From an uncultured Muribaculaceae bacterium (lineage in GTDB: Bacteria; Bacillota_I; Bacilli_A; RF39; UBA660): a stretch of DNA of 29,702 nucleotides. This document shows positions 1-29,702 of this stretch, piece after piece. Positions within the stretch are counted from its first letter, which is position 1. Every line of letters starts with the position of its first letter. The stretch covers positions 1 to 29,702 of the forward strand of contig CAZIDI010000001.1 in NCBI GenBank assembly GCA_964537805.1, given 5' to 3'. The translations under genes were made by a program, and so were the position numbers. The notes below the pieces were generated by a model. The model saw only the letters and a program-made list of their open reading frames with translations. It had not been told where the DNA came from and did not search any database.

Positions 1-24
1 TTAATTTTAAAAAACTCTTTTTAT

Positions 25-54
25 ATGATGTCTCCCATTTGGGGTTCACATCAT
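25..54. terminator. Hairpin downstream of the 71..364 ORF, possible terminator
   Basis: ATGATGT(25-31) pairs with ACATCAT(48-54) around a CCC/GGG inner stem; T-run follows on the + strand. Confidence 0.4.
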
Positions 55-70
55 TTTCGTAGTTCTTTTC

Positions 71-364
71 TTAACGACTTTTACAAGATGCTTTTTCGTA
101 GGCAAGTTCTGCCCACTTTTCTTCTGCTTTTCTTTTTAGCAAATCTTCTTGGATTTGCTTTGCAAGATATTTTTCAAAGGCAATTTTTCCTAATTGATTG
201 TATTCTTCTTTTGCATTTGTTCCATAAAAATAAGAATTTTTTATATTAGAAACTGCAAGTTCATTAGCATCAGCATCAAAAAAATAAATCACTGGAAATG
301 CTCCTAAATAAAGTAGGCGAACCACTTGATGGGTTCCTTCTCCACTATTTGTATATGGTTTCAT
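71..364 (-). CDS. Hypothetical protein, 97 aa
   Basis: GGAGG RBS 9 nt before ATG; own extended -10 TGATATAAT at 391-399; no family recognised. Confidence 0.75.
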   Translation of the reverse strand: MKPYTNSGEGTHQVVRLLYLGAFPVIYFFDADANELAVSNIKNSYFYGTNAKEEYNQLGKIAFEKYLAKQIQEDLLKRKAEEKWAELAYEKASCKSR

Positions 365-399
365 CCAACTAAACCTCCCTATTGATTCGTATTATATCA

Positions 400-1425
400 C
401 TATTTTATAAACATTGCATCTCCAAAGGAGAAAAAACGATATTCTTTTTTTACGGCTTCTTCATAGGCTTTTAAAATAAATTCTTTTTTTGAAAAAGCAC
501 TTACAAGCATTAAAAGCGTACTTTTGGGTAAATGGAAGTTGGTAATAAGTCCATCTATGGCTTTAAATTCATATCCTGGGTAAATAAAGATATCCGTTGA
601 TCCTTCACATTCTTTAAATTCACCATACTTTTGCATAATGGTTTCTAACATTCTTGTAGAAGTTGTCCCTACGGCAATTATTCTTCGCTTTTCTTTTTTG
701 GCTAGATTTAAAATGCTAGCAGTTTCTTTATCCATTTTATAAAATTCACTATGCATTTTATGCATTTTTACATCACTCACTTCTACTGGGCGAAATGTCC
801 CTAATCCTACATGAAGAGTTACGTGAGCAATAGCAATTCCCTTTTCTTTTATTTTTTTAAGTAAATCTTCCGTAAAATGAAGGCCTGCTGTAGGGGCTGC
901 TGCACTACCTATATTTTTAGCATATACTGTTTGATAGCGGTCTTTTTCTTGTAATTTTTCGTGGATATATGGAGGAAGTGGCATCTCTCCTAATTGATCT
1001 AGTATTTCTAAAAATATGCCATCATAAGTAAATTTTACTTTTAACATACCCTCTTCTTTTTTTTCAATTACTTCGGCGATAAGGATGGAATCTCCAAAAG
1101 AAATTTTTGTCCCCACGTGTAAACGTTTAAAAGGCCTTGATAAGCATTCCCAAGAATCATTTCCTACTTCTTTTAATAATAAAAGTTCAATGGTAGCATT
1201 TGTTTCTTCTTTAGTACCAATGAGTCTTGCAGGAATAACTTTAGTATCATTGATTACTAAGACATCCCCTTTATGTAAATAGTTTAAAATATCTGTAAAC
1301 TGTCTATGTTCTAAGGTACCTGTTTTTCTGTCCATAACAAGCATACGAGAAGAACTTCTATCTTGCAAAGGAGTTTGAGCAATTAATTTTTCTGGTAAAT
1401 TATAGTCAAATTCGCTTGTTTTCAA
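400..1425 (-). CDS. queA: S-adenosylmethionine:tRNA ribosyltransferase-isomerase QueA
   Basis: Motifs [77 protein letters not shown]. Start probably TTG at 1425 (or GTG 1434), not 1479. Confidence 0.97.
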
Positions 1426-2197
1426 TGTTTTCACTTCTTTCTTTATTATAGAATTTAAAAGACCAATCAATAGTTTCAACAGAACTTTCTAAAGTTTGGT
1501 CCGCAATAAGATTATCAGAATCTAATCCTTCTAGGTCTTTTATTAATTCTTTTTGGATATTAGATATATTATCGCTTCGATAAACTAATGAAAAAGTTTT
1601 GCCATCTAAATCTAAAGCATCAAAACGCAATAATGGAAAATACCGCATTAAAATTTCTCCAGAATCAATTTTTTCTAAATCTAATTGAGCAATTCTTTCG
1701 CATAGTTCTTTGTCTTTAATCATTGCTAAATTTAAAAGCTGTTTTCCAAGTTCACGATGTCCTCCAACATTTGGGACTAATTCTATTAAATTAGGAGTAA
1801 TAAAACAAGTGTAAAAATTTGTTTTTTGATCAAATGGTTTTATTTGTAAGTCATTATCACTAGAAAATCCAATTTCATTCTGATTGTATTTATGAAAAGT
1901 ATATCCATCTAATAGTTCACTATAACGCTTTAACGTATACCTATGGTTTTCATAATTTCCACATAGGATATAATCTTTTTTTAACCAAGGATTTAGTAAA
2001 GAATATCCTAGTTCACCAATAACAAAGTCAAAATAAGGTTCAAAAAATGTATACTGATTTGCAAAATCTAAAAAGAATTTTTGATTATCTGTGCTTTCAC
2101 TGCAAAAAATTTCTGTTATTTTCTTACATGATTCTTCTATTTCATAATAAGGACAATTTATTATTGAGCCATCATCTTTTATTAAGCCTGAATCCAT
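1406..2197 (-). CDS. Hypothetical protein, 263 aa
   Basis: Long open frame, AGGTG RBS, 3' end overlaps the queA start; no family recognised. Confidence 0.8.
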
Positions 2198-2233
2198 TTT
2201 ATCACCTACTAATTCCTTTAGAGTTTCCTTTTC

Positions 2234-2739
2234 TTAAATATTAAATATTTTGTCTAATTTTAAATAGACTTTTTCAAAATCATCCATTGAAAGTGGAATG
2301 ACTTTAATTTTCGTTTCTTTAAGTTCTTCACCCATTTTTAAATACATATTTTGTTGATTTATACTATTTTCTATACTAAAGGCTTGGTAGTTATGATGAC
2401 TTTCTCTGGCTAGTCTTTCTTTAAAAATAGAAGTGTCTTCTAAATACAATATAACCAGATAAATATCATAATTTAAATCTTCTAATTTATGTACTAAACT
2501 TTGATACACATCAGAAAATTCATATTCTTTATAGCCTAGTCTTGCATATACTTCCTCCGTAAAGAAAGTTCTATCAAAAATCAAATCCATTGAAGCCTCT
2601 TCCATTTTCTCTAAATATTCAAGATTTGCCCAGATAATCGATACAAATTAGAACTTGCAATATTATCTCTCAAATAATTGGTTAAAGTTGTTTTCCCTGT
2701 TCCTTGAGGGTCTTCTACAATAATCATTCTATTTTGCAT
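2234..2739 (-). pseudogene. Disrupted P-loop nucleoside/nucleotide kinase-like gene (thymidylate/deoxynucleoside kinase fold)
   Basis: AAGGAG RBS then MQNRMIIVEDPQGTGKTTLTNYLR...SGQILNI* (2739-2611, Walker A-like). The rest (LEYLEKMEEASMDLIFDRTFFTEEVYARLGY..., kinase DR motif) is in another frame (ORF 2234..2605). Confidence 0.75.
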
Positions 2740-2753
2740 TTCTATTCTACTCC

Positions 2754-3758
2754 TTAAAACATTGATTCATTATGATTAATCTTTAAATGGTCATAGGCTT
2801 TTTCTGTTGCCACACGTCCACGTTGTGTTCTTTTTATAAATCCCTCTTGTAGTAAGAAAGGCTCTACAACATCTTCAATAGTTGATACTTCTTCTCCAAT
2901 GGAAGTAGCAATAGTTTCTACTCCAACTGGACCGCCATTAAATTTTGTAATTAAACTCGTTAAATATTCAATATCTATAGCATCTAAACCATATTGGTCC
3001 ACTTTTAAACGCTCTAAAGATTTTAAAGTCATTTCTTTAGTAATAGAAGCATCCCCTTCTACTAGAACAAAATCACGTACTCTTCTAAATAAACGATTGG
3101 CAATACGAGGAGTCTTTCTACATCTTCCACTTAATTCTCTTGCTGCTTCTTCTTCAATTGGCATATCTAAAACACGACTTGTTCTTTTAATAATGCTTTC
3201 TAGTTCTTCTTGCTTATAATACTCTAATTTTGAAATAATTCCAAAACGGTCTCTTAAAGGGGAAGAAATATCTCCGGCACGCGTCGTTGCTCCTACTAAA
3301 GTAAAGGGCGGTAAATCAATTTTAATATTTCTTGATTTTCCAGTTTCTCCAATAACCAAATCAATCTCAAAATCTTCCATCGCTGGGTATAAAACTTCTT
3401 CAATAAATTTGGGCATACGATGAATTTCATCGATAAATAAAACATCTCCAGGCTCTAATGTAGACAAAATAGCTGCTAAGTCCCCCGTTTTTTCAATAGA
3501 GGGACCACTCGCTGTTTTAATATTCGTTCCAAGTTCATTGGCAATAATATGAGCAAGGGTTGTTTTCCCAAGTCCCGGAGGACCATATAAAAGCACATGG
3601 TCAAGTGGCTCTTCTCGCATAAGGGCTGCTTTAATAAATACTCTTAAGTTTTCTTTAATTTCTGTTTGACCTACATATTCATTTAAACTTTGCGGGCGAA
3701 TATTTTTTTCAAATACATCTTCTTGTTTTTCTTCCGCATCTACAATTCTATCTTCCAT
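2754..3758 (-). CDS. ruvB: Holliday junction branch migration helicase RuvB
   Basis: [12 protein letters not shown], Walker [37 protein letters not shown]. Confidence 0.98.
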
Positions 3759-3770
3759 ACTGGCTCCTTT

Positions 3771-4322
3771 CTATTTTAATAATAATTTTAAGGCTTCTTT
3801 TATTTGTTCTTCTACTTTTAAAGAAGGATCTACTTTTGGTAAAATTTTTTTAATATCACTCGATTTATATCCTAAACTTTCTAAGGCTTCTACTACTTCT
3901 TCTAAGCCAACTGTCGGGATATCTTCTTTTTTTACTAGTTTTCCTTTTAAATCCAAGATAATCTGGCGGGCTACTTTTTCTCCCACTTTAGGGAATTTTG
4001 TTAAATAAAGAATATTTTCTCTATCAATAGCATCCACAATTCCCGTAACACTTCCTAAAGAAAACATCGGCAAAGCAAGTTTGGGACCTACTCCTTTTAC
4101 ACTAATGAGTCTTAAAAACAGTTCTTTTTCTTCTAATGTATTAAAGCCATATAAAGAAAATTCATCTTCTTTAATGTAAGTATAAATAAAAACTTTTCTC
4201 TCTTCGTCTATTGGAAAACTAAAAGGATTCGCAACAAAAATTTGATACCCAATGCCATTGTTTTCAAGTGTAATATAATTTTTTTCGGTTTCACGAACCG
4301 TTCCTATGATAAAACTAAACAT
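3771..4322 (-). CDS. ruvA: Holliday junction branch migration protein RuvA
   Basis: NGIGYQI, LYGF, HhH LISVKGVGPKLA, PKVGEKVARQIILDLK, EALESLGY; directly upstream of ruvB. Confidence 0.96.
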   Translation of the reverse strand: MFSFIIGTVRETEKNYITLENNGIGYQIFVANPFSFPIDEERKVFIYTYIKEDEFSLYGFNTLEEKELFLRLISVKGVGPKLALPMFSLGSVTGIVDAIDRENILYLTKFPKVGEKVARQIILDLKGKLVKKEDIPTVGLEEVVEALESLGYKSSDIKKILPKVDPSLKVEEQIKEALKLLLK

Positions 4323-4340
4323 CATAACCACCTTAAGAAT

Positions 4341-4369
4341 ATTTTAGCATACAATTGTACTGATGCCAA
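4341..4369 (-). promoter_or_regulatory. SigA-type promoter of ruvAB
   Basis: TTGGCA-17 nt-TAAAAT with TGn extension. Confidence 0.65.
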
Positions 4370-4379
4370 GAAAAAAGCC

Positions 4380-7300
4380 CTACCTTTTTAAGCAAGACTT
4401 TTGTAAGGTTAAGCTTAACTCATCTTCAAATCTTCTTTTTCCATTAAAATTTAAAAATTGTTGTTCAATTATTTTGTTTATCTCTTCTATTTTTAATAAT
4501 GGATATTTTGCTTTCATTTTAGCTTTATATCTTTGCTGTATATAGCCAAGTAATATTATTGAGTTCTCACTTCTTGGATTGTTTCTATAAGAATTACTTA
4601 AAATTAGTAATAATTGATTATCAATGGTATTAAAATAGATTTCTTCTGCTGTATTTATATCTATAACAGTCTTATCAATAATACTAGTAATTTGCTCTAA
4701 TGGAATCAACGAATTATAAACTATAGCCATTTTTTTAAAAAGAGTGGCTTTCATTAATTCTAATTTTTCTTTACGTAGTTCTAATTTCTTTTTTTCTTGT
4801 TTTAAGGCAGTACGCTCTAAGTCCATTTTCTTTTTACGTTCTAATTCTATGTTTTGTTCCTGTTTAATTTTTTTAACATTTTCTTTCAAATGATACATAG
4901 CATCAATTTCTATTTTTTTATAATAAGTTAATGGTTTATTATTTGGAAAAAGTTTGAATTCTACTAAACTTTCTCCTCTTCTTAAATGTATAATTTTTTG
5001 TTCTTCTATAGGTAACATAGAAATTGCTTGTTTTGCAATTTTCATAGTACAATCTAATTTATCTAAGAATTCACATTTTACCTCAGCAACAACTTCATTT
5101 TCCTCTTTTGAAATCTCGTTTTTCTTCGGTGCTTTTTCACGAGAAACACTGGTAATAATTCTTTGTTTCTTTTTAGCAAGTACTTGTTCTAGTTGTTCTT
5201 CGCTTTGGTTCCAGTCATACCAACAAGTTGGATCTTCTTCTAATTTTTGTTTTCCACTTTTTATTCGAAGAGAAGCTGAACCCATTGTTATTTCTAATAT
5301 TTTAGCAACTTCTTTTATTGCTTTTGGGTTTCCATCCTTTAAGCCAAAACGTAATTCGATCGCTTCATACTCTTTTGCTGTTAATCGATTATTTGCAGAG
5401 GGGCCTCTTTTAAAGGTAATACCACCTAATATTTTTTCAAGTTGTTCTTCACTTTGATTCCACTCATACCAACAAGTTGAATCTTCTTCTAATTTTTGTT
5501 TTCCACTTTTTATTCGAAGAGAAGCTGAACCCATTGTTATTTCTAATATTTTAGCAACTTCTTTTATTGCTTTTGGGTTTCCATCCTTTAAGCCAAAACG
5601 TAATTCCAATACACGATATTCTCTTTCTGTTAATTTTACTTTTTTAGGACAATTGTTTTTAATATTTTTCATCCTTGACTTTTCTTTTTCTTCAATTTTA
5701 GAAGTTGAAATATCGCTGGTATTTGATTTTGAAGTCAAAGATGGTGTTGTAGTTTCTTTTTTCATAGACCTTTTTACTATAACTTTAGGTTTAGCTGAAA
5801 TTTTCTCTTTTTTCTCTATACTTTGTTCCATTTTAACATTATTATTAGAAGATAAAGCTTCAGAATTAAAATTTTTTTCTTCTTTTGAAGAGTTTATTTT
5901 TAATTGTGCATTTTTTTGAACTGTAGATTCAGGAGTTTTTGGAATCAAAGATGGTATGGAAGTTCCTTTTGCTATAGTTTTTTTCATTATAATTTTAGGT
6001 TTAACTGTACTTTCCTCTTTTTTCTCTATTTTCCAAGATTGTGCTTGAGGTACAAAACTCATACTTTTTGTCCCTGTTGTCGCTTTTAATGTGGATGGTT
6101 TTGATTTTCCACCGCCTGGGAAATAATAATCTTTTATTTTACTTACACTCCTTGAATTTCTTAATTTTCGTAAGGCTTTCACCTCAATTTGACGAATTCG
6201 CTCACGCGTAACTCCAAATTCTTTTCCTACTTGTTCTAGAGTTCTTACTCGTCCATCTTCAAGGCCAAAACGCAAACTTAATACTTTTTGTTCTCTTTCC
6301 GTTAAATCGGACATTATAGATTTCAAGTCTTCCTTTAACTTTTCAGATATAATAAAATTCTCTGGTAATAAAACATTTTCATCTGCTACAAAATCCCCTA
6401 ATAAAGCATCTTCATCGTCTCCAACAGGTGTTTCTAATGAAACCGGGTCTTGGGCAATTTTTAATATTTCTAAAACATCATCTTCTGAAATACCCATTTC
6501 ATCGCCGATTTCTTTAGGAGTTGGTTCACGACCTAATTCTACCATAAATTGTCTTTGAATTCTTGCTAATTTATTAATTCTTTCTACCATATGTACAGGA
6601 ACACGAATTGTCTTTGCTTGGTCGGCTATAGCGCGAGTAATCGCTTGGCGGATCCACCAAGTCGCATAAGTAGAAAACTTAAATCCTTTTTTATAATCAA
6701 ACTTTTCTACGGCTTTCATTAGCCCTAAATTTCCTTCTTGAATTAAATCTAAAAAAAGCATTCCTCTTCCTAAATATTTTTTAGCAATACTAACGACTAA
6801 ACGCAAATTGGCTTCTTGAAAATGTTCCTTAGCTTCTAAGTCTCCTTCTTCCATTTTCTTAGCAAGTTCTTTTTCCTCTTCAGCAGAAAGCATCGGAATT
6901 TTCCCTATTTCTTTTAAATACATACGAACTGCATCAGATACGCCACTACTTTCTAGTTCTTTTCCTAAATCTTGGAAATCTTCCTCATTCAATTCTTCTT
7001 CATATAATTCTTCACCCTCTAAAGAATCCAAATTCATACCCAAGCCATTTTGTGCACGATAGGCATCACATAAACTTTGAAAAGTTATGCTTCCTTGATG
7101 TATTTTTTCAAAATCTTTTTCGTTTCCTTCACAATCCTTACAAAATTTTACAAACAAATTATAAAAAATGGGTTGTTTTAAAAGAATATCAATTTCATCT
7201 TCACTAAAAGAATAATCAATGGTATCTAATAAATGAAACACGGGTTTCACTTTCTCTGCTAATTTTTTATAAGGACTATTGACATTTATATTTAACATTT

Positions 7301-7487
7301 TGATATAGTTAAGAATACCATCTATATCCATATGTTCTTTAGCATAGGCCATCATTGCTATATGAAAGGCACGATTTACATCCTTTTCTTGACTTGCTCG
7401 ATTATAAAGAATTAAAAACTCTTCCTCCGAGATATCGATATATTTATATTTATTTTTTAAACTACTTTGGTTACTATCTAATGCCAT
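4380..7487 (-). CDS. rpoD: RpoD/SigA-family sigma factor (~1035 aa) with atypical N-terminus and ~580-aa C-terminal extension; probably a paralog, not the housekeeping copy
   Basis: Region 1.2 [11 protein letters not shown], region 2 [49 protein letters not shown], region 3 GREPT/SLETPVG, region 4 [28 protein letters not shown]. Start at 7487 (AAGGTGG RBS). No adjacent dnaG. Confidence 0.9.
5191..5606. repeat. Tandem coding duplication of a sigma region-4 HTH module (period 249 nt = 83 aa)
   Basis: 5191-5357 vs 5440-5606: 167 nt with 4 mismatches; 5232-5357 and 5481-5606 are identical over 126 nt. Confidence 0.97.
5735..6029. repeat. Older imperfect coding duplication in the K/S/T-rich linker of the sigma factor (period 210 nt = 70 aa)
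   Basis: 5735-5819 vs 5945-6029; [31 protein letters not shown] vs [31 protein letters not shown]. Confidence 0.85.
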
Positions 7488-7506
7488 AAGCCCCACCTTA
7501 GGCTTT

Positions 7507-7535
7507 ATTATAATGAAAAAAAGATTTTTTGGCAA
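7507..7535 (-). promoter_or_regulatory. SigA-type promoter of the giant sigma gene
   Basis: TTGCCA(7535-7530)-17 nt-TATAAT(7512-7507). Confidence 0.75.
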
Positions 7536-7557
7536 GAAAAAACACCAAAAATGGTGC
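7536..7557 (-). terminator. Intrinsic terminator of the tad operon
   Basis: GCACCA-TTTT-TGGTGT followed by a T-run, directly after the tadC stop. Confidence 0.65.
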
Positions 7558-8261
7558 TAGCCTAGTAAAAAGTCTAATAATACAGGAGATAAGATAATTA
7601 GAATCATTATAGGAATGAAAAACAAAACAGAAATAATACTTATTTTTGTAGGAAGTTTATTGATTTCAGCTTTAATACTTAATAGTTTTTTGTCTCTTAA
7701 ATATTCTAGTTGATTATTTAATGTTTCGGTAATACTATTTCCAAAAATACTGGATTCTGTTAAATTTAAAATAATACTATTAATAGAATCACTTGGAATA
7801 CGTTCTTTCATGGAAACTAAACTTTCGGTAAAACTTTTCCCTACCTTTACTTCTGCCAAAGTTTTTTTAAATTCAGTCGAAAGTTCATTATCAATATTGT
7901 GTGTTGTAAGTTCTAATGCTCCTTTTAAATGCTTATTTGATTCTAAAGTTAAACTTAAAATTTCAAAGAAGAAAATGGCTTCATCTTCTAGTTTTTTACT
8001 GCGTTTTTTAATATGGACATCCAACACAATTTTTTCACTTAAAATGTAAAAGAATATTGTAACGATGGGAGCAACTATATAGCTGTGTTTTATAAAAAAC
8101 AAAAGACTAAAGAACAACAAAATAGAGAAAACAAAGCGAACATTTAAAAAAGTAAAGGCATTGATTTTTGTGTTTTCTCCTAGCAAAGCCACTTTTTTTT
8201 CGATTCTTTTTATTGTTTTTTCTAAATATATATGATAAGCAAACGATTCACTTTTTTTCAC
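7557..8261 (-). CDS. tadC: Tad pilus inner-membrane platform protein TadC (T2SS F family)
   Basis: T2SSF-like SLTLES..LKGAL, ELSTEFKKTLAEVKVGKSFTESL, FGNSITETLNNQLEYLR, C-terminal PIMILIILSP; follows tadB. Confidence 0.85.
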   Translation of the reverse strand: MKKSESFAYHIYLEKTIKRIEKKVALLGENTKINAFTFLNVRFVFSILLFFSLLFFIKHSYIVAPIVTIFFYILSEKIVLDVHIKKRSKKLEDEAIFFFEILSLTLESNKHLKGALELTTHNIDNELSTEFKKTLAEVKVGKSFTESLVSMKERIPSDSINSIILNLTESSIFGNSITETLNNQLEYLRDKKLLSIKAEINKLPTKISIISVLFFIPIMILIILSPVLLDFLLG

Positions 8262-9259
8262 GATAACTTCACCTTCAACACTTTCTTAATCACGACTATA
8301 TAAGCAACATATAATAGTAAAATGAGAAAAAGACAAATAAAACCAAGGACACTTTCAAATAAAGGATTGAAATACGTTGGGTTTAAGATCAAAATCAAAA
8401 GAGTAAATACAAGAGGAAGGAAAGTTAAAACACGAAATACAAAAATACTTGCAGAAGTTAAGCTTTTTAGTTCATCACTCATTTTTTTCTTATTAAAGAA
8501 AGATTTTTCAATACTGACAAACACACGGACAATATTTCCACCTGTTTTATTAAGAAGGGTTAAAGAAGAAGCAATGTATTTGGCATCCTCTAGCTTTACC
8601 CGTTCATAAAAACGCTCAAAAACAACTTCTAAACTTAATCCATACGTAATATCCATATAAATCTTTTTAAATTCATCTGCAATTGGTCCATCCAGTTCTT
8701 TTTTTACATTACTAATGGCTTGCATAATATTTTTTCCTGATTTAAAACTATTATTCATAATGATAATGGCTTTTAATAAATCCTCTTCAATTTCACGCTT
8801 TTTTCTTTTAAATGCAAGGGCTAATAAGACATCTAAAACGAAAAAGCCAAGAAGAAAAACAAGAAGAAGAGGCATTATATTTTGCATATTAAAATGAAAT
8901 AAAATGGTAATCAAGTACAATAAAGAGAAACCACACCCTAATAAAATTTTAATGGCAATATAATCCATACTTTCTTTTTTCTCTTTTTCTTCGTAAGAAA
9001 TGTATTTTTCATAATGTTTGGCATAATCACTAGCAACATGTGATTTTTTTAAAACTTTTGCCAGTTTCTTAATCCATTTTTCGATATGTATTCTTAAAGT
9101 ATCAAAAAAGGAAATCGCATACTCTTCTTTATTTTTTAAACTAAAGGGTATGAAACGGCGTTCTAATTTCATATCTTGTAATTCGTTTAAAAATAGGAAA
9201 AGTAAACCTAAAAGGGCTATTCCAAGAAAAATAAGACAAATCAGTATATAGATAGGCAT
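8258..9259 (-). CDS. tadB: Tad pilus inner-membrane platform protein TadB (T2SS F family)
   Basis: FKSGKNIMQAI, GPIADEFKKI...GLSLE, TGGNIVRVF, several TM helices; follows the ATPase. Confidence 0.88.
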   Translation of the reverse strand: MPIYILICLIFLGIALLGLLFLFLNELQDMKLERRFIPFSLKNKEEYAISFFDTLRIHIEKWIKKLAKVLKKSHVASDYAKHYEKYISYEEKEKKESMDYIAIKILLGCGFSLLYLITILFHFNMQNIMPLLLVFLLGFFVLDVLLALAFKRKKREIEEDLLKAIIIMNNSFKSGKNIMQAISNVKKELDGPIADEFKKIYMDITYGLSLEVVFERFYERVKLEDAKYIASSLTLLNKTGGNIVRVFVSIEKSFFNKKKMSDELKSLTSASIFVFRVLTFLPLVFTLLILILNPTYFNPLFESVLGFICLFLILLLYVAYIVVIKKVLKVKLS

Positions 9260-9281
9260 ATTCCGTTTCCTCCCTTCTGTA

Positions 9282-10622
9282 TTAATTCTTTGTTGAATTA
9301 CTAAAAATATCTTCTAAATCGTGAATGCCATGGGCAATTAATTTTTTATATACCTTTGGAATCGTTTTGTATAAAATAAATTCTCCATCTACACTTCCAG
9401 ATTCAGTAATTCCTTTTTGGTTAAATTTAAATATATCCTTTAATTTGATTCTATCTTCTATAAATCCTTCTATTTCAGAAATCGATGTAATTTTTCTTCT
9501 TCCATCACTCATACGTTCAATATTGACTACCAAATCAATCGCACTTGTAATATATTCACGAATCGCTTTAATTGGAATATCTAAGCCACTCATTAAAACC
9601 ATTGTTTCTAAACGGTTTAGGGCATCACTTGCCCCGTTTGCGTGAAGTGTTGTTAAAGACCCATCGTGACCTGTATTCATCGCTTGTAGCATATCAAATG
9701 CTTCTTTTCCACGAACTTCTCCGACAATAATACGATCAGGTCGCATACGAAGAGAATTTCTTACTAAATCACGAATCGTAATTTCTCCATTATGATCATA
9801 ATTGGTAACTCTTGTTTCTAGAGAAACGACATGTTCTTGGTGTAAATGCAGTTCAGCGGCATCTTCAATGGTAATAATTCTTTCTTGTGGCCCGATAAAA
9901 CCACTTAAAATATTTAATAGAGTTGTTTTTCCACTACCCGTTCCTCCACATACAATAATGTTTAACTTTCCTTTTACTGCTGCTTCTAAAAATCTTGCCA
10001 TATATGGAGTTAAAGACCCAATTCGAATTAAATCTTCAATACTTGTCATCGTTTCTTTAAATTTACGAATGGTAATCACGGGTCCTTTGGTAGAAAGTGG
10101 CGGAATGACAGCATTAATACGACTACCATCCATAAGTCTTGAATCTACCATAGGATTTGCAACATCAATCGTTCTTCCTAATGGTTCAACCAGTCTTTGA
10201 ATCGTTCTTATGATGTGTTCATCATTGATAAAGGAAATACTTTCATCTTTAATAATTTGCCCATCAATTTCAATATAAATTTCATTTGGGCTATTGACCA
10301 TAATTTCGGTTATATTTTTATCTTCCAAAACTTCTGTCAAAGGTCCATATCCATTAATTTCATTTTCAATTAAATTATATAAATGGCTTCTTTCTAAGTT
10401 TGATAAATCGTAGCCTTCAATTGCTATTTCTATTTCTTCATTAATAAATTCATTTAATGCTCGATCTTCTGGAATTTCTTTATCAATTAAATTTTCGACA
10501 ATAGTTGTTCTTAAATGATCTAACAATTTTTTATCTTGAAAAATTTCATAGTCCGATATGGAACTTATTTTAGGAGCTTTTCTTTCAATATTAAAAGCAT
10601 CCATTAAACTTGTTTTACTCAT
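9282..10622 (-). CDS. cpaF: Flp pilus assembly ATPase CpaF/TadA
   Basis: [34 protein letters not shown], Walker [48 protein letters not shown]. Confidence 0.96.
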
Positions 10623-11415
10623 TTTCGGCACCTTCTTTATTTTCTTCTTTTTCTTCTGCTTTTTTTTCTATCGTATCAAGTGCAATTGTCATTAGGGTTT
10701 CATAATCTTTATTAAAGGTAGTTGCCATTTTATTTTGAAGGGTAATAATCTCTCCATTCATGATATAACTATCCATATTTTTAATGAAAAAACTAGAAGT
10801 TAATGTATAGTCTATATTGGCTTTGATAATGTTTTTTATATCAAATATAGAAAAATAATCTTTATAAGGATTGCAACTATTATTTAGTAAAATCTTGTAG
10901 TTAGTAATGCCAGTATCTTTAAAAATGCTCATTAAAGACTTCATATTTTTTAAGTCCAAAGGATCATTTGATAATACAAAGAGAATTTGGTCTACTTTGT
11001 CTAAAGTAACAATATTGATTTCGTCCAAAATATGATTGGTATCAATCAAAACCATATCGTAGTGGGATTCCGCTTTATCAATTAAAATATCCATATATTT
11101 AGAATCTATTTTATTGATTTGACGTGGATCTTTAGGACTAGGTAAAATGTCGATATAATCATCATATTTCGTGATATAATCTTTAAAGTCTTTATAACGG
11201 TTGTTATTGTAGTCATCCACAAAATTAAAGATGGTTTTATCAAACGGGCGATTAAGTGCCATCGTAATTCCACCACTTGATAAATCTAAATCTACTAGCA
11301 AAACTTTTTTTTCTAAATGTTCATAGATTCCTGCTAAGTTAATTGCCGTGATGGTTTTTCCAACTCCACCTTTACTTGAAAAAATACACATTGATTTTCC
11401 TTTTGTTTTTGACAT
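10615..11415 (-). CDS. cpaE: CpaE/TadZ-like MinD/ParA-family ATPase lacking the N-terminal receiver-like domain
   Basis: Deviant Walker A SSKGGVGKT, LLVDLDLSSG, YDMVLIDT; directly upstream of cpaF. Confidence 0.8.
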   Translation of the reverse strand: MSKTKGKSMCIFSSKGGVGKTITAINLAGIYEHLEKKVLLVDLDLSSGGITMALNRPFDKTIFNFVDDYNNNRYKDFKDYITKYDDYIDILPSPKDPRQINKIDSKYMDILIDKAESHYDMVLIDTNHILDEINIVTLDKVDQILFVLSNDPLDLKNMKSLMSIFKDTGITNYKILLNNSCNPYKDYFSIFDIKNIIKANIDYTLTSSFFIKNMDSYIMNGEIITLQNKMATTFNKDYETLMTIALDTIEKKAEEKEENKEGAENE

Positions 11416-11424
11416 AGTATCCCT

Positions 11425-11805
11425 CTATTCTTTTTCAATTTTTAATGTATCAAATGTTTGTGTTGCCTTTAAAGCACATTTTATTTTATATTCTTTGATG
11501 CCAATAATCTTACCAAAAATACTTTCTTTTGCATATTCACTTTTTATTGTAACAAAATCTTTTTGCACTTCCACTACTAAATTCGTAGTAGATAGATTAT
11601 TTTTAACAAATAAATCGGTTACCATCTCCTGGTAATTTTCTTCATCCTTCTTTTGATACGTTGATTTTAAAATCGTTTTTATCGTGCCATTTAATTTAGT
11701 ATGCTCTTTTAAAATAAGTCCCGTATCTACCACAAAGGCAAGTAATAAGATGAGGATTGGCAAAAGGACAACGAATATAATTAATGTTTGGCCTTTATTA
11801 TTCAT
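11425..11805 (-). CDS. TadG/TadE-like pseudopilin
   Basis: N-terminus KG|QTLIIFVVLLPILILLLAFVVDTG, typical of the Tad pseudopilin N-domain. Confidence 0.8.
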   Translation of the reverse strand: MNNKGQTLIIFVVLLPILILLLAFVVDTGLILKEHTKLNGTIKTILKSTYQKKDEENYQEMVTDLFVKNNLSTTNLVVEVQKDFVTIKSEYAKESIFGKIIGIKEYKIKCALKATQTFDTLKIEKE

Positions 11806-12151
11806 TATAAATCACTCTTTTAACACTTGCTTGGTAAGGATTTTTTAAAATTAGGTTTAATCCTGGTGTTAAAATCTCCACTTCCTTATTTAAAATAAAA
11901 TAGGTGTATGCATTATCCGTTTCTTTTCCTAAAGAAATTTTTTCTTTTGTTAGGTTTAAATCTTCTGTTATTTCCTCCACATTTTTTTTGCTTTCATACA
12001 AAGTGATGACATCATCCATTTTGCTTTCTAAATTGTTTTTTGTGTATAATATTTTTCCAAAATCAATAATGGCAAAGAGCATAAAAATAAAGATGGGAAG
12101 TAAAATGACAAATTCCACTAAGGCTTGTCCGCACCTATTATTCCGTATCAC
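11798..12151 (-). CDS. tadE: TadE-family pseudopilin
   Basis: G|QALVEFVILLPIFIFMLFAIIDFG with Glu at +5. Confidence 0.88.
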   Translation of the reverse strand: MIRNNRCGQALVEFVILLPIFIFMLFAIIDFGKILYTKNNLESKMDDVITLYESKKNVEEITEDLNLTKEKISLGKETDNAYTYFILNKEVEILTPGLNLILKNPYQASVKRVIYNE

Positions 12152-12178
12152 TTTATCACCCTCTTATTTTCATAAATT

Positions 12179-12187
12179 ATTATAACA
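12179..12187 (-). promoter_or_regulatory. Possible internal extended -10 promoter for tadE onward
   Basis: TGtTATAAT about 30 nt upstream of tadE; -35 weak. Confidence 0.45.
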
Positions 12188-12188
12188 T

Positions 12189-12218
12189 AAAAAAAATGTG
12201 ATGAAAAGTAAACATCAC
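12189..12218 (-). terminator. Intrinsic terminator immediately after flp
   Basis: GTGATG-9 nt-CATCAC followed by A then T8; overlaps the flp stop codon. Confidence 0.65.
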
Positions 12219-12415
12219 TCTTTCTCTTTGCAGGTGCCTTCTCCAGGTTTTGCTCCTGGGACATATTCTTGGTCTACTAATGAACAAGAGGTCTTAGTAA
12301 TTGAATCTTTTAGGTATCCACCAAAATAACTTACAATAGCTATTGTTATCACACTTATGATAGCAACAATTAAAACATATTCCACTAAGGCTTGTCCATT
12401 CTTATTCTTGACCAT
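12215..12415 (-). CDS. flp: Flp family type IVb/c pilin
   Basis: 66 aa; KNG|QALVEYVLIVAIISVITIAI (Flp EY motif); two C-terminal Cys. Confidence 0.9.
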   Translation of the reverse strand: MVKNKNGQALVEYVLIVAIISVITIAIVSYFGGYLKDSITKTSCSLVDQEYVPGAKPGEGTCKEKE

Positions 12416-12438
12416 TTAAAACACCTACTATCATATTA

Positions 12439-12481
12439 AATATAAACGATAAAAAAGGGAAAGTCAATTCTAATTAGAATT
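12439..12481 (-). promoter_or_regulatory. flp promoter with abutting perfect palindrome
   Basis: TTGACT(12467-12462)-17 nt-TATATT(12444-12439); AATTCTAATTAGAATT (12466-12481) is a perfect 16-bp palindrome. Confidence 0.6.
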
Positions 12482-12501
12482 TTTAAACGGCCTACCTTTT
12501 T

Positions 12502-13112
12502 CTATTGCAACTTTCGAGTATAGGCTTCTTGTTGTACTATTGTTTTTTGGGATTCATCATAATCAAAATTTAATTGATTCGAAATTCTTAAGTTCATTAA
12601 AATTTTCTTAAATTCTAAATAAGTTAATTTATCAACGGAATTGTAATTAAAGATAGGTTCCTCTTTTGGCTGATTTATTAGCATTTCTTGGGTCTTTCCC
12701 TTAATGCCATTTAATAAATTTGGGTCCGTTCCTAATTTATCATTTAATTTCGTTTCCTGCAAATAAAAATCTCTGTTTTTCTTAGCATCCAAATAATCAT
12801 ATCCAAACCAAATGGTAGAAATAGCACTTACAATTAGAACTATTACATTAAATAAAATTCAAAGTAATAATGAATCCTAATATGTTTATAAGTAAAATGA
12901 TTAGAAAAATTATAAATCGCTTTTTAGTGTAATGGTAAGCCTTTTTTATTTGGTCATTCATTATCCAATTAATTTTTTTCTATTTTCCAAAGTATTTTTT
13001 AATAATGAATGTTTCTTTTTAGAGGTAAATTTAATTTAATAGTGTCTTCTTTTATTTCATAAGTCTTAATAAAATCCATATTTCTTTTTGTAGATAAATA
13101 ATAATCTTTCAT
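12502..13112 (-). pseudogene. Decayed orphan membrane-protein gene (~200 codons, two TM helices)
   Basis: ATG at 13112 with GAGG RBS. A continuous protein (MKDYYLSTK...NTLENRKKLI/IMNDQIKKAY...TM...TM...YDYLDAKKNRDFY) needs three frame changes near 13028, 12965 and 12856; ORF 12502..12792 is its 3' part. Confidence 0.7.
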
Positions 13113-13165
13113 AAAATCCTCATTTCTAGATACATATAATAAACCTAATAGAAAGAAAAATCAAT

Positions 13166-14098
13166 TTAGTCCTGGTATTCACTTGTAATACCAAAATAGC
13201 CTTCAAGTGTTAACCAATCACCATTGTTGTATAATTTTTCAGCAAGTTCCTCACCAACATATCGAAAATGCCATGACTCATATTTAAATCCAGTTTCATC
13301 TGCTTTTCCATTAGGAAATCTTAAAATGAAACCATATTTATAGCAATTATCACTTAACCAATTGGCTTCTGGGGTATTATGAAATTTATCACTGACTTCA
13401 TTGACATCAAAAGTAAGTCCTGATTGGTGTTCAGAGTGCCCAGGTCTTGCAGAATACGTATCTGCTCCTGATACACCATCTCTTTTGACATAATTATTAT
13501 ATAATGTAACTTGTTTTTCATAAGAACGAAAGCCACTTGCAATGTAAATATTGAAACCATCCAATAAAGCCGCGGCTTTTAATTTGTTAAAAGCATCTTT
13601 TGTTTCTTTTGTTAATCCATTTCCATAGGTAGAAGGAAGAGAATACGTTTTATTTACAATCAATGTTCCCTCAATGTATGTAACGCCATCAATAATTTCT
13701 CCTTGAAATCCTTTAGAAGTAACAAAGTGGTTTTCATCGTTTTTAAGATCTGTATCATTTTCTTTTACTACTTTCAAGGTAAATGGTTTTTTTATTTCCT
13801 GACCATTTTGATCTTTTACTACATAATACAAAGAATATTCCCCCTCTGTATTAAAATCATAACTTCCTTCGACAATTGGAGTTATGGATTCATTTTTGCT
13901 ATTTGTGGCACTCACATTTTCTAATAAATCAATTTCTTCTCCAACATTGGTAATCAAAACATCCTTATACGTTATTTTTGGCAAATCTTCTGTTTCTTTT
14001 TTATTTATTTTCTTAAATGCAAAATACCCTCCAAAAATGCTTAGAATTAGGAACAGAACCAAAAACAGTTTTTTTAATTTTTTCTTTTTTCTCTTCAT
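13166..14098 (-). CDS. Membrane-anchored M15B (VanY/LdcB-like) carboxypeptidase with an Ig-like spacer domain
   Basis: Basic N-terminus plus TM helix; Ig-like EIDLLENVSATNS...GEYSLYYVVKD; SGFRSYEKQ, SARPGHSEHQSGLTFD, ESWHFRYVG. Start at 14098 (GAGGT RBS). Confidence 0.9.
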   Translation of the reverse strand: MKRKKKKLKKLFLVLFLILSIFGGYFAFKKINKKETEDLPKITYKDVLITNVGEEIDLLENVSATNSKNESITPIVEGSYDFNTEGEYSLYYVVKDQNGQEIKKPFTLKVVKENDTDLKNDENHFVTSKGFQGEIIDGVTYIEGTLIVNKTYSLPSTYGNGLTKETKDAFNKLKAAALLDGFNIYIASGFRSYEKQVTLYNNYVKRDGVSGADTYSARPGHSEHQSGLTFDVNEVSDKFHNTPEANWLSDNCYKYGFILRFPNGKADETGFKYESWHFRYVGEELAEKLYNNGDWLTLEGYFGITSEYQD

Positions 14099-14117
14099 AA
14101 TGACCTCACTTATAAAA

Positions 14118-14146
14118 ATTATAAAACTAAAATACAATAATTTCTA
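14118..14146 (-). promoter_or_regulatory. Promoter of the M15B peptidase gene
   Basis: TAGAAA-17 nt-TATAAT. Confidence 0.5.
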
Positions 14147-14198
14147 TTCTTTTAGAGAATTCCTTTACATTTATAAAAAACTATATTAAACTTAATTT

Positions 14199-14262
14199 AG
14201 CGAGACACTAAAACAATGCTTACCATATAGCTTGCACCATCTTTACGGATGGCGCTTTTTTT
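14199..14262 (+). ncRNA. Putative ~65-nt antisense sRNA (candidate type I antitoxin)
   Basis: Promoter TTTACA(14164-69)-17 nt-TAAACT(14187-92); terminator GCACCATC/GATGGCGC(14234-14255) plus T7; no + strand ORF to explain either signal. Confidence 0.5.
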
Positions 14263-14287
14263 ATTCCAAAACTCCCTAGGTTTAATA

Positions 14288-14356
14288 CTAATCAAATAGT
14301 ATTAATAAAATAATTATCACAAGCAAAATTAAGATTAGAAAATCTTTTTTACTCAT
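14288..14356 (-). CDS. 22-aa hydrophobic peptide MSKKDFLILILLVIIILLILFD (candidate type I toxin)
   Basis: Manually translated. AGGAG at 14373-14369 (12 nt spacing; in-frame GTG 9 nt upstream is an alternative start); -10 TATAGT at 14426-14421. Confidence 0.6.
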   Translation of the reverse strand: MSKKDFLILILLVIIILLILFD

Positions 14357-14447
14357 ACTGACCACTTTCTCCTATAAAAGAATTTGTGACAAGCCCATAC
14401 GATTTGTGCCTCGCAAACTCACTATAAAACAAGAAAAAAGTGCAATT

Positions 14448-14521
14448 GCTAATTTGGTAAATTGAGGCTTCCATTTGCCTTTTTTATCCTCCAATTTGCC
14501 AAAAGAAAAGTCCAATTTTCT
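14448..14521. repeat. Four phased imperfect direct repeats (consensus TCCAATTTGCC), 20-22 nt period
   Basis: GCTAATTTGGT 14448, TCC-ATTTGCC 14470, TCCAATTTGCC 14490, TCCAATTTTCT 14511. Confidence 0.5.
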
Positions 14522-14623
14522 AAATTGAACTCATTTTTAACAAAATTAGTAAAATTTTCATTTTTTTCATTTATTTAGATATTTTCTTTCTTATACTATG
14601 ATATGATGTATTAGGTGATACTT

Positions 14624-16234
<1,611 letters not shown>

Positions 16235-16265
16235 TTAGCATGTCTACAAAGAAAAATGAGTATTT

Positions 16266-17345
16266 TTAGATTCCTCTTTTTTCTTCCTTTTCTTTTTTAC
16301 CAAAAGCAAATTCATATGCTTCTTGATATTTTTCTTCTACTTTCTTTTGCTCTTGGTCTAGCTGTTTCCAAAGTTCTGCTGATTCTTCATCAATATGTAC
16401 AATAACGCCTTTTGAGGTTTGCACTTCTATTTTTGAAGTACTTTTCTTTTGTATTTTACTTGCAGTATATATAATTTTATCTTTTTCTTCATTTAAAAAG
16501 TTGTATTTACAAATTATATGTAAATTTTCTATTATATTTGGAAAATCATTTATATGCATATTATCATTATATCTTTTTTCAATATTAACTATAAAATCAC
16601 AAATCAAATTGATAAAATTTTCAAACGAATTTCTCATAACCTGAAAATTTTCTGTTTCCTTTAAATTTTGACGCAAACTATCACAATTGATTCTAAAAGC
16701 ATTTATTCTTTCTTTTAATAGATTCCATTGTACCCTATTTGTAATCGTAATTTTACCCGTTAAAAACTTTTTTCTTAAACCTTCAGCATCGTTTTTATAA
16801 TCTTCCATTAAAAGTCTTAATTTTTCTTCTCTTGTTCCATAAATAATGGTATAGGCAAATATATATTTATTATACAATTCTTTTTGACTTTTGCAAGAAT
16901 CTTGAAAAGTTTTGTAATCACTCACTTTAATACGATACTCTTTATTTAGTATATCACTTACATCTATGTAAGGTATATTTCTACTATTTTGACTACTTTC
17001 TAACGTATAATTTTCTGCTAATTCCTGACGATATGAAGTACAAGAATTAAAAAGGCACAAAATTCTTAATTGATAGGTAATTGCTTTTAAATTTTCTTCT
17101 GTTAATTTATTTTGATATTTTTCCTCTATTTTGTGAATGGATTGCCACATTATTCTTAAATAATCTTGACAGTGTTTCACTAAAATATTGTTATTGCTTT
17201 CTTCTATATACAAATCTCCTAAATGAAAAATAGTTTCTTTTAACTGATTCCAATCTTCTACACTTTGAATTTTAATATTTGCATTTAAAAAATCATTTTC
17301 ATGTTTTTTTGTTTTTTCAATAAATTCTTGGTTCAAAGCATCCAC
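16266..17345 (-). CDS. Hypothetical protein (~359 aa) with an internal two-fold repeat
   Basis: Long open frame between trmB and obg; two similar helical segments; no family recognised. Confidence 0.8.
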   Translation of the reverse strand: MDALNQEFIEKTKKHENDFLNANIKIQSVEDWNQLKETIFHLGDLYIEESNNNILVKHCQDYLRIMWQSIHKIEEKYQNKLTEENLKAITYQLRILCLFNSCTSYRQELAENYTLESSQNSRNIPYIDVSDILNKEYRIKVSDYKTFQDSCKSQKELYNKYIFAYTIIYGTREEKLRLLMEDYKNDAEGLRKKFLTGKITITNRVQWNLLKERINAFRINCDSLRQNLKETENFQVMRNSFENFINLICDFIVNIEKRYNDNMHINDFPNIIENLHIICKYNFLNEEKDKIIYTASKIQKKSTSKIEVQTSKGVIVHIDEESAELWKQLDQEQKKVEEKYQEAYEFAFGKKEKEEKRGI

Positions 17346-17348
17346 TTC

Positions 17349-17987
17349 CTAATCTCTAAAACTTGCATCCACAAAATATATAGGTCGATTTTCTTTATAA
17401 TATTGTACCTCAAAATCGGTCATTAAATTTGGTATTTTTCTTTCGTCGTGATGTAAATCTAAACTTATTTTATCAAACGTATACCAATATTTACTTAAGT
17501 TTTCCAAAGAAGAGGAAAATAAAATTTTATTGTCCGTTTTTAGTACAATATGTTTATTTTTTTTAAAAATACGATCATATAGTTTTAAATAATTCATAGA
17601 AGTAAAGCGTTTTTTTTCATCTTGTTTTTTAGGCCAAGGTTCTGAAAAAGTTAGATAAATGGTATCGATTTCTTTTCCAAAATAACTAACAATATTATTG
17701 GCATCTGCACATATAATTTTTAAATTATTTAGTTTCTTTGTTCCGATATTTTTAATTGCAGAGGCTGTTTGAGAACTATCAATTTCTAAACCAATAAAGT
17801 TCTTATTAGGATATTCTCTAGCCATTTGGATCAGAAAGATTCCTCTTCCCATACCAAGTTCCAAACAAATAGGATTATTATTTCCAAATACTTGATTCCA
17901 ATGATTCTTATAACTATTTGGATTTTGAATGACATATTCACTATCTTCTAATATATGTTTGGCACCCTTTATTACATTGTATCGCAT
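17349..17987 (-). CDS. trmB: tRNA (guanine-N7)-methyltransferase TrmB-like, divergent
   Basis: LELGMGRG, NFIGLEI, ADA, FSEPWPKK, LKTDN, MTDFE; several conserved positions substituted. Confidence 0.8.
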   Translation of the reverse strand: MRYNVIKGAKHILEDSEYVIQNPNSYKNHWNQVFGNNNPICLELGMGRGIFLIQMAREYPNKNFIGLEIDSSQTASAIKNIGTKKLNNLKIICADANNIVSYFGKEIDTIYLTFSEPWPKKQDEKKRFTSMNYLKLYDRIFKKNKHIVLKTDNKILFSSSLENLSKYWYTFDKISLDLHHDERKIPNLMTDFEVQYYKENRPIYFVDASFRD

Positions 17988-18006
17988 TTCAAAACACCTC
18001 TTAATT

Positions 18007-18035
18007 ATTTTATCAAATAACTAGAGAAAAGTCTA
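18007..18035 (-). promoter_or_regulatory. trmB promoter
   Basis: TAGACT-17 nt-TAAAAT with TGn extension. Confidence 0.6.
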
Positions 18036-18071
18036 TTTCGTTTATTTATTACAATAACTCACAAATTATTC

Positions 18072-18100
18072 TTGCTTTTCACCTAGTATTCCTATACAAT
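18072..18100 (+). promoter_or_regulatory. Promoter of the small-peptide locus
   Basis: TTGCTT(18072-77)-17 nt-TACAAT(18095-100). Confidence 0.65.
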
Positions 18101-18159
18101 TTACAAAAGTTGGTGTTCTTTCCTCAGTTCACAACATAAAGATTTTATTCTGGAGGAAC

Positions 18160-18273
18160 ATGGAATATCTAGTTATCCTTGTTGTAATACTAGTTGTGAT
18201 TTCACGACTAGACAACAACAAGAAGCAACAAAAAGAACACCTAACATTTGTTGGGTGTTCAACGTTCAACTAA
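18160..18273 (+). CDS. 37-aa peptide MEYLVILVVILVVISRLDNNKKQQKEHLTFVGCSTFN (candidate type I toxin)
   Basis: Manually translated. GGAGG at 18152-56 (short 3-nt spacing); hydrophobic N-half, charged C-half; own promoter and terminator. Confidence 0.65.
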   Translation: MEYLVILVVILVVISRLDNNKKQQKEHLTFVGCSTFN

Positions 18274-18315
18274 TGAACTGAGGGCACCGACAAAGTGCCT
18301 CTTTTTATTTGTCCT
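18226..18315 (-). ncRNA. Putative antisense RNA (candidate antitoxin) overlapping the 3' end of the peptide mRNA
   Basis: TATAAT at 18327-18322 (weak -35); minus-strand hairpin 18260-18235 with T5 tail lies inside the peptide ORF. Could instead be the rpmA operon terminator. Confidence 0.4.
18280..18306 (+). terminator. Intrinsic terminator of the peptide transcript
   Basis: GAGGGCAC-7 nt-GTGCCTC followed by T5. Confidence 0.65.
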
Positions 18316-18368
18316 AAATATATTATATACATAAAAATGCAAATTTTTTGAATGTATATAAAAAGCGC

Positions 18369-18653
18369 TTACTTCTCGTAAACGCTTGCTTTCTTCTTGT
18401 CTCTTCCTAATCTTTCAAATTTAACTACACCATCTATTTTTGCAAATAAAGTGTGGTCACGTCCCATTCCAACATTTGTTCCTGGATAGATTTTTGTACC
18501 TCTTTGGCGATAAATGATACTTCCAGCAGATACAAATTCTCCATCGCTTGCTTTCGCACCAAGTCGTCTACCAGCACTATCACGTCCGTTTTTTGTAGAA
18601 CCTTGGGCTTTAATATGAGCAAAACGTTGTATATTAAATGCAAACTTTAACAT
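18369..18653 (-). CDS. rpmA: 50S ribosomal protein L27 with cleavable N-terminal extension
   Basis: [11 protein letters not shown]|[38 protein letters not shown]. Confidence 0.98.
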
Positions 18654-18656
18654 TCG

Positions 18657-18962
18657 CTATTCTCCTTCCATTTTTATATTTTTTTTGTATTCTTTTTCAA
18701 TTTCTTTTAAAAGATCAATCATATTTTCGATTAAAGTATCAGTAATTTTATCGTGTTCTAGAATATGAATTTTCATACTATTCCCATCATCGGTTACTTC
18801 TATGGTTTTTTGAAAAGAAAGAATGGCATTTATACTTGTTGTAACTACACTCGATACAGCAGCACATACAATATCGCTTCCTTTTTCGGCATACCCAGAA
18901 TGTCCACTGATAAAAATATTTTCAATCTTATTATTCTTTTTTTCTATTTTTACTTTTATCAT
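18657..18962 (-). CDS. prp: Ribosomal-processing cysteine protease Prp (YsxB)
   Basis: SGHSGY..KGSDIVCAAVS; located between rplU and rpmA. Confidence 0.93.
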   Translation of the reverse strand: MIKVKIEKKNNKIENIFISGHSGYAEKGSDIVCAAVSSVVTTSINAILSFQKTIEVTDDGNSMKIHILEHDKITDTLIENMIDLLKEIEKEYKKNIKMEGE

Positions 18963-18964
18963 AA

Positions 18965-19267
18965 TTACTTAACTTCAATTTTCTTAACCACTAATTTTGT
19001 ATAGGGTTGTCTATGACCTTGTTTATTACGATATTTCTTTTTAGGTTTGTATTTGAAAACAACAATTTTCTTTTGACGTCCGTGTTTTTCAACATTGCAA
19101 ATGACTTTAGCCCCTGCAACATATGGGGTTCCTGCTTTACCATCTACAAATAAAACATCTGTAAATGTTACATCACTACCTACTTCTGCATCTAGTTTTT
19201 CAACATAAATAACATCGCCTTCAGATACATAGTATTGTTTTCCACCTGTCGTAAATATAGCTTTCAT
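18965..19267 (-). CDS. rplU: 50S ribosomal protein L21
   Basis: [36 protein letters not shown]. Confidence 0.98.
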
Positions 19268-19287
19268 TTCTTACCTCCTTTATTTTA

Positions 19288-19355
19288 TAAGACTCGCTGT
19301 TAAGGTACTTTAAAAGTTTTTAACCTTTTCCATGCGGTTTTAGAAAGAAAAGCCC
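19288..19355 (-). ncRNA. L21 leader-like RNA in the rplU 5' UTR
   Basis: ACCGCAT ... GCGAGTC motifs as I recall them from the Firmicutes L21 leader, between the promoter and the rplU RBS; not verified with a covariance model. Confidence 0.55.
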
Positions 19356-19370
19356 TTCCAAACGTATTAA

Positions 19371-19399
19371 ATTCTATCAAAAATAAGAGTGAATGTCAA
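19371..19399 (-). promoter_or_regulatory. rplU operon promoter, embedded in the spoIVFB 3' end
   Basis: TTGACA-17 nt-TAGAAT with TGn extension. Confidence 0.75.
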
Positions 19400-20156
19400 A
19401 CTTTTCTCTTAAAATTTCCCGTTCGTGAATGTATTTTTCCTTGGCTTTAAAAAAATGTAGCGTCTCTTTTTTTAAAATATCTATATTTTGTTCATTATTA
19501 TGTTCAATTTTTTTATAGGGTATAGTATAAAGATATCTTTCTAATAAAAATTTGTTTCTTAAATATTCTCGTTTTCGATAAGAATCTATGATTTTATAAA
19601 GCAAAAAACTAATGGCAATCATTTGGTTTAAATTGCTTTTAATATTGTAAAGAATAAAAAGAAGTAAAAAGAAAATAGAAGTATAAAATGTAATATGTAA
19701 CGTTTTTTTATAAGGAAGCCATTTTTGTAAAAAGAGCGTAAAGATTTCTCCTCCATCCAAAGGGCGAATCGGTAGTAGATTAAAGAATAGAATGCTTTTA
19801 TTATAATAGTTAAAAATCAAATAGGTATTTTCTAAAATCCAACCTTTTTGATAAAAAAACGTAAACAAAAAATACAAAAGTATTTGAAATAAAACACCTC
19901 CAAAATAAATAAGGATATCTTTATTAATAGGAGAATTAATTAATTTTTCCGTGGTTGTTACCCCACCAAAAGGAAATATTTCCACACGCACGATTTCATA
20001 ATGAAACCATTTTAAGAAAAAAATATGGCCTATTTCGTGTACTAAAACAATTAAAAAAATCAAAATGGCATTTTTAATAAATCCAGTAAGTAAAAAACTT
20101 AAGAAAATAAAATAACATAAAAAATTAATTTTAAATTTAGGAAATATACTTTTCAT
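19377..20156 (-). CDS. spoIVFB: SpoIVFB-like M50 intramembrane metalloprotease
   Basis: HEIGH, FPFGG, FNLLPIRPLDGG; Bacillus position upstream of rplU. Confidence 0.85.
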   Translation of the reverse strand: MKSIFPKFKINFLCYFIFLSFLLTGFIKNAILIFLIVLVHEIGHIFFLKWFHYEIVRVEIFPFGGVTTTEKLINSPINKDILIYFGGVLFQILLYFLFTFFYQKGWILENTYLIFNYYNKSILFFNLLPIRPLDGGEIFTLFLQKWLPYKKTLHITFYTSIFFLLLFILYNIKSNLNQMIAISFLLYKIIDSYRKREYLRNKFLLERYLYTIPYKKIEHNNEQNIDILKKETLHFFKAKEKYIHEREILREKFDIHSYF

Positions 20157-20760
20157 AACCAATATATTCCCCATTTTCCATAAAGGTTAAAATGGCTTTT
20201 TGGCTATCGAATTCCCCTACGATATTATTTTTTTCGACATAATCGTACATTGTAACATTATAATTAGTTAAATTAGAATACCATATATCTACGCCATCAA
20301 TCCCTTGAACAATCATCGTCTTTCCTAGTCCTTCTTTTTCTCCTAAAAAGACCACTACTCCGCTTTCTAAAAAATTGTAAGTATTAGAATTTAAGGATAC
20401 TAAAAAAGAATCTCCCTCTTTTTCAATTTCGGTATAATTTTTATCTGCTACGGAAACAGGGATGGTTGGGCTTACATTTTCAGGGATGATATTGCCAAAA
20501 TATTTACTATAAAGATTATTAATTTTAGTAAAAGCAAGCGTATCATTAAAAAAATAATTTTTGAATGTTAAGAGATTAGCATCGTTTATATTGACAAAAA
20601 TAGCACATAATAAAACCAATATGACACTTAAAAGCGTTCTTGTAAATAAACCAGAAATATATTTAGAGGGCTCTCGTTTTTTTAATTTTCTATTGTGACT
20701 TACGAACTCTGTACGCTTATTACGAATACGGCTTTGGGTTTCTAAAAACAAATTGTCCAT
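20137..20760 (-). CDS. spoIVFA: SpoIVFA-like protein (TM plus degenerate M23/LytM domain)
   Basis: One TM, GVVVFLGEKEGLGKTMIVQ..DGVDIWYSNL; overlaps spoIVFB start. Confidence 0.75.
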   Translation of the reverse strand: MDNLFLETQSRIRNKRTEFVSHNRKLKKREPSKYISGLFTRTLLSVILVLLCAIFVNINDANLLTFKNYFFNDTLAFTKINNLYSKYFGNIIPENVSPTIPVSVADKNYTEIEKEGDSFLVSLNSNTYNFLESGVVVFLGEKEGLGKTMIVQGIDGVDIWYSNLTNYNVTMYDYVEKNNIVGEFDSQKAILTFMENGEYIGYEKYIS

Positions 20761-20776
20761 ATATCTTCACCATTAC

Positions 20777-20805
20777 AATTTATGAAAAATTAAGCCTTTT
20801 TATGC
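20777..20805 (-). promoter_or_regulatory. SigE-type (mother cell) promoter upstream of spoIVFA
   Basis: GCATAAA-14 nt-CATAAATT, matching the B. subtilis sigmaE pattern (T/G)nATAnn-N14-CATAcanT. Confidence 0.55.
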
Positions 20806-21155
20806 ATTATCAAAATCATAAGGAAATGGATGAGGAATCCAAATATTTCAAAAGTAAAGGTATGAAAAAGACAAAATACACCTATTTTATAAAGAATATA
20901 AAGAATGATAAATCGTAAAAATAAACTTTCCATATATTGATAAGAACATTTTATTTTTTTATTTAGCAGATACAAAGTTGTATAGAGAATCAGTAGTTTA
21001 CCCTTGGCAAGAAGTAAGCAATCAATGAGTAAAATACTTGCAAAAAAAATCCATTTTTTTTCTTTTTGTTCTAAAAATGATAAAAGAAGAAAGTTGGTTT
21101 TCAAAGAAGTGTAATTGTAAAAAACAATATCCAAAACAAAATACAAAAAAGTCAT
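20790..21155 (-). CDS. mreD: Short hydrophobic MreD-like membrane protein
   Basis: Highly hydrophobic 121 aa, coupled to mreC (ATGA-type overlap); call is mainly positional. Confidence 0.55.
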   Translation of the reverse strand: MTFLYFVLDIVFYNYTSLKTNFLLLSFLEQKEKKWIFFASILLIDCLLLAKGKLLILYTTLYLLNKKIKCSYQYMESLFLRFIILYILYKIGVFCLFHTFTFEIFGFLIHFLMILIMHKKA

Positions 21156-21820
21156 TCTTGGCCTCGCAGATTCGTGATCACACTTACATATTTTAAATTT
21201 TCAAAATCTACGGCTGGTATTACTTTTACAACTTTTTCAATTTCATAGGTATCATTTTCTACTTCTTCTACTTTTCCTATTAAAACATTTTCAGGGTAAA
21301 TGGAAATATCACTGGTGTAAATCAAATCTCCTACTTCGACATTTCCTTTATTATTGATTCCTTTTACAATTAATGTATTGTTTTCGTATTTTAAAATGCC
21401 ATAATTTTCTTTAATTTTCACTGATAAATTTAAATTGGAATTTAAAAGTAATTCTACTTCACTACTATTTTTCTTCACTTCAGAAATAACCCCCACTAAG
21501 CCTTGTTCATTCATCACTAAATTCTTTTCTTGTAAACCAGCATTCCATCCTTTATAAATGGTAATATGAGAATCTAAATTATAAACATTACGAAACAACA
21601 CTTTTGTATGACTTAAGTGATAATCAATTAAATCATTATATTGATAAGCATTTAGTAGCTCTTGATAATTTGCTTTTATAGTTTCATTTTCTATAGTACA
21701 TACATTTTTTTCTATAGTAGAAGTAATCGTGGTTTTAAAAAGAAAACCATAAATTTCTTCTTTTAACAAAATGGCAACGATTATTAAAAGTATGCATATT
21801 ATTTTTCCTCTTTTTGTCAT
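21152..21820 (-). CDS. mreC: Rod shape-determining protein MreC
   Basis: N-terminal TM, ITIYKG...GLQEKNLVMNEQGLVGVISEV, GDLIYTS..IYPENVLIGKV, PAVDFENLKYV. Confidence 0.88.
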   Translation of the reverse strand: MTKRGKIICILLIIVAILLKEEIYGFLFKTTITSTIEKNVCTIENETIKANYQELLNAYQYNDLIDYHLSHTKVLFRNVYNLDSHITIYKGWNAGLQEKNLVMNEQGLVGVISEVKKNSSEVELLLNSNLNLSVKIKENYGILKYENNTLIVKGINNKGNVEVGDLIYTSDISIYPENVLIGKVEEVENDTYEIEKVVKVIPAVDFENLKYVSVITNLRGQE

Positions 21821-21858
21821 AGATTTCACCATTTTTAGTATGGAATATTTTTTTGATT

Positions 21859-22539
21859 TTAAAGCATTTGATGGTCAAAAAAACTAAAAAAGTCTGCATC
21901 ACTTATGATGATATGATCGATTAGCGGAATTTGCATCATTACTCCTGCCTCTTTAATATTTTCTGTAAAAGAAATATCTTCTTGGCTTGGAGTTACATCC
22001 CCAGTAGGATGATTATGAATTAATATGAGTTTCACGGCACTATATTTAATCGCTGCATTAAAGATTTCTCTTGGATGGGTAATACTTTTATTTTGAGTCC
22101 CTATGAATACCACCTCATAGCCAATTATTTCATTTTTAGTATTTAAAAAGACTGCAAAAAGTTTTTCTTGTTTTAAATTCATTATTTTTGTCCGAAATAA
22201 ATCGTAAATTTCTTGGGCATTGGTAATTTTTGTATTTTTATTTACTTTTGGGCTTGCAAGACGTTTCCCAAGTTCAATACTAGCAAGAAGGGAAATGGCT
22301 TTTGCCTCTTTAATACCCTTTATTTTAATTAAGTCATTATACGTTATGCTATTTAAATCATAAAAGGAATTTAAGGTTTTCACAAGGCGTATGGCAAGGT
22401 CTTTTACAGATTCTTCTTTATTGCCGCATCGTAAGATAATAGCAAGTAGCTCTTCATTCGATAAACTTTCACTTCCCTTTATTCTTAGTTTTTCCCTTGG
22501 TCGTTCATCTAGAGGTAAATCTTTAATTTTGTAATTCAT
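21859..22539 (-). CDS. radC: RadC/UPF0758 JAB-domain protein
   Basis: ERPREKL, LSNEELLAIIL, IKGIKEAKA, HPREIF, HNHPTG, LIDHIII. Confidence 0.95.
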   Translation of the reverse strand: MNYKIKDLPLDERPREKLRIKGSESLSNEELLAIILRCGNKEESVKDLAIRLVKTLNSFYDLNSITYNDLIKIKGIKEAKAISLLASIELGKRLASPKVNKNTKITNAQEIYDLFRTKIMNLKQEKLFAVFLNTKNEIIGYEVVFIGTQNKSITHPREIFNAAIKYSAVKLILIHNHPTGDVTPSQEDISFTENIKEAGVMMQIPLIDHIIISDADFFSFFDHQML

Positions 22540-22954
22540 TTTGATAACTTTCTAACATATTTTTAATAATAAGCATTCGATTTTCTTCACTACTTTTGAT
22601 AAGTAATTCATCGTATTTTTTTATTTCTTGTATAATTTCTTCGGAAGCATCTATTTCTTTAATGTAATAACTATAATTTTCTTTTGAAAAAAGGGAAGAA
22701 AGTAATTCTTTATTGTCTACCGTAACCCCAATATAAATACGATAGTATTCTCCATCGTAAATGACTTTTCCAAGCGAAAAACGATTTCTATAGTTACTGG
22801 CATTTTCTTTGTTTTTAAAAACTCCAACTTGAAAAGCGTATAAAACAGATTTATTTTTGGCTTCTGCTTTGTCTTTGATATTGAAAAAGAAAAGTCCTGC
22901 AAGAATTATGCCAAGTAAAGAAGAAAATAAAACAATTTTGATTGTTTTTTTCAT
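22523..22954 (-). CDS. Membrane-anchored SPOR-like domain protein
   Basis: N-terminal TM, YAFQVGVFKNKENA ... YYRIYIG. Confidence 0.7.
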   Translation of the reverse strand: MKKTIKIVLFSSLLGIILAGLFFFNIKDKAEAKNKSVLYAFQVGVFKNKENASNYRNRFSLGKVIYDGEYYRIYIGVTVDNKELLSSLFSKENYSYYIKEIDASEEIIQEIKKYDELLIKSSEENRMLIIKNMLESYQNELQN

Positions 22955-22990
22955 AACTAAATCACCTAGAGACTTTATAACACAGACAAA

Positions 22991-23019
22991 AAGAAAAAAA
23001 TGTCGTTTTGTGACATTTT
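22991..23019 (-). terminator. Terminator after spoIVB
   Basis: AAAATGTC-7 nt-GACATTTT followed by a T-rich run. Confidence 0.55.
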
Positions 23020-23045
23020 ACATTTAATTCTTTTAGAAAAAATAC

Positions 23046-24020
23046 TTAGTTTTCGCCTTCTTCTAACATTGTGGTAATAAAGATTCCATACCCGGTTTTT
23101 ACATTATCTACAATTACGTGAGTAACAGCACCAATAATTTTATCATTTTGGATAATAGGGCTTCCACTCATTCCTTGTACAACTCCTCCTGCTTGTTCTA
23201 ATAATTCACTATCGGTAATTTCAAATGCTATATTTTTTATTTTATTGTATTCATTGATTTTTGTAATATTAATATCATATTCTTTTATTTCATCACCACT
23301 TAAAACGGTTAATATTTTGGCATTTCCTACCTTTACTTCCTCTTTTGTGGCTACAGTATAAATTGTATTTTCTGGAAAACTAGCATTATAAGTACCAAAT
23401 AAACCATACTGGGTATTTTTTTTGATAGTTCCATAAACTTCGGAAGTTTTAAAATTTGCTTTTTTTTCTCCTGGGTTTCCATCACTGCTTTTATTAATTC
23501 CAGTAATTACACTATTAAAGATGGTTCCCGTTTTCACTTCAATTCTTTTATTAGAATTTGCTTCAATGATTTCATGTCCTAATGCTCCAAATATTTTACT
23601 TTCTGGGTCAATATAGGTTAATGTTCCTATACCCGTAATACTATCTTTTACATAAAGACCCGTTTTAAAAATGCCATCTTGTTCTATTAAATTCATTGTA
23701 CTTTTGTTTTCTTTTCCGTCTCTTAAGAATGTAAGTTCTACTTTAGAATTTACTATATTTCTTTCAATAGCATTTGTTAGTTCATTAATTGTGTTTACTT
23801 CAGTATCTGCTACTTTAATAATATAGTCTCCTACTTCAATAGATGGATTTGATTTAATGGATTTACCATCCACTTGATAAAATCCAACGACAAGTACACC
23901 ATTACTTTGAATATTAATTCCAATGTTTTGGCCTCCTACAATCACTTTACTTGCATAAGCAAATACAATAGAAGGGTAAAACAATAATAATGTAATGAGT
24001 AGAATTTTCATTTTTTTCAT
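23046..24020 (-). CDS. spoIVB: SpoIVB signalling serine peptidase (S55, PDZ)
   Basis: GGQNIGI, PDZ GDYIIKV, GIGTLTYID, FGALGH, QGMSGSPIIQ..KIIGAVTHV. Confidence 0.93.
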   Translation of the reverse strand: MKKMKILLITLLLFYPSIVFAYASKVIVGGQNIGINIQSNGVLVVGFYQVDGKSIKSNPSIEVGDYIIKVADTEVNTINELTNAIERNIVNSKVELTFLRDGKENKSTMNLIEQDGIFKTGLYVKDSITGIGTLTYIDPESKIFGALGHEIIEANSNKRIEVKTGTIFNSVITGINKSSDGNPGEKKANFKTSEVYGTIKKNTQYGLFGTYNASFPENTIYTVATKEEVKVGNAKILTVLSGDEIKEYDINITKINEYNKIKNIAFEITDSELLEQAGGVVQGMSGSPIIQNDKIIGAVTHVIVDNVKTGYGIFITTMLEEGEN

Positions 24021-24069
24021 AATTATCACACCTTACCACTATTAGTATGGGTCTCTATAGTTTCATAAT

Positions 24070-24101
24070 AAAAACAATATTTGGTTGTTGCCAAATATTG
24101 C
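24070..24101 (-). terminator. Terminator upstream of spoIVB
   Basis: Perfect 10-bp stem CAATATTTGG/CCAAATATTG (24075-24100) followed by a T-run on the minus strand. Confidence 0.65.
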
Positions 24102-24235
24102 TAGTATTTTATTTCATAATTTAAAAAATAAAAAACTCTATCGCTTTTTGATAAAGTTTTCAAACATTTTCGACCGGAATAATTTATAACTCGCGCCATC
24201 TGGGAACGGCTAACATTTTCTTGTTAAAAAAAATC

Positions 24236-24964
24236 CTATTTTTTTAGAAATCTACCTAAAATTCTATCTTTTGAGTTTGCAGATTCTTGTAATTGTTCTT
24301 CTTCACAAGACATTTGATACTTCATTTGAGTTAATATTTCATTTTGCTTGTCTAATGCCTCTTGGTAAGGTACTTCTTGCACTTCAAAATGCATGTTTTG
24401 AATATTACTGTTCTCTTGTTGTATTAATAAATGATGCAAACATTCCTTGTTTTTTTAAAAAACTTTTGTTAAACAAGATATTTCCTTATTTAAACTATTT
24501 ATTAATTTTTCGATTTCAACTTTCTCGTTTTTTAAGTGTTTTATTGTGATAAACAAAAATCACGAGAACAAATGATAACTATAGAATAGGCAAGAAGAAT
24601 TCCATCCATAATGCCTCCTACTTTCAATGCCTCTACAAACATATAACTATTAATATTGGCTACTTCTCCTATTACCTAATTAGAAAAAATAGTGGAACAC
24701 CTAACATTATTTTAAAAAATTTTTTTAAAAACTTCCAAGTTCTTTTTTCACTTTCTATTTGCATATCAATGCCACTGATTTTTTGTTCATGTTCTTTCTT
24801 TTTTGTATTTTATTTTTTAAATCCTCTTCTTGAAATTCTACTACATCCTCCATTACAAGAATATCTTCAATATTGTCTTGATAATCTCTAGATTTGATTT
24901 TACCTTTTTCGTTAGAAACAATTACTTTTTCTTTTTCTTTATCAATTAAAAATTCTATATTCAT
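24236..24964 (-). pseudogene. Decayed orphan membrane-protein gene (~240 codons)
   Basis: ORFs 24755..24964 and 24236..24439 join into one protein via frame changes near 24797, 24677, 24571, 24522 and an in-frame TAA at 24455-57; GGAG RBS and TTTACT-17-TAAAAT upstream. Confidence 0.7.
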
Positions 24965-25022
24965 ATTTGTTCACTCCAATACGATTTATTTTATAGTATT
25001 AATGAGCAAAAGTAAAGGACAT

Positions 25023-26447
25023 CTAATATTGACGTCCAAAGTAAATCCTGTACTTTCCTTCTTTTCCACAAACAATACATTTACCGTCTACTTTTTCTTC
25101 TTCTATAATACAACGTGATTTTAATCCTGTTTCTTCTTTTATTTTATCTTCGCAAGCCATATCTCCGCACCAATTGATTTTAATAAATCCTGGCTTGGTA
25201 CTTGCAATAATTTTAAATTCTTCATAAGTATCTGCCGTATATAACATTGTGTTTCTTCTTTCTAATGCACGGTTATATAAGTTTTCTTGAATATTCTCTA
25301 AAAGTTTTTTAATTTCCTCAATACAATTTTCAAAAGAAACTTCCATTTTTTCTAAGGTATCACGACGAACTAAAGTAACGCGTTCTTGTTCCATATCACG
25401 ACGCCCTAATTCTAAACGAATTGGGTATCCTTTTACTTCTGATTCAGCAAACTTAAATCCTGGTGTTTTGCCTGAATTGTCAATAGTATTAGTAATATTT
25501 TCTTTATCTAATGACTCTTTCATTTCTGCTATTTTGTTTAAAATAGCCTCATCACTACCAATTGGAATTAAATTTACTTTAATAGGTGCAATTTTAGGAG
25601 GTAAAACGAGTCCATGATCGTCACTATGGGTCATAATAATGGCACCAATCATACGGGTCGTAACTCCCCAGCTGGTTTGGTAAGGGTTTTCTAATTTATT
25701 TTCTTTATTTAAAAACTCTATTCCAAAGGCTTTGGCAAATCCTTGTCCAAAATAATGACTTGTTCCATTTTGAAGGGCTACTCCATCATACATCATTGCT
25801 TCTATGGTATAAGTGGTTTCTGCACCAGCAAATTTTTCTTTTTCGGTTTTTCTTCCTACAATAACAGGTAATGCAAGATAATTTCTTTGAAAATCTTCAT
25901 ACACTTTAAGCATTCTTTTGGTTTCTTCTAAAGCCTCTTCTTTACTTGCGTGCATTGTGTGACCTTCTTGCCATAAGATTTCTCTACTACGAAGAAATGG
26001 GCGTGTTGTTTTTTCCCATCTTACAATCGTACACCATTGGTTGTATAAAAGAGGTAAATCACGATAAGACTTAATAATTTTTTTAAAGTGATCGCAGAAT
26101 AAAACTTCACTGGTAGGTCTTATACAAAGTTTTTCTTCTAATGGCTCACTTCCACCATGTGTTACCCATGCGACTTCCGGAGCAAAGCCTTCTACGTGTT
26201 CTTTTTCTATATTTAACAAACTTTCTGGAATCAACATAGGCATTTGGATATTTTGATGTCCCAATCTTTTAAATTCTTTATCGAGTTCATTTTGGATGTT
26301 TTCCCAAATGGCATAACCGTAAGGGCGTATAATCATACTACCTTTCACACTGGAATAATCTACCAAATCGGCCTTTCTAACAACATCAGTATACCAAGCA
26401 CCAAAATCCACATCACGGCTTGTAATATCACGTACCAATTCTTTCAT
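25023..26447 (-). CDS. proS: Proline--tRNA ligase, archaeal/eukaryote-like type (no INS editing domain)
   Basis: 474 aa; FAPEVAWVT, IRPTSE, RWEKTTRPFLRSREILWQEGHT, LQNGTSH, SWGVTTRMIG, C-terminal Cys domain ending GRQY. Confidence 0.97.
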   Translation of the reverse strand: MKELVRDITSRDVDFGAWYTDVVRKADLVDYSSVKGSMIIRPYGYAIWENIQNELDKEFKRLGHQNIQMPMLIPESLLNIEKEHVEGFAPEVAWVTHGGSEPLEEKLCIRPTSEVLFCDHFKKIIKSYRDLPLLYNQWCTIVRWEKTTRPFLRSREILWQEGHTMHASKEEALEETKRMLKVYEDFQRNYLALPVIVGRKTEKEKFAGAETTYTIEAMMYDGVALQNGTSHYFGQGFAKAFGIEFLNKENKLENPYQTSWGVTTRMIGAIIMTHSDDHGLVLPPKIAPIKVNLIPIGSDEAILNKIAEMKESLDKENITNTIDNSGKTPGFKFAESEVKGYPIRLELGRRDMEQERVTLVRRDTLEKMEVSFENCIEEIKKLLENIQENLYNRALERRNTMLYTADTYEEFKIIASTKPGFIKINWCGDMACEDKIKEETGLKSRCIIEEEKVDGKCIVCGKEGKYRIYFGRQY

Positions 26448-26456
26448 AATACTCTC

Positions 26457-26687
26457 CTATTCTTCAGTATTTTCAGACAATTCAAAATCAACAAGTTCGC
26501 CATTTTCTTTTAAAATCTTATTTACTTTTTTAGTTGCTTCGTTTAACTTATCGCTACAAGATTTTACAAGTTTCATTGCTTCGGTATATTTTTCAATTGC
26601 ATTTTCTAATTCAATATTTCCGCTTTCAAGTTCACGTACAATACTTTCTAATTTTTCCAATGATTTTTCAAAACTTAAATTTTCCAT
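26457..26687 (-). CDS. xseB: Exodeoxyribonuclease VII small subunit
   Basis: SFEKSLEKLESIVRELESGNIELENAIEKYTEAMKL. Confidence 0.95.
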   Translation of the reverse strand: MENLSFEKSLEKLESIVRELESGNIELENAIEKYTEAMKLVKSCSDKLNEATKKVNKILKENGELVDFELSENTEE

Positions 26688-28024
26688 TCTTTTTTCTCCT
26701 TTACAATGGCGGTGAGTTCGCCTTTTTTTAATTTAACTTGAATAGTATCTTCTATCTCTATCTCACTACTATCTTTAATAATTTTATTATCTTTGGCTAC
26801 CAAACTATACCCTTTGCCTAAAATATTTAGAGGATTCACAAGTTTTAAGGTATTCACAAGAAGTTGTCTCTCATGTTCTTTTTTGGTTAAGTAATTTTTA
26901 ATAAATTGCGTTAATTTTACTTCATAATTTTCATATGTTTTTTTTGTAATTTCAAAACTGACAAGGGGATTTTTTAGTACACTACACTCTTTTAAAATCG
27001 TCCATTTATTTTTACTATCGGTAAGTTTATTTTGCATCCCCTTATTTAATTGCTCTATTAATGTATCTAATTTTTGCTCTTTTAGTTCATATAATACAAT
27101 GGGATTTTTAAGAACAAAAGAAGTTTTTAGAGATTTTACTTTTTCTATTTTCGTTTTTAAGTTATTTTTTATTAATGTATTTAATCTGCTTTTCTTTTCG
27201 TTTAATAAACATTCAATATCATATTTGGTAGGAACAGCCATTTCCGCTGCTCCCGTTGGAGTTGGTGCTCTAAGATCTGCCACAAAATCGGCAATGGTAA
27301 AATCTACTTCGTGCCCTACAGCACTAATAATTGGAATATGGGATTCAAAAATAGCCCGAGCAACCATTTCTTCATTAAATGCCCATAAGTCTTCAATTGA
27401 ACCTCCTCCACGGCCACAAATAATCACATCTAAATCAAATTCGTTTGCTTTCTTTATTTGTTTTACAATTTCAGGCGCTGCTGATGCTCCTTGGACAAGT
27501 GAGGGAAATAAAATAGTTTCACAAATGGGGTATCTTCTTTTAATTGTGCTTAGAATATCTCGGATAGCTGCCCCAGTAGATGCTGTAATAATACCAATTT
27601 TTTTAGGGTATTTCGGTATTGTTTTTTTATATTTTGGATCAAATAGTCCTTCATTTGCTAGTTTCTTCTTTAGTTTTTCATATTCAACATATAGATTCCC
27701 TAAGCCATCCATTTCCATTGATTCCACATAAATTTGGTAAGTCCCCTGAGCTGGATAGCAAGAAATTCTTCCCGTTACTAACACATTCATTCCATCTTCT
27801 GGCTTAAATTTTAAGTGAAGAGCATTATTATAAAACATCACGGCACTAATTCTTGATGTTTCATCTTTTAAAGTAAAATATAAATGCCCTCTAGTGTGAT
27901 TTTTGAAATTGGATATTTCGCCTTTTAAATAGATTTTACGAAGAAAACTATTTTCATCAAACATCACTTTAATATATTCATTCAAATCACTTATTTTTAA
28001 ATATTTTTCTTCTGTACCTATCAT
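26675..28024 (-). CDS. xseA: Exodeoxyribonuclease VII large subunit
   Basis: GEISNF, GHLYFTLKD, TASTGAAIRDI, RGGGSIEDLWAFNEE, SAVGHEVD, APTPTGAAE. Confidence 0.98.
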   Translation of the reverse strand: MIGTEEKYLKISDLNEYIKVMFDENSFLRKIYLKGEISNFKNHTRGHLYFTLKDETSRISAVMFYNNALHLKFKPEDGMNVLVTGRISCYPAQGTYQIYVESMEMDGLGNLYVEYEKLKKKLANEGLFDPKYKKTIPKYPKKIGIITASTGAAIRDILSTIKRRYPICETILFPSLVQGASAAPEIVKQIKKANEFDLDVIICGRGGGSIEDLWAFNEEMVARAIFESHIPIISAVGHEVDFTIADFVADLRAPTPTGAAEMAVPTKYDIECLLNEKKSRLNTLIKNNLKTKIEKVKSLKTSFVLKNPIVLYELKEQKLDTLIEQLNKGMQNKLTDSKNKWTILKECSVLKNPLVSFEITKKTYENYEVKLTQFIKNYLTKKEHERQLLVNTLKLVNPLNILGKGYSLVAKDNKIIKDSSEIEIEDTIQVKLKKGELTAIVKEKKEWKI

Positions 28025-28039
28025 AAAATTCTCCTTTTT

Positions 28040-28435
28040 TTATTCTCGAATCATTTTATCTAAAACTGCATTAATCATTTTACGTACAGCATCATCACTA
28101 TATTTTTTAGCAAGCTCTATGGCTTCATTAATCACAACCACTTCCGGGGTATCAGTATATTTAAGTTCAAATAGTGCCATACGTAAAATAGAGGCCCCAG
28201 TTTTATCTAAACGATCAATTGTCCAATCTTTTATGTATTGATTTGCCAAAGTATCTAATTCTTCTTGATGCATAATAACACCATATACAATATCTTTTAC
28301 AAATTCATTTTCTATTTCCATATTATTTTTTATAATCTCTTCAATAGCAACATCTACTTTATTGTTTTGCATTAAATCATATTGATAAAGAATGACCATA
28401 CATTTTTCTCTTAGTTCACTTCTTTTATAAGCCAT
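28040..28435 (-). CDS. nusB: Transcription antitermination factor NusB
   Basis: RSELREK..LYQ, WTIDRL...ILRMALFEL, VVINEAIELAKKY, INAVLD. Confidence 0.96.
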   Translation of the reverse strand: MAYKRSELREKCMVILYQYDLMQNNKVDVAIEEIIKNNMEIENEFVKDIVYGVIMHQEELDTLANQYIKDWTIDRLDKTGASILRMALFELKYTDTPEVVVINEAIELAKKYSDDAVRKMINAVLDKMIRE

Positions 28436-28499
28436 AAAAACCACCACTTAGATTATAACACAAGTACTGTTTTATTCCTAGTTATAAAAGTATTTTCTT

Positions 28500-29619
28500 C
28501 TATTTCAATTTAATACGTGCATATTCTTGACTACATTTATCTTCTAAATGAGAAAAAATTTCGCCTAATTGTTCTATTCCGTCCAAACTTGAAACAAAAA
28601 AAATATCATTTTTAAGCAATTTTCCCCAAAATAATTCAAAACACGTTTTCTTACATTCTTCTTTATTAACATATGTTATTCTAAATTTTTCTTTTTTAGA
28701 GTTCAAATCAGAATCTAGTAAAGACGCTTTTAAAGTTACAGAAGTTACTTCCTGTGTCTTTGTATCCCTTATTTGATGGTAAACATAACTTTCTTTCTTT
28801 CTTTAAATTTACTTTTTGATACTTTCGAATTATTTTATCCTCTACTTGAAATAAAACAAAGTTATGAATGTAATGTTCATTTATTGTAATGCGAAAAACA
28901 ATTTCATTAAAATTTTTCTTTAAAATCAAATGGTTATCTTCAATATAAAAAGTATATCTTTCCTTATTAAAAAGAAATGGCAATGCATTATATGTTTCAT
29001 TTTTTAATGATAATACAAAACTTGATAATGGCTCTTTTCCAAATAAAACTTCAATATCTTTTTCTATATAAAATTTAAGAATAGTGAATACTCCCGATTT
29101 TTCAATAACTTCATGTCCAATTTTATGAAGCAAAAAATCTAATATTTTGTAAGTTAAATTCATTTTCTGCTTTCTTCTTTCTCATATATTCAAAAAAATA
29201 ATTTTTTTATTGTTTTATTCTTTTTCTTATTTTTTCCTGTTCTACATTGGTATACTTTTTTAAAGTTTCAAAAATGTCATTTAAATTATCAAACATATCA
29301 TTTTCATTTACAAAATGTATCCCCACAATTTCTTTTGTTCGATGTAACTCAAATTTCATTATAAAAAGTAATCCTTAAATTACATCCATGAAGGTCACTT
29401 TATCATGTAATTCTGGTTCTTCTAAATCATCTATGTTTTCTATTCTAAATTGGATATACCCATTTTTTTCATTTTTGTTGGTACTGCTGTAAAACAAGTG
29501 CTTAACTTTTCTTTCTAATTTTCATCCAAAATTTTTTTAGCATATTCAAATCTTGGCAAATTCCCAGTATAAGACATGTTATTCTCAAAAATCATATTTT
29601 CATTTTCTTGATAAGTCAT
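28500..29619 (-). pseudogene. Probable heavily decayed orphan gene; ORFs 28500..28706 and 28708..29163 look like fragments
   Basis: The 28500..28706 frame stays open and protein-like upstream to ~28800 (KKESYVYHQIRDTKTQEVTSV...). Further protein-like blocks at 29161-29619 are broken by several frameshifts/stops. Start uncertain, no clear RBS. Confidence 0.5.
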
Positions 29620-29702
29620 ATAATTATAAATTACTTTATCATAAATTTTTATAGTAAAATGTTTAGCAATTTATACTAAATTTTGAGCAAATGAAAAATT
29701 TG

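Follow-up and report, generated by a model that had tools for sequence, protein, structure and literature searches.

A 1035-residue SigA paralog with additional region 4-derived modules behind an intact sigma core

To our knowledge, all group 1 and group 2 sigma factors described so far stop shortly behind region 4 (about 10-20 residues further on), and no case has been reported in which region 4 is repeated in tandem downstream of the core. Among the ECF sigma factors, ECF41, ECF42, and ECF56 carry C-terminal extensions with SnoaL-like or TPR domains. Of these, the ECF56 protein SigG1 has been described (PMC7730460). The present study concerns a sigma gene whose architecture the preliminary description of this DNA did not recognize, and phrase searches of an open-access library likewise returned no description of giant RpoD paralogs or of a repeated region 4, which is not proof of absence.

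Within the window (the whole stretch of 29,702 nucleotides that was analyzed), the gene and its expression signals are arranged as follows:

7541..7558, minus strand: terminator-like hairpin after tadC, kept in relatives (alignment)
7507..7535, minus strand: SigmaA-type promoter of the giant sigma gene (TTGCCA, 17 nt, TATAAT; 11/12 matches), both hexamers kept in L018, L019, and L156 (alignment)
7491..7499, minus strand: ribosome-binding site AAGGTGGGG
4380..7487, minus strand: coding sequence of the 1035-aa sigma paralog (P0001), stop codon included (ORF and translation)

The reading frame is open throughout 4380..7535 on the minus strand (ORF check). We place the start codon at ATG 7487, which has AAGGTGGGG ahead of it at 7499-7491 and agrees with the N-termini of the relatives, likewise MAL... 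The alternative start, TTG 7535, was rejected because it overlaps the −35 hexamer. Since the promoter and the upstream terminator are both kept in relatives, the giant sigma gene appears to form its own transcription unit. Could the gene be a misassembled fusion or a nonfunctional relic? Its source is a metagenome-assembled genome (MAG), 71% complete and in 120 contigs, and decay does occur in relatives (the gene of L019 is split, cut by an integrase element, and the RpoD-type gene of L159 is split as well). However, the 1035 codons run uninterrupted, and an open frame of 3.1 kb at ~29% G+C far exceeds what chance would produce. Furthermore, the frame continues through the junction of region 4 and the extension in independent assemblies of relatives: P0002 and P0003 have the same architecture, with copies of the sigma-4 HTH module, and P0141 runs without a break from the N-terminal domain through the core to the tail. 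Each domain is also conserved and well modeled. An artefact or a decayed gene is thus extremely improbable.

The preliminary description had read intact sigma regions 1.2-4 with canonical −10 and −35 contacts, preceded by another domain in place of region 1.1. Pfam finds a complete RpoD-type core at residues 185-455, and the N-terminal part of the protein is laid out as follows:

7038..7487, minus strand: all-helical N-terminal domain specific to the family (residues 1-150), replacing region 1.1 and kept in 13 relatives (AF2 block pLDDT 83-94)
6936..7037, minus strand: acidic disordered linker (residues 151-184, pI 4.05; AF2 model and composition)
6837..6935, minus strand: sigma region 1.2 (residues 185-217; Pfam Sigma70_r1_2, 60.9 bits)
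6612..6815, minus strand: sigma region 2 (residues 225-292; Pfam Sigma70_r2, 81.4 bits), with the same −10 motif as the resident SigA
6357..6584, minus strand: sigma region 3 (residues 302-377; Pfam Sigma70_r3, 92.1 bits)
6156..6314, minus strand: canonical sigma region 4 (residues 392-444; Pfam), with the TRERIRQIE motif

Compared with the resident SigA, the core shows 68% identity and 84% similarity, and the two share the −10, extended −10, and −35 (TRERIRQIE) motifs, so the contacts claimed earlier hold. Across the whole protein, Sigma70_r4 totals 103.5 bits over three stretches. With 380.9 bits, and 371.9 bits in the genome scan, the protein exceeds the cut-off of the NCBIfam model TIGR02393 (RpoD_Cterm), which is 354; NF006666, the full-length equivalog for the RpoD of Bacillota, gives 497.8 bits, below its cut-off of 572. 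The replacement of region 1.1 is also confirmed, as Sigma70_r1_1 (PF03979) found no match in the Pfam scan; residues 130-160 are weakly similar to the end of region 1.1 of the resident SigA (BLASTP). No clear fold relative of the N-terminal domain emerged from Foldseek against the PDB (E > 0.8), from VIA-align (best Z 6.4, over 45 residues only), or from the Atlas (TM 0.37 or less).

A paralogous status had been proposed for this sigma, together with a separate, dnaG-linked sigA. Such a gene exists: an ordinary sigA of ~365 aa follows dnaG elsewhere in the genome, in the order dnaG-sigA-trmK (the last a trmK-like methyltransferase gene), split across the ends of contigs C69 and C12. On RpoD_Cterm the truncated piece of the resident SigA scores 383.6 bits; the SigA proteins of family members score ~400 bits and are 360-380 aa long. 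The giant gene is therefore a paralog and not the principal sigma. Nor does it show the marks of group 1, being unlinked to dnaG, devoid of region 1.1, and below the cut-off of the full-length RpoD equivalog. Very probably, it is an accessory, group-2-like SigA paralog that has its own sigmaA-type promoter and occupies a variable slot flanked by a Tad/Flp pilus operon and ruvAB, and whose core keeps all the elements for binding core RNAP and for reading −10, extended −10, and −35 sequences.

Behind region 4, the 1035 residues minus the first 455 leave 580, in agreement with the ~580 extra residues noticed at the outset. They are divided as follows:

5637..6122, minus strand: basic K/S/T-rich low-complexity linker (residues 456-617, pI 10.1; composition)
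5388..5636, minus strand: extra sigma-4 HTH module 1 (residues 618-700), with a WxEWN helix behind it (Pfam, BLASTP)
5139..5387, minus strand: extra sigma-4 HTH module 2 (residues 701-783), tandem twin of module 1 (Pfam, BLASTP)
4932..5072, minus strand: degenerate sigma-4-like module (residues 806-852; AF2 model pLDDT 92, sigma-4 structural matches)
4716..4931, minus strand: single K/E-rich 72-residue helix (residues 853-924; AF2 model and composition)
4383..4715, minus strand: conserved terminal helical bundle (residues 925-1035; AF2 model, conserved in the family)

The linker, whose K/S/T-rich composition had been noted correctly, holds a 93-nt internal repeat (5727-5819 and 5937-6029). A long low-complexity stretch directly behind region 4 would be accessible to a protease, and cleavage there would turn the protein into an ordinary sigma of ~455 residues. 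SigE and SigK provide a precedent for pro-sigma processing, but theirs occurs N-terminally. We consider such processing very improbable, and next to the reading of further upstream sites and competition for the beta flap it looks the least likely of the three functional ideas raised earlier, because the extension is a conserved, confidently folded multidomain unit and is also encoded on its own (L068); besides, no protease gene occurs among the listed neighbors.

The two further region-4-like modules of the preliminary description are, by Pfam and BLASTP, derivatives of region 4. Scanned alone, residues 618-666 of module 1 reach 26.5 bits to Sigma70_r4 (PF04545), above the gathering threshold of 24.1, and residues 701-750 of module 2 reach 20.7 bits, slightly below it. 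Against the protein's own region 4, BLASTP gives E values of 2.7e-8 and 4.1e-6 for modules 1 and 2, respectively. The twins represent a 249-nt in-frame tandem duplication (5181-5385 and 5430-5634, 92% identical), and over 70 aa the two modules share 86% identity. The comparison with region 4 also substantiates the changed recognition helix. The 4.1 helix and the HTH scaffold are retained, with the 4.1/LRFGL-DG segment as the best-conserved part, whereas no module keeps the original residues at the four positions with which region 4.2 contacts −35, and orthologs differ there as well. Several orthologous modules have an S/T-containing recognition helix (e.g., QSTIS), which we take to be typical of ECF-type regions 4.2. 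For the fourth, degenerate module, the earlier claim stands on structure but not on sequence: BLASTP alone gives E 0.27, whereas in the AlphaFold2 model of the tail (pLDDT 92), model residues 7-105 match sigma-4 structures. In charge, too, the extension differs from the rest of the protein, since the modules (pI 8.8-9.1), the long helix (9.8), and the terminal bundle (9.0) are basic like the linker, whereas the core is acidic (5.6).

The giant gene is one of a small family that has the N-terminal domain and the tail in common; of all parts, the terminal bundle recurs most widely among the members. The family is rare, at ~40 clusters among 1.84 billion proteins. In the contexts seen in relatives, the gene always lies between the Tad/Flp pilus operon and ruvAB. 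In close relatives, the number of sigma genes in the tadC-ruvA slot ranges from zero to five and their length from 476 to 1451 codons, and near-identical repeats have expanded at this slot within one genus. In L068, the slot just upstream of ruvA encodes a 541-aa protein with five sigma-4 modules and the same tail, without a sigma core. P0123 is a free poly-sigma-4 protein with eleven copies; its genomic context is unrelated and uninformative. The same tail also closes the short-core sigmas P0127, P0133, and P0138, and it occurs in P0128 and P0130, which have no Pfam-detectable sigma domain. The free-standing protein of L068, together with the tail on short-core and Pfam-negative proteins, thus marks the extension as an independent unit. 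It is an autonomous, net-basic unit behind region 4, made mostly of recycled sigma domains.

What remained an unknown tail in the preliminary description can be characterized in part. The last 80 residues resemble sigma region 2 in structure: VIA-align aligns the modeled terminal bundle with SigB (Z 8.3), SigW (7.3), and region 2 of sigmaE (6.9), with at least 15 sigma-2 entries in the top 50, and one AFDB cluster matches with a probability of 0.91. This likeness was not retrieved by Foldseek against the PDB or Swiss-Prot, and a profile-profile comparison with sigma region 2 (hhalign) did not support it (probability 4.6%); an Atlas feature search with the tail, with scores of 0.81 or less, was uninformative. 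The resemblance of the bundle to sigma region 2 is therefore one of predicted structure. The preceding 72-residue helix may be either a coiled coil or a rigid single helix. Its heptad pattern is partial (57% hydrophobic at a/d positions), and a two-copy complex prediction for residues 804-1035, with a score of 0.00, speaks neither for nor against a homodimer.

Helix and bundle together could serve as a scaffold that oligomerizes the sigma or docks it to a partner such as the Tad pilus platform or the nucleoid, with the sigma-4 modules as mere spacers. The partial heptads would suit this, as would the prevalence of the terminal bundle across the family and the constant adjacency of the Tad operon. 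However, the helix is 43% E/K/R and differs in length among relatives, like a single-helix spacer, and no transmembrane segment was seen on reading the translation. We regard a role in scaffolding or localization as improbable.

Our best guess, which we offer tentatively, is that the extension acts as an array of tethered HTH modules that binds DNA. Region 4 points with its C-terminus upstream of the promoter, and the basic linker, 160 residues long, would give the extra HTH modules the reach to contact DNA on the upstream side of −35. There they could work as a built-in activator or a reader of UP elements, steering the giant sigma to, or holding it at, a subset of sigmaA-type promoters; the free-standing module and tail unit of relatives might do the same in trans. 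An intact RpoD-type core, modules derived from sigma-4, a basic extension beside an acidic core, and a confidently folded tail all favor such an array. By analogy, so may another RpoD paralog of the same bacterial family, where the corresponding position is taken by seven HA domains, small helical units with a predicted affinity for nucleic acid. Both the DNA binding of the modules and the choice of target promoters are what we infer from these features, and a connection with Tad pilus expression would be of the same kind. Given its own promoter, the terminator after tadC, and three close relatives (L077, L078, and L079) in which the Tad operon abuts ruvA and the slot has no sigma gene, the link of the gene to the Tad operon is one of adjacency only. 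As a possible DNA target, a 16-bp palindrome in the window, immediately upstream of the −35 element of flp, was considered and dropped, since it is kept in none of L018, L019, and L156.

The loss and variation of the −35 contacts, as judged from the sequences, would fit changing specificities and a loss of DNA binding equally well, and the conservation of the 4.1/LRFGL segment also suits a protein-binding role, this segment being the face of region 4 for protein contacts. The main rival explanation builds on these points and holds that the modules mimic sigma-4 and bind the partners of region 4 (the beta-flap tip, anti-sigma factors, activators, or phage proteins) instead of DNA. Within the sigma they would then bring about autoinhibition or buffering, the free poly-sigma-4 proteins would be sponges, and the turnover of the locus would reflect an arms race. 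The combination of a strongly conserved 4.1 helix and LRFGL-DG turn with lost and variable −35-contacting positions fits this explanation, and so do the hypervariable locus with its repeat expansions and size range and the free proteins with five (L068) and eleven (P0123) copies; PhyR, moreover, is a precedent for sigma mimicry. Against it, no anti-sigma, phage, or defense gene was seen next to the locus in the listed neighbor contexts. In PADLOC, the sigma core is the only part with a match, to MzaA (215 bits), PHROGs yields one weak sigma-factor match only (E 0.0014), and the extension found no match by tblastn among 50,697 phage records. The net positive charge of the extension fits nucleic-acid binding better. 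We therefore consider binding of region 4 partners rather unlikely, both for the modules themselves and for the proposed autoinhibition, sponging, and arms race.

Either way, additional copies of a −35-binding domain are present on a protein that should be a competitor of SigA at shared promoters, and this same array also occurs as a protein of its own. Should it bind DNA, the array would represent a natural sigma-activator fusion and a simple model of how promoter choice is rewired while the −10/−35 readout stays unchanged. If it binds the partners of region 4, it would represent a new form of sigma mimicry. A wider generalization, which we think doubtful, would treat poly-sigma-4 arrays, fused or free, as a new unit of transcription that supplies either extra readers of upstream DNA or decoys for region 4 targets, and the "sigma island" between Tad and ruvAB as a regulatory or conflict locus that evolves rapidly in gut Bacilli with small genomes. 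The host lineage is made up of uncultured bacteria of the gut, which have few regulators and whose genomes measure ~1 to 1.5 Mb; thus, a variable, multicopy sigma locus beside a colonization pilus operon is unexpected. Since the proteins look soluble and modular, in vitro tests with heterologous RNA polymerase are feasible.

Of the known systems, MzaA, the sigma-70 protein of the MZA anti-phage system, shares with the giant sigma a long RpoD-like protein (~700 residues) in an accessory system. In contrast, the extra part of MzaA is N-terminal, and the match is limited to the sigma core, with 346.6 bits to NF041931 (MzaA), far below the cut-off of 800; the domains listed for the neighboring genes of relatives suggest no Mza partner gene. 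PhyR likewise carries sigma-derived domains outside a working sigma core and is the conceptual precedent for modules that bind region 4 partners. However, PhyR consists of one degenerate sigma-2/sigma-4 unit and a receiver domain, whereas the giant sigma lacks a receiver domain, and no sequence relationship between the two was found.

In ECF sigmas with a C-terminal extension, a domain attached behind region 4 provides regulation or activity, as the extension of the giant sigma may do. In those ECF (group 4) sigmas, however, one sensory or regulatory domain is joined to a minimal sigma-2/sigma-4 protein, whereas the giant sigma combines an RpoD-type core, in which Pfam finds regions 1.2 and 3 in addition to regions 2 and 4, with repeated sigma-4 modules and a bundle that resembles sigma-2 in its model; the short-core sigmas P0127, P0133, and P0138 nevertheless do carry its tail. 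In its core, the giant sigma is like the group 1 and group 2 sigma-70 factors (RpoD/SigA and their nonessential paralogs), with regions 1.2, 2, 3, and 4 in order, a score above the RpoD_Cterm cut-off, and the same reading motifs as SigA. In contrast to these, the giant sigma has 580 residues behind region 4, which include further sigma-derived domains, and a new N-terminal domain instead of region 1.1.

The longest open reading frame of its neighbourhood in the ORF scan occupies 4380..7535 of the window on the minus strand. The working start codon within it gives a product, P0001, of 1035 residues, and homologs likewise start MAL.... Since 3.1 kb stay open in DNA of ~29% G+C, the frame cannot be a chance event. 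The signals around the gene are as follows.

7558-7541 (-): hairpin with a T-run, 3′ of tadC, kept in three relatives
7535-7507 (-): promoter of the giant gene (TTGCCA, 17 nt, TATAAT), downstream of the tadC hairpin
7487 (-): working start codon ATG, with AAGGTGGGG four bases upstream
4369-4341: second promoter-like site, ahead of ruvA

Both the tadC hairpin and the giant-gene promoter are conserved in the alignment of three relatives. Because of this 5′ hairpin, the gene's own promoter and the promoter-like site ahead of ruvA, the gene is most likely monocistronic and transcribed by sigmaA. The flp promoter is likewise conserved and of sigmaA type. Separately, in an alignment of the window with its relatives (A3), the promoter of the flp pilin gene and its 5′ leader (window 12416-12470, (-)) are near-invariant from the -35 TTGACT to the ribosome-binding site, and this extends to the distant relative L156; such conservation exceeds the need of a promoter alone.

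The core of P0001 is a complete SigA-like sigma, embedded in the following layout.

Residues 1-150: all-helical N-terminal domain (AF2)
Residues 151-184: acidic disordered linker, pI 4.05
Residues 185-217: Sigma70_r1_2 (Pfam)
Residues 225-292: Sigma70_r2 (Pfam)
Residues 302-377: Sigma70_r3 (Pfam)
Three separate stretches: Sigma70_r4 (Pfam)
162 residues behind region 4: K/S/T-rich linker, pI 10.1
Window 5727-5819 and 5937-6029: 93-nt in-frame repeat in the basic linker, 80% identical, 210 nt apart
Window 5181-5385 and 5430-5634: 249-nt in-frame tandem duplication (twin modules), 92% identical

These Pfam matches to r1_2, r2, r3 and r4 bear out the preliminary description, which had reported intact sigma70 regions 1.2-4.2. 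In regions 2 to 4, the core shares 68% identity and 84% similarity with the resident SigA, the housekeeping copy of the same genome, and an 18-residue motif and TRERIRQIE are identical in the two proteins; on this likeness P0001 should bind core polymerase and is predicted to read sigmaA-type promoters. It scores above the NCBIfam RpoD_Cterm cut-off (380.9 vs 354) and below that of the full-length Bacillota RpoD equivalog (497.8 vs 572), as would be expected of a group-2-like paralog. P0001 belongs to the RpoD type of the sigma-70 family, in which it has the character of such a paralog.

That the gene is a paralog had also been proposed, and the host genome (a MAG with 120 contigs, 1.04 Mb and 71% completeness) indeed holds a separate dnaG-linked sigA, in two pieces (G000; loci L017, L009).

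C69:3-425 (-): missing sigA N-terminus, at the start of contig C69, immediately behind dnaG
C12:16765-17445 (-): second RpoD-type gene, at the end of contig C12, with a trmK-like methyltransferase gene next after it

The C12 piece came from a profile search of the genome (383.6 bits vs RpoD_Cterm). The break lies inside conserved region 2, and the pieces overlap on 'VS' (...NLRLVVS / VSIAKRY...). Because they join between dnaG and the trmK-like gene, the ordinary dnaG-sigA-trmK arrangement is present, with a SigA of ~365 aa. The giant paralog has the same conserved sequence, which is probably why the assembler broke the contig there. Given this separate sigA, identity of P0001 as a group 1 housekeeping sigma was rejected.

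Ahead of the core, region 1.1 had been described as replaced by an unknown domain of ~180 aa. Pfam and structure searches with it returned no Pfam match and no convincing fold relative; the domain was modelled as residues 1-150, followed by the linker. AF2 gave a mean pLDDT of 80 over residues 1-225, with blocks of 83-94 inside the domain. Its sequence is shared by 13 relatives, and only residues 130-160 bear a faint likeness (BLASTP) to the end of resident SigA region 1.1.

Behind region 4, the entire extension is basic, whereas the core is acidic. The 93-nt repeat codes for two copies of a K/T/S/P-rich segment. Of the two further region-4-like modules noticed earlier, residues 618-666 and 701-750 scanned alone score 26.5 and 20.7 bits, respectively, vs a Pfam Sigma70_r4 gathering score of 24.1, and P0001's own region 4 as BLASTP query matches both copies (E 2.7e-8 and 4.1e-6). 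Aligned without gaps to canonical region 4, both modules retain the HTH scaffold as well as the helix and turn of 4.1 (L-T/S-x-x-E-Y-x-V-L-x-L-R-F/Y-G-L-x-D-G); each has an extra helix with a WxEWN motif. The suspected change of recognition helix was found as well: region 4.2's four TTGACA-reading positions are substituted in both modules and vary among orthologs.

The fourth, degenerate module proposed from sequence is recognizable in the AF2 model, in which the last 246 residues reach pLDDT 92. This sigma-4-like unit matches an AFDB sigma-70 region 4 protein (rmsd 2.1 over 79 residues, probability 1.0), region 4 of Swiss-Prot SigE and RpoH (probability 0.95-0.98) and that of SigL, SigR and sigmaE in the PDB (Z 5.7-6.5). 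The tail also has a single 72-residue helix (43% E/K/R) and a terminal bundle. Structural alignment places the last 80 residues of the bundle on region 2 of SigB (Z 8.3; 75 residues at rmsd 2.2), SigW (Z 7.3) and sigmaE (Z 6.9); at least 12 further sigma factors are among their top 50 structural matches, and one AFDB cluster also pairs the bundle with sigma region 2. Since helical proteins often reach such Z values and profile-profile comparison with sigma region 2 gave no support, we describe the modelled bundle as having a sigma-2-like shape rather than as a homolog. With this likeness in structure, the tail labelled unknown earlier is not entirely so. Autonomous, basic and confidently folded, the extension consists mostly of sigma-derived domains.

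P0001 is one of a small family of proteins. A word-indexed search for close homologs among 5.8 billion proteins gave three full-architecture relatives: P0002 (1171 aa), P0003 (1030 aa; 47% identical to P0001 from end to end) and P0005 (1180 aa). Residues 610-1035, compared exhaustively by phmmer with 1.84 billion cluster representatives, matched 43 proteins only. Sigma factors of 840-1406 aa make up most of the long matches, and about a dozen of these combine the N-terminal domain with the tail. The tail also terminates short-core sigmas with regions 2 and 4 alone (P0127, P0133, P0138) and ~330-aa proteins without a Pfam-detectable sigma domain. Pure region-4 arrays, unrelated in appearance, were found too: P0123 contains 11 copies by the module profile and 9 Pfam stretches, P0131 contains 7 and 6, respectively. 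P0123 (L160:6001-8817), from an unrelated metagenomic genome, comprises 938 aa with ~11 tandem Sigma70_r4 domains and nothing else; next to it lie a gene for a transposase and one for type II restriction-modification.

Members of the family come from MAGs of uncultured 'Bacilli' or 'Tenericutes' of the gut (mouse, rabbit, wild mice and humans), presumably RF39-like Bacilli with small genomes. Within the bacterial family, the tail profile occurs in 7/401 species genomes (E <= 1e-6), strongly in this genus alone. An extra RpoD-like gene exists in about 30/100 genomes of the bacterial family (open frames up to 952 aa), and these other long paralogs lie at different loci, without the N-terminal domain. 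One RpoD paralog of the same bacterial family, outside the tad|ruvA slot (L053:3585-6371 (-), genome G044; 929 aa), has seven copies of the helicase-associated (HA, PF03457) domain after region 4.

The giant gene lies in the order flp, tadE, tadZ/cpaE-like ATPase, cpaF, tadB, tadC, sigma gene, ruvA, ruvB, which is kept from flp to ruvB in the window, P0003, P0005 and the distant P0141. An artefactual origin of the gene is less likely in view of this shared order and the full-architecture relatives. Among relatives with RuvB >=84% identical, sigma genes in the tadC-ruvA slot have 476, 500, 536, 595, 717, 988, 1407 and 1451 codons; in L077, L078 and L079 the slot is empty and tadC abuts ruvA. 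Directly upstream of ruvA in L068 (RuvB 94% identical to the window's), a stand-alone 541-aa protein (L068:3746-5371 (+)) has five tandem sigma-4 HTH modules, a long helix and the tail, without a sigma core; no Tad operon was found within 3.7 kb upstream. The extension unit thus occurs on different sigma cores and alone. In G383, of the same genus, the slot gene (L163:3530-6847 (-)) exceeds 1106 codons, with six or more repeats of the degenerate sigma-4.1 module, several near-identical, ahead of the tail; therefore, repeat number varies within one genus. GCA_964430695.1 has a 'sigma island' between tadC and ruvA (L159:4547-14662): five sigma-type genes, of 789, 927, 265 plus 320 (apparently split) and 619 aa, together with one 327-aa gene for the tail alone. 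In GCA_948716395.1 (L019:7568-12881), the orthologous giant gene is in two pieces, the N-terminal one of 134 aa and the other of 1180 aa. Its 3′ end is replaced beside a Tn916-like integrase/Xis/FtsK element, which indicates that a mobile element inserted into the end of the gene. The slot is an accessory locus with fast turnover.

This turnover, together with module conservation centred on the 4.1 segment rather than the recognition helix, favours the main rival reading, that the modules mimic region 4 and act as autoinhibitor or sponge by binding its protein partners (beta-flap tip, anti-sigma factors, phage proteins); we consider it rather unlikely, and PADLOC, PHROGs and a phage genome collection revealed no defence or phage context. 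Our preferred reading, itself tentative, is that the extra HTH modules contact DNA. With region 4 on the -35 element and its C-terminus pointing upstream, the 160-residue basic linker would set the modules on upstream DNA as a built-in activator or UP-element reader, and a sigma of SigA specificity would thus be biased to particular promoters. Less likely are a role of the extension as scaffold or localisation device, and processing of P0001 as a pro-sigma. The preliminary description is confirmed in what it observed and supported in part in how it was interpreted.

Phrase searches of the open-access literature found no description of RpoD-type sigmas in which region 4 is repeated after the core, nor of free poly-region-4 proteins. 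Identity with MzaA was rejected (346.6 bits vs a cut-off of 800, core only), as was that of an ECF sigma with an extension, since regions 1.2 and 3 are present. The likeness of P0001 to PhyR-type mimicry is one of analogy only. We rate the domains of P0001 as familiar, and its architecture and locus as new.

Follow-up and report, generated by a model that had tools for sequence, protein, structure and literature searches.

The DNA analysed here (the window) is a stretch of 29,702 nucleotides that forms contig 1 of a 1.04 Mb bin (120 contigs, 28.6% GC, 71% complete). A 381 nt gap in it separates trmB (17349–17987, minus strand) from rpmA (18369–18653, minus strand), the latter belonging to an rplU-prp-rpmA operon and having its own terminator at 18387–18363. 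Within the gap lie a plus-strand unit with a short open reading frame (ORF) and, on the opposite strand, the elements of a predicted antisense RNA:

18072–18100, plus strand: predicted promoter of the peptide mRNA, TTGCTT (18072–18077), 17 nt, TACAAT (18095–18100); predicted start at about 18107–18108
18109–18131, plus strand: 5′ clamp arm, containing a CCTC anti-Shine-Dalgarno motif and a GGTGTTC segment
18160–18273, plus strand: peptide ORF, 37 aa, MEYLVILVVILVVISRLDNNKKQQKEHLTFVGCSTFN
18274–18291, plus strand: 3′ clamp arm, overlapping the 5′ arm and loop of the terminator
18280–18308, plus strand: terminator of the peptide mRNA, hairpin 18282–18300 and T-run, called by the terminator scan
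18228–18260, minus strand: intrinsic-terminator-like hairpin (18260–18235) with a T-run (18234–18228)
18228–18314, minus strand: predicted antisense RNA, about 87 nt, two hairpins, fold z-score −3.5
18322–18352, minus strand: antisense promoter region, TATAAT at 18327–18322, 7 nt before GGAC at 18314

The same assembly holds four copies of this module, the window copy included, a number that depends on binning because the assembly is a 71%-complete bin. BLAST within the assembly detected two paralogs, on contig 38 (5322–5568) and contig 22 (5720–5888), both about 87% identical to the window copy over the aligned copy and not over the antisense stretch alone. In the contig 38 paralog the ATG is changed to ATA and the ORF carries a 10 nt deletion, and of the contig 22 paralog only the 3′ 170 nt are left, its 5′ half having been replaced. 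A covariance-model search added the fourth copy, on contig 25 (about 11160–11640), which is apparently complete. Three sister species of the same genus also carry copies (G002, with three, G010 and G027). Within the genus, copies are confined to three sites, at which the unit converges on a housekeeping gene (rpmA, priA or thiI), and the same three sites, after these genes, are occupied by syntenic copies in the sister species. The site between trmB and rpmA is empty in 13 of the 15 genus members in which both genes lay on the fetched locus, and is filled in G000 and G002 only; the element is absent from the trmB-rpmA gaps of the other genus members, which range from 49 to 1228 nt, the large ones included. 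The positional orthologue in G002 is 79% identical to the window copy, less than the window copy's own-genome paralogs, which suggests within-genome exchange between copies.

A covariance model built on the 3′ part (R1) and a refined version of it (R2) were run on a sample of about 170 genera, each represented by one or a few genomes. They added more divergent members from another 11 genomes, which represent at least 10 genera of the same bacterial family besides that of the window. Both models cover the predicted antisense stretch, so that toxin-only copies are outside their reach, and both recover all members of the module family. Every accepted hit was inspected and the order of parts was identical throughout. 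Three hits of the first covariance search are not members: that in G124 is an ordinary terminator, and those in G095 and G080 carry module-1-type peptides. In total, about 22 copies from 15 genomes were compared. In four of them (contig 22, contig 38, L096 and L098) the toxin start or the 5′ half is lost and the antisense part kept, and one G002 copy is interrupted by an IS200-type transposase gene. Exact-pattern scans gave only unrelated chance matches of high GC among metagenome contigs, and nothing beyond the copies already known among genome contigs. Rfam, searched at the gathering score and at E values up to 10, returned nothing relevant; its only match in the window is an L21 leader located elsewhere. 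Judged by sequence comparison, the window locus is one copy of a conserved, multi-copy gene-pair family of uncultured, small-genome, low-GC gut Bacilli.

An earlier interpretation made from the letters alone (the sequence-only reading) had described a complete plus-strand unit of promoter, GGAGG, 37 aa ORF and terminator, and all four parts were recovered at the positions it had given. The promoter matches the consensus at 8 of 12 positions and was not called by the consensus scan, because its −35 box matches at only 3 of 6. It is conserved in the paralogs, including the G002 and G010 copies, and in every family member a −10 box stands 6–9 nt ahead of the 5′ clamp arm. The terminator scan found 2 terminators against 0.2 expected, and the terminator hairpin of the peptide mRNA shows a G-C to A-T compensation in G010. 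The Shine-Dalgarno (SD) sequence GGAGG (18152–18156, plus strand) has a short spacing, 3 nt upstream of the ATG. It takes part in a local hairpin, CUGGA/UCUAG, for which G002 shows one compensatory change.

The family peptide is 20–24 aa long in every copy with a start codon except the window copy, with its 37 aa. Codon 23 (18226–18228) is CAA in the window copy and TAA in the paralogs; the ancestral product was therefore 22 aa, and the 37 aa form is a local read-through into the 3′ UTR. The hydrophobic ORF seen in the sequence-only reading is thus real and selected, while the length assigned to it is lineage-specific. The peptides follow a common pattern of M-E-Y/F-L, about 11 aliphatic residues, D/S-K/R and a short polar or charged tail (genus consensus MEYLVILVVILVIISRIDNNKK; contig 25 copy MEFLIALIVILVLIDKITGSRKKG), in which the hydrophobic stretch is only about 13–14 residues. 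Within the genus, dN/dS is 0.17–0.39 in the peptide frame and above 1 in the overlapping frame. Over 18 copies the peptide frame gives a mean dN of 0.43 against a dS of 1.47 (ratio 0.29), the overlapping frame gives a ratio of 1.9, and the third is broken by stop codons. In the hydrophobic core, 94% of codons have T at position 2. These values indicate that the ORF is really coding and under frame-specific purifying selection, and its predicted product falls within the small-peptide range of type I toxins (<60 aa). Pfam searches with the 37 aa and the 20–22 aa peptides gave nothing at threshold, and none of the family peptides is present in a collection of 15 billion proteins. A full HMMER search of 1.84 billion proteins gave a single match (E 7e-5), spread over six stretches of a 466 aa protein, and this was regarded as compositional. 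A long stem-loop over the part encoding the presumed membrane segment (18178–18222, plus strand, within the ORF), another element of the sequence-only reading, does form in the minimum-free-energy fold, and its outer 10 bp alone are conserved in the sister copies.

Most members have a longer leader than the window copy. In all long-leader copies the peptide start is preceded, at 10–25 nt, by GGAAGGAGGTGGTCC (in the window genus, GAGGTGATGTCC), a strongly conserved motif with an ATG behind it, which opens an out-of-frame ORF of 19–59 codons overlapping the peptide ORF. In these copies the SD of the peptide itself is weaker and lies inside the first codons of the upstream ORF. The upstream frame was rejected as a real gene, since its sequence is not conserved and its dN/dS exceeds 1; it stays open through the hydrophobic ORF because of the T at codon position 2 of the peptide frame. 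A 55 nt leader segment with this upstream SD and ATG is missing from the window copy and from contig 38.

The two ends of the peptide mRNA are complementary. The perfect match of 18122–18131 to 18274–18283, reported in the sequence-only reading, is exact, and the helix is longer than described, being extended by pairing of 18109–18116 with 18284–18291. This clamp of 18 pairs (−27.6 kcal/mol, z-score −5.5) begins exactly at the predicted transcription start. The mRNA as a whole (18107–18308) folds at −67.9 kcal/mol compared with −39.3 ± 3.6 for its shuffles (z-score −7.9), none of 200 shuffles being as good. Across the family the clamp consists of three helices with 18–37 pairs and −28 to −51 kcal/mol (z-scores −5.3 to −9.9 against shuffled 3′ arms), and in all members with a leader it extends from the predicted transcription start to the U-run of the terminator. 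Nine members from other genera show gap-free pairing of the ten nucleotides at the 5′ end with the ten that immediately precede the U-run. Since this 5′-3′ helix is the only stem beside the terminator U-run in most members, termination may depend on the clamp.

Compensatory changes among homologs, a check that the sequence-only reading had proposed, are present: in the comparison of the approximately 22 copies, the clamp co-varies. In the outer helix, 5 of 10 positions show at least two types of Watson-Crick pair, and a sixth varies through G-U only; in the middle helix, the window genus and the other genera differ by matching changes on both sides; and one pair of the inner helix is U-A in the window, U-G in the sister copies and C-G in the other genera. 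The duplex is more stable as plus-strand RNA than as its reverse complement in every copy compared, with 19 G-U pairs as opposed to 8 in the seven copies counted, which points to selection on the mRNA rather than on DNA inverted repeats. By its modelled folds, the peptide mRNA would share the long-distance pairing or SD sequestration typical of type I toxin mRNAs.

On the minus strand, the hairpin at 18260–18235 is followed by a T-run that is present on that strand only, in agreement with its earlier description as a T-tailed terminator for the opposite strand. It lies directly after the ancestral stop codon. The sequence-only reading had taken a position inside the toxin ORF as a hallmark; this proved to be a secondary state, the position in the family being the 3′ UTR. 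All 7 pairs of the terminator hairpin are kept in 14 of 14 aligned copies, 4 of them having changed on both sides. For the two modelled minus-strand helices together, 99% of cells are paired in the 14 aligned copies and 7 of 15 pairs have changed on both sides, counts that are not independent because the copies are related, and that come from an alignment fitted to the model, which favours structure. None of 500 shuffles reaches the observed values, and slid controls are 40–58% paired. The predicted antisense RNA is complementary to the entire 3′ UTR and the 3′ clamp arm, and its predicted ends (about 18314 to about 18228) agree with the first estimate.

The TATAAT block on the minus strand lies beyond the plus-strand terminator and outside the mRNA. 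It is kept in 12 of 13 aligned copies, L098 being one base off, and precedes a conserved GGAC by 6–7 nt across genera. Two candidate −35 boxes are present in the window copy, TTGCAT (18342–18337) at 9 nt and TTCAAA (18352–18347) at 19 nt. The spacing between TTGCAT and TATAAT is 18 nt in most genus copies, G197 being about equal, and the window copy has a 10 nt deletion in this spacer. The promoter is weak by consensus (TTGCAT, 3 of 6), and the consensus scan called neither a minus-strand promoter at the window copy nor the arrangement of TTGCAT, 18 nt and TATAAT in copy C22. Other genera have their best minus-strand promoter elsewhere, several of them with an extended −10 box, TGTTATAAT, farther out. 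Because a housekeeping gene converges on the module at each of the three genus sites, the antisense RNA could also arise by read-through from the neighbour.

Folding of the mRNA with its 3′ part masked gives an indication of how the two units might interact. Once the 3′ region of the window copy is masked, TTCCTCAG of the leader anneals to the SD region, leaving one G bulged; this alternative pairing was anticipated in the sequence-only reading. Masking of the antisense target lowers the unpaired probability of the SD from 0.62 to 0.18 in the window copy, so that the proposed move of the leader onto the SD upon antisense binding at the 3′ end is reproduced in the model, and from 0.43 to 0.20 in contig 38. 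In 6 of 6 long-leader copies tested, the CCUC of the leader then pairs with the upstream SD at its GAGG. SD accessibility changes clearly in some copies only, the upstream SD being already partly paired in several clamped folds. The masked folds thus suggest a direction for the switch, in which the freed 5′ arm would occlude the SD.

The leader has a further partner. Pairing of 18109–18121 with 18232–18245, noted earlier from the letters, is present, with a core of about 18111–18120 and about 18232–18241 that involves the A-run and the 5′ arm of the 18235–18260 hairpin. All 15 copies tested form 7–12 contiguous pairs between the leader and the A-run and 5′ arm of the 3′-UTR hairpin. The 3′ arm of this hairpin mimics the leader, and both change together in G209 and G148. 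The modelled pairing fits a co-transcriptional parking site; metastable alternative 5′ partners have been described for the hok (PMC9841398) and aapA (PMC6733600) mRNAs.

Computation thus gives a conserved ORF under selection, an end-to-end clamp, a minus-strand terminator, and a patchy, multi-copy distribution with decayed copies; from these we infer toxicity, antisense expression and the mode of repression. The family probably works as a type I toxin-antitoxin pair, and the type I interpretation of the sequence-only reading is partly supported. The interval 18072–18352 would then be one copy of a two-transcript module. From the plus-strand promoter would come an mRNA of about 200 nt, its first nucleotides paired with its last ones, encoding a tiny hydrophobic peptide with a polar tail, and from the minus strand an RNA of about 87 nt, running from about 18314 to 18228 and ending at the conserved hairpin and U-run. 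In this pair the toxin would be the peptide, acting on the membrane, and the antisense RNA would serve as antitoxin. By binding the 3′ UTR, the antisense RNA would compete with the 5′ arm for the 3′ arm; the displaced, CCUC-bearing 5′ arm would then fold onto the ribosome-binding site, and RNase III would act on the long RNA duplex. During synthesis of the mRNA, the 5′ arm could be parked on the 5′ arm of the 3′-UTR hairpin.

The more specific proposal is a new type I family, restricted to uncultured gut Bacilli with reduced genomes, with an antitoxin that acts from afar by competing with the helix between the first and last nucleotides, and with a released 5′ arm that serves as an anti-Shine-Dalgarno sequence; it is put forward tentatively and may well not hold in full. 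If true, a mok-like upstream reading frame would be what is controlled in most members, and the module would make a small system, open to experiment, in which an antisense RNA controls, via a relay helix, a ribosome-binding site some 130–190 nt away. To our knowledge, hardly any type I systems have been described beyond cultured model bacteria, since annotation overlooks genes this small; the literature on such systems in Mollicutes, Tenericutes or RF39 yielded nothing relevant. The present family was defined purely by comparison, and the retention of several copies is notable in genomes of 1–1.5 Mb. Annotation of the family can draw on covariance models R1 and R2.

The state of the window copy bears on how far this scheme applies locally. 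Its outer clamp helix (9 nt) is gone, as are the stop codon of the ancestor and the 55 nt of leader that carry the strong upstream SD and ATG, and the spacer of its antisense promoter is 10 nt shorter. Its two closest paralogs in the assembly are clearly dead, one by the ATA start and 10 nt deletion and the other by replacement of its 5′ half. The window copy could for these reasons be an eroding relic, no longer functional as a pair, of a family that is itself a working module. This is a possible reading, if not the favoured one, and it is compatible with the type I scheme at the level of the family. The copy nevertheless keeps its promoter, SD, start codon, hydrophobic core and a canonical local terminator, the beginning of its 18 bp clamp now coincides with the predicted transcription start, its mRNA fold retains a z-score of −7.9, and the antisense RNAs of the two dead paralogs (about 87% identical copies) could supply antitoxin in trans. 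The window copy is thus a simplified, derived member, perhaps with partial function only.

The main rival to the toxin-antitoxin reading itself is that the peptide is a benign, conserved membrane peptide with a structured mRNA, and that what appears to be an antitoxin terminator merely serves the neighbouring rpmA, priA or thiI. The convergence of all three genus sites with a housekeeping gene would be expected under this explanation, as would the arrangement at the priA site, where the stop codon of priA abuts the element and leaves that gene with no terminator of its own; the promoter scan, which did not call the antisense promoter, and the lack of a match to any toxin family also fit. Against this, the hairpin is retained next to rpmA even though rpmA has its own terminator (18387–18363), and the TATAAT and GGAC start context is conserved across genera outside any mRNA. 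A patchy distribution in several copies, some of them decayed except for the antisense half, is typical of toxin-antitoxin genes and unusual for a housekeeping membrane peptide. We consider a benign peptide unlikely.

Somewhat less probable again is a scheme with the polarity of hok, in which the clamp is an inert storage form, opening of the 3′ end activates translation, and the antisense RNA acts on the opened form only. The end-to-end helix, the overlapping upstream ORF with a strong SD in most members, and the downstream partner of the 5′ arm all mirror the hok scheme (PMC9841398), and 3 of the 6 long-leader copies, all from the window genus, have a mostly paired upstream SD when clamped (unpaired probability 0.08–0.26). 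The antisense target is the 3′ UTR itself, however, so that trimming of the 3′ end would remove the antitoxin site, and in the masked-3′ folds release of the 5′ arm leads to a closed SD, not to an open one. The element could also be a miniature mobile repeat that codes for nothing, the clamp being its terminal inverted repeats and the ORF incidental; this would account for several copies per genome, for filled and empty sites among relatives and for long inverted repeats near both ends, but is very unlikely given that homology between paralogs runs past the inverted repeats into both promoters, that the ORF is under frame-specific purifying selection, that G-U pairs favour the plus-strand RNA (19 against 8, seven copies), which is the more stable strand in every copy compared, that copies sit at the same three sites across species instead of being scattered, and that no clean insertion junction is visible in the empty-site comparison.

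As a putative type I pair, the family can be set beside known systems. It resembles hok/mok/Sok of Enterobacteria in having a small hydrophobic peptide, an mRNA whose 5′ end pairs with its 3′ end (tac/fbi in hok) and an alternative partner of the 5′ element just downstream (PMC9841398). Most family members, not including the window copy, also have an overlapping upstream out-of-frame ORF with the better SD, which is mok-like; in hok, translation of the mok leader ORF, and not its product, is needed for translation of hok (PMC9841398). The differences are that the family peptide has 20–24 aa compared with 52, that the antisense RNA lies at the 3′ UTR whereas Sok lies over the mok start region, that the host belongs to a low-GC Gram-positive-type lineage, and that the modelled polarity is opposite, the freed 5′ arm closing the SD. 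Neither Hok homology nor a 5′-side Sok, which together define Hok/Sok, was found; there is no Pfam or Rfam match, and the antisense unit is on the 3′ side.

The toxins of bsrG/SR4 and txpA/RatA have 38–59 aa, and unlike in those systems the antisense overlap in the family ancestrally spares the ORF. Binding of SR4 to the 3′ end of bsrG mRNA is reported to alter the structure around the distant SD and to trigger decay. This distant effect of a 3′-bound antitoxin is, by analogy, the logic that we propose for the family. We know of no end-to-end clamp described for either of these two systems. Both, from Bacillus subtilis, resemble the family in that the antisense RNA is convergent and overlaps the toxin mRNA at its 3′ end (PMC8594479), a 3′ side placement shared by the Gram-positive type I families listed there. 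For TxpA/RatA, BsrG/SR4, YonT and SprG/SprF there was no Rfam match at the gathering score (and none meaningful at E values up to 10) and no Pfam match, and only the 3′-side layout is common to them and the family.

Fst/RNAII (par) and SprA1/SprA1as are also Gram-positive, with an antisense RNA on the 3′ side that does not overlap the ORF (PMC8594479), and their peptides likewise combine a hydrophobic N-terminal part with a charged tail. Their functional pairing is with the 5′ region, outside the overlap, and the conserved Pro/Gly in the helix is missing from the family peptide; for Fst/RNAII there was no Fst_toxin hit in Pfam at E values up to 10 and no Rfam (RNAII) hit. AapA1/IsoA1 of Helicobacter pylori is similar in its peptide of about 30 aa, its 5′-3′ long-distance interaction and its successive metastable structures that hide the SD (PMC5416894, PMC6733600); it differs in that IsoA1 overlaps the 5′ part and the ORF, in its activation by 3′ processing, and in having no sequence relation to the family. 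The very short (about 19 aa), V/I/L-rich peptides of Ibs/Sib are comparable in kind, and Ibs_toxin gave sub-threshold hits to 3 of the 7 family peptides of 20–22 aa that were scanned (E 0.012–0.15, 12.6–16 bits). The highest of these, which is also the best Pfam score obtained (16 bits, E 0.012), is far below the 27-bit cut-off, and the scores are probably driven by composition. Sib covers the whole ORF and its host is proteobacterial, whereas the antisense unit of the family is ancestrally downstream of the ORF.

As the defining sequence or RNA model of no known family was matched, the module is filed as a new family of the type I kind. Its predicted architecture would join features that have so far been split, the end-to-end clamp and overlapping leader ORF of Gram-negative systems with the 3′ antisense RNA of Gram-positive ones.

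The copy of module 2 (the candidate type I toxin-antitoxin unit) in the window and its paralog on contig 38 of the same genome share a 55 nt deletion in the leader (window 18040-18345 compared with contig 38 and with a sister species, G002), and the two are closer to each other than either is to its own positional orthologue in G002. Together, the shared deletion and the closer mutual likeness suggest that gene conversion occurs among module copies inside one genome.

A divergent fourth copy, which looks complete, is found on contig 25 of the same assembly at about 11160-11640 (L114:1221-1695). It carries a called promoter (TAGTCA, 17 nt, TATAAT), an upstream SD and ATG, a 24 aa peptide and the minus-strand hairpin, and its clamp, the helix joining the two ends of the peptide mRNA, has all three helices (-44.9 kcal/mol). 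In G002, an inserted segment of about 720 nt interrupts the copy following thiI on contig 3 (L042:1885-2970); the segment encodes a Y1 transposase of the IS200 type (Pfam PF01797, E 8e-35).

Outside the window genus, most members (L110 and L113 among them) lack a good local hairpin beside the plus-strand U-run, and the sole stem abutting the U-run is the long-range helix that involves the 5′ end of the mRNA. Since no other stem is present at the U-run, termination in these members may depend on the clamp. Copies of the window genus have a normal local terminator.

Other features of the window are as follows:
14164-14430, minus strand, module 1 of the sequence-only reading
14291-14356, minus strand, module 1 peptide ORF of 22 aa, MSKKDFLILILLVIIILLILFD, with an SD
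16266-17345, minus strand, ORF of 359 aa adjoining trmB
19280-19349, minus strand, Rfam L21_leader (RF00559, 43.4 bits, E 6.6e-6)

The L21_leader precedes rplU-prp-rpmA, the usual position for such a leader in that operon, and a Pfam search of the 359 aa ORF returned no family at threshold. The charges of the module 1 peptide are N-terminal, making it a type distinct from that of module 2. Similar peptides occur in other genera at two weak matches of the module 2 covariance model, L097 (G095; SKKDFLILF...) and L101 (G080; MKKKDLLISF...), and both are followed by two hairpins. Module 1 probably represents a second conserved family with a 3′ layout resembling that of module 2.

The leaders of sister copies contain a conserved, strong SD and ATG, GGAAGGAGGTGGTCC...ATG (L002, L003, L023, L095, L099, L105, L107-L114); the window copy has no strong upstream SD and ATG. 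The ORF beginning at this ATG is 19-59 codons long, is out-of-frame with the peptide ORF and overlaps it, and is not conserved in sequence; in several copies it stops at a TGA within the conserved TTGGACTGAG. The SD and ATG of the sister-copy leaders, with their overlapping, out-of-frame ORF, form a mok-like arrangement.
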